Program-made: the position numbers and the translations under genes
Assembly (NCBI GenBank): GCA_965203965.1
Contig: CBDBDR010000017.1
Location: forward strand, 288,001 to 352,000
DNA: 64,000 bases
Source of the DNA: Thermodesulfobacteriota bacterium
Lineage (GTDB): Bacteria > Desulfobacterota_D > UBA1144 > Nemesobacterales > JAJCZQ01
Direction of reading: 5' to 3'
Shown: in pieces, positions 1 through 64,000 of the stretch
Layout of the letters: every line of letters starts with the position of its first letter
How positions within the stretch are numbered: the stretch's first letter is position 1
The notes under the pieces: model-generated
What the model was told of the DNA's origin: nothing
Seen by the model: the letters and a program-made list of their open reading frames with translations, nothing else
The model's database searches: none

Positions 1-19
1 AGTGGGAAAATAATCGTTT

Positions 20-66
20 GTTAAACACCGTTTAAATCCCGTTTAATCCCCATTTAAACTGTCAAT
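20..66 (-). repeat. TTGACA followed by TTTAAA-N5 repeats (11-bp period); related copy at 41301-41358
   Basis: Minus strand reads attgacag tttaaa tgggg attaaa cggga tttaaa cggtg tttaac; 41301 reads attgacac tttaaa tgggg tttaaa cggca tttaaa cagca tttaaa. Confidence 0.8.
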
Positions 67-156
67 AATTCCGCCAAAAGACCTCTCTAATCCGCGTTTC
101 TCTGGGGTTTATACTGGAACTTATTTGCTCTTTGCGAGTGGGGTGGAAGGGAAGGG

Positions 157-189
157 AAAAGGAAAACCCTGCCAATTTTGAGCAGGGTT
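157..189 (-). terminator. Probable intrinsic terminator downstream of tmRNA
   Basis: aaccctgc/gcagggtt inverted repeat followed by a T-rich run on the minus strand; a second small hairpin gctac/gtagc lies at 201-215. Confidence 0.6.
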
Positions 190-218
190 CTAAAGTGGTT
201 GCTACCGAAAGTAGCTTT

Positions 219-571
219 TGGTGGAGGCGCTGGGAATCGAACCCAGGTCCGCTAAAGAGCCTCACTTAGCTTCTACATGCTTATCCTGCTTATTAAATTT
301 CACAAGGCAAATACCAACAGGCGGGTCTAGCCTTGCAATCCCGGTTTTAATCTCGCTGCTTTACCAACCGAGCAAAGTAAATCAGCCAGCCCGTTTTTAT
401 TACGCCTCATCAAGAACCACGGGCATGATCCCTGAGAGACGTCACAGCATTATTTATGCTGCGAGTGCATTAATTGGTTCGGCACTTATTGTGCGCAATC
501 AGTTTTACGAGTTAATCAGCTCGACATGCAGCTTAAGTTGTCTCGTTTACCGTCGAAGCCAATACGCCCCC
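219..571 (-). ncRNA. ssrA: tmRNA; tag peptide (A)AEPINALAA encoded at 483-454
   Basis: 5' GGGGGCG pairs with 3' CGCCTCC-ACCA; T-arm GGGTTCGATTCCC; resume context ATAAGT-GCC; tag ends LAA-stop; adjacent to smpB. Confidence 0.97.
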
Positions 572-582
572 TTGTCAAAGAT

Positions 583-1032
583 CTATTTTCTACCTATTTT
601 TATTGCTTTTTCCATATCTCGCTTTGCTTCTTTTCTTTTTATGTCTTCGCGTTTGTCATGCTTTTTTTTGCCTTTTGCCAACCCTATCTCTAATTTTGCT
701 CTTCCGTTGGTAAAATATATTTTTGTAGGTATTAAAGTATAACCACGAGTATTTACTTTTCCTATCAGCTTGTTTATCTCCCTTCTGTGTAAAAGGAGTT
801 TTCTCTCCCTTTTTGTATCATGGTTAAAGATATTAGCGCCGAGGTAAGGTGCAATATAGCTGTTTAATAAAAACACCTCGCCTTTGCGTACCAAACCAAA
901 ACTCTCTTTTATGCTCGCACTTCCATTACGAAGAGATTTAACTTCTGACCCTTTTAGAGCCAATCCTGCTTCAAATTTCTCTTCAAATATGTAATCCCTA
1001 TGTGCAGTGGGATGTTTGCTGACTATTTTCAT
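583..1032 (-). CDS. smpB: SsrA-binding protein
   Basis: EAGLALKGSEVKSLR, RKLLLHRREI and GKKKHDKRE motifs. Confidence 0.98.
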   Translation of the reverse strand: MKIVSKHPTAHRDYIFEEKFEAGLALKGSEVKSLRNGSASIKESFGLVRKGEVFLLNSYIAPYLGANIFNHDTKRERKLLLHRREINKLIGKVNTRGYTLIPTKIYFTNGRAKLEIGLAKGKKKHDKREDIKRKEAKRDMEKAIKIGRK

Positions 1033-1140
1033 CTTGTTAATATAATACCAATGCTTAATTAAACCAGCAGTTCAGTGTGTTCGTATTGGATTAACGGAAT
1101 TATGGGAAAGGATATTGTTAATTCTGATCTTAATAAAAAC

Positions 1141-1179
1141 TTGTCACCATTGCCTGTATGGGACAAACAATGGTGACAA
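1141..1179 (-). terminator. Stem-loop downstream of the porin gene
   Basis: Perfect 12-bp inverted repeat ttgtcaccattg/caatggtgacaa. Confidence 0.65.
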
Positions 1180-1211
1180 TAAATATTTTAAAACTCTAAT
1201 ACTTCATTCAG

Positions 1212-2480
1212 CTATAAGATGTTAATATCAAAGTCATATCGTAAGCCGAGACTGAAAGTATTGGAAGTATCTGCATCTTCCATTTCAAAGTCAGTCAATA
1301 CCCATTCTGCAAAGACTTTAGTGCTTGGATGCAGTTGCTTGATCAAAGTCAAATTGACGCCTTGTCGACCTTGGTTTCTATCGTCATCGTGCATAAAATA
1401 GCCCGCAATAGTCGTAACCCCGCTGTTGCCAAGATCTAGGGAAGTTACCACGTCCAAAGTATAAGGGTTTAACTCTTCTCCGTTAGACTCAACGGATTCA
1501 TCAATATATTGATAAGTGGCGGCGATATAGAGAGCTTCTGTCACGTTAAAACTACCACCAATACCATAGAAATCCCTCTTATCTATATCATCGAGACCTT
1601 CAAGATTTTGCCTCAAGTAGGATATACCAAGATAGGCAGGTCCGTAACGGTAGCTTATCCCTACGCTGACTGCGTCTACATTGTCGGGAGCAGTGCTTAC
1701 GCCGCTATTAGTGCGGAAAACCCTATCTTCGCCGGAACCAGTTTCCAACTCCCCGTTTACCTGCATACCAGCATCTATACTGAAACCCATGAAACTGTGT
1801 GCGTATCTTACTAAGTTATCGGTACGGAAAGGACCTTCATTGTCATAGCCAAAAGGACTTGCTCGGTGGTAGTAAATGTCGGTTACCTCGGCAATGAGGT
1901 TATAGTATGGATCCCATTGCTTACCGATGGCAACAAGCCCGAACTGGTTGCTTTTCAAGCCCACATAAGCCTGCCTCGCATCACCAAAATCACCGTTGGC
2001 TTCAATGTCAACATCCCATTCTCCTTTTATCACAGCCGTCAAGTCCTCGCTTATCTTGGTACTGGCAGATATACCGACTCGGGACAGTGCATCAGTAATA
2101 TCAAGGGATGAATCATTGTCGTTTTTGTAGGTCAGTCTGGGCCAAAACCTACCATAGATGGAGACGTCAACATTATCTTTCATTTTGGACATCATGGTGT
2201 CTTCTTCCATCATGGTGTCCATAGTGTCCTCTTCCATCATTTCCTGTTCCTGAGCATCCTTTTGCTTCTGCATCATTGTCGGTTCCATTTTTTCCACGAT
2301 CTGCTGAAGCCTTATTCTTTCCTCTTGCTCTTTTTTCAGTGCCTCTTCAAGTCTCATAATGCGGTCTTCTAACTTATTCATAGGGCTAGAGGATCCTGCA
2401 TTGGCAAAACTCGGAAGCAACACTCCACAAATGACAACTCCAAGGAGAATTGTCAAAGTCTTATTGATATGGTTACTCAT
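1212..2480 (-). CDS. Gram-negative porin with N-terminal coiled coil and Met-rich linker
   Basis: Signal peptide; VSIYGR, SRVGI and RQAYVGL..GKQW motifs; C-terminal FSLGLRYDF beta-signal; AGGAGG RBS. Confidence 0.85.
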   Translation of the reverse strand: MSNHINKTLTILLGVVICGVLLPSFANAGSSSPMNKLEDRIMRLEEALKKEQEERIRLQQIVEKMEPTMMQKQKDAQEQEMMEEDTMDTMMEEDTMMSKMKDNVDVSIYGRFWPRLTYKNDNDSSLDITDALSRVGISASTKISEDLTAVIKGEWDVDIEANGDFGDARQAYVGLKSNQFGLVAIGKQWDPYYNLIAEVTDIYYHRASPFGYDNEGPFRTDNLVRYAHSFMGFSIDAGMQVNGELETGSGEDRVFRTNSGVSTAPDNVDAVSVGISYRYGPAYLGISYLRQNLEGLDDIDKRDFYGIGGSFNVTEALYIAATYQYIDESVESNGEELNPYTLDVVTSLDLGNSGVTTIAGYFMHDDDRNQGRQGVNLTLIKQLHPSTKVFAEWVLTDFEMEDADTSNTFSLGLRYDFDINIL

Positions 2481-2678
2481 AGCTAACCTCCTTATTATTT
2501 TTGAAATTGATTTATTAAAACTGCATTAAATTAATATTAAAATACTTTTGACCCGATATTTCAAGTTATTTATTTTTTCACGCGAAATTAATGCAAGTTA
2601 ATTTGTTCATTGTGTCTCTTTGTGCGTTGGCAAATTTCATTGAAACTGAAGGTGATCTTGTATAACATAGTTTCTCAT

Positions 2679-3763
2679 ATGTTTAGAAAATCCAGACGGA
2701 TCTCAATTGGAGGGGTGGATGTAGGAGGAGGAGCCGCGGTGTCAGTTCAATCAATGACAATAACTGATACGCGGGACGTTGAAGCTACTGTTGGTGAAAT
2801 AAAAAGACTTGAAAATGCAGGTTGTGATATAGTGCGCGTTGCCGTTCCGGATATGGATGCATGTAAGGCAATAGGGAAGATAAAAAAGCAGATAAAAATA
2901 CCCATAATATCAGATATACATTTTGATTATCGTCTTGCACTTGAAGCCGTCAGGCAGGGTGTTGATGGCATGAGGATCAACCCTGGCAACATAGGTGCCA
3001 AATATAAAATAAAAGCCGTAGTGGATGCAGTAAAAGAAAGAGACATTCCTATCAGGATTGGTGTTAATTCCGGTTCACTTGAAAAAGATATACTCAAAAA
3101 GCACGGAAATCCTACGGCAGAGGCTTTGGTGGAAAGTGCTATCAGGCATGTTCATATTCTGGAAGATTTTGATTTTTACGACATTAAAATATCGGTCAAG
3201 TCAACCGATGTAAAAAAAATGATAAAGGCATACAGGCTGCTTGCAGAAAAGACCGAATATCCTCTTCACCTTGGGGTAACTGAAGCCGGAACACCAAAAA
3301 TGGGAGTTGTAAAGTCATCAATTGGTATAGGAAGCCTTTTGGCAGATGGGATAGGTGATACGATCAGAGTTTCATTGACCGGCGACCCGGTTAACGAGGT
3401 GATAACTGGGATAAACGTCCTTAGATCTCTTGGAATGAGGAACAACGGTATTGAGCTTATATCATGTCCTGGTTGTGGTAGGCTGGAGATTGATCTTATA
3501 AAATTGGTCAATGACGTTGAGGAAAGAGTGGGTGGGATTGAACTGCCCAGACCTGTTAAGGTGGCAATCCTTGGCTGCGTGGTGAATGGTCCTGGTGAGG
3601 CATCAGAAGCTGACATAGGAATAGCGGGAGGTAAGGGTAAAGGTATGCTTTACAAAGATGGAAAACTTATACGTTCTTTTAAGGAAGAGGATATTGTGGA
3701 TGAACTTGTTAAGGAGATAGAGATTTTCGCTGACTGCCCCTCAACGATTTCTGCCGAACATCA

Positions 3764-3785
<22 letters not shown>
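2679..3785 (+). CDS. ispG: (E)-4-hydroxy-3-methylbut-2-enyl-diphosphate synthase
   Basis: SVQSMT, DIHFD, RINPGN, HLGVTEAG, SCPGCGR and GCVVNGPGE motifs; ATG 2679 preferred over TTG 2610. Confidence 0.97.
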
Positions 3786-3840
<55 letters not shown>

Positions 3841-3900
3841 CCAGGTAACTGAGTAGTGTATTAAAACCTGAATACATGTCAAGTTGTGCTCTAAAACATC

Positions 3901-5712
3901 TCAATTTATTTGTGATAATTCCACGGTTTCTTGAACCATGTCCTTTAGAAGATCCAACCCCCCTTGCCAGAAATTGGGATCGTTGATGTTTACCCCTACC
4001 TTTTTAATAAGAAGTTCAGGTGGTTCACTGCCACCAGCGGATAGCATGTCAAGGTATTTGGGAACAAATGATCTTCCATCTTGCAGATATTTCTGATAAA
4101 GTGCCAGAACAAGCAGTTCACCGAATGAATAGGCATAGCAGTAAAAAGGGGAATGAATAAAATGCGGTATATACATCCACCAGATTTTGTAGTTTTCCGT
4201 TAGCTCAACCGATTTGCCAAACATAGTTTTGTTCACTTCCATCCAAAGCTCATTGATTCTTTCTTTCACAAGTTCGCCTTCTTTGCGTCTGGCTGTGTGG
4301 AGAGCATGCTCAAACTTGGTCATAACCACCTGTCTGAAAACCGTGGCGAAAGCGTCTTCAAGTTTTCCACACATAAGAGCCAGTTTTGCTTCCCTGTTTT
4401 TCTCGTTTTTTATTAGCTTGTCAAAGACAAGCATTTCCGCAAAGACACTGGCAGTTTCCGCTGTGGTAAGTGGAGTATTTGCCTGTAAATGCCCCTGTTT
4501 TTTTGAGAGGTATTGATGAATGCCGTGTCCCAATTCATGGGCTACCGTCATAACGTCTCTCATTTTTCCAGAGTAATTAACAAGCACATAAGGGTGAGCA
4601 CTGGGGACGGTGCCATGGCTGAATGCCCCGCCTCTTTTGCCTTCTCTAAGCTCTGCGTCTATCCAGTTTTTATCAAAGAACATTGTGGCTATTTTTGCCA
4701 TCTTTACCGAGAAATCACCGAACGCCTCCAAGATGATTCTTTTTGCCTCATCATAATTTACCGTTTTGTCCCCTGATAATACCGGTGCATATCTGTCATA
4801 ATCATACATTTTTCCCAGCTTGAGAACTGTTTTCTTCAGCTTGTAGTATTTTTCAACAATGTTGTAGTTTTTTACGCATGATTCGAGCAAAGTGGTTACA
4901 GTTTGTTCATCAATCTCATTGTCGAGATTTCTGTGTGACATTGCATGGGGGTATGCTCGTAAACGGTCGTTGATTGAGTGATCATTTACAATTGTGTTAA
5001 ATATGTAGGTTATAACGTGAGAATTCTGGTCAAGCCCTTTTGTAAGACTCACAGAAGCGGCTTTTCTTACTTTTCTATCTGGGTCATAAAGGAGTGAGAG
5101 GATCTCTGTTTCCGTTAGATTTTGAATTTTACCCTTTAACTTGATTTGAAATTTGATGTTATTTATTAATTCATCAAACAGCCTGATAAACGCCCTTGAA
5201 CCCGTGTTGGCTTTTTCAGCAAGAATTTTTTCCTCTGCTTCAGAAAGTGTGTGGGGTTTATATTTTCTCTGGTGCTTCAAGATATGGGCATAGTCTGAAA
5301 GTTGATTGTCTTTCAGCAGTTTGTTTGCAGTTTTGTCTGAAAGCTCAACCCATTCAAGCTCAAAAAAGATCAGCGTTTTTCTTATCTCAGTAGTTTTTTC
5401 CTGAATTGATTGCAAAAAAGCACCATACTCAGGGTTTCTGGTATCGCCGGCAAAGAGCAAATAGGCAAAGGACAGCAGTTTATCAATGGATTCCGATATT
5501 GTTTCCAGTTCTTTGACTGCTTTTAACAACTTAGAACTGTTTAGTTTGTCGGATCTTATTTTATTCCTGTATTTTTTCTCAAAACGTTGAGCGTCTTGAC
5601 GTGTTTTACCTATATCACGTTCTATGTTTTTGTCGTCTAATCCTTTATAAAGGTCATTTAAGTTCCACCTTACACCTTCGGCTCCAGTTCGGTTCTTTTC
5701 TGCTCTACTCAT
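3901..5712 (-). CDS. pepF: M3 family oligoendopeptidase F
   Basis: WNLNDLY, GKRGGAF, HELGH zinc motif, AETAS, FYCYAY. Confidence 0.92.
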   Translation of the reverse strand: MSRAEKNRTGAEGVRWNLNDLYKGLDDKNIERDIGKTRQDAQRFEKKYRNKIRSDKLNSSKLLKAVKELETISESIDKLLSFAYLLFAGDTRNPEYGAFLQSIQEKTTEIRKTLIFFELEWVELSDKTANKLLKDNQLSDYAHILKHQRKYKPHTLSEAEEKILAEKANTGSRAFIRLFDELINNIKFQIKLKGKIQNLTETEILSLLYDPDRKVRKAASVSLTKGLDQNSHVITYIFNTIVNDHSINDRLRAYPHAMSHRNLDNEIDEQTVTTLLESCVKNYNIVEKYYKLKKTVLKLGKMYDYDRYAPVLSGDKTVNYDEAKRIILEAFGDFSVKMAKIATMFFDKNWIDAELREGKRGGAFSHGTVPSAHPYVLVNYSGKMRDVMTVAHELGHGIHQYLSKKQGHLQANTPLTTAETASVFAEMLVFDKLIKNEKNREAKLALMCGKLEDAFATVFRQVVMTKFEHALHTARRKEGELVKERINELWMEVNKTMFGKSVELTENYKIWWMYIPHFIHSPFYCYAYSFGELLVLALYQKYLQDGRSFVPKYLDMLSAGGSEPPELLIKKVGVNINDPNFWQGGLDLLKDMVQETVELSQIN

Positions 5713-5721
5713 TGTCCTCTC

Positions 5722-6189
5722 TTATCCTTTCTGGTTGTTTTCCAGTTTCTGAAGTTCTCTTCTTACAATCTGGTTTATTAATTTACCGTCCGCTTTTCCC
5801 TTGAGATGTGGCATAACTAGTTTCATAACGGTTCCCAAGTCCTTGATTCCACCGACATCACTTCCCGCGATGATCTCCAGAACTTTACCGGTGATTTCAT
5901 TTTCAGAAAACTGCTCAGGCATATATTTCATCAATATATCCATTTCTTGCTTTTCTATGTCCGCAGCGTCTTTACGGTCTACTTTGATATATTCTTCTGC
6001 AGCCTCTCTTCTTTTTTTGATCTCGCTTGATACCACTTGGATAACCTGTTTGTCGTCCAGTTTATTCTTGTTTTCAATCTCCTTATTTTTTATGGATGCC
6101 TGAAGCATTCTTAGAACGTTAAGCTCAAGTGATCTCTTCTCACGTAGGGCGGATTTTAAATCTTCTGGTATTTGATCTCTTAATCCCAT
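5722..6189 (-). CDS. GatB/YqeY domain protein
   Basis: IKKRREA..EY, YMPEQ, DLGTVMK, GKADGK. Confidence 0.92.
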   Translation of the reverse strand: MGLRDQIPEDLKSALREKRSLELNVLRMLQASIKNKEIENKNKLDDKQVIQVVSSEIKKRREAAEEYIKVDRKDAADIEKQEMDILMKYMPEQFSENEITGKVLEIIAGSDVGGIKDLGTVMKLVMPHLKGKADGKLINQIVRRELQKLENNQKG

Positions 6190-6190
6190 A

Positions 6191-6721
6191 TTACTCTCCT
6201 TTGACGCTCAACTCATATATCCCATTCAGATTTCTACCCCATCCATTGTAGTCCATTCCATAACCAACAAGGAACCCCCCATCAACATCAAATACTTTGT
6301 AGTCTGCTGATATGCCAATTTCACGTCTTTCTTTTTTATCAATTAAGGTGCACGTTTTCAAACTTTTGGGTTTATGTCTGCCAAGGTATTTCTTTAAGTA
6401 AGCGAGCGATTTTCCAGTGTCAATAATGTCTTCCACTATTATCACTGCTCTTTCAGAAATATCAGTTGATAGATCATTGATGAGTGAAATCTCTCTTGCC
6501 GTCCTGCCTTTCGGGTAGCTTGAAATTTTAATGAAATCAATTTCATGGTTTATTTTGATGCTTCTTGCCAGATCAGATAGAAACATGCAACTACCGTTCA
6601 AAACCCCTATCAAGATAGGATCCAGATTTCTATAATCTTTGGATATTATAGTTCCGAGTTGTCTTACTTTTTCGTTAATCTGGCTTGCGCTGAATATAGG
6701 TTTCAATGAGGCTTTATTCAT
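6191..6721 (-). CDS. hpt: Hypoxanthine phosphoribosyltransferase
   Basis: GVLNG, VEDIIDTG PRPP motif, FLVGYGMDY. Confidence 0.93.
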   Translation of the reverse strand: MNKASLKPIFSASQINEKVRQLGTIISKDYRNLDPILIGVLNGSCMFLSDLARSIKINHEIDFIKISSYPKGRTAREISLINDLSTDISERAVIIVEDIIDTGKSLAYLKKYLGRHKPKSLKTCTLIDKKERREIGISADYKVFDVDGGFLVGYGMDYNGWGRNLNGIYELSVKGE

Positions 6722-6739
6722 AGGTTATAGGAAAACTTG

Positions 6740-7138
6740 TCAGAATTTAAAATTCGGTATCAATTCAAGAATTGAATCTCTTAAAAAATTTCGTGAATAT
6801 ACATTGGGGTCAACTACCCGGTCATTCCATACTAATATATCAAGATCTATGGTTCTCGGTCTATTTTTTATTGTTGTTTTTTTTCTCCCAAGTTTTATCT
6901 CAATATCCTTTAAAATTTTATCAATACCGGTTTCATCGTGTTCAGTCTCTATAAGAAAAGCCCCATTCAGGAAATCATCCTGATTTTCGTATCCGATAGG
7001 TTTTGTGAAAATAAATTTTGAAGAATTTAAAATCTTTAACTTCAAAGAGACTTTCTCCATCGCGAGCTTGATATTGTCTTTGGGGTTAATGTTTGAACCT
7101 GCCCCGATAACTGCGGTGTTTGTTTTAACTCTGCTCAA
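6740..7138 (-). CDS. folK: 6-hydroxymethyl-dihydropterin pyrophosphokinase
   Basis: GAGSN, DFLN, PRTIDLDIL. Confidence 0.93.
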   Translation of the reverse strand: MSRVKTNTAVIGAGSNINPKDNIKLAMEKVSLKLKILNSSKFIFTKPIGYENQDDFLNGAFLIETEHDETGIDKILKDIEIKLGRKKTTIKNRPRTIDLDILVWNDRVVDPNVYSRNFLRDSILELIPNFKF

Positions 7139-7475
7139 TTGTGTGTGTTACTGAAACGGAATCTGCAAATCTTAAAGCACCCGGCTTGTCAACTCTGACT
7201 ATTGCTTTTTTTATTTTTTTATCTTCCATTATAATGCTGCCAATAGAGACGACCATTTTTTCCAGAAGATTAAAACTTTCTTTTTCCACATAGTTTATGA
7301 TTTTTTTGTTTAGGGATTTATAGTCAACAGTATCCTCAATCCTGTCATTTTTTCCTGCCATTGTACCATCAAACTCCAATTCAATATTAATGTTTACGTC
7401 CTGTTTTTTCTCTTTTTCCCAGTCAAACACTCCTATAATTGTTCTCAGCTTTAAATTTTCTATCTTTATTATCAT
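7125..7475 (-). CDS. FolB/FolX family dihydroneopterin aldolase or epimerase
   Basis: LRTIIGVFDWE, VDYK, FNLLEK, DKPGALRFADSVSV; FolB and FolX not distinguished. Confidence 0.88.
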   Translation of the reverse strand: MIIKIENLKLRTIIGVFDWEKEKKQDVNINIELEFDGTMAGKNDRIEDTVDYKSLNKKIINYVEKESFNLLEKMVVSIGSIIMEDKKIKKAIVRVDKPGALRFADSVSVTHTIEQS

Positions 7476-7477
7476 TT

Positions 7478-8188
7478 TTACAAGTGTTGACCACCATCTA
7501 TAAACATGGTTTCCCCAGTGATGAACTCGTTGGTTATTAAATACCTGACGGCTTGGTTAATATAGCTTGTATTGCCAACTTTTTTCAAGGGTGTTTTCAA
7601 GGCAATTTTCTTGAGTTTTTTCATATCATCTCCTTGTGCAGGCATTATGGGACCGGGACAAATGGCATTTACCCTGATTTTTGGAGCAAGCTCTTTAGCA
7701 AGCATTAGTGTGAGTTGATGAAGTAGTTTTTTACTCAGATTGTAAACAAAGTGTGCATTGTGGACCTTGGAAATTCTTGAATCAAGCATATTTATGATCA
7801 TTCCACTTGAGATGTTTTTTGCAAAATTCTGGGAAAGAAAAAAAGGGGATTTGAAATTTATATTGAAGTCAGCGTCAAAGCTTTTCTCAGTCACATCGGC
7901 AAACCTTATTTCTCTAAATATTGAAGCGTTGTTAATAAGGATTTTAAGGCCGGGGAATTTTGTTATTACTTTACTTATTAAAGCTGAACTTGCAGAGGGG
8001 TCAGACAGATCAGCCTTGAAAATTTCACATTTAACGCCGAGTTTTTGAATATCTAATTTTGTTCTATCTGCTTCCTCACTTGACAAATTATAATGAATTG
8101 CCACGTCATACCCCATACCGGCGAGCTCCATTGAGAGTGATCTTCCTATTCTTATAGATCCACCTGTTATAAGTGCTGCATTTGCCAT
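7478..8188 (-). CDS. Pteridine reductase-like SDR (FolM/PTR1 type)
   Basis: TGGSIRIG, LINNAS, YNLSK, RVNAICPG, DGGQHL; folate cluster context. Confidence 0.85.
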   Translation of the reverse strand: MANAALITGGSIRIGRSLSMELAGMGYDVAIHYNLSSEEADRTKLDIQKLGVKCEIFKADLSDPSASSALISKVITKFPGLKILINNASIFREIRFADVTEKSFDADFNINFKSPFFLSQNFAKNISSGMIINMLDSRISKVHNAHFVYNLSKKLLHQLTLMLAKELAPKIRVNAICPGPIMPAQGDDMKKLKKIALKTPLKKVGNTSYINQAVRYLITNEFITGETMFIDGGQHL

Positions 8189-8394
8189 TTTTTATTGTTA
8201 CAGTTTTTCCTTATCTCGTATTATACTAATGAAGAGCAAATCTTTGTTTTTACCAAAAGTCGTTTTACTTCCTGTATTAAAAGTATTAGTTTATCTGATA
8301 ATTTTCTGGCCAGAAAATATTTGACTTACTTGATAGATTGTTTATGTTCAATGGTCAAATTAATATTTACAGAGATTGTTGAAGGGGGTTATTC

Positions 8395-9414
8395 ATGAGA
8401 GCAATAACTTTATTATTTATGGCTGTTATTTTTCCTCTACTTGTGAACACGGTTCAAGGTGGAACACTTGAAAAGGTCAAGCAGCAGGGCAAGTTGGACT
8501 GCATTATTTCATCCGGATTGGCAGGGTTTTCCTCAACGGATGCAAAAGGCAACTGGCAGGGTTTTGACGTAGATTTTTGTAGAGCTGTTGCTGCTGCCGT
8601 TTTGGGTAGTGGTGACAAAGTAAAATTTATTCCTTCCACGAATGAGGAGCGTTTTACCAAGCTAAATTCCGGCGAAGGCGACATTTTGTTCCGTAACACC
8701 ACTGAAACGTTCAGTCGTGATACTGATCTGAAATTAACTTTTCTACCCGTTAATTACTACGATGGTCAGGGTTTTCTAATCCGCAAAGATCTTGGTGTGA
8801 AATCCGTAATGGAATTGGAGGGAGCTTCTATATGTATTCAGACGGGAACTACCACTGAATTGAATCTGGCTGATTATTTCCGTTCCAATAATATTAAATA
8901 TGAGCCGGTTAATACTAAAACCAATGAAGAAAGCATTAAGAATTATGAGAGTAAGAGGTGCGACGCATATACAACTGACACATCTGGATTGGCTGCTACG
9001 CGTGCGGTGCTGAAAAATCCTTCGGATCACATTATTCTTCCTGAGATAATTTCAAAAGAACCTCTTGCCGGTGCTGTGCGTCAAGGCGACGACCAGTGGG
9101 CAGATATAGGTAAGTGGGTTGTTAATGCAATAATAATTGCTGAAGAGTTGGGAATTAACTCAAAGAACGTATTAAAACATGCATCTGCACCGGGTAAAGA
9201 TCCAAAAATTAATCGTCTTTTGGGTACTGCAGGTAATATGGGTGCAAAACTTGGGCTTGATAAAGAATGGGCGGTTCGCGCAATTTCAGCCGTGGGTAAC
9301 TATGGTGAGATATTTGATTCAAATATTGGTTCCAAAACACCTATCAACTTAGAAAGGGGTTTAAATGCTCTCTGGAAAAACGGCGGGATATTGTATGCAG
9401 CCCCTATACGTTGA
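8395..9414 (+). CDS. aapJ: General L-amino acid ABC transporter substrate-binding protein (AapJ/BztA)
   Basis: GFDVDFCRAVAAAV, GTTTELNLADYF, ISKEPL, GNYGEIF, YAAPIR. Confidence 0.93.
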   Translation: MRAITLLFMAVIFPLLVNTVQGGTLEKVKQQGKLDCIISSGLAGFSSTDAKGNWQGFDVDFCRAVAAAVLGSGDKVKFIPSTNEERFTKLNSGEGDILFRNTTETFSRDTDLKLTFLPVNYYDGQGFLIRKDLGVKSVMELEGASICIQTGTTTELNLADYFRSNNIKYEPVNTKTNEESIKNYESKRCDAYTTDTSGLAATRAVLKNPSDHIILPEIISKEPLAGAVRQGDDQWADIGKWVVNAIIIAEELGINSKNVLKHASAPGKDPKINRLLGTAGNMGAKLGLDKEWAVRAISAVGNYGEIFDSNIGSKTPINLERGLNALWKNGGILYAAPIR

Positions 9415-9445
9415 TCAGGTATTGCCTCGGTAAGATGTCCTAACA

Positions 9446-10651
9446 ATGGACAAAGGAACCGAAATTTCCAATCGAACTGGATCTTCACAAAGAATCCTGT
9501 CCCGGCTGTGGAATGATGAAGCATCCAGATCGGTTATAATCCAAATAATTGCGTTTGCACTGATATTCGGATTATTAATATACTTTATAAGAAATGTTGT
9601 TGTTAATCTTGAGGCAATAGGAAAGGGTTTCAGTTTTAACTATTTATGGGAACCTGCAGGTTATGATATAAATCAGCGCCTGATAGAATATACCTCTCAT
9701 TCCACTCACTTCCGGGCTATGGTAGTGGGGATACTCAATACGTTATTGGTGGCGATTAGTGGGATTATTTTGTCAACTATACTGGGTTTTTTCCTCGGTG
9801 TTTTGCGATTATCAAAAAACTGGCTGACAAGTAAATTAGCCTATGTTTATGTTGAATACGTCAGGAATGTTCCTGTGTTGCTCCATATATTTTTGGTATA
9901 TGGCATCATGGTTAATACACTGCCGGTGCCAAGAGAGGCACAAAGTCTGGGAGATATTGCTTTTCTGACTAATCGTGGTTTTTTTCTTCCAAAACCGCTT
10001 TTTGAACCTCTGTTCTGGGTGGTATCATTACTGTTTATTGCAGGTGTTGTTTTTGTTATATTGTTCCGCAGGCACGCACGTAAAATACAACATAAAACTG
10101 GAAAGCAATACCCGACTTTCTTAATATCAATGTTAGTGGTATTGGTCGTTCCGTTTGTGGCTTATTTTCTGACAGGTAGTCCAATCGCTTGGGATATACC
10201 AAAATTCAAGGGATTTAATTTTGCGGGGGGTATTGTGATCAGACCTGAATTCATTGCGCTTTGGCTTGCTCTGTCCTTATATACCGCGTCTTTCATTAGT
10301 GAGATTGTCAGGGCAGGAATTATAGCTATTGATCGTGGACAGACTGAGGCTTCTCTATCTCTTGGCATAAGTCGGAGCAAAACACTTGATTTGGTTATTA
10401 TACCCCAGGCACTCAGGGTGATCGTGCCGCCTCTTACTTCCCAGTATCTTAACATTACCAAAAATTCATCTCTTGCTGTTGCAATCGGTTATATGGATAT
10501 TGTTGCAACTATTGGTGGTATTTCACTGAATCAAACGGGCAGGGAAGTGGAGTGTATGCTTATTGTATTATCCTTATATCTGGTTTTATCCCTGTTAATA
10601 TCGTCGGCTATGAATATATACAACAAACGGATTAAATTGGTTGAACGTTAG
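9446..10651 (+). CDS. aapQ: Amino acid ABC permease (AapQ/BztB)
   Basis: VGILNTL, EIVRAGI, YLNITKNSSLAVAIGY. Confidence 0.92.
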   Translation: MDKGTEISNRTGSSQRILSRLWNDEASRSVIIQIIAFALIFGLLIYFIRNVVVNLEAIGKGFSFNYLWEPAGYDINQRLIEYTSHSTHFRAMVVGILNTLLVAISGIILSTILGFFLGVLRLSKNWLTSKLAYVYVEYVRNVPVLLHIFLVYGIMVNTLPVPREAQSLGDIAFLTNRGFFLPKPLFEPLFWVVSLLFIAGVVFVILFRRHARKIQHKTGKQYPTFLISMLVVLVVPFVAYFLTGSPIAWDIPKFKGFNFAGGIVIRPEFIALWLALSLYTASFISEIVRAGIIAIDRGQTEASLSLGISRSKTLDLVIIPQALRVIVPPLTSQYLNITKNSSLAVAIGYMDIVATIGGISLNQTGREVECMLIVLSLYLVLSLLISSAMNIYNKRIKLVER

Positions 10652-10663
10652 GAAGGTGCAGTC

Positions 10664-11773
10664 ATAAGTAAGCAAAACTATAAAATTGGAGAACACCCTG
10701 ATCTTCCACCACCACCTGGTGTGATAGGCCCCTACGCTTGGGTAAGGGAAAATCTTTTATCGTCTCCCGCTAATATAGTGATGACTATACTCACATGCTG
10801 GCTATTGTTTGAGATCATACCTCCTTTAATGAATTGGCTATTTCTTGATGCTGCCTATACGGGAGAGAGTCGAGATGAGTGTCGTGCCGTCGCCAGTGGG
10901 GCATGCTGGGCTTTTATCGGAGAGCGTCTTAGCCTGTTCACTTATGGTTTTTATCCTGTTGCTGAACGTTGGAGAGTTAATCTGTCCTTTATTCTGCTAA
11001 TAATTGCCATTGTCCCAATCCTGTATGACAAGGTGCCTTATCGTAAATATGGGTTTTATTTTGCAGCCGCTTTCCCTTTTATTGCCGGTTGGCTTTTAAT
11101 TGGAGGGTTCGGACTAACGCCAGTTGAAACCGATAGATTTGGTGGTTTTATGCTGACTTTGGTCATTGGTATTACTGGTATAGCATTTTCACTTCCGATT
11201 GGAATACTGCTTGCCCTTGGCCGCCGGTCCTCAATGAGAGTTATTCGTTTATCTTCAATTTGCTTTATAGAGTTCATTCGTGGGGTACCTCTGATTGCTT
11301 TACTGTTTGTGGCTTCAACAATGCTTAACTATTTTCTTCCCCCGGGACTGACTTTTGATCTCTTGCTACGGGTGTTGATCATGGTTACGTTGTTCGCGTC
11401 GGCTTATATGGCTGAAGTTGTTCGGGGCGGATTGCAGGCAATACCCAAAGGGCAATCTGAAGCGGCAGACGCACTGGGTCTCAAATACTGGTCTACTGAA
11501 CGATTGATAATTCTTCCGCAGGCATTGAAGATATCCATACCAGGTATAGTAAACACCTTTATCGGATTATATAAGGATACAACCCTGGTAATTATTATCG
11601 GTTTATTGGATCCACTGGGTATTGGCAGAGCATCTTTGGCAGATACAAAATGGACAGGGCTTTCCAGTGAAGTTTACTTATTTGTAGCTATATTCTTTTT
11701 TATTTCCTGTTTTGGTATGTCCAGATATTCATTATATCTAGAGAATAAGCTGAAAACTGACCACAAAAAGTAA
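10664..11773 (+). CDS. aapM: Amino acid ABC permease (AapM/BztC); start uncertain (ATA 10664 or GTG 10721)
   Basis: [32 protein letters not shown]; the frame is open upstream of the GTG and encodes GEHPDLPPP. Confidence 0.9.
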
Positions 11774-11787
11774 GGAGCGCATCTGTA

Positions 11788-12573
11788 ATGAAGAGGCAAA
11801 AAAAATCAATCCAAGAAAACATGAGTTCAAACTCGGAGAGTTACGCGATTGTAATTCAGGAAATGCACAAATGGTACGGTCAGTTTCACGTCTTAAAAAA
11901 TATTAATCTTAAAATTAGGCACGGCGAGAAGATCGTTGTATGCGGCCCATCTGGTTCGGGTAAATCAACTGTGATCAGATGTATTAACCGTCTTGAGGAG
12001 TATCAAAGGGGAAAGATAGTGGTTGATGGAATAGAATTGACCCGTGATCTGAAAAACATTGAGGTTATCCGGCGTGAAGTAGGGATGGTTTTTCAACATT
12101 TCAATCTGTTTCCGCACTTAACTGTTTTGGAAAACTGTACTCTTGCCCCCATCTGGGTTCGCAAAATGCCTCTTGTCAAGGCAAAAGAAATAGCAATGCA
12201 GTATTTGGAGAGAGTTAAAATACCGGAGCAGGCAAATAAATACCCCGGACAACTGTCCGGCGGTCAGCAACAACGAGTTGCAATTGCTAGAAGTCTCTGT
12301 ATGAATCCCCGCATCATGCTGTTTGATGAACCTACATCCGCCTTGGATCCTGAAATGATAAAAGAAGTGCTGGAGGTAATGATTCAGCTAGCTGGTGAAG
12401 GTATCACAATGATATGTGTAACCCATGAAATGGGATTTGCGAGAAAAGTTGCCGACCGTGTCATATTTATGGATGGTGGAGAAATAATTGAGGAAAATAA
12501 TCCTGAGGATTTTTTCCTCAATCCCCAGCATGAAAGAACCAAACTGTTTCTCAGCCAGATACTGAATCATTAG
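11788..12573 (+). CDS. aapP: Amino acid ABC transporter ATP-binding protein (AapP/BztD)
   Basis: [33 protein letters not shown]. Confidence 0.95.
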
Positions 12574-12688
12574 TGCCGAAGCGTTGAAACTGTTTTTGCA
12601 ATAATTTCTATTTATGTGTATTGCCTATTCAAATTAAATTATTTATCATTTTTACCCTTTATTCTGCTTAAGGCAAACAAGGATTAAA

Positions 12689-14710
12689 ATGAGCACCCCG
12701 GACTTGGAAAGATCAGTTATCAGTTGTATAAGAGCATTGTCAATGGATGCGGTTCAAAAGGCAAATTCAGGTCATCCGGGCACACCTATGTCTCTTGCTC
12801 CCGTTGCATTCAAGTTGTGGGACAAGTTTATTGTGCATAATCCCGCAAATCCAGATTGGGCAAACAGGGATCGTTTTGTTTTATCAGCCGGTCATGCTTC
12901 AATGCTGCTTTACAGTATTTTGCATATATATGGTTATGGCGTGAACCTCCAAGATATAAAAAATTTCAGACAACTGCACAGCAGATGTGCAGGTCATCCT
13001 GAACTCGGGCTTATTCCCGGGATTGAAACTACAACTGGCCCGCTTGGTCAGGGTGCTTCTGTGTCAGTAGGTATGGCTATTGCAGAAAAGTGGCTCGCGA
13101 GCTACTTTAACAAACCCGATTATGAGATCATAAATTACCACGTATATTCCATACTCAGTGACGGGGATATTATGGAAGGTGTTACGTCCGAAGCTGCTTC
13201 TTTGGCGGGTCACCTTGGGCTTGGCAACGTTATCTGGATATATGACAACAACAATATCACGATTGAAGGTGATACAAAACTCGCTTTTTCAGAAGATGTT
13301 GAAAAGAGATTCCAATCATATAACTGGCACACACAACATGTTGATGATGCAAATGATCTACAAAAACTGGAAAGTACAATAAGTCTGGCTAGAAAAGAAA
13401 AAGAGCATCCATCAATTATTATAATTGATAGTCAGATCGCTTATGGAAGTCCGAATAAGCAAGGTAAGTGTGAATCCCACGGGGCGCCGCTGGGAGAGGA
13501 AGAGGTAAGACTAGCTAAAGAGTTTTACGGATTGGATCCTGATAAGGTTTTTTACGTTGCAGATGAAGTTAAACAGTATGGAAATGAGGTTGCCAATAAT
13601 GGTAGGGAATTGGAGCAACGTTGGAAAGATCTGTTTGATGAGTATTCAGGTAAATATCCAGAACTTGCCCATGAGTTTGAACTTGTTCAAAGAGGGGAGC
13701 TTCCTGAAAATTGGGACAGTGAATTACCAGTTTTTTCGCCTGATCAGAAAAACGTACCTACCAGAAAAGCTAATAACAAAGTCATGAACGCGGTAGGAAA
13801 ACGTGTGAAGTGGATGCTGGGAGGTGCTGCTGACGTTGGTTCTTCCACGAATACCTATCTGGATGGTACTAATAGCAATTCAAAAGACGAGCCCGGCGGA
13901 CGGAATTTTCACTTTGGTATCAGAGAGCACGCCATGGCAGCGATTGCAAACGGTATGGCACTCAGCAAACTTCGTCCTTATGCTTCAACGTACTTTATAT
14001 TTTCGGATTACTTAAAGCCGGCGCTGCGATTATCTGCACTAATGAATCTTCCCGTTATCTATATTTTTACCCATGACAGTATTGGACTGGGTGAGGATGG
14101 TCCAACTCACCAGCCTGTTGAGCATTTACCTTCATTGCGATCCACGCCTAACTTGGACGTTATCAGGCCTGCCGATCCTAATGAGCTCTCAGTCCTCTGG
14201 AAACACGCAATGATCACAAAGGATCATACAGTGGTTTTTGTTCTTACTCGTCAGGGTGTCCCCGTGATTGACAGACAAAAGTATTTGTCTGCCGAAGGTG
14301 CTTTGAAAGGGGGGTATGTAATAGCAGATTCAGACGGAGAGCCTGAAATAATTATTATTTCCACGGGTTCTGAGGTAAGTATTTGTCTCGGTGTCTATGA
14401 AAAACTGAAAGAAGAAGGGATAGGCTCCCGGGTGGTAAGTCTGCCTTGCTGGGATATTTTTGAAAGACAATCAAAACAATACAGAGAGAGCATATTACCT
14501 TCAAACATCACAAGGAGATTGTCTGTTGAAGCAGGCTCAACTTTTGGTTGGGAGCGATACGTTGGTTACAACGGCAAGGGAAGGGCTTTCGGCATTGACC
14601 GCTTTGGCGAATCCGCTCCCGGTGGTGATTTAATGAAGGAATTTGGCTTCACAGTTGATAACCTTTATAAGGAAGCAAGAAAGATAATTTCTGATGGGTC
14701 AAAAGACTAA
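12689..14710 (+). CDS. tkt: Transketolase
   Basis: SGHPG, RDRFVLSAGH, DGDIMEG, THDSIGLGEDGPTHQP. Confidence 0.97.
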   Translation: MSTPDLERSVISCIRALSMDAVQKANSGHPGTPMSLAPVAFKLWDKFIVHNPANPDWANRDRFVLSAGHASMLLYSILHIYGYGVNLQDIKNFRQLHSRCAGHPELGLIPGIETTTGPLGQGASVSVGMAIAEKWLASYFNKPDYEIINYHVYSILSDGDIMEGVTSEAASLAGHLGLGNVIWIYDNNNITIEGDTKLAFSEDVEKRFQSYNWHTQHVDDANDLQKLESTISLARKEKEHPSIIIIDSQIAYGSPNKQGKCESHGAPLGEEEVRLAKEFYGLDPDKVFYVADEVKQYGNEVANNGRELEQRWKDLFDEYSGKYPELAHEFELVQRGELPENWDSELPVFSPDQKNVPTRKANNKVMNAVGKRVKWMLGGAADVGSSTNTYLDGTNSNSKDEPGGRNFHFGIREHAMAAIANGMALSKLRPYASTYFIFSDYLKPALRLSALMNLPVIYIFTHDSIGLGEDGPTHQPVEHLPSLRSTPNLDVIRPADPNELSVLWKHAMITKDHTVVFVLTRQGVPVIDRQKYLSAEGALKGGYVIADSDGEPEIIIISTGSEVSICLGVYEKLKEEGIGSRVVSLPCWDIFERQSKQYRESILPSNITRRLSVEAGSTFGWERYVGYNGKGRAFGIDRFGESAPGGDLMKEFGFTVDNLYKEARKIISDGSKD

Positions 14711-16406
14711 TGCCTCTTTTTTACGTGATGGATATTGTGAGTATTTAACTATTCACAAAGATCCATTTAACGACAAGTTGTCTGATCCATTTACACTGGA
14801 ACTGTCCAAGGGTATATGGTCAAAAAGCTACAAATTGTGGCAAGATAAGCCGGATGAGATTTCTAACAGGCTTGGGTGGTTAGAACTTCCAGATTTTATG
14901 ACTTCCGTCACGGATTCTATTGACGAGTTTTCCCACCAAATAGTAAGTAGTGGTTTTACTGATGTTCTTGTTATTGGTATGGGAGGGTCAAGTCTTGCAT
15001 CTGAATTTTTTGAAAAGACTTTTTCATTGGAAAGAAAACTATCTCTTACTGTAGTTGACACAACTGATCCAGAGGCAATAAGAGCTTTTGTAGGCTCTGT
15101 CAATCCTGAAAAAACCTTGATCGTTGTTTCTACAAAATCAGGGACGACGGCGGAGACAATTTCTTTAATGAGATATTTCTACCGTAAATTCTGTGAAAAA
15201 CTGGGTGAAGATAGAGCAGGTGATAATTTTGTTGCAATTACTGACCCCGGATCAGGTTTGGAAAAGATCGCAAAAATGTTGGATTTTAGAAGAATATTTC
15301 TTGGACTTCCTGATGTGGGAGGACGTTTTTCTGCACTTTCTCCTTTTGGTCTTGTTCCTGCTTCATTGATAGGTATGAACGTGAAAAAATTGCTGAAAGC
15401 AGCAAAGGGATGTGCCGAATTAACTAAATTAAATGATATAAATAAAAACTTTCCTCTTAGACTTGGTTTGCTGATGGGATATTTTGTGGAACAAAAAATA
15501 GATAAGATGACTATTGTTGCTTCAAAGAACGCTAGATATTTTGCCTACTGGGTGGAGCAACTTGTGGCTGAGAGCATCGGCAAAGAAGGGATTGGGATAT
15601 TGCCAGTAATACAAGAAAGTATTTACGATAACGTGGAATACGGTGAGGACAGATTTTTCGTATTTTTGAAAATGAAAGGGGATGAAGATCTGCAAACAGA
15701 AGTGGAGTTGGCTTTAGACAAGAATATTCCAACTGTTTGCATGGAGATAGACGGCTTGTATGGTTTTGGCGATCAGCTTTTTGGTTGGGAGTTTGCAACG
15801 GCAGTATGTGGCGCAGCATTAAAAATAAATCCATTTGACCAACCTGACGTTGAATACTCAAAAAAACATGCAAGAAATTTTGTAAATGAATACTTAAAGA
15901 GCAAATCCATGCCTGAATTGGATCCTTTGTTTGAATACGATTGTCTCCGTTTTTTCTGCAACTCCAGTTTCAGAGATGTTAAAGGTTTTAGAGAATGGCT
16001 TTTTCAAAAAGCCAGCAAGGGTAAATACGTTGCAATTCAGGCATTTCTTACACCTTCGGATGAGAATGAAAAGATACTAAAAGATATGGTGGAGAATCTG
16101 TCTGCTAAACTCAGAGTTCCAGTAACTTTTGGTTTTGGTCCTAGGTATCTTCACTCAACTGGTCAGATGCATAAAGGTGACAGTGGAAATGGTGTTTTTA
16201 TCCAACTTGTATCAAAGTCTATAAATGACGTTCCTATTCCTGATGATCCGTTTTCCGATAAGTCATCACTTGGTTTTGGGGTTTTAAAAAATGCTCAATC
16301 CCTTGGAGATTATCTTGCTTTGAAAGACAAAGGACGAGACATTGCAAGGATAGATCTTGGTGACCATACGAGAGAAGGTTTAACAATACTTACAGGATTT
16401 ATATAA
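14694..16406 (+). CDS. pgi: Glucose-6-phosphate isomerase (resembles the PGI moiety of Tal-Pgi)
   Basis: GMGGSSL, KSGTTAET, GGRFSALS, EQLVAES, NPFDQPDVE, GPRYLHSTGQMHKG. Confidence 0.88.
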   Translation: MGQKTNASFLRDGYCEYLTIHKDPFNDKLSDPFTLELSKGIWSKSYKLWQDKPDEISNRLGWLELPDFMTSVTDSIDEFSHQIVSSGFTDVLVIGMGGSSLASEFFEKTFSLERKLSLTVVDTTDPEAIRAFVGSVNPEKTLIVVSTKSGTTAETISLMRYFYRKFCEKLGEDRAGDNFVAITDPGSGLEKIAKMLDFRRIFLGLPDVGGRFSALSPFGLVPASLIGMNVKKLLKAAKGCAELTKLNDINKNFPLRLGLLMGYFVEQKIDKMTIVASKNARYFAYWVEQLVAESIGKEGIGILPVIQESIYDNVEYGEDRFFVFLKMKGDEDLQTEVELALDKNIPTVCMEIDGLYGFGDQLFGWEFATAVCGAALKINPFDQPDVEYSKKHARNFVNEYLKSKSMPELDPLFEYDCLRFFCNSSFRDVKGFREWLFQKASKGKYVAIQAFLTPSDENEKILKDMVENLSAKLRVPVTFGFGPRYLHSTGQMHKGDSGNGVFIQLVSKSINDVPIPDDPFSDKSSLGFGVLKNAQSLGDYLALKDKGRDIARIDLGDHTREGLTILTGFI

Positions 16407-16459
16407 AGTCCTTTCAACTAAATTGATAGCAGTTTCACACTCAAGTAAGCTAACCTTTC

Positions 16460-17161
16460 ATGTTGCGAAACGGCTTTGCAGAGATTAAGAGGAGAGCGGC
16501 AAATTTTGCGGTTGACTTTATAAAATCAGGAATGGTTGTAGGACTTGGCACGGGTAGCACTGCGCAGTGCGTGATCATGGAGATAGCCGAAAGGTTAGAT
16601 CGGAAAGAGTTACACAGTCTCATTTTTATTCCAAGCTCGCTCAAAACAGCAAACTTTGCTTCCGATTTGGGTATTGAGTTGTCTGGTATTGATAAGGTTC
16701 AGAGAATTGACATAAATATAGATGGTGCTGATGAAGTTGATGCAAGTGGCAACTTGATCAAAGGTGGGGGCGGTGCTCTTCTCAGGGAAAAAATCATTGC
16801 ACAGAGCAGTAGGAGGAACGTTATTGTTGTTGATCAAAGTAAGATATCTACTGAATTGGGTGAAAATTGGCATCTGCCGGTTGAGGTTCTGCCATTTGGA
16901 TATCGCTTAGAGATCTCATACATTGCTTCTCTGGGGGCAAAGCCTGAGATTAGAAAATGTGTTGAAGGGAAAAATTTTAAAACCGATCAAGGGAATTATA
17001 TACTTGACTGTGACTTCGGTTTAATATCTGATCCACAGTGGCTTTCATCTAAATTAGAACAGAGGGCAGGTATTATAGAGCATGGGTTATTTGTTCAAAC
17101 CACAAATGACCTGATTATTGGAAGACCTGATTCAGTTGAGCACAGGCATATTACTGGATAG
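16460..17161 (+). CDS. rpiA: Ribose-5-phosphate isomerase A
   Basis: GLGTGST, DGADEVD, KGGGGALLREK. Confidence 0.97.
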   Translation: MLRNGFAEIKRRAANFAVDFIKSGMVVGLGTGSTAQCVIMEIAERLDRKELHSLIFIPSSLKTANFASDLGIELSGIDKVQRIDINIDGADEVDASGNLIKGGGGALLREKIIAQSSRRNVIVVDQSKISTELGENWHLPVEVLPFGYRLEISYIASLGAKPEIRKCVEGKNFKTDQGNYILDCDFGLISDPQWLSSKLEQRAGIIEHGLFVQTTNDLIIGRPDSVEHRHITG

Positions 17162-17920
17162 ATGGAAATTTCAGGGATTATCGGGGTTGTAGTACTTTTT
17201 TTTACAGGCATTTTTGCTGCTTTCTTGAACGTTACGGCTGGTGGTGGTTCAAGTATTACCTTGCCCGTATTGATCTTTCTTGGTGTGGATCCAGTAATGG
17301 CTAATGGCACAAACCGTCTGGCTATAATGCTTCAAAATGCCTCTGCTTCTGCTTCTTTCAGAAATGAAAAAATTTACCAGAGTAAATACACTCTTATCTA
17401 TGCCTTGCTAACTATCCCGGGGTCTATACTTGGTTCAATATATGCAACTGGGATTAGCAACGAGGCTTTTAAGAATGCGCTAGGTATAGTCCTAATAGGT
17501 GTTATGATCACAGTTATTCTGCCAAGGTCTAAGCAGGTTATTGAGGGAGTTTCTCTCAGAAATAGGTTTTCTTGGCTTATATATCCCGGGTTTTTTATTC
17601 TTGGATTTTACGGGGGATTTATACAGGTTGGCATTGGTTTTATGATAATTGCTCTTATCCAACACACACTCCAAATTGATATGTTAAAAACCAATATGCA
17701 CAAGACGTTTACAATTATGGTAATTAACATCCCAGCTTTGATAATATTTATTGCTACTGGCAATATGAACTGGGTTTTTGGAGTTGCACTTGCCATAGGT
17801 ACTATGACAGGAGCATGGTGGGCGGCAAAGATTTCTGTGAGAAAAGGGGATGGGTTCATAAGATACTTTTTTGCACTTGGGTTAGTTGCGATATCAATGA
17901 GGCTTTTCGGGTTGATCTAG
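17162..17920 (+). CDS. TauE/SafE (TSUP) family membrane transporter
   Basis: AGGGS, ANGTNR, GFYGGFIQVG; multiple TM helices. Confidence 0.88.
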   Translation: MEISGIIGVVVLFFTGIFAAFLNVTAGGGSSITLPVLIFLGVDPVMANGTNRLAIMLQNASASASFRNEKIYQSKYTLIYALLTIPGSILGSIYATGISNEAFKNALGIVLIGVMITVILPRSKQVIEGVSLRNRFSWLIYPGFFILGFYGGFIQVGIGFMIIALIQHTLQIDMLKTNMHKTFTIMVINIPALIIFIATGNMNWVFGVALAIGTMTGAWWAAKISVRKGDGFIRYFFALGLVAISMRLFGLI

Positions 17921-19977
17921 CCGTCCGTAGCTGAAGAAACTTTCCAAACCTCCTTCTGGTAATTGTTAAGGTTGTAGTATATTCCCCTGTTTTCCAAAAG
18001 TTCATGGTGAGTTCCTGTTTCCACTATACTGCCCTTGTGAATTACTATTATCCTGTCGGCATGGCGAACATTTGATAGCCTGTGAGCTATTATGAGGCGG
18101 GCTTTTTCATCCTGACTTCTTATAGATTTCTGTATGTTCTTTTCAATTTTAGCATCTATGTTTGAGGTTGCTTCATCCATGATCAGGAGAGTTGATTTCT
18201 TGTTCAGAGCCTTTATAAAGGACACCACCTGAATTTCACCAGATGATAGCGTGCTTTTTTGGGTACTGATCTTTCTGTCTTCTCCTAAAAGGGATTTGAT
18301 TTTTTCATAGTCCAATGGCTCGTCTAAAATATCTTTGCCAAAAAGGAACAAGTCTTGAAAGATCGCTGTTATGCTTGCCCTCAGAAAATTGTTGTCAACA
18401 TCGTTTATGTTTACACCGTTAAAGAGAATCTCACCTCTTTGCACTTTATAGAATTTGAGAATCAAGTTCACCACTGTTGTCTTTCCCGACCCTGTAAGTC
18501 CGACCAGTGCCACCGTATCTCCGGGACATATCTTAAAAGACACGTCTTTCAACGTCCAATCCCTGTCGTTATAGGAAAACCACACTTTCCTGAATTCTAT
18601 TATTGTGGAAGAATAGGAGGGTTTTTTATTGCCACTTTTTTCGATCGGTTCATGGATCAGGTCATAGAGGTTTTCCGATGCAGCTACGGCAGATTGGAAG
18701 ATATTGTATCGCTCGGATAGCTGTTGTATGGGGTTGAACAACATTCTGACGTAATACAGGAAGGCTATGAGCCCGCCTATAGTGAGGTCGTGATTTATCA
18801 CGCCGCGTCCTCCTTGCCAGAGTATCAATCCTACTCCGAGTATGCTGACGTATTCAATGAATGGTCTGAACATTGCATAAGTCCAGAGTTGTGACATATT
18901 TGCCGAGTAATTTTCTCTGTTTATGCTGTTAAATCTCTTAAAATTTTCATACTCTTTGTTGTATAGCTTTATAAGGGTTATTCCCTGAATGCTTTCCTGC
19001 ACAAATGAATTGAGCTTCCCTATTGTAATGCGTATATTCCTGAACGCGGTTTTCAATCTCATCCTAAACAGCGCCGCTGCAAAAACGAGAAACAGAGTGA
19101 GGCAAAGTATTATCAGAGTCAACTTTGCATTCATTGTAAACATGATTGAAATAATTCCTATAATGACCAGAATGTCCTTGATAAACTGAACAAGCACGGA
19201 GGTATACATTTCATTGATAGCATTTACGTCGTTTGTTACCCTTGTGGTTATTCTTCCCACGGGGTTTTTGTCAAAAAAAGACTGAGGAAGCCGAAGGATG
19301 TAGGAGAATGCATTGTGTCTTATACTGTGCATTATCTTGTGTCCCGAATAAAACAAGGAATAGGTAAATGCTGAAGTAAAGATAAATACACCGAGCAATC
19401 CCAGAGAGATAAAAACAAAGTATTTTACAAGAAATTTGTAATTGTTAGAGCGTAAAAACTGTATCTCGTTCCGTTCCAATAATTCAAGATCATTGAGTTT
19501 GGCGTAGTATATCGTCCGTTCGGCTTTGTAAAATACGTTCTCGTTGCGGTTAAAAATGTCCAGAAATTGAGTTCTTTCTCTATTATCTATTCCAGATATA
19601 TTGAAGACCATATATCTCGCATCAGTTATTGAGCCACTTTTTTCAAGGTTTGTACTATCCACCCGGTCAATTCTGGAGATATTAACAAGGTAGCTGCCGT
19701 CTTCCAACCTTATAACCTGTTCGGGATATTTGTTGATAAGTTGATCTGTATTTTTTATGCTTCCATCTGATCTGACCCAAGTGGGGTATATATAATTATC
19801 AACGGCATATTTAGTCAGATAAGGGATTGACACTTCCAACGCTGCCGTAAGTATCATAAGAAGCAAGGAAAGTATGAAAAGTGGTCTGTGAGGTTTCACA
19901 TAGCTTAGAAGCCATTTTATGATCTTGAGGTCGTATGTCCTTGTTCTCTTTTTCTCTTCAGATTGAAATGTGCTCAT
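17917..19977 (-). CDS. ABC exporter subunit (TMD+NBD) of a heterodimer
   Basis: GRITTRVTNDV, GLTGSGKTT, LSSGE, MDEATS, AHRLS. Confidence 0.9.
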   Translation of the reverse strand: MSTFQSEEKKRTRTYDLKIIKWLLSYVKPHRPLFILSLLLMILTAALEVSIPYLTKYAVDNYIYPTWVRSDGSIKNTDQLINKYPEQVIRLEDGSYLVNISRIDRVDSTNLEKSGSITDARYMVFNISGIDNRERTQFLDIFNRNENVFYKAERTIYYAKLNDLELLERNEIQFLRSNNYKFLVKYFVFISLGLLGVFIFTSAFTYSLFYSGHKIMHSIRHNAFSYILRLPQSFFDKNPVGRITTRVTNDVNAINEMYTSVLVQFIKDILVIIGIISIMFTMNAKLTLIILCLTLFLVFAAALFRMRLKTAFRNIRITIGKLNSFVQESIQGITLIKLYNKEYENFKRFNSINRENYSANMSQLWTYAMFRPFIEYVSILGVGLILWQGGRGVINHDLTIGGLIAFLYYVRMLFNPIQQLSERYNIFQSAVAASENLYDLIHEPIEKSGNKKPSYSSTIIEFRKVWFSYNDRDWTLKDVSFKICPGDTVALVGLTGSGKTTVVNLILKFYKVQRGEILFNGVNINDVDNNFLRASITAIFQDLFLFGKDILDEPLDYEKIKSLLGEDRKISTQKSTLSSGEIQVVSFIKALNKKSTLLIMDEATSNIDAKIEKNIQKSIRSQDEKARLIIAHRLSNVRHADRIIVIHKGSIVETGTHHELLENRGIYYNLNNYQKEVWKVSSATDG

Positions 19978-19992
19978 TGAATTAGGCTATTA

Positions 19993-21720
19993 CTATACTG
20001 TCTGTATTTTATAGGTGCTTGAGTATATGCCGTCGGTTTTCATAAGCTCTTCATGGTTTCCGATCTCAACTACATTGCCGTTCTCAAAAACTGCGATTTT
20101 GTCAAAACTGCTTATTCTGGACGATATCCTGCTTGAGATAACAATAAGGGTATTCCCTTTCATTATTTTGATAATGTTCTGCAAAACTAGGCTCTCTGTT
20201 TGCATATCAAGAGATGAGAGCACGTCGTCAAGTATGAGGACTTTTGGTTTCAAGAGTATCGCCCGGGCAATTGCTATTCTCTGCCTCTGTCCCCCTGAAA
20301 GACTAAGTCCTCTTTCACCTACAACTGTGTTAAATCCTTCCGGAAATTCAATGATCTCGTTATAAATTGCTGCCATACTTGTTGCCTCTTCTATCTCCTG
20401 CTCGGTGATGTTCGGGTTCATAAATGTAATATTATTTTTTATTGAGCCGCTGAAGATAGTTGTGTTCTGTGGCACACACACTACTGATCTATTTATTATT
20501 TCTCTCGGTATTCTTGTTATATCTACCTCATCAATGAATATATGATTTTCCTCAGTGTCATAGACCTTCATCAACAGGTTTATAAGTGTTGTCTTTCCCG
20601 ACCCGGTTCTCCCTGTAATTGCAAATGATGACCCACTTGGTATTTCAAAATTTATTTTGTTTAAAGCGGGTTGGCTTCTCTCGTTGTAAATAAACTCCAG
20701 ATTATTGAACCTGATATTTCCATTTAGTGGCTGCTCGTATGCGTTTTTTATGTTCTCCTTTTTCGGTTGAACTTCAAATATTGCATTTAGCCTGTTTATA
20801 GAAGCATTCCCTCTTTTAATTATGTCCACAGACCACCCCATTGCCATCATAGGCCAGACTAGCATGGAGATGTAGAACAGCATAGCCGCGAATTTTCCAA
20901 GTGAGATTTCCAGATTGATCGTGCTGATACCTCCCACTAAAATGAATATTGCTGCTGAACTTCCCGCCATGAAAGTTATCAGAGGTTGATAGACCCCCCA
21001 GATCCTCACAAGATTTATATTCCTGTCCAAATAGTCAATGCTTGCTTTTTCAAAGTCTTTAAGCTCAGGTTTTTCCCTGTTGAATGCTTTTACAACTTTT
21101 ATCCCAGATATTGATTGTCTTGCACTTTCAGTAAGTTCAGAAAATGAATCCTGAGTTTTTTGAAACCTTTTTTCAATCTGGTTTCCGAACTTATACATGA
21201 AAAACCCGAGTAAAGGGAAAGGAATAAATGCGTAGAGAGTTAGCTCTGGTGAAACGAAAAGCATTGCTATGAATATAAAGCAGAAGAGAAAAATTCCATC
21301 GTATGCAACAAGTACACCCAAACCACATGAGAATTTCAGAGTTTCAATGTCACTGACGGTATGTGCCATCAGATCCCCGACTTTACGGGAAGAGAAGAAA
21401 TCAAAATTCAGACTTTGTATATGTTTGAAGAAATCGTTTCTGAGAGAATTTTCTATTTTTCTTGCTGATCCCATTATGAAATATCTCCAGCCAAGTCTGA
21501 AAACCGCCATGAAAAATCCCAGTCCGAGTATGTAGAGGCTATATCTTGTTATAAGGGCAGTATCCAGTTGATCCGGCTCTGTAAGGGTGTCAATTATCCA
21601 CTGGATGATCTTTGGAACGGCAAGCTGGGCAATATCAACAAGAGACAGGCATACAACACCAGCCAGAAAAGAGTATTTGTATTGAAATAGAAGGGATTTG
21701 ATACTTTTTTTCTTGAACAA
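19993..21720 (-). CDS. ABC exporter subunit (TMD+NBD) with degenerate catalytic residues
   Basis: GRTGSGKTT, LSGGQRQR, LDDVLS (catalytic E replaced by D), no switch His. Confidence 0.92.
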   Translation of the reverse strand: MFKKKSIKSLLFQYKYSFLAGVVCLSLVDIAQLAVPKIIQWIIDTLTEPDQLDTALITRYSLYILGLGFFMAVFRLGWRYFIMGSARKIENSLRNDFFKHIQSLNFDFFSSRKVGDLMAHTVSDIETLKFSCGLGVLVAYDGIFLFCFIFIAMLFVSPELTLYAFIPFPLLGFFMYKFGNQIEKRFQKTQDSFSELTESARQSISGIKVVKAFNREKPELKDFEKASIDYLDRNINLVRIWGVYQPLITFMAGSSAAIFILVGGISTINLEISLGKFAAMLFYISMLVWPMMAMGWSVDIIKRGNASINRLNAIFEVQPKKENIKNAYEQPLNGNIRFNNLEFIYNERSQPALNKINFEIPSGSSFAITGRTGSGKTTLINLLMKVYDTEENHIFIDEVDITRIPREIINRSVVCVPQNTTIFSGSIKNNITFMNPNITEQEIEEATSMAAIYNEIIEFPEGFNTVVGERGLSLSGGQRQRIAIARAILLKPKVLILDDVLSSLDMQTESLVLQNIIKIMKGNTLIVISSRISSRISSFDKIAVFENGNVVEIGNHEELMKTDGIYSSTYKIQTV

Positions 21721-21972
21721 AAAAAACGACCTTTGGAAATCGGGATTTTGAACTTTGTCAGGGTATAATATACCCGTGTAATTGTTAATTGATTTGCTAC
21801 GATGTTAAATGGTAATAAATATAATGTTGCAGAAAATGTAAAAACAAAGAAATCCTTCTCTGCTTTCAACTAAAAATTTATTGAAAATGATCAGTAAATC
21901 TGGTATTATCCATAAGCAGTTTTAGTTAGATATTATTAAAACCTATTCGTAACCACTCCAAGGAGGTTTTTT

Positions 21973-23265
21973 ATGGAAAAGAAAAAGGACACACTTACTA
22001 TAACAGACAATAGAAACGGTAAGGTTTACGAAATTCCAATAGAAAATGAAACTATTAGGGCAACGGACCTGAGGCAGATCAAACTGAAAGACGAAGATTT
22101 TGGAATGATGAGCTACGACCCTGCTTTTGGTAACACGGCATCTTGTAAAAGCAAAGTTACTTTCATTGATGGTGAAAAAGGTATCTTACGCTACAGGGGC
22201 TATTCAATTGATGAGCTTGCTAAAAAAAGTTCTTTTCTTGAGGTTTCATACTTACTGCTTTATGGGGAGCTACCTACAAAAAAGCAGCTTGATGGTTTTA
22301 CGCATGACATAATCCATCACACATACCTACATGAAAATATTAAAAAGTTAGTTGATAGTTTCAGATATGATGCGCACCCGATGGGAATGCTCATGGGCAC
22401 TGTTGCCGCACTTTCAACTTTCTATCCTGAAGCAAAAAATATTTTTGACACTGAAAACAATGAACTTCAGATAAAACGGTTGATAGCAAAACTGCCAACC
22501 ATCGCAGCGTTTTCCTACAGGCATATAATGGGACTCCCTTACATATACCCTGATAACGATCTCAGCTATACCGGGAATTTTCTCAATATGATGTTTAGAA
22601 TGGCAGAGTTGAAATATGAACCAAACAAAGCTATTGAGAAAGCCATTGACGTTTTATTTATACTCCATGCAGATCATGAACAAAATTGCAGTGCAAGCGC
22701 AATGAGAAGTGTGGGAAGTTCTCAACCCGATCCCTATACGTCAACCGCATCCGCTATAGGTGCTTTATACGGCCCATTGCATGGTGGTGCGAATGAAGCC
22801 GTTCTTCAAATGCTTCAGGAAATAGGATCAAAGGACAAGATCCCCGAATATATTGAACGGGCTAAACGCGGTGAATTTAGACTTATGGGTTTTGGTCACA
22901 GGGTTTATAAAGCCTATGATCCAAGAGCCAAGATAATAAAAGATGCAGCACACGAGGTATTTGAAGAGACGGGGAAAAACCCTCTTCTTGAAATTGCACT
23001 TGAGCTTGAAAGAATAGCTCTTGAAGATGACTACTTCGTAAAACGCCGCTTATATCCAAATGTAGATTTCTATTCTGGGTTGATATATCAGAGTATGGGC
23101 CTGCCAACAAGCATGTTTACAGTGCTTTTTGCGATTGGAAGAACTCCCGGTTGGCTTGCACAATGGAAGGAGATGTTAGAAGACCCAGAAACAAGGATTG
23201 CAAGACCGCGGCAGGTTTATCTCGGATATGATCTAAGAGATTATTCACCAAAATCCAAAAGATAG
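21973..23265 (+). CDS. gltA: Citrate synthase
   Basis: LRYRGY, HADHEQN, HGGANE, GFGHRVYK, YPNVDFYSG. Confidence 0.98.
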   Translation: MEKKKDTLTITDNRNGKVYEIPIENETIRATDLRQIKLKDEDFGMMSYDPAFGNTASCKSKVTFIDGEKGILRYRGYSIDELAKKSSFLEVSYLLLYGELPTKKQLDGFTHDIIHHTYLHENIKKLVDSFRYDAHPMGMLMGTVAALSTFYPEAKNIFDTENNELQIKRLIAKLPTIAAFSYRHIMGLPYIYPDNDLSYTGNFLNMMFRMAELKYEPNKAIEKAIDVLFILHADHEQNCSASAMRSVGSSQPDPYTSTASAIGALYGPLHGGANEAVLQMLQEIGSKDKIPEYIERAKRGEFRLMGFGHRVYKAYDPRAKIIKDAAHEVFEETGKNPLLEIALELERIALEDDYFVKRRLYPNVDFYSGLIYQSMGLPTSMFTVLFAIGRTPGWLAQWKEMLEDPETRIARPRQVYLGYDLRDYSPKSKR

Positions 23266-23281
23266 AAAAGACAGTTTTAAT

Positions 23282-23320
23282 AAAGATAAGCAGGGTTTTG
23301 TTGATCCCCTGCTTATCTTT
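23282..23320 (+). terminator. Intrinsic terminator after gltA
   Basis: Perfect 14-bp inverted repeat aaagataagcaggg/ccctgcttatcttt. Confidence 0.8.
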
Positions 23321-23345
23321 GGGGATTTATATATGAAAATCTCAT

Positions 23346-23531
23346 TCAGGTGCCAGAATCTTTTACGACATTCATGGGTGAAAGTGCAACCCTGACCAGT
23401 TCACCGGGTGTAGGTACTGATCCATCCGGGTTTCGAATCATGACAATCTCTTCCTTTTCCACCTTTAACGGTTGATAACTATGTGACTTGACCCGAACAG
23501 TCGGACGGTCATCAAGGTTTCGCTGTGTCAT
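23346..23531 (-). CDS. Small hypothetical protein, possible IS1595 passenger
   Basis: 61 aa with AAGGAG RBS; SYQP..EE..TPGELVRVAL pattern recalls small IS1595-linked ORFs. Confidence 0.55.
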   Translation of the reverse strand: MTQRNLDDRPTVRVKSHSYQPLKVEKEEIVMIRNPDGSVPTPGELVRVALSPMNVVKDSGT

Positions 23532-23547
23532 GTCTCATCTCCTTTCG

Positions 23548-26500
23548 TTAAACATCATTTTCCGCAGTATTTAGCGTCATCGTGATTGTCTTCATGATTT
23601 GGTCAGTCTCGGACAGGATTTTGAGGATGCTTTGATAATGCTTCACATCCTCGAAGCTGAGAACGCGACCTTTGCGGTATTTGAGCCATTTCTGGGCGGG
23701 CTGATAGCCGCCAATGTAGAAATCCCATGATACGGCGGGCGCGTCGGCAAAATACTGGCTGTCATTGATCCAGACGCAGCCATCCTCGAAACGGAACTTG
23801 CCCACCTCGTTGTCACCGTCGCCCGTGAACGGGTAGGGGGTCGCACCGATTGAGGCAGGTTCCATCAGGTGGAGCTTGCGTAACTCCGCGCCCTTGGCGG
23901 ACACGTCCCAGAATTCGTCTGGGGTGGTCGGCCACGGGATGCGGGGGAAGTCGATTTTCAGGAACTCGGCATAGGTATCGCGATAAGCGGGACAATGCAG
24001 CACGCCATAGATGTAATCGAACACCTGCATCTCGTCGGGTTTGCCATCTTCGGGATGATCAGCCAGTTTTTGAATCTTCTTGTAAAGCTTTGGATCGAAA
24101 TTCACCCGCTGAGTCTGATCGAGATCTTGTTCGTCGGGGTAGAGGTAGAGGGGGGCAAAGATTGATCCAGTTGTTGCCTCTCCGCACTTCACATCTGATA
24201 CATACGTTGAGCAGTAGAAATGATTAACGCCCTTTTTGTTGCTTCGCGCTGTGATGAGTGAAATATTTGGATGTAACATATGTTTAGAAACATCCATTCT
24301 AGGCCATGAAACCAACGCAGGATGCAGAGCGACTTTCCTGTTATCAAAAGGCCGAAACGCATAGGGAACGATATAATCAAGGATGTTTCCACATGGAATG
24401 CGCTGTCTCTCTGCATCAAGCTTCCAATCTCTAGTGTCCCCCGCTGGAAATTTTTTGGAAGTCTGGGAAAAGAATTTCCTGCGAATAGTTTCTGTCGAGA
24501 TGCTTTCGTCGCAAATTTCTGAAATTCTCTCCTGAATTTCTGCGTTGCTTTCTCCCACGGCAACAGGGTCACGAGATGTTTGTATCCCCGTAGTATTCAA
24601 AGGGAAAATCTCTACAATTGAGAAACCATTTTGATATGCAGGAGGAGCACTTACCCCTTTCCCGTTGAAGGTGAAATATGGCTCCGACGGATTCAATTTT
24701 TCTGATGAAATGCTGATGCGGTTAAGTGACTGAAGACGCTCATATTTAAGTTCACAACTTCCCCAAAGTTCAGAGAATGTGACTTCAGAGTTTCTGATCT
24801 GAGGTTGAGGCTTCTTCTTGATTGCTATGACTATCGAAACACCCTGTTGGATATCGAATACGTTTTCATCCTTGATGCCATTTGGCGAAATTTCACCATG
24901 TTTGGAATTTCCATGTAAATCAACGACATGAATTTTGTCGAACGTCTGCATAAGGTGCCATCTCATTCCTCGAAAAGTCGGGTTGTCGAGGTAGCCATGG
25001 TTGGTGATGAAGCCAAGAATGCCTTCGCCGTTCTTTGCGATCAGGCTCTCCGACAGGCGGATGAACTTGACGTAGTCATCATGCAAGGAGTGCTTTCGCT
25101 CTCCAAAGTGTTTGCCATCAACGTATTTGTAGTCCTCGATCAGATTGCTGATCCAATCGCCCATGTTCTGCGAAATCCCAGAGTATGGTGGATTCCCGAT
25201 CACGCACATGATGGGCATGTCGCGCTTGATTGTGTTCGCGCCCTTGGCCTCGCGGGATAGCCATTGCGTGAAAGGCAGGGTTTGGTTGGCAGGCTCGCCT
25301 TCCTCAAGGCTGTTGGTCAGATAGACTGACAGGCGCGGTGGGTTTCCCGTGGGCTTATAACCTAGCTCGGTCAGGATCATGTCGAGTTTCATATGGCACA
25401 TGGCATAGGACGCCATGAGAAGCTCGAAGCCGTGCAGGCGGGGAATCAGATCGTCCTCGATGTATTTCGACCACATCGCGGGTGCGATGTCCTGAATCTT
25501 GGGTGCGATTTGCTTGATCACCTCGGCCAAAAACGTGCCTGTTCCTGTGGCAGGATCGAGGATTTGAACGCGGTGAACATCCTTCTTGATCGCGACGGGT
25601 TTGCCCTTCCTGTCGGTCTTGCCTGTGTCCCAGTCGATGGTCACTTTCGACGTGTCAGCCAGTCCATCGGGCAGGCTGAATTCCGTCTGCAAGACCTCGT
25701 CCACGGCGCGCACGATGAAATTCACAACGGGTTCGGGTGTGTACCAAACCCCTCGTGCCTTGCGTTTATCGGGGTTATAGGCAGCGAGGAATGTCTCGTA
25801 GAAATGAAGGAAGGGATCGTTCCGGCCCGTCAGCTTACCAAACCCCTCCATCAGCTTTGCCACATCACAGGCTTGGAACACGCGCGCAAGATCATCGATG
25901 ATCCACGCGATGCGGTCGTCGAGATCATAACCAGCTATGTAGCTGAATAGCGAGCGCAGAAACGGGTTGGACTTGGGTAGCAGCTCCAATGCCTCCTGGC
26001 GGCTGAATGTGTCCAGACTGGTGTCGTGGAGCCGAGCTGCAAACATCCCATAGGCGATAGTTTCAGCATAAATGTCGGCGAAATCTTCTGCCTCGATGTT
26101 GTGGATCAGGTTTTCCCTGAACGCCTCATATTGTCCTACAAGTTCTTCTGCATCGTCAGCCAGGGTATTTTGCAGCACATCCTTGATCAGAATGGCTTTA
26201 CCTGCCATTCGTTCGGCCAGTTCACGGGGGCTGGTGATCGTTTGGGGCCTCTGGGCAACAAAATCCCGCAGTAGATTTTCGAGTGTCGTGTATTGATCCG
26301 GCTTCGGTTGAATGCCCGGAGTGAGGTCGGCGATGCGTACCGAGGCGGTCAGTTCGCCGTCACGGTAAAAATCCCAATCAAGGCAGTTGGTATAGATCAG
26401 ATTGGGTAGTGCAGCGCGGTAGCGTTCCTGTTGTGCCTTGTTGCTGCCTTTGAGGCCACGAATTCCAACGGGAATATCTTTGGCCTCAACGTGGCCGATC

Positions 26501-26697
26501 ACAATATCACCCTGCGACACGATAAAATCAGGCGCACCACATTCGATCTTTTTGGGTTCGTTCAGGGCTGTCACATCATCCGAAATCGAGGACAACAGAT
26601 TTTGCAAGGTGGCGCGGTATGAGTGTTCCGTTGCATTGCCCGTATTATAAATGCTGGTGACTTCTACCAGATACCCTTGAATATTCAATGCCTGCAA
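23548..26697 (-). CDS. Single-chain type IIG / type ISP-like restriction-modification enzyme (nuclease + N6 MTase + TRD)
   Basis: PD-(D/E)xK GAPDF..HVEAKD; ILDPATGTGTF; GNPPY; C-terminal YIYGVLH..YR..LKIDFPRIP and IGGYQ..KWLK; no helicase domain. Confidence 0.9.
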   Translation of the reverse strand: MQALNIQGYLVEVTSIYNTGNATEHSYRATLQNLLSSISDDVTALNEPKKIECGAPDFIVSQGDIVIGHVEAKDIPVGIRGLKGSNKAQQERYRAALPNLIYTNCLDWDFYRDGELTASVRIADLTPGIQPKPDQYTTLENLLRDFVAQRPQTITSPRELAERMAGKAILIKDVLQNTLADDAEELVGQYEAFRENLIHNIEAEDFADIYAETIAYGMFAARLHDTSLDTFSRQEALELLPKSNPFLRSLFSYIAGYDLDDRIAWIIDDLARVFQACDVAKLMEGFGKLTGRNDPFLHFYETFLAAYNPDKRKARGVWYTPEPVVNFIVRAVDEVLQTEFSLPDGLADTSKVTIDWDTGKTDRKGKPVAIKKDVHRVQILDPATGTGTFLAEVIKQIAPKIQDIAPAMWSKYIEDDLIPRLHGFELLMASYAMCHMKLDMILTELGYKPTGNPPRLSVYLTNSLEEGEPANQTLPFTQWLSREAKGANTIKRDMPIMCVIGNPPYSGISQNMGDWISNLIEDYKYVDGKHFGERKHSLHDDYVKFIRLSESLIAKNGEGILGFITNHGYLDNPTFRGMRWHLMQTFDKIHVVDLHGNSKHGEISPNGIKDENVFDIQQGVSIVIAIKKKPQPQIRNSEVTFSELWGSCELKYERLQSLNRISISSEKLNPSEPYFTFNGKGVSAPPAYQNGFSIVEIFPLNTTGIQTSRDPVAVGESNAEIQERISEICDESISTETIRRKFFSQTSKKFPAGDTRDWKLDAERQRIPCGNILDYIVPYAFRPFDNRKVALHPALVSWPRMDVSKHMLHPNISLITARSNKKGVNHFYCSTYVSDVKCGEATTGSIFAPLYLYPDEQDLDQTQRVNFDPKLYKKIQKLADHPEDGKPDEMQVFDYIYGVLHCPAYRDTYAEFLKIDFPRIPWPTTPDEFWDVSAKGAELRKLHLMEPASIGATPYPFTGDGDNEVGKFRFEDGCVWINDSQYFADAPAVSWDFYIGGYQPAQKWLKYRKGRVLSFEDVKHYQSILKILSETDQIMKTITMTLNTAENDV

Positions 26698-27527
26698 AAT
26701 CGCGCCCCGCTGCGTTTGTTGCCATCTGTGAACGGATGATCCTTGACGATAAAGTACAGAAGATGCGCTGCCTTTTCTTCCAAACTTGGATAAACGTCTT
26801 TTCTAAAAGCGGATTGAAACACACCGCCGACGATACCCGTCACACTCCCGCTTTCTCGCTCCTGCCCGAAAATTTCCGTAGCTTCTTTTTTTCTCACGAA
26901 TTCTTTTTTTAACACCACCAAAGCCGCTTTGAGATTTTCCGCCGTAAATGTTATCTGCTTCCTACTTGCCGCCGATTTTGGTAAACTGCCTTTATCATAA
27001 GCGTCTAGTGAAAACCAAGTACCCGCAAAAATACTGACAAGCTCCAAAATGTCCTTTGCTTTGACTTCATCGCTTGCGGGCAGCAAATCTCGTACGTTGG
27101 ACACTGCTTGCATAAATTTTTTGTAGTTCTTCCCGGCGCGCTTTTTGTTGATCGAGTAGCCAAGGAGCAAGTGTTGTTTGAGTGTTTGGGTCGCCCAGAT
27201 ACGGAATTGCGTGGCTTGTTTAGAATTTACACGGTAGCCCGCAGAGAGTATAGCGTCTAAATTGTAATATTCTATTTGACGAGTTACTTGCCTCTTCCCT
27301 TCTTTTTGAACTGTTTCCAAAACGGAAACGGTTGATTTTCTGTTGAGTTCACCTGTCCGATAAATGTTTTTCAAATGCTTTGATATAGCAGGCCTCTGGA
27401 CGTCAAATAAATCGGCGATTTGTTGTAAAGTCCCCCAGATTGTATCCTTTTCAATATCCCCGCGAAACGCTATTTCTCCGTTTTCGGTTTGATACAAAAC
27501 AATGTTCGGCTTAGTTTTCATGCTCAA
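26685..27527 (-). pseudogene. RhuM-Fic/Doc protein truncated just after the Fic motif
   Basis: YYNLDAILSAGYRVNSKQATQFRIWAT; HPFTDGNKRSG followed within a few codons by a stop at the R-M gene junction. Confidence 0.8.
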
Positions 27528-27777
27528 CCCCGCTCAAATTCTTCAAAATTCGCTTATTTAATTCCGCTTCTTCCTTGATCTGTTCCTCAAACTCATCTTT
27601 TATATCTTCTTCTCTAAATATATCCCTAAAACTCGCACCCTCTGCACTACTACCTATGGGTGATGTAAATACTTTGTTCTTATTAAACGGAGGATCTAAG
27701 TCAATACAGTCAGAGTTTATTCCTTCTAATACTTCAAGATTGTCATGACAGAATATAGTTCTATTACTTACATTCAT
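27511..27777 (-). pseudogene. Chimeric remnant: DNA methyltransferase N-terminus joined to an HsdM-like C-terminus
   Basis: HDNLEVL..IDLDPPFN (IYL missing from the usual DLIYLDPPFN), then EFEEQIKEEAELNKRILKNL. Confidence 0.65.
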
Positions 27778-27841
27778 CTAATAATTTCAGTAATTTGGTT
27801 CATCATTCTCACCGCACTATTGTATATAATTCCTTGTTTTT

Positions 27842-28192
27842 TTAAGTGCTTGAAAACTGTTTGCTTATAATACTGTTGTAGTAAAAGTCAATTGTATGCT
27901 CTATTGATTTCAAGAACAGATCAATGATTTCTTTCTGACCTTCTTCTGATTTTATAAAGTTTGATACGTCTGTTTCTTTTTTTAGTCTGAGATTCAGAAC
28001 TTCGGAGAATGATTCTGTAATGGTTTGCCGATCATCTTCAAGCATTGTTTCTATCAATGCCTGATCTTGGACGTCATATTTTTTGTTTGCAATTGCAGTT
28101 GAGAGGTTGTCTATAAATTCAGGAACTACCAGTTTAGGATGGCTTTCTTTTACAATGGACTCAAAGGTTTTTATGAGGTCTTGAGAGTACAT
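27842..28192 (-). CDS. Hypothetical protein
   Basis: 116-aa ORF with host-like composition, downstream of the M42 peptidase. Confidence 0.7.
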   Translation of the reverse strand: MYSQDLIKTFESIVKESHPKLVVPEFIDNLSTAIANKKYDVQDQALIETMLEDDRQTITESFSEVLNLRLKKETDVSNFIKSEEGQKEIIDLFLKSIEHTIDFYYNSIISKQFSST

Positions 28193-28234
28193 ATTATTGA
28201 ATTTCTTATTCTATAATTCAGTCTATAAAGAACT

Positions 28235-29260
28235 TCAGTTTTTAAAGCCGTCAATATTTTCCAGAAGAGCAGTGATAAGTTTGATCGTGTTTTTTATATC
28301 TTCTTTGTATGCAATGGAACTTGGGCTATGCAAATATCTGGTGGGTACTGATATTACTGCGGCACGGCTTCCCTTTCCTGTTACCTGCATTGCGGTGGCG
28401 TTCGTTCCACCTGCCTTTTTGACCGTGATCTGGGTTGGTATATCTTTCTTTTCTGCAAGTTCATTTATATCAAAAGAAAATTTTCTATCTGCCACCAAAT
28501 ACCTATCGGACAGCCTTATTTCGGGTCCTTTACCAACATTTGCAAGAGATTTGTCTGCAGGTATACCCGGGACGTCCATTGCCACGGTGCCTTCCAGAGC
28601 AACAACAAAATCAGGTTCAACAACAGGGGTTATAAGCCTTGCCCCTCTTAATCCCGTTTCTTCCTGAACCGTTGCCGTAACAAAAAGATCACATTTTATA
28701 TTAGGGTTTTTACTCAATGCTTCAATTATGATGAACAAGCCCATTCTATCATCCAATGCCTTTGAAATTACCGCGTCTTCAGTTTCTGTGAACTTGGTGT
28801 CAAATGATGCAAAATCTCCAACTTTGACCAAACTCTTAACTTTTTCAGCCGATAATCCAACGTCAACCACGCAGTCCTCAATTTCCGGAACTTCTTTGTT
28901 ATTGCTGCCTTTGCTTACGTGGGGAGGAATAGCTGCTACCATACCGACAAGCTGGGTTTTACCCCACACTACTAACCTTTGAGCGTAATAAACCCGTGGA
29001 TCTATGCCACCGAGAGGGGTCAATCTTATAAAACCGTTGTCATCTATATGGTGAACCATAAATCCGACTTCATCCGTATGAGCGTCAAGGACGACCCTGG
29101 GACCCTGTCCTTTTATATGTGCAATGATATTTCCCATTGCATCCTTGGAAATATCTTTTGTGAACTTTTTCAATTCATCAGTAACAACGTCACTTATGAG
29201 GTCTTCTCCGCCTGGCATGCCCGGGGTGTTGCATAATATTTTCAACAACTCTATGTTCAT
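28235..29260 (-). CDS. M42 family metallopeptidase
   Basis: AHTDEVG, KALDDR, VQEETGLRGA, RYLHSP. Confidence 0.93.
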   Translation of the reverse strand: MNIELLKILCNTPGMPGGEDLISDVVTDELKKFTKDISKDAMGNIIAHIKGQGPRVVLDAHTDEVGFMVHHIDDNGFIRLTPLGGIDPRVYYAQRLVVWGKTQLVGMVAAIPPHVSKGSNNKEVPEIEDCVVDVGLSAEKVKSLVKVGDFASFDTKFTETEDAVISKALDDRMGLFIIIEALSKNPNIKCDLFVTATVQEETGLRGARLITPVVEPDFVVALEGTVAMDVPGIPADKSLANVGKGPEIRLSDRYLVADRKFSFDINELAEKKDIPTQITVKKAGGTNATAMQVTGKGSRAAVISVPTRYLHSPSSIAYKEDIKNTIKLITALLENIDGFKN

Positions 29261-29341
29261 AGTTTTTTGATTATAGTCTAAAACCCATTATTTTCCAGAT
29301 TTTAATTGATTTGATGGGCTGAAAATTCTAATATTTACATT

Positions 29342-30700
29342 ATGGATGAGAAACTATATCCCGCTAACAATCCTCCCCTGTTTGTCCAGCCAGAGTCTAC
29401 CAAACCCCTTGCCGAAAGACTGAGGCCACAAAGACTGGAAGACGTCGTTGGTCAAGATCATTTATTGGGAGAACAAGGGATGATAAAAAAGATGATAGAA
29501 GCAGGTGCACTTCAACCCATGATTTTCTGGGGCCCTCCAGGGACTGGCAAAACGACCCTTGCCCAGATCATAGCAGATAAGATCAATGCCATTGTATACT
29601 CTATAAATGCAATATCCTCAGGTGTTAAAGACCTACGGGAAGTAATTGAAAAGGCAAAAGAGTCTATACTGACGGGTAAAAAAACAGTTTTATTTGTGGA
29701 TGAAATTCACAGGTTCAACAAAGCACAGCAGTCAGCTCTTTTGAAAAGCGTGGAAGATGGAACGGTTGTGCTTATCGGTACCACCACTGAAAACCCTTCT
29801 TTTGAAGTTATTGCTCCTCTTTTGTCACGGTCTCAGGTCTACACTTTAAATTCACTCAATGAAGATGACCTGAATGAAATTTTGAGACGTGCTTTGGAAA
29901 ACATCCCAACCCTTGATACAAAGAACAAAGGTTCTCATCTAAAAATTAATATAGATAACAAAGCCAGAAGTGAGTTGATCAGGTTGGCAGGTGGGGATGC
30001 GAGAGTTATGCTTAACGCTCTGGAAACTGCAATTCATACCACTTCTCCCGTTAATAATGGAATAACAATAGATATAAACACGGTAAAGCAAGCATACCAG
30101 ACCAGCAGATACAGGTATGATCAATCTGGGGAAGATCATTACAACACCATTTCAGCTTTTATCAAGAGTGTGAGGGGCAGTGATCCCGATGCTTCAGTTT
30201 ACTATCTGGCAAAGATGATAGAAGCAGGTGAAGATGTTAAGTTCATTGCAAGGAGACTTATAATACTTGCTTCGGAAGATATAGGGAACGCGGAGCCTTA
30301 TGCACTTACTCTGTCAACAAGTTGCTTTACAGCTGTAAATTACGTTGGTTTACCGGAAGCGGGGTTGATACTTGCACAGACTGCAACCTATCTTGCAAGT
30401 TGTCCAAAGAGCAATGCCTCTTACTTAGCACTTGGTAAAGCAGTTGAAGATGTTAGGTCAAAGCCAAATCTTGAAGTGCCAATGCATTTGAGAAATGCAC
30501 CGACAAAACTTATGAAGGAACTTGGATACGGTAAAAACTACAAATATTCACATAACTATGATGAGCATTTTGTAGATCAGGACTTTCTGCCTAAAGGATT
30601 GAGGGATAAAATATATTACAAACCAAATGAAATAGGGCGTGAAGTCTCGCTCAAAAAATACCTTGAAACCAAGTGGAAAAAGAGGCAAAAAAAGGATTAA
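29342..30700 (+). CDS. rarA: Replication-associated recombination protein A
   Basis: [41 protein letters not shown]. Confidence 0.96.
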
Positions 30701-31080
30701 TCTTTTCTTTCTATCAATTCCACCTTGTAACCATCTGGGTCTTCAAAGAACGCAATAACGGTGTTTCCGTGCTTCATTGGGCCAGGAGGTCTTGTCAGCC
30801 TACCACCGAGTTTTTCTATTTTTTCGCAAGCCAGATATATATCTTCAACCCCAAAAGCTATGTGTCCATAGCCATTACCCAGATCATATTTGGAAGTATC
30901 CCAGTTATGTGTCAACTCTAAAAATGGTTCAGTATCGTCCCCGTAACCCAGAAATGCGAGGCTGAATTTTCCATCGGGATACTGTGTAGTCCTATGATGT
31001 TTGAGTCCCAATGATTCCGTGTAGAATTTTATTGATCTTTCAAGATCACCGACCCGTATCATTGTATGAAGGTATTTCAT
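30697..31080 (-). CDS. gloA: Lactoylglutathione lyase
   Basis: [31 protein letters not shown]. Confidence 0.96.
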
Positions 31081-31154
31081 TTTTAGGCTCCTACTCTAAA
31101 GTTTGGGGGTTATATACCTACTTACCCGAACTGATATAACTACTTATACTATGA

Positions 31155-31334
31155 TTAAGTTTTATCTTTTGTTGGTTTGTAGTTTATATTGGGGATTGTT
31201 TTATCAGTAGGTTGTAAGTCATTTTGAGGTAGATTTCTCTTTTGAGTATCCGTTTTCTTTTTAGCGAATGTAGCATCTACGACTTCTTCCATAGTTGCTC
31301 TTATCGGTGGTATGATTTTTTGTTTTCTACCCAT
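31155..31334 (-). CDS. Small hypothetical IS passenger (59 aa, MGRKQKIIPPIRATMEEVVDATF...)
   Basis: Translated by hand; below the ORF-track cutoff; lies inside the IS ends. Confidence 0.5.
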   Translation of the reverse strand: MGRKQKIIPPIRATMEEVVDATFAKKKTDTQKRNLPQNDLQPTDKTIPNINYKPTKDKT

Positions 31335-31456
31335 TTTTGATATTTACCTGTTTTAACGTCTTTACCTACTTTGCACTAACGTTTATTATACCTACTGATT
31401 TATACACTTATGTATTAAGAGCTAAGAAATACGTATTTTATAACAAATAAAGTTAC

Positions 31457-31744
31457 TTATACTGACATTAGTATAGTTGGAATTAATATTACTCTCGCTA
31501 TCCATTTTATGGTGTTAATACCACCATATAACTTATTTAACTTTTTTGTATCTTTCCTTACTTTTTTCATATCCTTTCTTACTTCACCTATATCTTCTCT
31601 CATATCATTTCTTAATTCGGTGAATTGAGTATTCATCAAGTTAATGATATCTGTATTTGTAGGTATATCTTGCATAAAAACTAAACTCCTTTCTAATGTA
31701 GTTTTTTTCTCACTGGTAATATCATATTCACCATCCATATTCAC
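31457..31744 (-). CDS. Coiled-coil protein with C-terminal hydrophobic anchor (DUF1640/Bdr-like)
   Basis: Heptad-like ELRNDMREDIGEVRKDMKKVRKD followed by IKWIARVILIPTILMSV. Confidence 0.55.
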   Translation of the reverse strand: MNMDGEYDITSEKKTTLERSLVFMQDIPTNTDIINLMNTQFTELRNDMREDIGEVRKDMKKVRKDTKKLNKLYGGINTIKWIARVILIPTILMSV

Positions 31745-31905
31745 ATTTATACATTAGTTTTTAGCAAGAATTTAGCAACCCTGACTTTGGGACTTCCTAG
31801 TAAGTGGGTATGAATGAATTTCACCTCACACTTTTACCCATTGTTAGGGTTGCTACTTTTTTTACTGTGATTGTTTAATATATAAGTAAATCATAAAAAA
31901 CTACT

Positions 31906-32100
31906 ATGAAAGTCAGAGAAATAATAAAATTAATAAAAGATGATGGGTGGTATCTAGATAAACACAAAGCAACAAGTCATAGGCAATTCAAACATCCATC
32001 TAAGCCAGGTAAAGTAACAGTAGCTGGAAATTTAGGAAAGGAATTAAAGAAAGGAACAGAACATAGTATAATTAAACAAGCAGGAATACAATTACATTAA
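31906..32100 (+). CDS. hicA: HicA toxin
   Basis: MKVREIIKLI..DGW, SHRQFKHP..PGKVTV, SIIKQAG. Confidence 0.93.
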   Translation: MKVREIIKLIKDDGWYLDKHKATSHRQFKHPSKPGKVTVAGNLGKELKKGTEHSIIKQAGIQLH

Positions 32101-32109
32101 AAACGGAGG

Positions 32110-32331
32110 TTGATAACAATGAAAAACAAATATCTTATTATAATTGAAAAAACAGGCAATGGTTATAGTGCTTATGCTCCTGATCTTCCAGGATGTATAG
32201 CTGCTGCGGACACCCTTGAAGAAACCAGACAACTTATGTCTGAAGCCATTGAATTTCATATAGAGGGACTAAAAGAAGATAACTATGCCGTACCTCAACC
32301 AATAAGTGTTGCCGGATATGTTACCTGCTAA
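32110..32331 (+). CDS. hicB: Short HicB antitoxin without DNA-binding domain
   Basis: YSAYAPDLPGC..A..TLEE..EAIEFHIEGL; start may be ATG 32119. Confidence 0.92.
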   Translation: MITMKNKYLIIIEKTGNGYSAYAPDLPGCIAAADTLEETRQLMSEAIEFHIEGLKEDNYAVPQPISVAGYVTC

Positions 32332-32625
32332 CCCACCAATTCTTTATAACTTAGTTTTTTTCCGAGCAAGTCGTTAATAATTTCAGTAATTTGGTTCATA
32401 GTATCCAGAGGTCTCAAATTATGCCGACCCACGTACTCATCAATATATCTTTGTAGATGCTTAACCGACATTTTATGATACACACCAATATAACCTCTTT
32501 TTAACATACTCCAGAAAGACTCAATACCATTAGTATGAGCTTTATCGTTTATATACTCACCAACGCTATGATTTACCGCAGTATGATCAAACCCCTTTTT
32601 ACTCAACCCTTTATATCCCCTATGC
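32328..32625 (-). pseudogene. IS1595 (ISXO2-like DDE) transposase, C-terminal fragment
   Basis: HTAVNHS.GEY, HTNGIESFWSMLKRG..GVYH..S.KHLQRYIDE; zinc ribbon and first two Asp regions absent. Confidence 0.92.
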
Positions 32626-32743
32626 TGAATTGCTTTTATCAAGTAGTTTATAGTAAATTCTTTAGCAAGAAATATTTTTGTGTAATTGGGTATATAACCC
32701 CCCTTAATATACAATGTTAGTTCATTCAATCGTGTAAAGAGAT

Positions 32744-33760
32744 ATGAAAGTAGGTGTTACCGGAGCAACTGGTTTTATAGGTGGAAAATTATTAAGAAGA
32801 TTGCTGGGTGAAGGTCACGAGGTTAAATGTCTTGTAAGAGACCCGCAAAAAGCTAAATCTATTCAAGAACTTGGAGTAGAGTTATACGTAGGAGATTTAG
32901 CTGACCCAGAAAGTTTAGATGATTTTCCGCGGGATTGTGAATACGTCTACCATGTTGCCGCATTTGTATCTGACTGGGGCAGCAAACATGATTTTTATAA
33001 AAGCAACGTTCAAGCCACCAGATCCTTACTTGAGGCTTCTGAAAATCATAATGTGAAGAGGTTTATTTTCGTTAGTTCATCCACCGTTATCTGGAACGTG
33101 AGCTTCTGGAGAATGCACAATCTTGAAAACATAGATGAGACGTATCCATACCCACGAGAATACACTGACTCATATAACGAATCCAAAAGTATGGCAGAAA
33201 AGCTGGTGCTTTGTTTTCACCGTAAAAGCAAACTGGAAACGGTTGTAATAAGACCTTCAAATGTATGGGGGGCAGGTGATACAGTAATTTTGCCAAGAAT
33301 TATCAAGGTGGCAAAAAAGGGAGTTTTGATACCTATGGGTTCCAGAGAAAACATCATAACGCCCTGCCACGTTAATAATCTTATTGAGAGCCTTATTTCA
33401 GTAACAACAAGCGATAACGTGGCGGGAAAGATTTATTTCATCAATGACGGAAATAAAGTTAAATACTACGATTTTTTGCGGGATCAAATGAGTGCAGCCG
33501 GAATAAGTTGGGATCCCAAATACGCAATACCATATAAACTGGGATACCTTGTTGCCTTGCTCTTGGAGCTAACTTACAAGTCCATTCGTTCAAAAACCCC
33601 ACCCGTTCTGACAAGATTTGCCGTTGCGGCGCTATCTGGCACGCGGATCTACAGTATTTCAAATGCGGAGAGGGATTTCGGTTATAAAAGCGTTATTAGC
33701 TATTCGGAAGGAATGGAAAAACTCAGAGAATGGGTTGCCAATAAAGGTTTAGGAGATTAG
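32744..33760 (+). CDS. NAD-dependent epimerase/dehydratase (3-beta-HSD-like extended SDR)
   Basis: TGATGFIG, YNESK, RPSNVWG. Confidence 0.9.
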   Translation: MKVGVTGATGFIGGKLLRRLLGEGHEVKCLVRDPQKAKSIQELGVELYVGDLADPESLDDFPRDCEYVYHVAAFVSDWGSKHDFYKSNVQATRSLLEASENHNVKRFIFVSSSTVIWNVSFWRMHNLENIDETYPYPREYTDSYNESKSMAEKLVLCFHRKSKLETVVIRPSNVWGAGDTVILPRIIKVAKKGVLIPMGSRENIITPCHVNNLIESLISVTTSDNVAGKIYFINDGNKVKYYDFLRDQMSAAGISWDPKYAIPYKLGYLVALLLELTYKSIRSKTPPVLTRFAVAALSGTRIYSISNAERDFGYKSVISYSEGMEKLREWVANKGLGD

Positions 33761-34453
33761 GTGAGTAGAGACACTGCTGTCCGAGTGGGTGGATTGACCA
33801 AGTTTTACGGTTCCTCAAAGGTTTTGAACAATGTAGATTTGGAGTTGAAAAAGGGGGAATTTGCGACTTTTTTTGGTCCAAACGGTGCCGGTAAAACAAC
33901 TTTAATAAAGATACTCTCAACTTTGGTAAGCCCCGATAAAGGAGAGGTCTATATAAACGGATGCAATTTGAAAAAAGAGCCAAGGGAAATAAGAAAAGTG
34001 GTCGGGGTTGTTTCCCACGAGCATTTTTTGTATCACAACCTTACGGTGGCGGAAAACATGAGATTTTTTGGTGAACTTTACGGGATTTGCGATCTGTCTG
34101 AAAAAATAACCTTTAATCTTCAAAAATTAGGTATTTACTCTAAAAAGAAAGAGTTTGTGAGAAATCTTTCAAATGGAATGAAACAGAGGGTAGCAATAGC
34201 ACGGTCTGTACTGCATGAACCTCTGGTTTTATTATTTGACGAACCATTTGTGGGGTTGGATAAAGAGGGTATTTCTCTACTTATGGATATTTTTAAAGAA
34301 TTCAAGCAGGATAACAAAACCGTAATTATTACAACGCATAACGCAAGACTCGGGTTAAAAAACTGCGACACGGTTTTTATGTTAAATAAAGGCAGTGTGG
34401 AGTATACAAAACCCGCGAATGAAGTTGCAGTGGGTGATGTTGAAGGTAAATAA
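33761..34453 (+). CDS. ccmA: Heme exporter ATP-binding protein
   Basis: GPNGAGKTT, LSNGMKQR, DEPF; ccm operon context. Confidence 0.85.
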   Translation: MSRDTAVRVGGLTKFYGSSKVLNNVDLELKKGEFATFFGPNGAGKTTLIKILSTLVSPDKGEVYINGCNLKKEPREIRKVVGVVSHEHFLYHNLTVAENMRFFGELYGICDLSEKITFNLQKLGIYSKKKEFVRNLSNGMKQRVAIARSVLHEPLVLLFDEPFVGLDKEGISLLMDIFKEFKQDNKTVIITTHNARLGLKNCDTVFMLNKGSVEYTKPANEVAVGDVEGK

Positions 34454-34623
34454 TAGAGAAAGGTAGGGAGTAGCAAAGGATTGGCGATCAAGATTAATCC
34501 ATACCAAACAAGCGACCCAGAACGTGCTTTCAAATCTGCATTGCACTTTTAAAAATAAAAGCTAAATTAAATGTCATATATTTTACTTTAAACCCCTTTG
34601 TTTCTTTCACTTTTGTATAAAGC

Positions 34624-35295
34624 ATGAACAGTATTAAAACCATTCTATGGAAAGATGTTATATGCGAGTTGCGAACAAGAGAGATGCTTTTCTCAATGGG
34701 AGCATTCTCGGTTGTGATAACTGTGCTTTTTAGCTTCAGTCTGACGGTAACAAGAGAAAATGCCGTTTTTATTGTTCCTTCTCTGTTATGGGTATCAACG
34801 ATATTTGTTGGCACTTTAGGTTTGGGCAGAGCGTTTGCAATGGAAAAAGAAAACAGCGCCTTTACGGGTATTCTGTTAAGTCCTGTTGACAGGAGTTTGT
34901 TGTATTTTGCAAAAGTTTTAAGCAATTTTCTGTATGTTTTTATAATACAGCTACTTCTGACCTTATTCTTTGTTCTATTTTTCAATATGGAGATCAAGGG
35001 TAGCTTTTTGAACTTGCTTATTGCATTCATTCTTGGAGGTATAGGTTTTTCATCGCTGGGAACACTTTTTTCCACAATGTCCGTAAACACTCGTCTGAGA
35101 GAAGTAATTCTCCCAATTATACTATTTCCCTTGCTTCTTCCCCTTCTAGTGAATGCTATAAATATAACCTCAGTTGTATTAGCAGGCGGTGCTTTTGGCG
35201 AAGTGATCCCTTCTATAAAAATATTGATCTGTTTTGATATAATCTTTCTTGCTGCAAGTGCACTTGTTTATGAATACGTAGTGGAGGAAACATAG
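34624..35295 (+). CDS. ccmB: Heme exporter permease
   Basis: WKD...E.R, FAMEKEN, ILPIILFPLLLP. Confidence 0.9.
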   Translation: MNSIKTILWKDVICELRTREMLFSMGAFSVVITVLFSFSLTVTRENAVFIVPSLLWVSTIFVGTLGLGRAFAMEKENSAFTGILLSPVDRSLLYFAKVLSNFLYVFIIQLLLTLFFVLFFNMEIKGSFLNLLIAFILGGIGFSSLGTLFSTMSVNTRLREVILPIILFPLLLPLLVNAINITSVVLAGGAFGEVIPSIKILICFDIIFLAASALVYEYVVEET

Positions 35296-35300
35296 ATCAG

Positions 35301-35966
35301 ATGGTGAGAATAACTCTGTATATATTGGCTTTGATACTTATGCTCGCATCCACTTATGCGGCGTTTCTGTATGCTCCGACTGAATTAGTAATGGGAGATA
35401 TACAGAGAATATTCTATTTTCATCTTGGCTCGGTTTGGGTGGCAACAATTGCTTTTACGATCGTGTTTATCTCAAGCATTGCCTATTTGGTAAACAGGGA
35501 ACGGAAATGGGATATTATGGCTTATTCGTCTGCCGAAATAGGTGTTTTGTTTATCACAATAACGATAGTAACGGGGAGCATCTGGGCAAAGCCTATATGG
35601 GGCACTTGGTGGACGTGGGATCCTCAACTTACCGCGACTTTTATATTGTGGATACTATACGTTGTTTACCTGCTGATACGTGCAAATTCAGATTATGATG
35701 AAAAAAGGGCTAAATACTCAGCTGTTTTTGCCATTATTGCGTTCATAGACCTTCCTCTGGTTTATATATCAGCAAGGGTAATGAAAGGTATTTCCCCGGT
35801 TGTATTTGGTCCCGGAGGGGGTGGGATTGAACCTAAAATGATGCACACGCTCTTATTGACCTTGCTGGCTTTTACATTCTTATTTCTTGTTTTAATAGTA
35901 GAGCGGGTAAGAATAGAAAATATGAGATACAGAATTGACTTATTGCGTAACAAGGAGGTTTCGTAA
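35301..35966 (+). CDS. ccmC: Heme exporter / cytochrome c assembly protein
   Basis: RIFYFH; WAKPIWGTWWTWDP WWD motif. Confidence 0.93.
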   Translation: MVRITLYILALILMLASTYAAFLYAPTELVMGDIQRIFYFHLGSVWVATIAFTIVFISSIAYLVNRERKWDIMAYSSAEIGVLFITITIVTGSIWAKPIWGTWWTWDPQLTATFILWILYVVYLLIRANSDYDEKRAKYSAVFAIIAFIDLPLVYISARVMKGISPVVFGPGGGGIEPKMMHTLLLTLLAFTFLFLVLIVERVRIENMRYRIDLLRNKEVS

Positions 35967-36082
35967 TGGCATATCTTTTCTGGGGTCATGTAATAACTTG
36001 GATAATGGTAATTTTTTACGTGGTTTATTTGAAAATTAAGACAAAAAAACTTGAGCGTGAATTAGAAGATATTCAGGGATGA
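35966..36082 (+). CDS. ccmD: CcmD family protein (38 aa)
   Basis: MAYLFWGHVITWIMVIFYVVYLKIKTKKLERELEDIQG; AGGAGG RBS; TAATG overlap; between ccmC and ccmE. Confidence 0.85.
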   Translation: MAYLFWGHVITWIMVIFYVVYLKIKTKKLERELEDIQG

Positions 36083-36094
36083 CAATATAAAGTA

Positions 36095-36514
36095 ATGTTA
36101 AAGAACCAGTTGAAATTTATTGTTGCGATCGTGATCATAGTGGGTGCTTTAAGCTACCTTGTATTTGCAGGCGTCAAGGAAACTATGGTTTATTACCTGA
36201 CCGTAAGCGAGCTTGAATCAAAAACCCCTTCTATTTACGGTACAAGGGTAAGGGTTTCCGGTGTGGTAGTTCCGAACACGATTGAAAAGGGGATAGACGG
36301 CAGCATCAAGTTCCAGATAGCCGGTGGTAACCGTAGCATCAACGTTTTTTACGACGGTATAATTCCGGACATTTTTAGAGATGAAGTTGAGGCGGTTGTG
36401 GAAGGGAAATATTTCAGCAACGGGGAGTTTCAAGCGGACGTGCTTCTGGCAAAATGCCCGACAAAGTATGAGTCGGACGATCAGTTTTACGATCCGAGCA
36501 GGAAAAGCAACTGA
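36095..36514 (+). CDS. ccmE: Heme chaperone, CxxxY variant
   Basis: RVRVSGVV, PDIF, VVEG, LAKCPTKY. Confidence 0.93.
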   Translation: MLKNQLKFIVAIVIIVGALSYLVFAGVKETMVYYLTVSELESKTPSIYGTRVRVSGVVVPNTIEKGIDGSIKFQIAGGNRSINVFYDGIIPDIFRDEVEAVVEGKYFSNGEFQADVLLAKCPTKYESDDQFYDPSRKSN

Positions 36515-38490
36515 TGTGGCAAATAGGCAATGCCGCCCTTTATTTTGCTTTTTTCCTTTCTCTTTACACTGTTGTAGCATCACTTATAGGTATTCGGTTT
36601 AAGAACGGTAATATAATTGAAAGTGGCAAGAACTCCGCCTTATCAATTTTTATCCTCCTTTTTATATCCTGCGGTGCGCTTGTCTATGAACTGATAGATC
36701 TAAATTTTTCATTAAGATACGTTGTTCTGAATACAAGCACGGATCTCCCGATAATATACAGATTTACGGCACTCTGGGCAGGTCAGGCAGGCTCGCTTTT
36801 ACTCTGGGGATTTATTCTATCGGCTTATTCGGCTATAGCTGTTTTTAAGTTTGGCAAAAGAGGCTCGCTGTTTAATTCCCACTTTGCCGTGGTGGCATTT
36901 TCTATCCTCGCGTTCTTTTTATATTTGGTCACCTTTGTTGAAAATCCTTTTCAAAAAGCTCCTTTCACTCTTGATGAAGGAAGGGGACTTAATCCCATAT
37001 TGCAGAACGGCTATATGGCTATTCATCCAGTTACCCTTTATCTGGGTTACGTTGGATTAACAATTCCTTTTGCTTTTGGTATGGCAGCTCTAATGAGCGG
37101 AAAACTTGATGATACGTGGATAAGGAACTCAAGAAAGTGGACACTTTTTGCTTGGACGTTTCTCAGCATTGGTCTGGTACTTGGTGCAAGATGGGCATAT
37201 CTTGAACTTGGATGGGGAGGTTACTGGGCGTGGGATCCCGTTGAGAATGCAGCTTTTATGCCGTGGTTATCCGCAACTGCTTTCCTGCACTCCGTTATGA
37301 TACAGGAGAGAAGGGGAATGCTGAAGAAGTGGAACATGGTATTGCTTATAATTACGTTTTTTTTGACCTTGTTTGGAACTTTTATTACACGGAGCGGTAT
37401 AATCTCGTCAGTTCATTCCTTTGCACAGTCTGATATAGGTCTCCCGTTTCTTTGCTTTATAGCATTTGTGCTTATTTTTTCATTTGCAGCTTTTACCTAC
37501 AGACTGAAAGACCTTGATAGTGAAGAGAGTTTTGACTCTATTCTTTCAAGAGAAAGTGCCTTTATATTCAACAACCTTCTGTTTCTCGGTGCTGCTTTTA
37601 CGGTGTTTATTGGAACTCTGTTCCCAATTATTTCTGAGGCATTGGCAGGGGAGAAGATCCTTGTGGGGCCACCATACTTCAACAAGGTCAACGTGCCAAT
37701 AGGACTTGTTCTCATATTCTTAATGGGAATTGGTCCGCTTATCCCTTGGAGGAAAGCATCATCGGATAGCTTGAAGAAAAACTTCTTGTTGCCGATCATA
37801 GCAGGAGTGTCAACGGGTGTGATCTTGTTTGTTTTAAATATTAGGGACGTGGTTGCGTTGGCTACGTTCAGTATTTGTGGTTTTGTTGTTTGCACCGTTG
37901 TGGTTGAGTTTTATAAAGGAGTTTCGGTAAGAATGAGCAGAAAAGAGAACGTGTTTACCGCATTTACAAAGCTGATCTCTAAAAATAAAAGAAGGTATGG
38001 AGGATATATAGTGCATATTGGTATTGTCTTGATAGTGATAGGCATAACCTCATCATCAACCTTCAACGAGGAAAGGAAAGTAATTTTAAGCATAGATGAG
38101 AAGACTGAAGTCGGAAAGTATGAGTTGCAGTTCAAAGGTATTGAGACTTATAATAACGATGCAAAAAATGGCACAAGGGCAAATCTGGAACTAAGCCATG
38201 GAGGTAACAGGATTGGAATGCTTTACCCTGAAAAAAATATCTACAAATATGAAGGTAACAGGGAAATAAATCAGGAAACTGAAGTTGCACTGCGGTCAAC
38301 GCTCACCGATGACCTTTATGTAATACTGTCTGATGTCAACAACGATGGCAGCGTAACTATACGTGTTTTTATAAACCCGATGGTAAGTTGGATATGGGCT
38401 GGTGGAATGGTCGTGTTACTTGGTGCGATCACGACAATGCTTCCCGGCTTAAAAAGGAAAAGGGGAAATGTCTTGAAGCAGGGTGCTTGA
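36514..38490 (+). CDS. ccmF: Heme lyase CcmF
   Basis: WAGQAGSLLLW, GLNPILQ, WGGYWAWDPVEN, SVHSF. Confidence 0.96.
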   Translation: MWQIGNAALYFAFFLSLYTVVASLIGIRFKNGNIIESGKNSALSIFILLFISCGALVYELIDLNFSLRYVVLNTSTDLPIIYRFTALWAGQAGSLLLWGFILSAYSAIAVFKFGKRGSLFNSHFAVVAFSILAFFLYLVTFVENPFQKAPFTLDEGRGLNPILQNGYMAIHPVTLYLGYVGLTIPFAFGMAALMSGKLDDTWIRNSRKWTLFAWTFLSIGLVLGARWAYLELGWGGYWAWDPVENAAFMPWLSATAFLHSVMIQERRGMLKKWNMVLLIITFFLTLFGTFITRSGIISSVHSFAQSDIGLPFLCFIAFVLIFSFAAFTYRLKDLDSEESFDSILSRESAFIFNNLLFLGAAFTVFIGTLFPIISEALAGEKILVGPPYFNKVNVPIGLVLIFLMGIGPLIPWRKASSDSLKKNFLLPIIAGVSTGVILFVLNIRDVVALATFSICGFVVCTVVVEFYKGVSVRMSRKENVFTAFTKLISKNKRRYGGYIVHIGIVLIVIGITSSSTFNEERKVILSIDEKTEVGKYELQFKGIETYNNDAKNGTRANLELSHGGNRIGMLYPEKNIYKYEGNREINQETEVALRSTLTDDLYVILSDVNNDGSVTIRVFINPMVSWIWAGGMVVLLGAITTMLPGLKRKRGNVLKQGA

Positions 38491-38519
38491 ACGCAGGGTG
38501 TTTAAACAAAGGGGGCTTT

Positions 38520-38813
38520 ATGTATACGATCGTAATATCGCTGATGTCCATTGTGATTTCACTTTACGTTATCCTACCTCTTGTAAGGGGTGGTATTTCA
38601 CGCAGAGAAGATATATCGGTGGATGGTAAAGATAGTAAAAGGCTTTCCGAGTTGTTGAATAAAAAGGAAGTTATCATGAATGAGATCGCAGACGTTGATT
38701 TTGATCATGGACTGGGCAAGTTGAACCACGGAGACTACAAAGAAATAAAAAGTAGATATATGCAAAAGGCAGCAGAGATATTAAAGCAGATTGAAAAGAT
38801 CAAAAAAGTGTAA
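38520..38813 (+). CDS. Small CcmI N-terminal-like membrane protein
   Basis: N-terminal TM helix then EIADVDFDHGLGKL..DY; ATG 38520 preferred. Confidence 0.65.
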   Translation: MYTIVISLMSIVISLYVILPLVRGGISRREDISVDGKDSKRLSELLNKKEVIMNEIADVDFDHGLGKLNHGDYKEIKSRYMQKAAEILKQIEKIKKV

Positions 38814-38857
38814 TTTCACATAGAAATTAAACCCCGGTTCAATTTGAACTGAACATA

Positions 38858-40117
38858 ATGACAAAAAAAATATTCATAAACGGTATTCTGCTCTTACTTG
38901 CTTCATTTTTGCCTGTAAATGCCTATGCAGATGAATTGAGCGGCAAAAAGTTATTTGAGGAGAGACGTTGTTCAAGGTGTCACACTATAGGCAAGGGAAT
39001 ATTCGTTGGTCCAGACCTATATGGTGTAAGCGATAGATACAGTGAACAGGAGATCATGGACTGGATCACTGGGCCGGAGACAATTTACCAAAAATTTGGT
39101 AGATCACCTGTAAACAAAGGTTACCCACCTATGCCCAATTTGAATGTCTCGGTGGATGAGGCATCTAAAATAACCGAGTTTTTAATTGGCAATCAAATCG
39201 AGAAAGACAATAAAACGAGTGGAACGATAAAGGGCAAAGTCATCAATAAAACAGTGGGTGGGGGAGTTGAGGGTGTTGATGTGTATCTCAGGTTGTTCAT
39301 GGGCGATAGGAAAATGGACGAAAAGCTGTCTATTTCCGACAAAACAGGCGGGTTCATATTTGAAAACCTACCTTGGAACAGAAGCTACGGCATAGTAATA
39401 AGATCGGATGGCATTGAATACGAGACTGCAAGAATGGTTTTTCCATCGGACAAGACAGTGATTGACCTTGATCTACCGATCTTTAATGCAGGAAATGATG
39501 ATTCAAATATAGTAATAAATGTCAATCATTACGTTATGGATATTGAAGATGAACATATTGCCGTTGCCGAGATATATGAGTTTGAGAATGCAGGCGATAC
39601 CATTTTCACGGGATTGAAGCAGGATCAACGAGACGACTTCAAAGGGACAATTAAGTTAAACGTGCCGAAAGAGGCAGAAGATCTGGCATTCAGGGAAGGT
39701 ATCAGCCAAGAAAATTCCGTAAGAAAGGGTGAAGTGGTCTATGATACTGCCAGTTTTTCTCCAGGGAACAAAAGGTTAGTGTTTACCTATAAGCTGCCTT
39801 TGAAACTTGGAAGGAATCAGATGAAAAAAACCTTTTACTATGATACAAGGTCTGCAGTTGTATTGGTGTCTGGATCAGAGAAAGTGCAAATAAGTGGTAT
39901 GGAAGAGATGAAACCTATTTCATTCGGTGATCAGACCTACCGTAGATGGTTTATCAGGGATATAAAACCAAGAGAAAACAACATAACAATAAGTTACTTC
40001 AACACCCACCTGCAATTTAAGAGAGTAGAGCTTTATCCAGTGATAATATTTGCACTCATAATTCTGTTGTTCTATCTATTCAGCCTGAGAGGTAAGAGGA
40101 AAAAGACGGACATATAA
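38858..40117 (+). CDS. c-type cytochrome with carboxypeptidase-regulatory-like domain and C-terminal TM
   Basis: Signal peptide, CSRCH, GPDL, PPMP axial Met, GTIKGKVIN. Confidence 0.8.
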   Translation: MTKKIFINGILLLLASFLPVNAYADELSGKKLFEERRCSRCHTIGKGIFVGPDLYGVSDRYSEQEIMDWITGPETIYQKFGRSPVNKGYPPMPNLNVSVDEASKITEFLIGNQIEKDNKTSGTIKGKVINKTVGGGVEGVDVYLRLFMGDRKMDEKLSISDKTGGFIFENLPWNRSYGIVIRSDGIEYETARMVFPSDKTVIDLDLPIFNAGNDDSNIVINVNHYVMDIEDEHIAVAEIYEFENAGDTIFTGLKQDQRDDFKGTIKLNVPKEAEDLAFREGISQENSVRKGEVVYDTASFSPGNKRLVFTYKLPLKLGRNQMKKTFYYDTRSAVVLVSGSEKVQISGMEEMKPISFGDQTYRRWFIRDIKPRENNITISYFNTHLQFKRVELYPVIIFALIILLFYLFSLRGKRKKTDI

Positions 40118-40151
40118 CGAAGGAAAGACTTTTTACGCTCAGTTTATTGTG

Positions 40152-40877
40152 TTAAATATCCCCGAGGCAGAATTGAATTATGGAAACAGAGGCTATTGAT
40201 GCCGTTTCAGTCCTTAATGTTCTTGGACCCAGACTGACTATTTTTATCCCCTGATCTTCTGACGCTTTTATCTCATCTTTTGAAAAACCACCTTCCGGTC
40301 CAATTATTAAACTTACAGTTGTGATCTTTTTATCAAAAGATCCCAGAACTTTTTTCAGTTCAATATCACCGTTTTGTTTATCAAAAAGCAGGTTTAAGGC
40401 TTTTCTCGGCAGGTTATTGATAGTATCATCGTAACTTTTTGGTTCATTGATCTTGACTGGCAAACCTCTTCCTGACTGCTTGCATGATTCCATTGCGATC
40501 TTTATCCATCTTTTCATTTTATCCGTATGGCGGACAACCGTTCTTTCCGTGTATATCGGGGTAATGGATTTTACTCCAAGTTCACAACATTTCTGAACTA
40601 TAATATCCATTTTGTTTCCTTTGATAATGGATTGAAACAAGTTGATATCCAAGTTGGATTCATTCTCTAATTTGAAAGAGTTATAAATTTCAACAGTTAA
40701 TTTTTTACTTAAAATAATTTTGATAATTGCCTGATATATAATGGAATTTTCATCAAATAATTCTATTTTCTGTCCTTCTTTAAACCTCAATACTTTTACA
40801 ATGTGTCTATGGTTCTCTCCTGAGAGATCTACCAGTTTTCCCTTCACTTGTTTGCTTGATACTAAAAATTTAGGCAT
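40152..40877 (-). CDS. rsmE: 16S rRNA m3U1498 methyltransferase
   Basis: HIVKVLR, ELGV, IGPEGGFS, LGPRTLRTETA. Confidence 0.95.
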   Translation of the reverse strand: MPKFLVSSKQVKGKLVDLSGENHRHIVKVLRFKEGQKIELFDENSIIYQAIIKIILSKKLTVEIYNSFKLENESNLDINLFQSIIKGNKMDIIVQKCCELGVKSITPIYTERTVVRHTDKMKRWIKIAMESCKQSGRGLPVKINEPKSYDDTINNLPRKALNLLFDKQNGDIELKKVLGSFDKKITTVSLIIGPEGGFSKDEIKASEDQGIKIVSLGPRTLRTETASIASVSIIQFCLGDI

Positions 40878-40991
40878 CTGGAATTTAGAGCATTTTAACT
40901 TTTGATACTGTAGTTAAAGCTGTTTGTTAGTATTACTTTAACTATTTTTCTTATTGTTTTAACTCATCAGAAAAAATTCGTGAGGAAAATT

Positions 40992-41287
40992 CCCCTCCTA
41001 TGGAGGGGTGGCAGGCAGAGCCTGACGGGGTGGTATAAGAAAACAACACAAGCACTATGTTGAGTTTTTTGGAGGTAGTGGGCAGTGTTGCTCAACAAAT
41101 TTTTGAACATTTTCAATAGATGCCGGTGTATTTCTGTTCTCTTTGTCTTCTTAAATTTGTTTGCCATTTTGTATTGTGGAGTGTCTAAGGATATTTAAGA
41201 ATGTTTAAAGTAGTATTAAAAATGTCTAGTTTCTAAAAACTACCCTGTCATTTCCTGACGGGGTGGTAAGAGAGAAACAACACAAGC
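40992..41287 (+). repeat. REP-like palindrome plus about 34-bp imperfect direct repeat (41021-41054 and 41254-41287)
   Basis: cccctcc-tat-ggagggg hairpin; cctgacggggtggta..aga.aaacaacacaagca occurs twice. Confidence 0.7.
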
Positions 41288-41300
41288 AGAATATCTACAA

Positions 41301-41358
41301 ATTGACACTTTAAATGGGGTTTAAACGGCATTTAAACAGCATTTAAATATAGTTTAAC
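41301..41358 (+). promoter_or_regulatory. TTGACA followed by five TTTAA(A/C) boxes at 11-bp spacing
   Basis: Boxes at 41309, 41320, 41331, 41342 and 41353; related copy at 20-66. Confidence 0.6.
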
Positions 41359-41465
41359 TCAATAGTTGATTTTTAAGTTTTTGATCTAAAATTTATAATA
41401 ATATCAGTAAATAAAGAACATAAGTTATAGTTATTTATTCATTTTTACTTTCAAGCCATTGAGGT

Positions 41466-42986
41466 TTAAGAGGCATAATATTTCAGCATTTCGGATACAA
41501 GTCCTTCAATAGTGTGCTTTGATGCTGTGATCTCGGGTTTAAATCCATTGGAGATCAGCGTGTCGGAAGTTATTGGGCCTATGGAAGCACAGTTTGTGTT
41601 GTGCAGATATTTAGAGTTTTTGTCTAGGATCTTTAGCATGTTGATCACAGTTGATGAACTTGTGAAAGCAATAAGGTCAATTCCACCTGATCTCAATTTG
41701 TCTATGAACTCTTTTTTTAATGAAGGTTTTATTTTTGGTATTACAGTTTCATAGCAACTTGCGATAGTAACTTTACCTTTCATCTCTTTCAAAGTTTTGG
41801 GCAATGTGTCTCTTGCAACTTTTGCTCTTGGTATTAAAAATCGCCGTCCCTTTATTTCACTTGGTTTAAGGCTCTCAATTATGCCTTCTGCAGTGTAGTT
41901 GTGGGGGATAATATCGGCTGATAATCCGTAGCTTTTTAGTTCAGAACCAGTTTTTTCTCCAATTACCACTATTTTCTTTTCGGAAAATATCCTTGAATCC
42001 AGACCTTTACTGAATATCCTTGAAAAAAAGTATTTAACACCGTTGACGCTGGTAAATATCACGTAGTCAAACTTGCTTATAGATTTTATGGTCTTGTCAA
42101 CTTGTTCCCATGAACTTGTCGGAATTGTCTCTATCGTTGGAAACTCAATTACATTGGCACCATAGGAACTTAGCAGGTCATAGAATGCCGAAGACTGATC
42201 TTCAGCTCTTGTAATAACTATGTTCTTTCCAAAGAGAGGCTTCTTTTCATACCAACTCACTTGCTTTTTCAGATTTACTATTTTTCCCACTAATATAATT
42301 GCTGGAGATTTTATAGCAGGGTCCGAGCGTATAAGTCCCGCTATACTGTCAATCGTGCCTTTAACTGATCTTTGCGTTGGTATTGTCCCCTGTGAGATCA
42401 CCATCGCAGGTGTGTTTTTGGGTATTTTTTCCTCTATTAGCTTTTTCATAATGAGGTGGATGTTTTTCAGGGACATTAAAAAGATCAGGGTTTCTTGTTC
42501 TGATATTGCTTTCCAGTTCAGCTTGGGATCTGATTTAAATGGATTTTCATGCCCTGTGATCACAGTAAAAGAGGAGTTGTATTCTCTATGAGTAAGTGGC
42601 ACACCTGAATAAGCTGGAACAGAACTGACGGAACTGACGCCGGGAACTATCTCTATCACTATATTGGCTTTAACCAGTGCTTCTGCTTCTTCTCCCCCGC
42701 GACCGAATATGAAGGGGTCTCCTCCCTTTAACCTCACTACGGTTTTCTTTCTTCTGGCATGGTATATGAGTTTTTTATTTATCTCATTCTGAGTGCTTTC
42801 TTTCTGACCGGGGGTTTTTCCCACGTAGATCAGTTTTGCCGACTTTTTACAGAAATTTAACAGTCTTTTGTTTATAAGCGCATCGTATATGACAACGTCA
42901 GCGTATCGTAGTATTTTCTTGCCCTTTAAGGTCAGCAGTTCAGGATCACCGGGTCCGGCGCCCACGAGATAAACGACTGGCTCCAT
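41466..42986 (-). CDS. cobA: Uroporphyrinogen-III C-methyltransferase / synthase fusion (CobA-HemD)
   Basis: VYLVGAGPGDP, RLKGGDPFIFGRGGEE, then PLFGKNIVITR, FTSVNGV, FTSSSTV, IGPIT. Confidence 0.95.
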   Translation of the reverse strand: MEPVVYLVGAGPGDPELLTLKGKKILRYADVVIYDALINKRLLNFCKKSAKLIYVGKTPGQKESTQNEINKKLIYHARRKKTVVRLKGGDPFIFGRGGEEAEALVKANIVIEIVPGVSSVSSVPAYSGVPLTHREYNSSFTVITGHENPFKSDPKLNWKAISEQETLIFLMSLKNIHLIMKKLIEEKIPKNTPAMVISQGTIPTQRSVKGTIDSIAGLIRSDPAIKSPAIILVGKIVNLKKQVSWYEKKPLFGKNIVITRAEDQSSAFYDLLSSYGANVIEFPTIETIPTSSWEQVDKTIKSISKFDYVIFTSVNGVKYFFSRIFSKGLDSRIFSEKKIVVIGEKTGSELKSYGLSADIIPHNYTAEGIIESLKPSEIKGRRFLIPRAKVARDTLPKTLKEMKGKVTIASCYETVIPKIKPSLKKEFIDKLRSGGIDLIAFTSSSTVINMLKILDKNSKYLHNTNCASIGPITSDTLISNGFKPEITASKHTIEGLVSEMLKYYAS

Positions 42987-43161
42987 TATGTTTGAAAAAG
43001 AAACCGCAGGCACGCCCCGTTGTCAAGTATGGTAAATTGCCGAGATGATCTATGACGTTTCAGGTTCTAACAAAATATGGGTTCAGAAAAAATAATACAG
43101 TAATAAAGTTTCTACAAATTTTCTCTTGACACACGGTTATTTGTGCTTAAATTCTGGAATA

Positions 43162-43749
43162 ATGCAAAAGAAACTCGGTGATATTGCTACTGTTCAAATG
43201 GGATTTCCCTTTCGTTCACGTATTGAACCAGACGAGGATGGAAATGTCTCTATTATTCAAATGAGCAATTTAGGAGAAAATAGTTTGAAGGCTCATACGG
43301 ATCTGCTCAAGGTTTACCTAAAGAATATATCTCATAAGCACTTAGTGAAACAAAAAGATTTGATCTTTCGTTCAAGGGGAAAAACAATAAATGCAGTGAT
43401 AATTGATAAAGAAATTGAGCGAGCAGTCGTAGCGGCACCGTTAATTAGAATAAGAGTTACGGAAAAGGACGTTATTCCGGAATATCTTCTCTGGTTCATG
43501 AATCAGCCATTATCTCAAGCATTTTTGCACGGCAGAGCCACCGGAACTTCAATGCCTATGATCGGTAAGTCAACTCTTGAAGATCTGCGGATTACTATCC
43601 CTGATCTTGAAACTCAAAGGCAAATCGTAATACTTGCTCATTTATCGGACAAAGAGCAAAAACTAATGAAACGGTTGGCTAAGGCAAATGGTAGTTTAGT
43701 TCAAAAAACTTTGAAACAGTTGGTAACAGATCCTAAGAAGTCTTATTAG
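43162..43749 (+). CDS. Half-size (single TRD) type I R-M specificity subunit
   Basis: KKLGDIA, DLIFRSRG, PEYLLWFMN, IPDLETQRQI; directly upstream of hsdM. Confidence 0.8.
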   Translation: MQKKLGDIATVQMGFPFRSRIEPDEDGNVSIIQMSNLGENSLKAHTDLLKVYLKNISHKHLVKQKDLIFRSRGKTINAVIIDKEIERAVVAAPLIRIRVTEKDVIPEYLLWFMNQPLSQAFLHGRATGTSMPMIGKSTLEDLRITIPDLETQRQIVILAHLSDKEQKLMKRLAKANGSLVQKTLKQLVTDPKKSY

Positions 43750-43761
43750 AGGAGCAGAGAA

Positions 43762-45276
43762 ATGACAAATGGGACAATAGATCAAAAAAACATAGACAAT
43801 GCTGCATGGTCTGCCTGCAACACTTTTCGTGGAGTGATGGACGCGTCCGTTTACAAGGACTACATACTCGTGATGTTGTTTCTCAAATATGTTTCGGATG
43901 TTTGGAAGAGCCATTATGAGAAATACAAAAAGCAATACGGAGACCACAAAGAGCGCATCAACCGCCTTCTTAAAAATGAGCGGTTTGTTTTGCCTAAAGA
44001 CAGCAGTTTTTACAACCTGTATGAGAATCGTTCTGCTTCAAATATCGGTGAACTTATAAACATTGCGTTGACCGCATTTGAAGACGAAAACAAAGAGAAA
44101 CTGGAGGGTGTTTTCCGCAACATTGACTTCAATAGCGAAACAAATTTCGGCAAAACAAAAGACCGCAATCGCCGTCTTAAAACACTACTTGAAGATTTGA
44201 ACAAACCAGAGTTGGATATGAGTCCAGATAATGTTACAGAAGACATTATCGGCAATACATACATCTATCTGATAGAGCGTTTTGCGTCCGATGCTGGCAA
44301 AAAAGCGGGAGAGTTCTACACACCTCACAAGGTTTCGGAGTTGGTAGCAAAGTTATGCGACCCCAAGCCCGGAGCACGCATTTGCGACCCTACTTGTGGT
44401 TCTGGAGGGCTTCTAATTGAAGCCGCGCGCGAAGTGGGTGGCGATGATTACTCTCTTTGTGGGATGGAAGTCAACGGAGGTACTTGGGCGCTTTGTCGGA
44501 TGAATATGTTCCTTCACGGGATGGATTCAGCACGAATTGAATGGTGCAATACATTAACAGCCCCCGGACTCGTGGAAACCGACCGCCTGATGAGGTTTGA
44601 CAATATTGTCGCAAATCCACCTTTCTCGTTGGATAAGTGGGGAGCGGAAGAAGCGGGAAACGACATTTACAAGCGTTTTTGGCGAGGAATTCCTCCCAAG
44701 TCTAAGGGGGATTACGCTTTCATCAGTCACATGGTGGAGGCAGCTCTGGAAAAGAAAGGGCGCATTGCGGTTGTTGTCCCACATGGTGTTTTATTCAGGG
44801 GCGCGGCAGAGGGGCGTATCCGTCGCCATTTAATAGAAGAAAATCTGCTGGATGCCGTCATCGGCTTACCGGGTAATCTTTTTCCAACCACGTCCATTCC
44901 GGTTGCTATCTTGGTGTTTGACCGTTCACGCGAGACAGGTGGTGCAAATGAGAAACTCAAGGATGTGTTGTTCATTGATGCAAGCCGTGAGTATGAGTCC
45001 GGAAAAAATCAGAACAAGCTACTGGACAAGCATATAGAAAAGATCGTTGACACATATAAAAAGCGTAAAAGTGTTGACAAATATGCGCATTTGGCAAAAC
45101 CAGAAGAGATTGAAGAAAACGATTTCAACCTGAACATCCCGCGTTATGTGGACACCTTTGAGGAAGAAGAGGAGATAGATATAGACGCGGTGCAGCGAGA
45201 AATAGATCAACTGGAAAAAGAACTGTCCAAAGTGCGGATGGAGATGGCGAAAAAAATGAAGGAGATTAAAAGATGA
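43762..45276 (+). CDS. hsdM: Type I R-M methyltransferase subunit
   Basis: AGEFYTP, DPTCGSGG, ANPPF, PHGVLFRG, FNLNIPRYV. Confidence 0.97.
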   Translation: MTNGTIDQKNIDNAAWSACNTFRGVMDASVYKDYILVMLFLKYVSDVWKSHYEKYKKQYGDHKERINRLLKNERFVLPKDSSFYNLYENRSASNIGELINIALTAFEDENKEKLEGVFRNIDFNSETNFGKTKDRNRRLKTLLEDLNKPELDMSPDNVTEDIIGNTYIYLIERFASDAGKKAGEFYTPHKVSELVAKLCDPKPGARICDPTCGSGGLLIEAAREVGGDDYSLCGMEVNGGTWALCRMNMFLHGMDSARIEWCNTLTAPGLVETDRLMRFDNIVANPPFSLDKWGAEEAGNDIYKRFWRGIPPKSKGDYAFISHMVEAALEKKGRIAVVVPHGVLFRGAAEGRIRRHLIEENLLDAVIGLPGNLFPTTSIPVAILVFDRSRETGGANEKLKDVLFIDASREYESGKNQNKLLDKHIEKIVDTYKKRKSVDKYAHLAKPEEIEENDFNLNIPRYVDTFEEEEEIDIDAVQREIDQLEKELSKVRMEMAKKMKEIKR

Positions 45277-45494
45277 GCAAGATGCCAACAAATAAACATC
45301 ATCAAACATTTGAGGATGCTTGTCGCCGTACGGAAAACGGCGCCGAATTTTGGTCTGCACGCGAACTTTTGTCCATTCTCGATTATGGAAGTTGGGATAA
45401 ATTCAAGGCAGTCATTCATAAGTCTATAAGTGCTTGTGAGAATTCGGGCATGGTTTCCTCAGACCATTTTTCCCAGATGGGAAAAATGGTCTGA
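45273..45494 (+). pseudogene. dinD: DinD/BRO-like N-terminal fragment
   Basis: EFWSAREL..L.Y..W.KF..VI.K...ACENSG....DHF..GKMV then premature stop. Confidence 0.75.
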
Positions 45495-45614
45495 AGGGTT
45501 CGGGTCGGAGGTAATGGCTAAACAGGAGAGAAAGGAACAGGCATTGTTGAAAAGGATAAAAAGGGCATAAAATAGGTATTTTTTGCCTATATCTACAACG
45601 ACATATACACAAAA

Positions 45615-46184
45615 TTGAATTTTATGTACACATTAAGCAAACATATACATAATTTTGAGAGCATTCACCCGTTCCCTGACGGCAATGGTCGCATTGGTCG
45701 CGTGCTGAACGTGCTGTATCTGACGCACAAGGGGCTTTTAGACGCTCCCATCCTTTATTTGAGCCGAGCGATCAACCGCACAAAGCCAGACTACTACCGC
45801 TTATTGCAAGCCGTGCGTGAAGAGGGCGCATGGGAAGAATGGATCATCTACATACTGAGTGCCGTTACAGAAACGGCAAAATCAACCTTGCAACTTGTAT
45901 CGGGTATTCGGGAACTGATGGCTGAACACAAAAAACTTATACGAGATGAACTGCCGAAAATCTACTCTCAGGACTTGTTGAATAATCTGTTTCGCAACCC
46001 CTATACGCGTATTGACTACGTGGCGAAAGACCTAACGGTTGACCGCAGAACAGCACGCAAGTATCTCAAACAATTAACTGAAAAGGGGATTGTGGAGGAA
46101 GTAAAGGCGGGGAGGAACAACTACTACATAAACAAAAAACTGGTTGACCTGTTTGTCAGTGTCTCGGTGGAAGGGGATCAGTGA
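45615..46184 (+). pseudogene. Fic protein C-terminal fragment with HTH
   Basis: FESIHPFPDGNGRIGR near the ORF start, PILYLS, PYTRI, TARKYL; N-terminal half missing. Confidence 0.8.
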
Positions 46185-48334
46185 TGAGTAGGAAAGGGGA
46201 AAAGGAACGAGCGTTGCCCGATGGGTGGCAGGAAGTGAGGCTGGGGGACATAATGGAATTCAAAAATGGATTGAATACAGAGAAAGGAAACTATGGTAAG
46301 GGTGTAAAATTTGTGAACGTAATGGATGTTTTCAAGTTTAACTATCTTTATGAACATAATGTTGTTGGCTCTGTTCAAGTTAGTGAAAAAAACAGAATTG
46401 AATATTCAGTTAAATATGGGGATATCTTGTTTAATAGGACATCTGAAATACTTAATGAGATTGCTATGTCATCTGTATATCTCGATGAGAAAAAAATAAT
46501 CTTTGGAGGTTTTGTTATTAGAGGACGCCAAAAAATTACTGCTCTTACTCCTCGATTTTCTATTTGTTGTCTTCAATCCAATAAAGTACGAAAAGAATTA
46601 ATAAGACGAGGGCAAGGTGCCGTCCGAGCGAACATTGGACAAAAAGATCTAGCGAAAATTCCTGTTGTTATTCCACCGCTCCCCGAACAAAAAGCCATCA
46701 CCTCTTTACTGGAAACATGGGACACGGCGATTGAGAAAACTGAAGCATTGATTGAGGCAAAGGAAAAGCGGTTCAAGTGGTTGCTGAAAACACTCATCAG
46801 CAATCAGCAAGACAATCCTGAATGGCGGGAAGTGAGGTTGGGGGATGTTACGAAGGTTATTGTAGGCCAGTCTCCAAAAGGGATTTTCTATAATACAGAG
46901 GGTGAGGGCATGCCCTTCTATCAAGGTAAATCTGAATTTGGGAAAATCTACATTAACAATCCTAATATGTGGACTACTCAAACAACTAAAACGGCAGAGA
47001 AAGGCGATATTCTTATGTCCATTAGAGCTCCTGTTGGGTCAATTAACCGTACAAATAACAAAATTTGCATTGGCCGAGGGCTTGCTAGTATTAGGGTTCA
47101 TAGCATCAAACGAACGTTCTTATTTTTTTACTTGCAGTTTATCAAAAGCCAAATAATAGGAAATGGTGGCTCTATATTCAATTCGATTACTAAGCGTCAA
47201 GTTGAACAAATTCCAATTCTTTGCCCCCCAGTTTCTGAACAAAAAGCCATTGCTGCTGTACTAAACACGGTACAACGTGAAATTGATCTACTGGAACAAC
47301 TCACCCAACAATACCGCACACAAAAGCGCGTGCTGATGCAGAGATTATTGACAGGAGAATGGAGGACAAAGATGAATCGTTATATTCTGAGAATGGGCAC
47401 TTACGAGTGTCCTAAAACAGTAATTAAAAAAGAAAGATTTGAACAATTAAAGGAAGCGAGAAATATCTTGTCAAAAGCATTGGTTTTTGAGGGGAATTAC
47501 GAGATTATAGTGCATAATTACCTTGAGTTGGAAAAAGAATTGATGGGAATTACTATTGAAGATATTGGTAGAACTTATTATAGTTATGATGATTTCTTCA
47601 ATTATACACTTTCTTCTAATATCAGAGTATCAAACCTTCTGAATTCGGCAAAATTTTACATTGATACACTTTCGCAAACTCTCGAGAACTGCTTTCAAAA
47701 TGAGGAAGTTTCTCCTGATATAAAACAAATAATCAAAGAGGATGAGGGCAACTCGCTTCTTGAATTTGTTTATGAACTAAGGAACTATCTTCAGCATGTT
47801 GATTTGCCAGTGCATAACACCTTAATAAATAGAAGATGGACAGATGACAATCTTATGGAATATTCCACGCATATCTTTTCTTCAAAGAAATATCTTTCAG
47901 AGGATGAAAAGTCAGAATCAATACTTAAAAAAATGGAAGAACAAAAAATAATGAAAGAAGAAGAAATAAACCTAAACCTTACCATTAGACACTATGTAGA
48001 ATTCATCAGTAAAATGCATATTCAAACGAGATCTAAGATAGAAAAAAGAGTTAATGAGGCAAGAGATTGCATAGAATCTACGATTAAGGAATATTTAGAC
48101 GAACATAGGATTAAGGAAAAGGAATATTTAGATGAAGATGGGAAGTTTATAGGTTTTTTACATGCTTTCCATTTCAACCATAGTGAAATAGAAGAGAAAA
48201 TTCCTTTGTTTCTGGATTACGACGATGTTCGTCTTAATCTAATACGTAAGAACAACAAAGAACTGGTTAATCTACATAAACGATATGTTACAACACGAGT
48301 TGATTCAGTAAATAAGAAGGAAATATCTAAATAA
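46181..48334 (+). CDS. hsdS: HsdS (two TRDs) fused in frame to a 320-aa domain with an RxxxxH (HEPN-like) motif
   Basis: LPDGWQEVRLGD, PPLPEQKAI, WREVRLGD, PPVSEQKAIA, LMQRLLTGEWR, then MNRYIL...ELRNYLQH; internal GGAGG and ATG at 47372. Confidence 0.88.
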   Translation: MMSRKGEKERALPDGWQEVRLGDIMEFKNGLNTEKGNYGKGVKFVNVMDVFKFNYLYEHNVVGSVQVSEKNRIEYSVKYGDILFNRTSEILNEIAMSSVYLDEKKIIFGGFVIRGRQKITALTPRFSICCLQSNKVRKELIRRGQGAVRANIGQKDLAKIPVVIPPLPEQKAITSLLETWDTAIEKTEALIEAKEKRFKWLLKTLISNQQDNPEWREVRLGDVTKVIVGQSPKGIFYNTEGEGMPFYQGKSEFGKIYINNPNMWTTQTTKTAEKGDILMSIRAPVGSINRTNNKICIGRGLASIRVHSIKRTFLFFYLQFIKSQIIGNGGSIFNSITKRQVEQIPILCPPVSEQKAIAAVLNTVQREIDLLEQLTQQYRTQKRVLMQRLLTGEWRTKMNRYILRMGTYECPKTVIKKERFEQLKEARNILSKALVFEGNYEIIVHNYLELEKELMGITIEDIGRTYYSYDDFFNYTLSSNIRVSNLLNSAKFYIDTLSQTLENCFQNEEVSPDIKQIIKEDEGNSLLEFVYELRNYLQHVDLPVHNTLINRRWTDDNLMEYSTHIFSSKKYLSEDEKSESILKKMEEQKIMKEEEINLNLTIRHYVEFISKMHIQTRSKIEKRVNEARDCIESTIKEYLDEHRIKEKEYLDEDGKFIGFLHAFHFNHSEIEEKIPLFLDYDDVRLNLIRKNNKELVNLHKRYVTTRVDSVNKKEISK

Positions 48335-48455
48335 TAAATGACTTCATCTCAATTATTATAAGATTGAACAAAATTGTTTGATCTTATAAATTCTTGAGGT
48401 CTATGAAAAGCCTTGGAATTAACAAGACCACAGGCTACCGAATTGGCTCAACGGC

Positions 48456-49139
48456 TCAAAAAGAAATAAACTTGCTCAAACAATTATCTGAACAATACCG
48501 CACTCAAAAACGCGGGCTGATGCAGAAGTTGCTGACTGGAGAATGGAGGGTAAAGATATGATTACAAAAATCACGATGAACAATGTTACCAGTTTTAAAG
48601 AGAAAACCAGATTCATCTTTAACCGCTTGGGTTATGAATTTTCTAATGCGGTTCAAACGCCCATTAAAGGCAGAGTTAGCCCTTCTACGTAAGGTCAAAG
48701 TTCTGGTTGGATCAGTGCGTCTTCTTTCTGCCATTATGGGTTTTACCTTTGAGCTTCATCCAAGCCACAAAACGTGGTAATGTAGTATAATTTTCATTTA
48801 CTAATAGTATAGTTTTTTCTGTATAATAATTTTCAGCAATTCAGTATAGAAATAACGTTTTCTACATGATGAAACAAAGTTTGATCATTTGGAATTATAC
48901 TGTTCCATGATCAGGTCTATAAAGAGTTTTACAATGGGTGAAGCCATTCCTCAGACTCAGTCGGCGGAGTTGTATTGGCGGTTACGAGAGCCAAGCGGGC
49001 AAAACCACGCTGGCGTATCGTACGAAAATGTTCAATACATTGAACAAAATTGTTTGATCTGATAAATTCTTGAGGTCTATGAAAAGCCTTGGAATTAACA
49101 AGACCACAGGCTACTGAACTGGCTCAACAGCTCAAAAAG
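48456..49139 (+). repeat. About 680-bp direct repeat, unit A (partner 50241-50907)
   Basis: Collinear near-identity at offsets 1785 and 1770, with a divergent central segment of about 100 bp. Confidence 0.93.
48609..48800 (-). pseudogene. Phage-like fragment: possible minor head (MuF/SPP1 gp7) N-terminus plus tail of the upstream gene; second copy about 50394-50580
   Basis: MAERRRTDPTRTLTLRRRANSAFNGRLNRIRKFITQAV; family recalled from the DPTRT pattern, not searched. Confidence 0.4.
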
Positions 49140-49233
49140 AAATAGACTTGCTCAAACAATTAGCAGAACGATACCGCACTCAAAAGCGCGGGCTGATGCA
49201 GAAGTTGCTGACTGGGGAGTGGAGAGTGAAGAG

Positions 49234-50181
49234 ATGAGCACATCTTTTAAAATATTAAGCATAGATGGTGGAGGAGTGCGAGGAATTCTTCCCGCCAAGA
49301 TACTGAAGCTCATGGAAGCCGAGCTCGGCATAGACGTACATGAAACCTTTGATCTCATTGTTGGCACTAGCACTGGTAGTATCATAGCTGGGGCAATCGC
49401 CGTAAAGTACAAATTGGCTAAATTAGTAAGTGATTACAATGAAAATGCTCCGAAAGTTTTCAAGAAAAGATGGAATTTCATGGGGCTTTACAGATCTAAA
49501 TACAGTTCAGCCTTCCTTGAAAGTTTTCTTCGTAAAATATTTGGTGAGGTTACATTGGGAGAAATAGAAAAACCGCTCATTCTTAATGCTACAAATATCA
49601 GCGATGGTAATCTTCATGTTTTCAAGTCATCGTATCAAAAAAAACAACGAGAGGGGGAAGAGGAGCAGGTTTATAACAGGGATGGAGGAGTACCTTTGTA
49701 CAAAGCAACTCTAGCCTCTTGTTCGGCACCAATTTATTTTGATCCGGTGAAGATAATATTTGATCCGGTGGATAAAGAAGAAAAACTTATTTGTGACGGG
49801 GGTATTTGGGCTAATAATCCTTCCTTGGTTGGATACAGTGACGCTATCAGGAATTTCAAGAATGTTGGAACCGATAATGTCAAGATCTTGTCTTTGGGAA
49901 CTGGACAAACCAAGCAAATTTACCAACCAGCAAAAGCATGGGGATACTTAACGGGATGGAAACATACGAAATTGATAGACTTCTCCATATCATGTCAGAC
50001 AGAGTTTCCTAAAAATGTTTTGGAACTTATTGATTTAGATAAAATTCTCAGGATCAACCCTTCTATTGATAATTACGAGATTGACAATTACCAAAGCATC
50101 CCAAAGTTAATGGAACTGGCTAAAAAGGAATTCAATAGTAGCAGTGAAAAAATTTCAAATTTTCTTAACATAAGAAGATAG
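49234..50181 (+). CDS. Patatin-like phospholipase (CapV-like)
   Basis: ILSIDGGGVRG, GTSTG, SCSAP.YF, DGGIWANNP, ILSLGTG; ATG overlaps the TGA of an hsdS tail. Confidence 0.9.
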   Translation: MSTSFKILSIDGGGVRGILPAKILKLMEAELGIDVHETFDLIVGTSTGSIIAGAIAVKYKLAKLVSDYNENAPKVFKKRWNFMGLYRSKYSSAFLESFLRKIFGEVTLGEIEKPLILNATNISDGNLHVFKSSYQKKQREGEEEQVYNRDGGVPLYKATLASCSAPIYFDPVKIIFDPVDKEEKLICDGGIWANNPSLVGYSDAIRNFKNVGTDNVKILSLGTGQTKQIYQPAKAWGYLTGWKHTKLIDFSISCQTEFPKNVLELIDLDKILRINPSIDNYEIDNYQSIPKLMELAKKEFNSSSEKISNFLNIRR

Positions 50182-50240
50182 GAGACAAAAATTACAGTTT
50201 ACGAGGAAAAATTTGTTCTCTTTTCTGATAGGTATTCCTG

Positions 50241-50907
50241 TCAAAAAGAAATGGACTTGCTCAAACAATTAGCAGAACGATACCGCACTCAAAAACGCGG
50301 TTTGATGCAGAGGTTGTTGACTGGAGAATGGAGGGTGAAGATATGATCACAAAGATCACGATGAACAACATCACCAGTTTTAAAGAGAAAAGCAGATTCA
50401 TCTTTAACCGCTTGGGTTATGAATTTTCTAATGAGGTTCAAACGCCCATTAAAGGCAGAGTTAGCCCTTCTACGTAAGGTTAAAGTTCTGGTTAGATCAG
50501 TGCGTCTTCTTTCTGCCATTATGCGTCTTACCTTTGAGCTTCATCCAAGCCACAAAACGTGGTAATGTAGTATAATTTTTTCCACCCAATATGGAGAAAA
50601 AACTGTATAGAAATTTTTACTGATTGTTGTATAAAAATAGAATTATAAGGCTGAATTTTCGGCATTATATTGCTCCATGATCAGGTCTATAAAGAGTTTT
50701 ACAATGAGTGAAGCCATTCCTCAGACTCAGTCGGCGGAGTTGTATTGGCGGTTACGAAAGCCAAGCAGGCAAGACCACGCTGGCGTACCGTACGAAAATG
50801 TTCAGTACATTGAACAAAATTGTTTCATCTGATAAACTTTCACATCTATGAAAAGCCTGGAATTAACAAGACCACAGGCTACCGAACTGGCTCAACGGCT
50901 CAAAAAG
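50241..50907 (+). repeat. About 670-bp direct repeat, unit B
   Basis: Partner of 48456-49139. Confidence 0.93.
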
Positions 50908-51232
50908 CCTTGCCGGTTTATTCAGTCCATATCGGGGGCGAAGCAGAAAAGAAAAGTCGCTTTGCTGATATTGGGTGAGGTGCAGAAGTTTCCACACTGG
51001 TCAGCGATTGTAAAATATCTTTGGGATGAAGATAGTCGCATGAAAAGAATGGTGGCGGCAAAGTGCCTGTTTCGTTTCCCAGATTGGACGTTTTTTGCAA
51101 AATATTCAAAACTGCTCAGCAGTTGATCGTTTCCTGTCAACGCCTGCGGAACATTGGTTAAATTGATGCCTGATTTTCTATTTGACGAAAAAAGCCTCTC
51201 CCAGATCCCAGCTTTACAGCAGTTGATCAATC
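50848..51232 (+). pseudogene. Multiply deleted copy of the AAA_14/DUF4143 gene plus the hsdR 5' end
   Basis: Ordered blocks match about 51457-51556, 51700-51810, 52523-52596 and 52624-52728. Confidence 0.9.
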
Positions 51233-51385
51233 CAGTGCAACAATTGGTTTTTGGGATGAATGGAAGAAAGAAAAGGATGGACAAAGGAATAAAAGAATCT
51301 ATTGAAACATTAAGAAAACAGAGTAAATCTCAATGAAAATAACACTAAAACAGGGGAAGCAAGCACTGCTTTTAAATAACAAAAA

Positions 51386-51425
51386 TGTTCAATACATTGA
51401 ACATTTTTGTTCAATGTATTGAACA
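51386..51425. promoter_or_regulatory. Tandem palindromic operator TGTTCAAT-NN-ATTGAACA (two copies, 22-bp period); single copies at 49029 and 50799, half site at 48363
   Basis: Exact 8-2-8 palindromes about 30 bp upstream of every copy of the AAA_14 ATG. Confidence 0.75.
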
Positions 51426-51456
51426 AAATTGTTCAGTCTGATAATCTTTTTAGGCG

Positions 51457-52662
51457 ATGAAAAGTCCGAAATTCATAAGACCTCAAGCCACCGAATTATT
51501 GCGACGACTCAAAGAGCCTCGCCGGTTTATTCAATCCATATCGGGGGCGAGGCAGATCGGCAAAACAACCCTTGCCCTACAAGTGGCAGAGCAAAGCCGA
51601 TTGCCTTATCACTTTGCAAGTGCTGATAGGCCGACGCTTCGCGCCGGTGATGGATGGATCGTGTCGCAATGGAAGGAGGCGCGACATCTGGCGGAACAAT
51701 CAAAAAGGAAAGGCGCTTTGCTGATATTGGATGAGGTGCATAAGGTTCCACACTGGCCAGCGACTGTAAAAGGTCTTTGGGATGAAGATACTCGCATGAA
51801 AAGAATGGTGAAGGTGGTGCTGCTCGGTTCAGCACCGCTGTTGATCGGGCGAGGACTTACGGAAAGCCTCGCCGGGCGTTTTGAAACCGTGTATCTGCCA
51901 CATTGGAGTTTTCCCGAGATGCGAGATGCCTTCGGATGGGATTTGCAACAATATCTTTTTTACGGTGCCTATCCGGGAGCCTCACCCTTCATAAAACAGC
52001 CGGCGCGCTGGTCGCGCTACATAAAGAACTCTCTTATAGAAACAACCATTTCCCGCGATGTGCTTTTATTTTCCCCTGTGGACAAACCGGCTTTGCTTAG
52101 GCAATTGTTCGAGATGGGTTGTTCCTATTCGGGGCAGGTACTCTCTTACAGAAAACTTGCAGGACTGCTTCAGGATAAAGGTAACGTTACCACCCTTGCG
52201 CATTACCTTGACTTGCTCGCCGGAGTCGGCACGGTTGCCGGGTTGCAAAAATATGCGGGTAGCTTCGGGGCACGCCGGCGTTCCATACCCAAACTTCAAG
52301 TCTTCAACACTGCCCTGATCACCGCGCAATCTGGGATGACCTGGCAGGAGGTGTTCAAAGATGGACGACTGCTGGGGCGGCTTACGGAGTCGGCCGTGGG
52401 AGCTCATCTGCTCAATGCAGCCACTGGCGGGGAGTGTGAATTATTCTATTGGCGAGATAACAATCGCGAAGTAGATTTTGTTTTGCGCAGAGGAAAGAAG
52501 CTTGTTGCCATAGAAGTAAAAAGCGGTAAAATGCCTGTTTCGTTTCCCGGATTGGATGCTTTTTCCAAAATATTCAAAACTGCTCAGCAGTTGATTGTTG
52601 GTGAAGGCGGAATTCCCATTGATCGTTTCCTGTCAACACCTGCGGAACATTGGTTAAATTGA
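51457..52662 (+). CDS. AAA_14 ATPase with DUF4143 PD-(D/E)xK domain
   Basis: GARQIGKTT, LDEVH, ESLAGR, YGAYP, ESAV, EVDFV..IEVKSG. Confidence 0.9.
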   Translation: MKSPKFIRPQATELLRRLKEPRRFIQSISGARQIGKTTLALQVAEQSRLPYHFASADRPTLRAGDGWIVSQWKEARHLAEQSKRKGALLILDEVHKVPHWPATVKGLWDEDTRMKRMVKVVLLGSAPLLIGRGLTESLAGRFETVYLPHWSFPEMRDAFGWDLQQYLFYGAYPGASPFIKQPARWSRYIKNSLIETTISRDVLLFSPVDKPALLRQLFEMGCSYSGQVLSYRKLAGLLQDKGNVTTLAHYLDLLAGVGTVAGLQKYAGSFGARRRSIPKLQVFNTALITAQSGMTWQEVFKDGRLLGRLTESAVGAHLLNAATGGECELFYWRDNNREVDFVLRRGKKLVAIEVKSGKMPVSFPGLDAFSKIFKTAQQLIVGEGGIPIDRFLSTPAEHWLN

Positions 52663-55600
52663 TGCCTGATTTTCTATCTGACGAAAAATGCCTCTCCCAG
52701 ATCCCAGCTTTACAGCAACTGATAAATCTGGGCTATGAGTATCTGCCACCTGAACAGGCGTTTCAGGAACGCAATAGCAAATACGGCAATGTTTTGCTGG
52801 AAAACATACTGCGAGACCAACTCAAAAAAATAAACCGCATTAATTATAGAGGCAGAGAATACCTTTTCAGTGAGGAGAACATTCAGTCTGCCATTGAGAA
52901 GATCAAAAACATTCCATATGACGGTTTGATAAAAACAAATGAAAAGATCTACGATCTTTTGACGCTTGGCACGTCGCTTAAGCAGACCATTGAGGGCGAT
53001 TCCAAAAGTCACACACTTCGCTATATTGACTGGGAAAATACGAATGCAAATGTTTTTCACGCCACTGCGGAGTTTTCGGTTGAACGTTCCCGGAGTTCTG
53101 AAACTGTAAGACCGGACATTGTGCTGTTTGTAAACGGCATTCCTCTTGTTGTGATTGAGTGCAAAACGTCCGGAGTTGCCGTGGATGAAGGCGTTTCTCA
53201 GATGATCCGCAATCAGGGAGAGGATCATATTCCTCGCCTTTTTACTTATGTGCAGTTGGTAATGGCTGTAAATAAGAATGAGGCAAAATACGCGACCGCC
53301 GGAACTTCAAAGAAATTCTGGAGCGTCTGGAAAGAGTTAGAAGATCACGAAGATGAAACAAAAACCATTGTGGATCAACCGCTTTCAGATGAGAACAAGA
53401 ATGTTCTTTTTTCTTCCAATGAATTTGCTTATGCCCGTGCGCATTTTGATAAAATTGAGAGCCAAGGTGGACGTCTTGTTACGGAACAAGATAAAGCAGT
53501 TCATAGCCTGTGCCGTCCTGAGCGCCTGCTTGAGATCGTTTACGGGTTTACAATTTTTGATAGTAAAACAAAAAAAATTGCCAGATACCAACAGTTCTTT
53601 CTTGTTCGCTCGGCAATTAAAAACATCAAAACAAAAAACAGTGAGGGTGTGAGAAAAGGTGGGATCGTGTGGCACACGCAAGGTTCTGGTAAATCCATAA
53701 CAATGGTTATGCTCACGCGAGCCCTTGTGATGGATCCGGAACTGAAAAACACGCGGATCATTCTTGTTACAGACCGCAAAGATCTGGACGAACAACTCGG
53801 CAACACCTTTGCTGCTTGCGGTTTGAACAAAGAACGCGCCACTTCGGGACGTGATCTGGTCAAGCATATAAAACGCAAGACGGACATTATCACCACGTTG
53901 ATAAACAAATTTGAAACGGCATCTGCTGCCGAAAAATACGTAGATGATTCACCTGATATTATCGCTCTTGTGGACGAGAGCCACCGCACAAATTTCGGGG
54001 AATTGTCCGCAAATATGAGGAGGATGCTTCCAAAGGCATGCTTTATAGGTTTTACCGGCACTCCGTTGCTAAAAAAAGAGAAAAACAGTTTTGCGCGCTT
54101 TGGGGAGTTGATTGAGCCGTCTTATCCGGTCAGAGCAGCCATAGATGACAAACAGGTTGTCCCTCTGATCTACGAGGGTCGGCATGTGGAGATAAAACAG
54201 GATAAAGAAGCCATTGATAAATGGTTTGCCCGTCATACTGAGGGGCTTTCCGATAAACAGAAAACTGATCTAAAGAAAAAATATTCACGTGCTGCAAAAC
54301 TGAACAATTCCGATAGGGTCATCTATATGACGGCTTTTGACATTAGCGAGCATTTTCGCGCCAATTGGAAAGAGACGGGAGAGATGGGATTTAAGGCTCA
54401 ACTTGTGGCTCTGAACAAGGCAACTGCTCTTAAATATCACAACTATCTTAAAGAGATAGGAATGGTTTCATCAGAGGTGATCATTTCTGCTCCGGATACG
54501 CGTAAGGGGTATGAGGAAGTGGGTGCTGAATCTGAAAATGAAATTGTTAAATTCTGGAAATTGATGATGGAAAGGCACAGCAATGAAGAAAAATATAACC
54601 AGAATATAATCAATCAGTTCAAGGACTCCGAACATCCTGAAATTCTTATTGTCGTGGATAAACTGCTGACCGGATTTGACGCGCCCAGAAACACTGTTCT
54701 TTATTTGTGTCGCTCCTTGAGAGAACATACCTTGCTTCAGGCAATAGCGCGCGTTAACCGTCTTTGTGAAGGCAAGGAATTTGGCTACATAATTGACTAT
54801 GCCCATGTTCTTGAAGAACTTGACAAGACCTTGACGACATACGAAGCCCTTGCGGGTTTTGAAGAGAGTGAAATTGCAGACCTTCTTATTTCCATTAACG
54901 AAGAAGTGAAAAAACTTCCTCAACGCTATTCAGACCTTTGGGAGGTCTTCAAAGAGATCAAAAATTCCCACGATGAAGAAGTGTATGAGAGACACCTTGC
55001 AGATGAGGAATTAAGAAACAAATTTTATGAACGATTTACCGCCTACGGGAAAACCCTTTCCATTGCGCTTTCATCCGAGAAATTCATTACGGAAATCTCT
55101 GATACTGAACTGAAAAACTATAAGGGTGATCTCAAACGTTTTAATAAACTGCGCCATGCAGTGAGATCGCGCTATGCCGACACGATTGATTACGGAGAGT
55201 ACGAGCGGAAAATAAAGAAACTGCTGGACACCCACGTAAAAGCGGACGATGTTACGCAGCTAAACTATCCGGTCAATATCTTTGACGATCAAACATTTAA
55301 GGAAATGAAAGATAAACGGGGCATTTACGAAACAAAAACCACTGCGGCGAGGGCGGATATCATAGCGCACAATATCAGACGCAAAATTACGGAGAGTCTG
55401 GAAAAAGACCCGGCTTTCTATAAGAAGTTTTCAAAACTTATTCAGGACGCGATTGATGACTTTAAAAAAGAGCGGATATCAGACCTTGATTATTTGGATA
55501 GAGTAACAGACATACGAAATGAGGTCGCTGATAGAAAAAAACGTGAAGATGTCCCTGCTGATATAGCGGACAACGATGAGGCATCCGCGTATTTTGGGGT

Positions 55601-55874
55601 GATAAGACCGATCCTGAAAGAAATTGCTGCCGACGAGAATTTAACTGAACAAGTAGCGATGCTGACTGCCATTGCCATTCAAGAAGCAATAGAAAGAAAC
55701 TGGAAAGTGGATTTTTGGAACGATAGCGATGCGCAGAAGAGAATGAAAAATGATATTGACAGTTTTTTCTATGATGAGGTTGAGGATGTTCATGGCATTG
55801 ATCTGACCGAGTATCAGATGGATGAAATTTTTGGCAAAACAATGAAAGTGGCAAAATTCTGGAGATATTCCTGA
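52662..55874 (+). CDS. hsdR: Type I R-M restriction subunit
   Basis: PDIVLFVNGIPLVVIECK, HTQGSGKS, DESHR, GFTGTP, LLTGFDAP, QAIARVNR. Confidence 0.97.
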   Translation: MPDFLSDEKCLSQIPALQQLINLGYEYLPPEQAFQERNSKYGNVLLENILRDQLKKINRINYRGREYLFSEENIQSAIEKIKNIPYDGLIKTNEKIYDLLTLGTSLKQTIEGDSKSHTLRYIDWENTNANVFHATAEFSVERSRSSETVRPDIVLFVNGIPLVVIECKTSGVAVDEGVSQMIRNQGEDHIPRLFTYVQLVMAVNKNEAKYATAGTSKKFWSVWKELEDHEDETKTIVDQPLSDENKNVLFSSNEFAYARAHFDKIESQGGRLVTEQDKAVHSLCRPERLLEIVYGFTIFDSKTKKIARYQQFFLVRSAIKNIKTKNSEGVRKGGIVWHTQGSGKSITMVMLTRALVMDPELKNTRIILVTDRKDLDEQLGNTFAACGLNKERATSGRDLVKHIKRKTDIITTLINKFETASAAEKYVDDSPDIIALVDESHRTNFGELSANMRRMLPKACFIGFTGTPLLKKEKNSFARFGELIEPSYPVRAAIDDKQVVPLIYEGRHVEIKQDKEAIDKWFARHTEGLSDKQKTDLKKKYSRAAKLNNSDRVIYMTAFDISEHFRANWKETGEMGFKAQLVALNKATALKYHNYLKEIGMVSSEVIISAPDTRKGYEEVGAESENEIVKFWKLMMERHSNEEKYNQNIINQFKDSEHPEILIVVDKLLTGFDAPRNTVLYLCRSLREHTLLQAIARVNRLCEGKEFGYIIDYAHVLEELDKTLTTYEALAGFEESEIADLLISINEEVKKLPQRYSDLWEVFKEIKNSHDEEVYERHLADEELRNKFYERFTAYGKTLSIALSSEKFITEISDTELKNYKGDLKRFNKLRHAVRSRYADTIDYGEYERKIKKLLDTHVKADDVTQLNYPVNIFDDQTFKEMKDKRGIYETKTTAARADIIAHNIRRKITESLEKDPAFYKKFSKLIQDAIDDFKKERISDLDYLDRVTDIRNEVADRKKREDVPADIADNDEASAYFGVIRPILKEIAADENLTEQVAMLTAIAIQEAIERNWKVDFWNDSDAQKRMKNDIDSFFYDEVEDVHGIDLTEYQMDEIFGKTMKVAKFWRYS

Positions 55875-56584
55875 TGTCAGAAGTTCAATGTTCTGTTAAA
55901 TATGGAGACGATCCTATTGAGTTTCGCTTAACGTACTCAAAAAGAAAATCTCTGGAAATTTCGGTCTATCCAAATGGCGCGGTTGCCGTGAAAGCTCCAC
56001 TTGGAACGAATGAAGACCTTGTTATGCGCCGAGTTCGCAAGCGCTCCCGGTGGATAAAAAAACAGATTGATTATTTTTCACAGTTTGAACCCCGAACACC
56101 AAAACGGAGGTTTGTGGGTGGGGAAAGCCATCTCTATCTCGGCAGAAAATACAGGCTGAAGATAACGCAGTCCAAAGACGAGGGAGTTTTGCTCAAGAGA
56201 GGATTTTTTCATATAGGGGTTTCCGCAAACAAACCCGAGACCGTTTCGGCGTTACTTGAAAATTGGTATAGGAGCAGGGCTGACCTTTATTTTTCTCAAG
56301 TGTTTGAGAATTGCTGGGAGAATTTTCAGAAAAAAGGACTGGAAAAACCCGCTCTCAAGATCCGCAAAATGAAAACACGTTGGGGAAGTTTGAGTCCCAA
56401 AGGCAAAATGACCCTTAACCAAGATCTTATCAAAGCTCCCAGAGAGTGCATTGAGTATGTGGTCATACACGAACTATGCCACCTGCTTCATCATAATCAC
56501 GGCAAGGAGTTCTATAACTTGCTTGATCACTTACTGCCTGATTGGACAAAACGGAAACATAAATTGGAAAAGGTGCTTTCTTAG
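55874..56584 (+). CDS. YgjP/DUF45 (M48-like) metallohydrolase, commonly after hsdR
   Basis: GESHLYLG, MKTRWGS, YVVIHELCHL..NH. Confidence 0.9.
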   Translation: MSEVQCSVKYGDDPIEFRLTYSKRKSLEISVYPNGAVAVKAPLGTNEDLVMRRVRKRSRWIKKQIDYFSQFEPRTPKRRFVGGESHLYLGRKYRLKITQSKDEGVLLKRGFFHIGVSANKPETVSALLENWYRSRADLYFSQVFENCWENFQKKGLEKPALKIRKMKTRWGSLSPKGKMTLNQDLIKAPRECIEYVVIHELCHLLHHNHGKEFYNLLDHLLPDWTKRKHKLEKVLS

Positions 56585-56620
56585 AAAAATTTGGAATTTG
56601 CTCTTTACGTAACAAAAGAT

Positions 56621-58684
56621 ATGCCGCGATCAAAGCCATATTATAAAAGTAAAACCAACAGGCAACTGACACGGGGACATAAAGAATTTAAGCTCAAAAG
56701 TAGCTTCAAACCCAAGGGGGATCAACCTGAGGCAATTTCCAAACTAGTAGAATGCGTTGATCAAGGCATAACCGATCAAGTGCTTCTTGGAGTTACGGGT
56801 AGTGGAAAGACTTTCACTATTGCAAGTGTAATAAACAAGGTGCAAAAGCCTGCTCTTGTTCTAGCTCACAATAAAACCCTTGCCGCTCAACTTTTTTCCG
56901 AGATAAAGGAGTATTTCCCGGACAATGAAGTGCATTATTTTGTGAGCTATTACGACTATTATCAGCCCGAAGCCTATGTTCCTGAAACGGATACCTACAT
57001 AGAGAAAGATGTTTCTATCAATGAGGTCATAGATAGGCTCCGCCATGCGGCAACGACTTCATTATTTGAGAACAGAGACGTTATCATTGTGGCGAGCGTA
57101 TCTTCAATCTACGGCATTGGCTCGCCTTCGGATTATTATGGAATGCTTACAATTCTTAAAAAGGGTGCCAAGTTTGGAAGGGAAGAGTTTTTGAGAAAAC
57201 TTTCCGAAGTTCAATACACGAGGAAAATGAATGATCTGGAACGTGGAACGTTCAGGGTCAGAGGTGATACGGTGGACGTATTTCCGTCCGACAAGGATAT
57301 TTTAGCATACAGGATAGAGTTTTTCGGTGATGAAGTGGAAAGAATAAGGGAATTTGATCCTGTGAGTGGCAAGACAAACAGGGAACTTTTGAAGATCACT
57401 ATTTTTCCCGGTTCACACTATGTTGCCCCTAAAGAAAAGTTGAGGCAGGCAATAAGAACTATCAGGGAAGAACTTAAAGAGATAACTGCCTACTTACAGA
57501 AGAAAGGTATGGAATTTGAAAAGAACAGGTTGAGAGAAAGAACAAACTACGACCTTGAGCTACTTGAAACAATGGGTTTCTGTCCCGGCATTGAAAATTA
57601 TTCAAGACATATATCGGGAAGACGGGAAGGAGAAGCTCCTTACACTCTTATTGATTACTTTCCCGATGATTTTCTCTGTATCATTGACGAAAGCCATCAG
57701 ATGTTGCCTCAGATAAGAGGAATGTACGCTGGAGATAGGAGTCGCAAGCAAACCCTCGTGGATAATGGCTTCAGGTTGCCTTCAGCACTGGATAATAGAC
57801 CTCTGAATTTTAAAGAATTTATGGAAAAAATAGGACAGGCTGTATACGTTTCAGCCACACCGGCAGAGTATGAACTGAACAGAAGCAGTGGGCATGTGGT
57901 CGAGCAGATCATAAGACCTACGGGTTTGCAAGATCCTGAAATAACCATAAAGCCCGCAACCAATCAGGTTGATGATCTTCTGGACGAGATCCAGTCCGTA
58001 GTAAAAAACAATGAACGGGTTTTGGTAACGACTTTAACAAAAGCAATGGCAGAGGATCTTACCGCTTACTATGAGGAAATAGGGGTGAGGGTTAGATATC
58101 TTCATTCTGATATTGAAACGCTTGAAAGAATAAAAATAGTCAGAGATTTGCGACTTGGAAAGTATGACGTTCTGGTTGGTATAAACATGCTCCGCGAAGG
58201 ACTTGATATTCCCGAAGTCTCTCTTGTGGCAATACTTGACGCGGACAAGGAAGGTTTTCTAAGGTCTGAGTCTTCATTGATCCAAACGTTTGGTAGGGCG
58301 GCGAGGAACGTAAACGGCAGGGTTATTTTGTACGCCGATAAAGTTACAAAATCAATCAAAAAGGCAATAAGTGAGTCTGATAGAAGAAGAACGATACAGT
58401 TGCAATACAACAAGGAAAACAACATTACACCGGTAAGTATTAAGAAGAATATTACAAATATACTGAATTCAATATATGAATCTGATTATTTGACCATTCC
58501 CACAGATATAGATAACAGCTACACAGACATACCACCGGATAAAATCCCAAGAGAAATTGCGAGACTCTTCAAAGAAATGAAGCATGCGGCTAAAAATCTT
58601 GAATATGAAAAAGCGGGCGAAAATAAAAAAAAGATCCAAAAATTAAAGGAGATGGAAGCTTCATATCTGAAGAAGGAAAGTTAG
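56621..58684 (+). CDS. uvrB: Excinuclease ABC subunit B
   Basis: [30 protein letters not shown]-terminal UVR motif. Confidence 0.98.
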
Positions 58685-58794
58685 GAAAACCCTTCAATCT
58701 CTTTGTTCCATATACCAAAAACACCAGATTAGAAAAATTCTCTTTAATCTTTAATCATTTCTTGCCCTAAAATAACCATTTATGTATCCTATCA

Positions 58795-58822
58795 AAAGAA
58801 GCGGGGTTAAACCGCTTTTTTT
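58795..58822 (+). promoter_or_regulatory. rimP leader hairpin / attenuator
   Basis: aagcgg-ggttaaa-ccgctt followed by a T run just before the rimP RBS. Confidence 0.65.
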
Positions 58823-58846
58823 ATTGTTTGAGGAATAAAAGATAAT

Positions 58847-59317
58847 ATGTTTGAATACGTTGAAAATGACGTTGTTAAAAGCGTGGAGAAGCTATCCGAG
58901 CCGTTGTTCATGGACTATGATATGCAGCTTGTTGACGTTGAATACAAAGGGGAAAGAAGTGGTAAGGTACTAAGGGTTTATATTGACAAGCAAGGCGGCG
59001 TGACAGTTGATGATTGTGCCAACGTTAGCAGGGAGTTAAGTTTAATACTGGACGTTAATGACGTTATCTCTGGTAAATATACACTTGAGGTTTCGTCTCC
59101 CGGCTTAAAGAGACCTATTAAAAAGAGGGAAGATTTTAAGAAATTTCAAGGAAGTTTAGTGTTGATCAAGACGGTGGAAGCCATAAACAACACAAAAGTA
59201 TTTAAAGGGATTTTGAATGATTGTTCATCTGACCACATAGAAGTTGAAATAAATGGTATATTATGCGAGATTCCATTTAAGTTAATAAAAAAAGCAAATT
59301 TAGAGATCAATTTATAG
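58847..59317 (+). CDS. rimP: Ribosome maturation factor RimP
   Basis: LRVYIDK.GGVTVDDC, YTLEVSSPG. Confidence 0.95.
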   Translation: MFEYVENDVVKSVEKLSEPLFMDYDMQLVDVEYKGERSGKVLRVYIDKQGGVTVDDCANVSRELSLILDVNDVISGKYTLEVSSPGLKRPIKKREDFKKFQGSLVLIKTVEAINNTKVFKGILNDCSSDHIEVEINGILCEIPFKLIKKANLEINL

Positions 59318-59327
59318 CGAGGTGAAA

Positions 59328-60683
59328 ATGATTACGGAGCTTAGCAGAGTAATAGATTCCGTAGTTAAGGACAAGGGAGTCAAAAAGGACGAGATCATTC
59401 AGACGGTTGAAGATGCGGTCTTATCCGCTGCTGAAAAACTGTTTAGAATGAGGGGTAAGCATAATGAACTGGAAGTTCATTATAACGAGGAGAATGGGGA
59501 AGTTGAGTTGTTTGAATACAAGGAAGTAGTTGAAAATTTGAACGACCCTGAAACTGAAGTTTTGTTGGAAGAAGCCACTGTTGATGATCCTGAAACCGAG
59601 ATTGGGGATCAAATTGGCTTCAAGATAGACCCTGAGTTTTCAAGGATAGCAATACAGAATGCAAAGCAAACAGTGCTTCAGAAACTCAAAGAAGCTGAAG
59701 GTAAAGTTATATTTGGTGAATTTATAAACAGGAAAGGTGATCTAATAGGGGGTATTGTAAGAAGAGTTGAAAGAAGGAATGTGATAGTTGATCTTGGTAG
59801 AACAGAGGCAATTTTAACCAAAGAAGGACAAGTTCCCTATGAATATTACAAGTCCAAGGAGAGAATAAGGGCGATCCTTTCAGATATAGTGGAAACAGGA
59901 AGAGTCCCGCAGTTGATACTTTCCAGAGCAAGCATTGAATTTGTCAAGAAATTGTTTGAAACGGAAATACCTGAAATTCCGGAGGAAGTTATAACGATCA
60001 AATCAATATCAAGAGATCCGGGAAGTAGAACTAAAATATCAGTTTACTCTAACGACCCTGACGTTGATCCTGTGGGTGCCTGCGTGGGAATGAGAGGGGT
60101 AAGAGTGCAAAACATAATACAGGAATTAAGAGGGGAAAAAATAGACATAGTTCCATGGTCGAATGACGCTGCAAGATACGTTTGCAACGCTCTGGCACCG
60201 GCCAGAGCCAACAAAGTGATCATGGACGAGAAAAATGAGGCTATGGAGGTTATTGTTGATGATGATCAGCTTTCACTTGCTATAGGTCGCAGAGGTCAGA
60301 ACGTAAGGCTTGCATCTCAATTAACAGGTTGGAAAATTGACATTAGGACCGAAACGGAAGTCAACAAGGAACACCAGGAAGTTATTTCAGTATTTGTAAG
60401 TTTGCCTAATATCGGGGGAGATGCGGCAAAACTTCTTTACACGGAAGGTTACAGAAGTCTTGAGGACATAGCTTTTGCGGATACGGAAGTGCTTGCCAGA
60501 ATAACGGGAATTGAAGATGTATCTAAAGTTGAAGCAATACAGACCGCAGCAAGGATGGCACTGAAAGACAAGTTGGAAAAGATAAAAGCGGACGAGTTGG
60601 ATGTTGAAGATAAAAACGAGGATGAAAATAAACAGAATGAAGAAAAAGATAATGGAGAGATCAATAAAGATATAACGATCTAG
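59328..60683 (+). CDS. nusA: Transcription factor NusA
   Basis: AKQ, RDPGSRTK, VGACVGMRG, AIGRRGQNVRLA. Confidence 0.97.
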   Translation: MITELSRVIDSVVKDKGVKKDEIIQTVEDAVLSAAEKLFRMRGKHNELEVHYNEENGEVELFEYKEVVENLNDPETEVLLEEATVDDPETEIGDQIGFKIDPEFSRIAIQNAKQTVLQKLKEAEGKVIFGEFINRKGDLIGGIVRRVERRNVIVDLGRTEAILTKEGQVPYEYYKSKERIRAILSDIVETGRVPQLILSRASIEFVKKLFETEIPEIPEEVITIKSISRDPGSRTKISVYSNDPDVDPVGACVGMRGVRVQNIIQELRGEKIDIVPWSNDAARYVCNALAPARANKVIMDEKNEAMEVIVDDDQLSLAIGRRGQNVRLASQLTGWKIDIRTETEVNKEHQEVISVFVSLPNIGGDAAKLLYTEGYRSLEDIAFADTEVLARITGIEDVSKVEAIQTAARMALKDKLEKIKADELDVEDKNEDENKQNEEKDNGEINKDITI

Positions 60684-60686
60684 AAA

Positions 60687-63293
60687 ATGGTAAAAATAAA
60701 AGTTCACAAATTATCCAAAGAGATTGGAAAAGATAGCAAGGAAATAATTAAGTTTGCCAACAAACAGTATGGTCTGAAATTAACAAGTCATACAAGTGGG
60801 ATCGATGAGAATATTGCATCCAATCTAAGGAAAGACATTCTCAGAAAAGGCAGTATGGTCTCTAAAACTGAAGCCGATGATAAAGAACAGGTGAAAGTAT
60901 ATAAAAAAGAGGATGGTCAAGAGGTTGTTGAAAGAAGAAAAGGTGGCAGGGTTACATTAAGACGGAAAAAGAAAAAAGTTGAGGACGATCATCAAGAAAT
61001 TGACGTTAAGGAGCCTACCCTTGCAGATGGGCAGACTGGTGTTGATGGAGAAATTAATAAAGATGAATTAAAAACAAATGTGAATGAGTCTGCCGGGGAT
61101 GTCTTGAGCGAGCCAGACCATATTGATGGAAAATCAGAGGAATCCGTTAGTTTAGATGATCCCTCCATAGAAGACACAGAGGTTGAATCTGAAGCAAAAG
61201 AAACACCGGAAGTAAAAGCGGAACCGGTCACGGGTGCCACAGATGCGAAAGCAGATGTAAAAAAAGAAAGTCCAAAAAAGAATAAATCCCAGCGAGCAAA
61301 AATAAGCAAAAAAGACATAATTGATCAGGAAACACTTGATGAACTCAGAAGTGCTTTCAGAACCAAATTCCCATCCATTAAAAAAGAGTACGTAGTTAAA
61401 GATAAAAAACCCAAACCCAAGCAGTTTGACCACGGAAGAAGAAACAAGAGAGTAGGGGACAGGGACAGTGGTGCAGATATTCAGAATAATGGGAATTTGC
61501 AACCTCTGCCAATAAATAAAACTCTAAGTGAGAGCACTGAGAAAAAGCCCATAAAAATAGGTGAGACGATCGTGGTCAATGAGCTTGCCAAAAAAATGAG
61601 CGTAAAGGGTGTTGACTTGATCAAAAAGCTACTGAAACTTGGAACACCTTCTACCATAAATCAGGTGATTGATAATGATACGGCAACGATCGTTGCAGGT
61701 GAATTCGGGTATGAGGTAGTAATTCAAAAGTTTGAAGAACAAGACTTCCTGATAGATGACCTTGAAGAGGGTGAAGAAAAATTGGTAAGCAGACCTCCCG
61801 TTGTAACGTTGATGGGGCACGTTGACCATGGGAAGACAACGTTACTGGATTCTATTCGTCAAACAAAAGTGGTTGACTTTGAAGCAGGTGGAATAACCCA
61901 ACATATAGACGCTTATAAAGTTGTCGTAAATAATAGGACAATAGTTTTTGTTGATACACCTGGGCATGAAGCATTCACGTCAATGCGATCCCGTGGTGCA
62001 AGCATAACTGACATAGTGATCTTAGTCGTGGCGGCAGATGACGGTGTTATGCCCCAGACAGTGGAGGCTATTAATCACGCCAAGGCTGCCGAGGTTCCGT
62101 TGATAGTTGCAATAAATAAAATTGATAAGGAAGAGGCAGACACTGAAAAGATCAAGAGGCAACTATCCGAGATCGGAATGATAGCAGAAGAGTGGGGTGG
62201 AGATGCTCTATTTGCAGAAGTTTCAGCTAAGGCAAAGAGAGGTATAGACGATTTGCTTGAGTTAATTTTGCTTCAGGCGGACATTATGGAGCTAAAAGCA
62301 GTTGCTGACAAACGCGCTAACGGTGTTGTTATAGAAGCAAAGTTGGATAAAGGTAGAGGGCCTGTATCAACGATGCTGGTAACTGAGGGGACTTTGAAGA
62401 TCAGTGACATTGTTACCTGTGGAGTGTATTCAGGAAAAGTTCGTGCTTTACGGGATGAAAACGGGAAAAATCTGAAAAGTGCTGGGCCTTCAATACCCGT
62501 GGAAGTAATGGGTATTTCGGGAGTGCCTTCAGCAGGTGAGAAATTCCATGTTGTAAAAGATGAAAAAATTGCAAAGGAAATAATTGCACACAGGGAGACC
62601 AAATCAAGGCAAGTAACTCAGACACCATCTACTAAAGTTTCATTGGAATCTCTCTTTTCCAACGTGGAAGAAGGTGAGACAAAAGAACTTGTATTGATAA
62701 TTAAAGCTGATACTCAAGGGTCTGTTGAAGCCTTGAAAGAGTCAATAAGTAAATTAAGCAATGAAAAATGCAAAGTTAATTTTATCCATTCAGCCGTCGG
62801 TGGTATTAATGAGTCTGACGTTGTTCTTGCAAGTGCATCGAACGCCGTTGTTGTTGGGTTTAACGTTAGGCCTAATACAAATGCGCTGAAAATTGCAGAA
62901 TCTGAAGGAATTTCCCTGGAGCTTCATAGCATTATATATGACGTCGTAAATAGAATTAAAAATGCTATGGAGGGATTGCTAAAGCCCATTGTAAAGGAGG
63001 AGATCAATGGACATGCAGAGGTCAAAGAGACATTTCGTATTTCAAAAATTGGAACAATTGCGGGCTGCATAGTCTCTGATGGTGTTATACGTAGAGACGA
63101 TAATATAAGGGTGTTAAGGGATTCAGTTGTTATATACGATGGGAAATTGAAATCTTTGAAAAGATTCAAAGATGACGTCAAAGAAGTTCAATCCGGATAT
63201 GAATGTGGGATAAGCATTGAAAATTTTAATGATATTAAGATCAGTGATACCCTAGAACTCTATCATCTGGAGGAGTTTAAGCAAGAGCTATAG
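60687..63293 (+). CDS. infB: Translation initiation factor IF-2
   Basis: [31 protein letters not shown]. Confidence 0.98.
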
Positions 63294-63302
63294 AATACAT
63301 TT

Positions 63303-63593
63303 ATGGTTGTCGGTTTAATAAGGTTTGAAATATACATACATGCCAGCAGGTCTTTAAAAGATAAAAGAAGAGTAGTAAAAAGTCTTGTAGAAAAGGTCAG
63401 GTCTGAGTTCCAAAATTTTTCAGTTTCCGAAGTAGGTTCAAACGATCTATGGAAAAGATCCGAAATTGGTGTTGCTACTGTATCAAACGATGCACAGTTG
63501 GTTAATTCAAATCTGGATCGTGTTTTGAGCTACGTGAAAAATAGAGGATCTTATGAGATAATTTCCAGTAATATTGAGCTTATCAACTTTTAG
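63303..63593 (+). CDS. DUF503 (YlxP) protein
   Basis: SLKDKRRVVKSL, SVSEV..NDLW; between infB and rbfA. Confidence 0.9.
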   Translation: MVVGLIRFEIYIHASRSLKDKRRVVKSLVEKVRSEFQNFSVSEVGSNDLWKRSEIGVATVSNDAQLVNSNLDRVLSYVKNRGSYEIISSNIELINF

Positions 63594-63601
63594 GGGTTTT
63601 A

Positions 63602-63958
63602 ATGAGAGAACACAGCTACAAAAGATCCAGGCGCGTTGGTGAACAATTAATGCGCGAGGTGTCAAATATGATAACACTTGGAGAGATAAAAGACCCCAGA
63701 GTGAGACCAGTTGTTATAACAAACTTTTCTCTGTCCGATGATATGGGGTATTTGAAACTTTACTTTACCAACCTTTCAGATGATCTTGATAGTAACAGCG
63801 TTGAGGAATGCTTGAATGCTGCCGCGGGATTTATAAGGAAAAAAGTTGGGGACAAAGTAAGATTGAAAAAGCTGCCCAAGATAGAGTTTGCATACGATAC
63901 AGTATTGGAGAGTGGTTATAAAGTGGATGATATTATCAGAGAGATAAACCGTGATTGA
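63602..63958 (+). CDS. rbfA: Ribosome-binding factor A
   Basis: R..RVGE, IKDPRV, AAGFIR, PKIEFAYD. Confidence 0.93.
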   Translation: MREHSYKRSRRVGEQLMREVSNMITLGEIKDPRVRPVVITNFSLSDDMGYLKLYFTNLSDDLDSNSVEECLNAAAGFIRKKVGDKVRLKKLPKIEFAYDTVLESGYKVDDIIREINRD

Positions 63959-64000
63959 AATAGATAGAATGTCGAAAGCTATATTAGGATGCACGGAGAT
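63951..64000 (+). CDS. Start of the next gene (partial; possibly DHH phosphoesterase by synteny)
   Basis: Open frame from a GTG overlapping the rbfA end; identity inferred from gene order only. Confidence 0.3.
   Translation, partial: MIEIDRMSKAILGCTE

Follow-up and report, generated by a model that had tools for sequence, protein, structure and literature searches.

Why does the specificity gene of a type I R-M operon run on, in a single frame, into a large additional domain? The question is raised by a 717-codon open reading frame in the window, by which we mean the whole 64,000-nucleotide stretch of DNA that was analyzed. A preliminary description had read this frame as a complete two-TRD HsdS that continues through LLTGEWRTK into 320 further residues containing ELRNYLQH, and had proposed that these residues, here called X, are a HEPN RNase that guards the R-M system and is possibly switched by dinucleotide slippage. 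The architecture was borne out by translation and Pfam, and the HsdS-X fusion exists in the DNA (Table 1). The reading that we prefer, at a probability of roughly 60%, is that X is an independent, Abi-like gene that a type I R-M operon carries as cargo and that a 2-nt deletion accidentally fused to hsdS.

Table 1. Features of the type I R-M operon that carries the hsdS-X fusion (positions are those of the window)
Feature	Position	Strand	Evidence or remark
Half-size hsdS, one TRD, 207 aa, upstream of hsdM	43126..43749	+	Pfam Methylase_S E=5.3e-14, one stretch
hsdM, type I methyltransferase subunit	43762..45276	+	Pfam N6_Mtase E=3.3e-100, HsdM_N E=4.3e-28
Truncated SoFic-like gene, C-terminal part only	45615..46184	+	PADLOC SoFic E=2e-66, profile 188-358 of 361; Pfam SoFic-like_C and end of Fic
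Fusion ORF	46181..48334	+	717 codons, GTG start, single frame without stop
HsdS part, residues 1-397, two TRDs, C terminus LLTGEWRTK	46181..47371	+	Pfam Methylase_S E=4.9e-35, two stretches; translation
Junction: GGAGG (47361-47365), 6 nt, ATG (47372-47374)	47361..47374	+	2 nt fewer than unfused allele and sister tails
X part, 320 aa, fusion residues 398-717, HEPN-like	47372..48334	+	Homologue starts; AF2 model, pLDDT 93.2
Candidate Rx4H catalytic motif R137-N-Y-L-Q-H142 (ELRNYLQH)	47780..47797	+	R137 at 47780-47782, H142 at 47795-47797
hsdS 3' tail copy 2, ends aagatATGA (48553-48561)	48451..48561	+	Overlaps start of 44-codon remnant ORF (48558-48692)
hsdS 3' tail copy 3, ends aagagATGA (49229-49237)	49127..49237	+	Overlaps patatin gene ATG
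Patatin-like phospholipase cargo gene	49235..50181	+	Pfam Patatin E=1.9e-26; PADLOC phospholipase effector PDLC00758 E=2.5e-81
hsdS 3' tail copy 4, ends aagatATGA (50338-50346)	50236..50346	+	Overlaps second 44-codon remnant ORF copy (50343-50477)
AAA_14/DUF4143 ATPase, PADLOC candidate PDC-S01	51457..52662	+	Pfam; PADLOC PDLC04791 E=7.5e-162
hsdR, type I restriction subunit	52650..55874	+	Pfam HSDR_N, SWI2_SNF2, T1R_D3-like, ResIII
YgjP-like metallopeptidase, operon end	55874..56584	+	Pfam YgjP-like E=7.6e-59

The two Methylase_S stretches in fusion residues 1-397 are those of a two-TRD HsdS, and the LLTGEWR tail is common to three remnant copies of the hsdS end. At position 47372 the frame passes from ...LLTGEWRTK to MNRYIL..., and a linker between the two proteins is absent, the first predicted strand of X starting 1 residue past the last HsdS residue (translation and AF2 model). 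X is full length and retains every invariant residue of a 118-sequence alignment. Its homologues P0002, P0003, and P0004 begin MNSYIL, MNRYIL, and MRHYL, respectively, and, judged by these starts, the ATG at 47372 is the normal N terminus of the family. The GGAGG-N6-ATG that had been pointed out in front of X is intact and probably still gives rise to free X.

Copies of the final ~107 nt of hsdS, with 70 to 75% identity, are found again at 48451, 49127, and 50236 (repeat family D3). As the preliminary description had it, these three copies end aagatATGA or aagagATGA, whereas the tail in the fusion, which is 2 nt shorter, reads aagATGA. Copies of the upstream region and 5' end of the ATPase gene precede tails 2 and 3 (repeats D1 and D5-D9), and the stretch from about 50799 to 51232 is an ATPase pseudo-copy with an internal deletion. 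No Pfam family matched the 44-codon remnant ORFs that follow tails 2 and 4, or the minus-strand ORFs of 76 aa that lie over them. The repeated tails suggest how genes may become embedded in R-M operons, the end of hsdS ahead of each cargo offering both recombination homology and putative signals for coupled translation.

Sequencing runs bear directly on the reality and the history of the junction. All read evidence consists of Logan contigs, from which rare variants are dropped, so that junction indels at low frequency could escape. At this contig level, the fused form was found with 0 differences in independently assembled contigs from the three runs X2 (46816-48400), X6 (46806-47444), and X8 (47150-47365 and 47341-47625), which come from two studies and cover 47360-47376 without difference or gap; contigs of run X9 covered 46834-47066 and the far end, the junction lying outside. 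That the 2-nt deletion is false, an artefact of assembly or sequencing, has no support other than the commonness of indel errors in general and, against identical junctions in independent contigs, has virtually no chance of being correct. A second X6 contig (depth 11.5 of 22) carries CT inserted behind 47366, reading TGG AGG ACT CAA AGA TGA, which restores an hsdS stop that overlaps the start of X (ATGA), as in the three remnant tails. The unfused allele thus exists in nature, and the deduction that 2 nt separate the fusion from a stop/start overlap was correct.

Whether the two forms interconvert is a separate matter. The preliminary description had raised the possibility of switching by dinucleotide slippage. 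That the junction toggles in this way between fused and unfused states within a population has in its favor the presence of both forms in one metagenomic run, X6. Against it, dinucleotide and homopolymer tracts in the junction ggaggacaaagatga do not exceed 3, runs X2 and X8 contain the fused form only, and the unfused X6 contig differs from the fused one at many linked sites, including two in-frame deletions, one of 4 nt at 47398 and another of 2 nt at 47403. Since it carries linked substitutions and these two deletions, the unfused allele belongs to a diverged strain and is not a phase variant; with no repeat at the junction, switching by slippage is unsupported and, in our estimation, very improbable. 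The two deletions correspond to a two-residue gap of P0002, the P0002-like junction being seen through the X6 contig only. The fused allele occurs in several samples, so it must be tolerated at the least and may be under selection; comparison of the coexisting alleles could reveal whether a type I specificity subunit can accommodate a large passenger at its C terminus or even put it to use.

The family to which X belongs also bears on the fusion. At E<=1e-3 we found 1378 clusters (at 50% identity), the best 150 of which are all free-standing proteins of 183 to 344 aa; the closest relative, P0002 (77% identical, 325 aa), is likewise free-standing. When further HsdS fusions to an X-type domain were sought among longer homologues in 5.8 billion proteins, the sole return was the window's own fusion protein, listed at 716 aa. 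Judged by its sequences, X is a normally free-standing family of ~300 aa, and the fusion seems to be a young mutation of one lineage rather than a conserved architecture.

X stands for a widespread and unannotated family. It had no match above chance in Pfam, PADLOC, or NCBIfam, 0 hits in a sequence-profile search of the PDB, no tblastn match among plasmids, and, for its model, no Foldseek match at E<=1e-3 in the PDB or BFVD; in the ESM Atlas it met solely unnamed "hypothetical protein" clusters at 0.94. Used as a single sequence against genome and metagenome contigs, X led to no confirmed related locus, and relatives were returned when a 19-row subset of the 118-row alignment served as the query. 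Across the 62 loci collected, there is no conserved neighbor, and none of the 62 has a tblastn match to the window's HsdM, HsdR, or HsdS (E<=1e-5, within 6 kb). About 10 of them adjoin a defence or mobile gene (TIR, AbiJ, MmeI, AbiU2 with GmrSD, pEK499_p136 HEPN, Fic, Bro-N, AlpA, integrase, or phage tail), an MmeI-type enzyme standing directly upstream of X at two loci. Its members often lie beside known defence genes, which recommends the family as a candidate for a new abortive-infection system of HEPN type that consists of a single gene.

The HEPN assignment itself rests on a motif, a predicted fold, and distant homology. As set out in passages of PMC3710099, the HEPN motif lies at the "end of helix-3," has a polar residue after the arginine, and is preceded by an acidic residue. 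The family has an invariant RNxxQH motif: R137 and H142 are present in 118 of 118 aligned members, E54 is invariant as well, and E40, N138, and Q141 are conserved in at least 90%. The pattern Rx4-6H with N, D, or H after R is therefore found here as R137, N138, and H142. In the AF2 model, the motif occupies the C-terminal end of helix 128-142, that is, the end of core helix 3 as HEPN requires, and is followed by a loop, a beta hairpin, and a long helix (201-244). E54 and E40 provide the upstream acidic residue, E40 aligning on a conserved D of the LA2681 profile; a clear Ex3[KR] pattern was not seen.

Homology points in the same direction at low scores. By BLASTP, X matches an LA2681 HEPN protein at E=6e-5 over 112 residues, motif on motif, R137-H142 aligning on RNHLEH. 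At E<=1, hmmsearch with the LA2681 profile detected 109 of the 152 X sequences and 8 of the 152 reversed ones; at E<=0.01, the numbers were 16 and 0. Against a 61-sequence LA2681 alignment, hhalign gave a probability of 9.3% and P=0.0035 (reversed control, P=0.33), while its global mode gave no result for the real or the reversed template. The Pfam model PF18733 (HEPN_LA2681) left the window's X unmatched and matched 3 of 118 relatives, all under the 27-bit cut-off (best E=0.0018). LA2681 is a rare family in the genomes sampled: PF18733 occurs in 0 of 3 X-carrying genomes and in a single one of 401 genomes sampled from one class, where the match is the comparison protein used. The best structural neighbors of the X model are HEPN toxins, with Z at most 7.8, a value equalled by non-HEPN bundles such as p130Cas, LGN, and designed proteins, helical bundles giving middling Z by chance.

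X might then be a helical bundle of some other function, whose R and H do not serve RNA cleavage. Such a reading would accommodate the weakness of all homology scores to HEPN, the equal Z values of unrelated bundles, the additional beta elements of the model (2-17, 149-171, and 263-278), and the length of X, roughly double that of a minimal HEPN domain. It sits poorly with the exact Rx4H spacing, the N after R, the invariance of R and H, the position of the motif where the third core helix ends, as given in PMC3710099, the long motif-on-motif match to LA2681, and the failure of the reversed-sequence controls, and we consider it unlikely. The proposed HEPN domain thus stands as far as the motif, its placement, and the nature of the structural neighbors go, and does not reach secure profile-profile or structural scores. 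We conclude that X likely belongs to the HEPN superfamily on the basis of motif placement, predicted fold, and weak links to the LA2681 profile. From these sequence features, we infer that it is, most likely, an abortive-infection protein that acts alone as a metal-independent RNase of HEPN type, with a role in defence. Homodimer predictions for X scored 0.29 and 0.16, short of the 0.42 mark, which speaks neither for nor against a dimer.

We propose the following origin of the fusion. X would have come in as cargo directly behind hsdS of a type I R-M operon, where the hsdS tail would have driven its expression through the GGAGG site and the ATGA stop/start overlap, the same arrangement as in the neighboring patatin cassette. 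A 2-nt deletion just ahead of the overlap, in the present lineage, would then have erased the hsdS stop, so that ribosomes from the hsdS start would run into X and produce the 717-aa HsdS-X chimera, while initiation at the preserved site may still yield free X. The fusion itself is presumably not adaptive.

A functional alternative follows the guard idea of the preliminary description: fusion to HsdS would place a HEPN RNase under the control of the R-M complex, much as EcoprrI keeps PrrC latent, a phage that disables restriction would release or activate it, and the tethered copy could associate with free X initiated internally. The location of X after hsdS and before hsdR is exactly that of prrC, and at least 16 HEPN clades are linked to R-M systems, both according to passages of PMC3710099; the recovery of the fused allele in three runs from two studies and the preservation of a complete X with its invariant residues, Shine-Dalgarno site, and ATG also fit. 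On the other side, the fusion is confined to one gene whose nearest relative is unfused, the family shows no association with type I R-M systems (0 of 62 loci), no linker separates HsdS from X, and the R-M-linked HEPN domains described in those passages are fused to nuclease, helicase, and ATPase subunits and "not to the methylases," with HsdS unmentioned. Tethering by design is thus not upheld, and we judge it distinctly improbable. A broader version, in which the chimera is a working, selected design that pairs with free X and cleaves RNA in response to the state of the R-M system, and in which the four hsdS tails are portable adapters for capture and expression, seems to us a long shot. If it were true, the chimera would amount to a PrrC-EcoprrI guard in covalent form, no HEPN fusion to a specificity or methylation-side subunit having come before it, and the tails would supply recombination homology, a ribosome-binding site, and ATGA coupling by which type I R-M operons gather defence cargo.

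These findings leave current ideas standing: the presence of HEPN genes within R-M operons is well established, as is "guilt by embedding." Literature listings yielded no account of an HsdS-HEPN fusion. Among known proteins, LA2681-like HEPN (PF18733) shares with X the motif block (YELRNYLQH..PVH in X, YELRNHLEH..SVH in LA2681), the acidic residue in the first long helix, and the colinearity of the two matched segments. It differs in its length of ~520 aa and in having the HEPN domain C-terminal to TPR repeats (passages of PMC3710099), whereas X, at ~300 aa, has no TPR, and its model shows a beta hairpin inserted behind the motif and beta strands at the termini. The MNT-associated HEPN toxins (PDB 7ae2, 8xdj, 6m6u, and 5yep; HI0074, 1jog) are proteins of ~135 aa with an MNT antitoxin as partner; X has no adjacent MNT and ~180 extra residues. 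AbiD/AbiF, AbiU2, AbiV, AbiJ, and HEC-08 resemble X in being free-standing, in lacking a conserved partner, in their variable or defence neighborhoods, and in the Rx4H motif, and the preprint of Payne et al. mentions that mutation of the motif H in HEC-08 abolishes defence; none of the Pfam or PADLOC models of these families, however, matches X.

With respect to the operon, PrrC and EcoprrI, a type Ic system, offer a parallel, a HEPN-type gene between hsdS and hsdR for which passages of PMC3710099 set out a logic of multi-layer defence. In PrrC, an ABC ATPase at the N terminus is joined to a C-terminal HEPN domain, and the protein, a polypeptide of its own, binds to the R-M complex. X, by Pfam and by its model, a helical bundle with small beta elements, has no ATPase domain; and the PrrC family is, according to the preprint of Payne et al., almost always R-M embedded, unlike the X family. 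The genes of the "guilt by embedding" account (Payne et al. 2024 preprint; TgvAB, V. cholerae VPI-2) are same-strand cargo between hsdM/S and hsdR, as here, and PDC-S01 of the present operon is one of the embedded candidates named there. What sets this operon apart from other embedded-gene operons is that one cargo is fused in frame to hsdS and that a separate copy of the hsdS 3' tail stands ahead of each cargo.

The type I restriction-modification (R-M) operon of the window, annotated with Pfam and PADLOC, lies on the + strand and is stretched by cargo genes (see table). Residues 1-397 of the fusion ORF form a complete two-TRD HsdS (Methylase_S, two stretches, E=4.9e-35), and the remaining 320 residues, termed X (47372-48334), have no match in Pfam, PADLOC, or NCBIfam. 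In the HsdS frame, the junction reads TGG AGG ACA AAG ATG AAT (...EWRTK-MNRYIL...), with GGAGG at 47361-47365 and a 6-nt spacer ahead of ATG 47372. The last ~107 nt of hsdS are repeated three times downstream, at 48451, 49127, and 50236 (repeat family D3, by alignment; tails 2 to 4), and the stop of every copy shares bases with the ATG of the ORF that follows. Tail 1, the 3' end of hsdS at the junction, is shorter than its sisters by 2 nt exactly at this overlap, and the fusion and junction had therefore been read correctly from the sequence in every detail that can be checked. Of a SoFic-type Fic gene upstream of the fusion, only the C-terminal half is left (PADLOC profile positions 188-358 of 361); this remnant, which follows a 73-aa ORF matching Bro-N weakly, is another broken defense gene within the operon.

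Features of the operon, contigs of public runs spanning the junction, and neighbors of X homologs (window positions, except for L022 and L034, which are positions in those loci)
Feature	Position	Strand	Remark
Half-size hsdS, one TRD	43126-43749	+	Pfam/PADLOC; directly upstream of hsdM
hsdM	43762-45276	+	Pfam/PADLOC
Weak Bro-N-like fragment and SoFic gene without N-terminal half	45273-46184	+	Pfam/PADLOC
hsdS-X fusion ORF	46181-48334	+	Single 717-codon frame
Tail 2 end, aagatATGA	48553-48561		Then 44-codon remnant ORF
Tail 3 end, aagagATGA	49229-49237		Then patatin gene
Patatin-like phospholipase	49235-50181	+	Pfam/PADLOC
Tail 4 end, aagatATGA	50338-50346		Then 44-codon remnant ORF
AAA_14/DUF4143 ATPase (PADLOC candidate PDC-S01)	51457-52662	+	Pfam/PADLOC
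hsdR	52650-55874	+	Pfam/PADLOC
YgjP-like peptidase	55874-56584	+	Pfam/PADLOC
X2 contig	46816-48400		Fused junction; depth 40.8
X6 contig	46806-47444		Fused junction; depth 10.5
X8 contigs	47150-47365 and 47341-47625		Fused junction
L007			TIR_2 and integrase
L014			AbiJ_NTD4
L022; L034	174-1109; 26-1924		MmeI-type (type IIL) R-M gene directly upstream, X homolog 26-32 nt behind; both Bacteroidales
L024			HEPN_AbiU2 with GmrSD_N
L025			pEK499_p136 HEPN
L033			Fic
L047			Bro-N
L063			AlpA
L067			Phage tail genes

Logan contigs of four public sequencing runs were compared with the window over 45600-48400, a comparison in which rare within-population variants are invisible. Independent contigs of three of the four runs (X2, X6, and X8), from two studies, cover the junction without difference or gap, showing that the fusion is real; those of X9 stop short of it. 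A second X6 contig (depth 11.5 of 22) carries CT inserted behind 47366 and lacks 4 nt at 47398 and 2 nt at 47403. In the hsdS frame, this allele reads TGG AGG ACT CAA AGA TGA, in which the stop overlaps the start of X just as the stops of the sister tails overlap the next ORF, and its two small deletions correspond to a two-residue gap near the N terminus of P0002, the closest database homolog of X (77% identical, free-standing, 325 aa). Therefore, the unfused arrangement is carried by a related strain and the 2-nt deletion by the lineage of the window. This natural allele confirms the origin of the fusion proposed in the preliminary description, a 2-nt loss; the dinucleotide-slippage switch also proposed there is not supported, since the junction contains no repeat and the fused and unfused forms differ by linked changes. 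In run X2, many contigs match conserved hsdS parts (46225-46685 and 46845-47238) with one TRD skipped or replaced, and these are either paralogs such as the half-size hsdS or further alleles of hsdS present in those samples.

The HsdS-X fusion is not a recurring architecture: among 5.8 billion proteins, the search for other HsdS fusions to the X domain, over lengths of 561-2000 aa, recovered nothing besides the product of the window itself. When 1.84 billion cluster representatives were searched exhaustively, 1378 relatives of X were found at E<=1e-3 (536 at E<=1e-10); the best 150 of the 1378 are all 183-344 aa long, and the three closest homologs begin MNSYIL, MNRYIL, and MRHYL, at the position of ATG 47372. 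X occurs in 3 of 120 genomes of the window's phylum, the window's genome counted, and sits among housekeeping genes in the two others. A wider scan gave 62 X loci across many phyla, one of which is duplicated by one of the two phylum loci, going by neighbors. No tblastn match (E<=1e-5) to the window's HsdM, HsdR, or HsdS lies within 6 kb of X at any of the 62 loci, no neighboring family recurs in more than 3 of them, and 65 of 109 immediate neighbors lack a Pfam family at E<=1e-5. Ordinary metabolic genes are found among the neighbors as well as those tabulated, of which the MmeI-type genes link the family to R-M in a second way. The X family thus looks like a self-contained, mobile, single-gene module and not like a gene dedicated to partnering type I enzymes. 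In the two phylum relatives that carry X, the next same-strand gene after X encodes a 711-aa protein with a DnaJ domain (L005, 9326-11461) or a 436-aa protein with no Pfam family (L006, 9172-10482); BLASTP shows no relation between the two, and neither is seen again in other loci.

The tail had been described as a putative HEPN RNase domain, and we consider HEPN membership probable, at about three chances in four. Across 118 aligned family members, E54, R137, and H142 never vary, and E40, N138, and Q141 are conserved in at least 90%; the motif region has the consensus EYRFMEALRNYVQHxGLPVH. The confident AlphaFold model (pLDDT 93.2, pTM 0.90) runs from two long helices (20-66 and 72-108) through a short insert to helix 128-142, whose end carries the motif; a beta hairpin (149-171) and a long helix (201-244) follow, and both termini have small beta elements. 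X agrees with the HEPN definition of Anantharaman et al. in the predicted position of the motif at the end of helix 3, the polar residue after R, and the upstream acidic residue. Direct comparisons back this assignment weakly. Foldseek gave no match to the model at E<=1e-3 in PDB or BFVD, and Pfam HEPN_LA2681 touches 3 of 118 members, below its cutoff. L069, a genuine LA2681 protein, has YELRNHLEH..VH against YELRNYLQH..VH in X, and a single BLASTP comparison aligned 112 residues starting at the motif (E=6e-5). Family alignments compared with hhalign place motif on motif (P=0.0035, probability 9.3%; reversed control P=0.33), and a second, colinear, individually weak segment places E40 of X on a conserved D of LA2681. 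Of 152 X sequences, the LA2681 HMM reached 109 at E<=1 and 16 at E<=0.01 (8 and 0 when reversed), and the reciprocal search 105 and 5 of 120 (reversed, 1 and 0).

A cassette-like array (48346-51456) separates X from the intact PDC-S01 gene. Copies of the promoter and the first ~20 codons of PDC-S01 stand ahead of tails 2 and 3 (48363-48566 and 49039-49242; 92% alike), and the array suggests repeated recombination of hsdS tails with PDC-S01 heads from different alleles. A chimeric mini-ORF (48394-48561; 55 aa from TTG, 52 aa from ATG 48403) joins the PDC-S01 N terminus in frame to an hsdS tail and ends in an ATGA overlap with the next ORF; it could maintain translational coupling for downstream cargo or be due to chance, and the equivalent copy at 49082 is interrupted by TGA. 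The two 44-codon ORFs (48558-48692 and 50343-50477; MITKITMNNVTSFKEK...), without a Pfam match, lie inside a 300-nt repeat (48456-48755 and 50241-50540; 93% alike) and are probably stumps of a lost cargo gene. At 50799-51232, an internally deleted PDC-S01 pseudo-copy with the first bases of hsdR matches 51408-51556, 51703-51810, 52523-52599, and 52619-52728 at 79-95% identity and contains a 92-aa ORF (50848-51126) with a weak AAA_14 match (E=4.7e-4).

We propose that X most likely entered the operon as a cassette, as its neighbors did, the hsdS tail ahead of each cargo providing a ribosome-binding site (GAA TGG AGG codons), ATGA coupling, and homology for recombination, and that the hsdS stop was then lost by the 2-nt deletion. 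Translation from the hsdS start would now produce HsdS-X without a linker; in the model, the first predicted strand of X starts 1 residue past the last HsdS residue, and either half may be disturbed. As a dimer, the half-size HsdS could give a working specificity subunit, should the chimera be inactive, and free X should still arise from initiation at GGAGG-N6-ATG. Single-protein HEPN Abi systems are the analogy from which we infer its activity and trigger: X would be an autoinhibited RNase, turned on in infection.

The fusion had been interpreted as a guard toxin tethered to the specificity subunit, a reading that our analysis does not support. Since it is unique and the sister allele is unfused, an accident is more likely than a functional tether. 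Such a tether, if true, would be new, because R-M-linked HEPN domains are stated to fuse with nucleases, helicases, and ATPases "but not to the methylases", HsdS is never mentioned in that source (PMC3710099), and full-text literature searches found no description of an HsdS-HEPN fusion. Cargo genes in type I R-M operons are well documented, such as TgvAB in VPI-2 of V. cholerae (PMC11411939), and the PDC candidates stem from "guilt by embedding" (Payne et al. preprint, 10.1101/2024.01.29.577857), a study among whose unlisted families X may figure; the cassette structure around X deserves attention. The positional analogy with PrrC is apt, since EcoprrI keeps PrrC latent until T4 Stp releases it and R-M linkage extends to at least 16 HEPN clades (PMC3710099). 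Our find is of known kinds, an R-M operon harboring a HEPN-like gene, and adds to them a curious, lineage-specific fusion.

Follow-up and report, generated by a model that had tools for sequence, protein, structure and literature searches.

Repeated hsdS tails and core-gene heads as probable scars of defence-cargo stacking in a type I restriction-modification operon

Integrons, with their integrase IntI and the recombination sites attI and attC, are the familiar case of genes gathered into a tandem array. For the displacement of Rhs C-termini, which involves repeats of the rhs core, integration of a circular intermediate by a single crossover has been proposed (Jackson et al. 2009, PMC2935791), and insertion with long target duplication has been described, according to the available text, mostly in competent species (Furuta, Abe and Kobayashi 2010, PMC2853133). 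Defence genes lying within type I restriction-modification (R-M) operons are also documented, among them PrrC (PMC12707154) and TgvAB (PMC12409362), as is the 'guilt by embedding' of defence genes (Payne et al., bioRxiv 10.1101/2024.01.29.577857).

Here we analyzed a 64,000-nt stretch of DNA (the window) from a sponge-associated bacterium, in which anti-phage-type genes are stacked inside a type I R-M operon. According to the open reading frame list and Pfam, hsdM, hsdS and hsdR lie on the same strand with extra genes between them. The R-M chassis begins with a half-size hsdS encoding one Methylase_S domain (43126..43749, + strand; PF01420, E 5e-14), followed by hsdM (43762..45276, +; PF02384, PF12161); a half-size hsdS also precedes hsdM in loci L106-L108 and L029. 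Two decayed genes separate hsdM from hsdS, a DinD/Bro-N 5' stub (45273-45494, +) and the C-terminal half of a SoFic gene (45615-46184, +), the latter sharing 89% DNA identity with locus L094. The full hsdS (46184..47371, +; PF01420 twice) encodes two target-recognition domains, has no stop codon and reads through into the first cargo gene (ORF 46181-48334, 717 aa). At the far end of the array, an intact AAA_14-DUF4143 gene (51457..52662, +; Pfam; PADLOC PDC-S01) is directly followed by hsdR (52662-55874, +), a YgjP-like peptidase gene (55874-56584, +) and uvrB. Tandem palindromes at 51378..51433, 5' of the intact AAA_14 gene, are putatively operator-like; genome G027 carries three copies of the palindrome 5' of an AAA_14 orthologue that stands as a lone gene outside any R-M locus. 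A scan for sigma-70 promoters gave 7 matches against 8.3 expected.

A repeat search showed that the last ~34 codons of hsdS are present as four direct copies, each 5' of a cargo start: the native tail T0 (47267..47373) and the orphan tails T1 (48451..48561), T2 (49127..49237) and T3 (~50241..50346), all on the + strand. T1-T3 are 71-75% identical to T0 and 90% identical among themselves. In each orphan copy the stop of the tail overlaps the cargo start as ATGA; T0 is fused in frame to cargo 1. An earlier note on this DNA had claimed a fourfold hsdS end in direct orientation, with three ATGA overlaps and a fused first copy, and both the ~100-bp tails and the 717-aa fusion agree with it.

We infer a putative anti-phage role for the cargos from family matches. 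Cargo 1 (47372..48334, +), a 320-aa probable HEPN nuclease identified by homologue alignment and a structure model, carries the motif R137-N-Y-x-Q-H142, and its relatives are stand-alone proteins of ~300 aa. R137 and H142 are the sole invariant columns among 140 aligned homologues and fit the R-x4-6-H HEPN motif, and two of the 140 match HEPN_LA2681. The predicted structure (pLDDT 92.7) resembles HEPN entries (8xdj, Z 7.4, rmsd 3.4, 112 aligned; 7ae2, Z 7.2; 4nqf, Z 6.7) to a degree tied by unrelated helical bundles (Z 7.7); Foldseek returned no match at E 0.001, and the Atlas returned unnamed clusters only. The HEPN motif described earlier is thus invariant, but the fold comparison makes the identity likely rather than proven. 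With 2,745 representatives, the family is unannotated and has an invariant HEPN-type motif. Cargo 3 (49234..50181, +) is an intact CapV-like patatin phospholipase, as had been proposed (PF01734; PADLOC phospholipase effector), scoring 206 bits against the NCBIfam model CBASS_lipase (NF041079; cut-off 200). A search of the genome for SMODS (PF18144) found no CD-NTase partner, leaving the CBASS phospholipase alone; the patatin has lost its cyclase partner. Locus L118 encodes both a patatin and a SMODS cyclase behind hsdS.

The other two of the four cargos are stubs, so that half of the units in the window are wrecked. Cargo 2 (48558..48611, +) consists of 18 codons of a putative ABC/AAA ATPase gene; searches with the models of Pfam, PHROG (best E 0.14), PADLOC and NCBIfam gave no match. 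The earlier note's ATPase stub does occur twice, but as 18 codons matching no family model. It is followed by a spacer (48612..49028) made up of a phage fragment, an A/T-rich stretch and a second AAA_14-type 5' fragment, the last a weak match (E 0.02-0.09). Up to 48734 the spacer is a reverse-strand piece of a phage head-morphogenesis gene (phrog_758, E 2.7e-4), for which a search of phage genomes gave no match. A partial paralogue of the spacer lies between mreC and mreD. Cargo 4 (50343..50798, +) is a second copy of stub and spacer: unit 48456-49139 shares 87% identity with unit 50241-50907, and the stub is cut both times at the same base by the reverse phage-head-gene fragment.

Sequence comparison located the joints between these units. 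At seam J1 (48363..48463, +), half a palindrome and the 5' end of AAA_14 are joined to T1; a 1-base insertion places the AAA_14 ATG (48403) in frame with T1, which creates an open leader of 52 codons that stops on the following ATG, that of cargo 2. At J2 (49029..49139, +), the palindrome TGTTCAAT-AC-ATTGAACA and the AAA_14 5' end are joined to T2, and the leader is interrupted by a stop. The two joints, at 48463 and 49139, fall on the same base and bear out the two transitions from the AAA_14 operator and 5' end into the hsdS tail that had been noticed before. J3 (joint at 50241) contains no AAA_14 piece; its tail is preceded by a 59-bp linker of other origin (50182..50240, +) that is open in frame with T3 (ORF list, sequence comparison). 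The 13-mer AC[GA]GCTCAAAAAG, put forward as the sequence shared at the junctions, is present at both AAA_14 seams but absent from native hsdS and intact AAA_14: its three occurrences in the genome are J1, J2 and an AAA_14 pseudo-copy at 50895. Since 8 of its 13 positions agree with native hsdS and intact AAA_14 has a different allele there, we infer the microhomology from related hsdS genes (loci L105, L125 and L029), which carry GC(T/A)CAAAA(A/G)GAAAT. A second type of scar, missed by the earlier note, sits 5' of the intact AAA_14-hsdR pair (50799..51232, +), where a palindrome and a copy of AAA_14 with three internal deletions run into a 22-codon hsdR head (51166-51232). Rfam gave only chance matches at the seams and no family.

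Among 30 further type I loci of the phylum, four have extra hsdS tails, one of these having four; such tails are also present in gammaproteobacteria. In a common form of seam in these loci, the head of whichever core gene follows runs into the tail, the head being hsdR there and AAA_14 here. G011 has an hsdR head-tail seam of 119 bp (70%), G205 an hsdR head of 83 bp (85%) followed by a tail of 111 bp (90%), and G023 an hsdR head with a degenerate tail; G005, whose tails belong to another hsdS family, has five of them, joined upstream in four different ways and accompanied by unrelated cargos. Tails in other loci measure 44-226 bp. The same chassis is combined with different single cargos in loci L094 and L104-L108, and cargo differs between related operons (L094, L104-L108, L029, L118, L123 and others), as expected from the earlier point that the hsdS-hsdR interval hosts variable cargo. 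In L094, the head and its palindrome are duplicated as well. DNA searches of 41 related genomes and of 120 genomes of the phylum, with no other member of the window's genus among them, found the AAA_14-to-tail junction only in the window's own genome. Self-comparison of 80 HsdR-relative loci and of 28 metagenome hsdS loci revealed no tail array, and rescanning loci with a detected hsdS for their own tail gave an extra tail in 1 of 97, a single 37-bp copy (L088), a rate that is a rough floor because many loci are short and the hsdS end was mis-called in several. Tail matches in L101 and L106 were dropped because they lie beyond hsdR. In E. coli, a second tail match was present in no more than 16 of 486 genomes, and a degenerate tail pattern had no match among metagenome contigs. 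The counts exclude lone tails with no adjacent hsdS (G019, G025, G027:C13) and what is probably a frameshifted hsdS (G122). The layout expected in related genomes recurs with other cargos, but neither recurrence of the AAA_14 junction nor a fixed crossover site is supported. The proposed cassette of hsdS tail, cargo and AAA_14 promoter holds in a modified form, as hsdS tail, cargo and head of the next core gene, the AAA_14 junction being confined to the window among the 120 genomes of the phylum and the head elsewhere being hsdR or absent.

We consider it probable that these seams are scars of inter-strain stacking by one homologous crossover and one microhomology joint, and that they are not an integron. 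On this reading, the slot between hsdS and hsdR would have been expanded here and not merely swapped. The route and order of events that we propose are read from the sequence. Incoming DNA would derive from another strain or species whose operon, laid out as hsdS' tail, cargo' and AAA_14'/hsdR', is related to the resident one; the genomes compared include neither such a donor allele nor a strain of this species with an empty site. On one side, a single RecA-type crossover would fall in a conserved flank, and on the other a microhomology joint would form. The cargo would thereby be added in tandem, leaving a seam in which the next core gene's head is joined to the last 15-75 hsdS codons. Closure to a circle and integration by a single crossover would be equivalent, circles being one of two possible routes. 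The retained hsdS codons would preserve the ribosome site and the ATGA coupling of the cargo, and the repeated tails and heads could then let unequal homologous exchange between strains copy or drop units.

The strongest alternative, which we regard as possible though clearly less probable than stacking, is that microhomology gave rise to tandem duplications within the genome, after which deletions occurred, one copy had its cargo replaced and the tails underwent gene conversion; no special route for stacking would then be involved. A minimum of one simple duplication is part of the history, because J1 and J2 coincide and units 1 and 3 share the broken stub, with 87% identity and the same truncation point. 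The AAA_14 pseudo-copy with its three deletions and neutral drift fits duplication too, as do the G011 and G005 scars, which take in either the end or the head of the same adjacent cargo. The tails, however, speak against duplication alone. Nine of the 15 variable sites among T1-T3 are synonymous (expected 0.28, or ~28%; p 0.009), as are 15 of 26, 18 of 30 and 16 of 27 differences between the three extra tails and T0, compared with 1 of 10 in the central part of the AAA_14 pseudo-copy, which serves as an internal control; these counts are small and the tail pairs are not independent. In seven orphan-versus-native tail pairs from four other genomes, 47 of 70 differences are synonymous, a figure that omits the G027 pair, misaligned by one codon (60 of 128 with G027 included). 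Between units 1 and 3, tail and stub differ at 16 of 156 bases, against 5 of 182 in the non-coding piece next to them (p 0.006), so the coding parts diverged under purifying selection and the adjoining junk did not; comparisons of the AAA_14 and hsdR heads were not significant (p 0.07-0.6). The mostly synonymous differences, unlike those of the pseudogene piece, indicate that the extra tails stem from different working hsdS alleles, in support of the earlier claim of separate origins. The same synonymous signal would be expected if the tails had been converted by one native hsdS allele after another. Duplication by itself supplies no new cargo, and G005 combines four different joints with unrelated cargos.

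An unlikely explanation is that the units are live recombinase-free cassettes, with circles excising between tails and re-integrating or moving between cells, and with the AAA_14 promoter and leader expressing the cargo. Direct repeats of ~100 bp and 90% identity are suitable RecA substrates, the open J1 leader ends on a cargo ATG, and an Rhs model of the same kind exists, as far as the available text of PMC2935791 describes it. Four of ten sequencing runs were compared (X1, X2, X4 and X8; X4 is too shallow to judge absences). X2 contains a strain diverged by 1-2%, with other hsdS recognition domains, in which intact AAA_14 is absent at strain depth, which suggests that it lost the AAA_14 unit; this strain retains the HEPN-like and patatin cargos, so that cargo turnover appears slow. 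Among the joints listed, no circular, go-back or skip joint between tails occurs at strain depth, although contigs lose rare variants and crossovers within a repeat produce no joint. X8 also contains low-depth joints (47330-51379, 48539-52725 and 49049-49127; sides of 21-29 letters) that were judged to be other organisms' DNA. Furthermore, the J2 leader is broken, the J1 leader drives a stub, no sigma-70 match lies at the palindrome, and the seams are old (70-93% identity). Together with the two stub cargos and the patatin's missing cyclase, these data argue against the live integron-like system that the earlier note had envisaged.

Site-specific insertion by XerC/D at the palindrome or tail start is very improbable. 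The 18-bp palindrome does occur at three seams, the L094 duplication includes it, and the starting points of J1-J3 and of the G205 seam lie no more than about two codons apart; but tails of 44-226 bp, and the absence of such a palindrome from the sequence read at the G005, G011, G020 and G205 seams, do not fit a fixed site, and its presence 5' of the lone G027 AAA_14 gene is what an operator would show. The open reading frames of 38-60 kb include no recombinase or transposase, which upholds the earlier statement that no dedicated recombinase is encoded locally. The genome has two PF00589 genes of Xer size (301 and 305 aa), located at distances of 200 kb and 1.07 Mb, no IntI above the TIGR02249 cut-off and no resolvase; it encodes RecA and ComEC.

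The array itself is real. Contigs from X1 and X8, two studies, show zero differences from the window across hsdS-cargo 1-J1 head, T2-patatin-J3 and the AAA_14 pseudo-copy, and they bridge the cargo 1 seam (X1, X8), J3 (X1, X8, X2) and the pseudo-copy/hsdR-head region (X1). A chimeric assembly of strain variants, which the earlier note had named as its refutation, is hardly credible given these exact matches, even depth over unique pieces in X8 (59-65), a 1.5-Mb contig and 0.07% genome contamination, even though J1 and J2 are unbridged among the contigs listed, contigs break at repeats, and X1 or X8 may be the source sample.

On a broader and decidedly speculative view, the hsdS 3' end and the head of the next core gene could form a general enzyme-free cassette platform, whose tail-cargo-head units would pass between co-resident phyla by single crossover, be expressed through ATGA coupling or an in-frame leader, and be dropped or re-ordered between tails. 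If true, a changeable defence stack would be maintained in the type I operons of bacteria that live in dense communities, sponges being one example. That defence genes lie inside type I R-M operons is known; the seams bear on how several accumulate. They serve as a record in which position marks the unit boundary and synonymous divergence points to different working source operons. From their head-tail form follows a recombination route that can be tested. The seams offer a means of delimiting defence cargo and mining for it, and of asking whether stacking needs more than RecA and DNA uptake.

The literature searched yielded no description of hsdS-tail stacking. Like integrons, the window has tandem single-gene defence-type units split by repeats; its repeats, however, are hsdS coding remnants, joints and lengths vary, and there is neither an IntI above the cut-off nor, as judged from the sequence and the repeat search, attC. 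The PrrC, TgvAB and Payne et al. cases share variable same-strand defence cargo between hsdS and hsdR, with AAA_14 of the window corresponding to PDC-S01, but in their available text these papers cover cargo and not a stacking route ('recombination', 'tandem' and 'hsdS' have 0 occurrences in that of Payne et al.). Long target duplications, as far as PMC2853133 is available, likewise have variable-length repeats of >30 bp that often span a start or stop codon, with no mobile element; there, each site has received one insert, a whole R-M system or an R or M gene alone, the repeats are nearly identical and an empty site exists, whereas here the R-M operon is the target, non-R-M inserts stack, and the repeats are 71-90% alike. 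The Rhs arrays, in the accessible part of PMC2935791, also combine variable-length direct repeats of a gene piece, different cargos, an intact gene upstream and no recombinase. The Rhs cargo is the gene's own toxin tip, whereas in the window the repeat is the hsdS 3' end and the cargo a separate gene, and in many hsdS seams the head of the following core gene is present as well. By analogy, the array appears to work like Rhs displacement or like insertion with long target duplication, while not being a member of the Rhs class, its repeat being hsdS with no rhs/cdi core.

The cobA and uvrB genes of the window flank a type I restriction-modification (R-M) operon that runs in the order half-size hsdS, hsdM, decayed DinD and Fic pieces, hsdS, a 5.3-kb interval, hsdR and a YgjP-like peptidase gene. 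A perfect 17-bp inverted repeat lies where the DinD-like stub ends (45459-45494). The four direct copies of the last ~34 hsdS codons described in the earlier note were recovered by a repeat search of the window: the native tail T0 (47267-47373) and the orphan tails T1 (48451-48561), T2 (49127-49237) and T3 (50241-50346). As described there, T0 is in frame with a 320-aa gene (cargo 1, 47372-48334), and T1, T2 and T3 end in an ATGA overlap with an 18-codon stub (cargo 2), a patatin gene (cargo 3, 49234-50181) and the stub again (cargo 4), respectively. The proposed seams from an AAA_14-DUF4143 gene (PADLOC PDC-S01; hereafter AAA_14) into the tail stand at T1 and T2 (seams J1 and J2), where a palindrome and the first ~20 AAA_14 codons precede the tail with the same joining base; T3 has 59 unrelated bases upstream. 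The 13-mer said to be shared occurs at both AAA_14 seams and elsewhere only in an AAA_14 pseudo-copy; native hsdS agrees at just 8 of the 13 positions, but most of the 13-mer is present in related hsdS genes. A second scar downstream, absent from the earlier description, joins an AAA_14 copy that has lost three internal segments to 22 codons of hsdR, followed by two palindromes and the intact AAA_14 (51457-52662) and hsdR. Upstream of AAA_14 genes in three genomes, an 18-bp palindrome is present once or in up to three tandem copies at a spacing of 22 bp (window 51378-51433; L003:2634-2691; L094:9222-9267) and is probably an operator for AAA_14 self-regulation.

The stretch is present in ten public sequencing runs, four of them labelled sponge metagenome, and four of the ten were compared with the window. 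Pieces bridging the hsdS-cargo 1 fusion, the joint of cargo 1 with the AAA_14 head, and T2-patatin-T3 show zero differences in runs X1 and X8, which represent two studies, one of them possibly the source of the assembly. These matches across several joints make a chimeric assembly unlikely. The deleted AAA_14 copy is also bridged without differences in X1, unique pieces in X8 are even in depth (59-65), and for the seams within repeats (J1, J2) no bridging piece is among those listed. A third run, X2, contains two strains: a minor one that matches the window exactly (depth 8-10) and a major one diverged by 0.7-2% (depth ~22), which departs from the window sequence where both hsdS recognition domains begin. 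Cargo 1 and T2-patatin-T3-stub are both present in the major strain; the intact AAA_14 and 48512-49012 are covered at minor-strain depth only, so the stack is common to two strains and partly variable.

The cobA-uvrB interval lacks an R-M operon in 4 of 4 other genomes of the family; the interval is variable in these relatives (L202-L205), holding an AAA_14-type gene, a large repeat-protein run or a sigma/anti-sigma set. The same chassis with other, single cargos is found in one gammaproteobacterial and several Latescibacterota assemblies. In locus L094 (L094:9226-9929), the palindrome and AAA_14 head are duplicated (93% alike) around a small gene, presumably HicB-like, and the AAA_14 body is deleted. 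When tail profiles were run on 120 genomes of the phylum, 41 regions were read, 31 of which had hsdS followed by hsdR, and extra tails with other cargos were found in 4 of the 30 loci besides the window (genomes G005, G027, G011 and G020); the native tails of the first three were part of the profile, which favoured their detection. G005 carries four extra tails from another hsdS family (77-89% alike) with four different upstream joints and cargo domains RT, DUF1828/1829, DUF6338, Fic and AAA_21, and the other three genomes carry one extra tail each. The G011 tail is preceded by a 119-bp, 70% copy of a cargo end plus hsdR head, and in G023 an hsdR head runs, by eye, in frame into a degenerate tail. 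The G005 stack (L160, G005:C1:1040600-1046900) also contains an opposite-strand gene for a 2,112-aa repeat-rich surface-type protein, and in G027 a CRISPR-like array with a ~36-bp repeat (L003:200-1300, contig C13) lies directly downstream of the AAA_14 orthologue.

A survey of a gammaproteobacterial family (126 genomes, 16 regions read) gave extra tails within the hsdS-hsdR interval in G205 (two loci), G171 and G158; at one G205 locus, an 83-bp hsdR head is joined to a 111-bp tail with an ATGA-coupled helicase gene. Of a further 97 loci in which hsdS was detected, one has an extra tail, and in E. coli at most 16 of the 486 genomes matching one tail family do so at a second place. These figures only hint at enrichment in sponge-type lineages, the groups compared having been sampled differently. 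Embedded genes in L187, L188 and L190 (G205, G122) also lie between duplicates of an hsdM end or head (169-234 bp, 81-94%); the scar pattern is thus not confined to hsdS.

The limits of the repeat unit are remnants of flanking core genes, with the hsdS tail in front and an AAA_14 or hsdR head behind, as expected if a donor operon recombined by homology on one side and microhomology on the other; alternatively, the donor operon could close into a circle and integrate by one crossover. The genome encodes RecA and ComEC and only two tyrosine recombinases, Xer-sized and far away; no integron integrase or resolvase was found in it. A fixed crossover site is opposed by tail lengths of 44-226 bp across loci. 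The tail would probably be retained for carrying the ribosome site and ATGA overlap of the cargo.

Drift after one duplication would leave ~28% of differences synonymous. The variable sites among T1-T3 are synonymous in 9 of 15 cases (p = 0.009), and those between the orphan tails and T0 in 15/26, 18/30 and 16/27, while in the AAA_14 pseudo-copy the middle segment (1/10) matches drift; the comparison was not significant for the remaining segments or for the hsdR head. When the two stub units are compared, 16 of 156 bases differ over tail plus stub, against 5 of 182 in the non-coding piece next to them. Together with this less-diverged piece, the synonymous excess suggests that the tails diverged within working hsdS genes, which supports the separate origins proposed earlier, although few sites are involved and the same pattern could arise by gene conversion. 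In four other genomes, seven orphan-native tail pairs have 47 synonymous changes among 70 differences (one misaligned pair excluded). We therefore lean towards stacking between strains. Plain duplication contributed as well, since J1 and J2 coincide and two units share a broken stub. Duplication and decay alone are less likely as the whole account, the synonymous share among T1-T3 speaking against them. A live circle-based system, for which a one-base insertion at J1 creates an open leader that begins with AAA_14 and runs up to the start of the cargo, is improbable, as the J2 leader is broken and no circle-type joint is among those listed in the four runs.

The stub, which may resemble ABC-ATPase N-termini, is cut short in both copies at an identical base by a fragment of a phage head gene in reverse orientation (phrog_758, E = 2.7e-4). 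The patatin scores above the CBASS phospholipase cut-off, and SMODS gave no match in the window's genome; in L118, a metagenome locus whose chassis belongs to the same family, a patatin and a SMODS cyclase lie downstream of hsdS. Of the four cargos, two are therefore dead and a third is an orphan effector. Between mreC and mreD, inside a housekeeping operon (G000:C17:1278776-1279084 = L001:9777-10085), lies a diverged copy of the junk spacer, made up of the phage head gene fragment and an A/T-rich stretch; the 11-mer ending it recurs, by eye, upstream of an AAA_21 gene in the G005 array.

Cargo 1 is a probable HEPN nuclease. It has no match in Pfam, PHROG, PADLOC or NCBIfam, and its unannotated family (2,745 representatives, ~300 aa) carries an invariant R-N-Y-x-Q-H motif (window 47372-48334; P0001-P0153), R137 and H142 being the sole invariant residues among 140 aligned members. 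The predicted structure, which is of high confidence (pLDDT 92.7), has HEPN structures among its top matches, level with unrelated helical bundles, and the family is a candidate HEPN defence family. The in-frame HsdS-cargo 1 fusion (46184-48334, + strand) is identical in X1 and X8, and cargo relatives stand alone; among longer proteins, the window's own HsdS fusion was the only one found, which by the search method's own caveat is weak evidence. A guard nuclease tethered to a specificity subunit would be unusual, if true; the fusion may instead be a harmless or harmful frameshift.

The idea of a working integron-like cassette system was not borne out: lacking an integron integrase in the genome and having tails of variable length, the array differs from integrons. 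Defence genes embedded in type I operons are already known from the accessible portions of earlier reports (PMC12707154, bioRxiv 10.1101/2024.01.29.577857, PMC12409362). No description of hsdS-tail stacking was found in the literature searched, which comprised main texts without supplements and covered subscription papers thinly. The array is genuine, an unusually dense case of a scar pattern that recurs elsewhere, and is better described as a fossil record of past stacking than as cassette machinery in working order. As far as the accessible text of each source describes them, Rhs C-terminal displacement (PMC2935791) and insertion with long target duplication (PMC2853133) work in a similar way to this layout, which belongs to neither.
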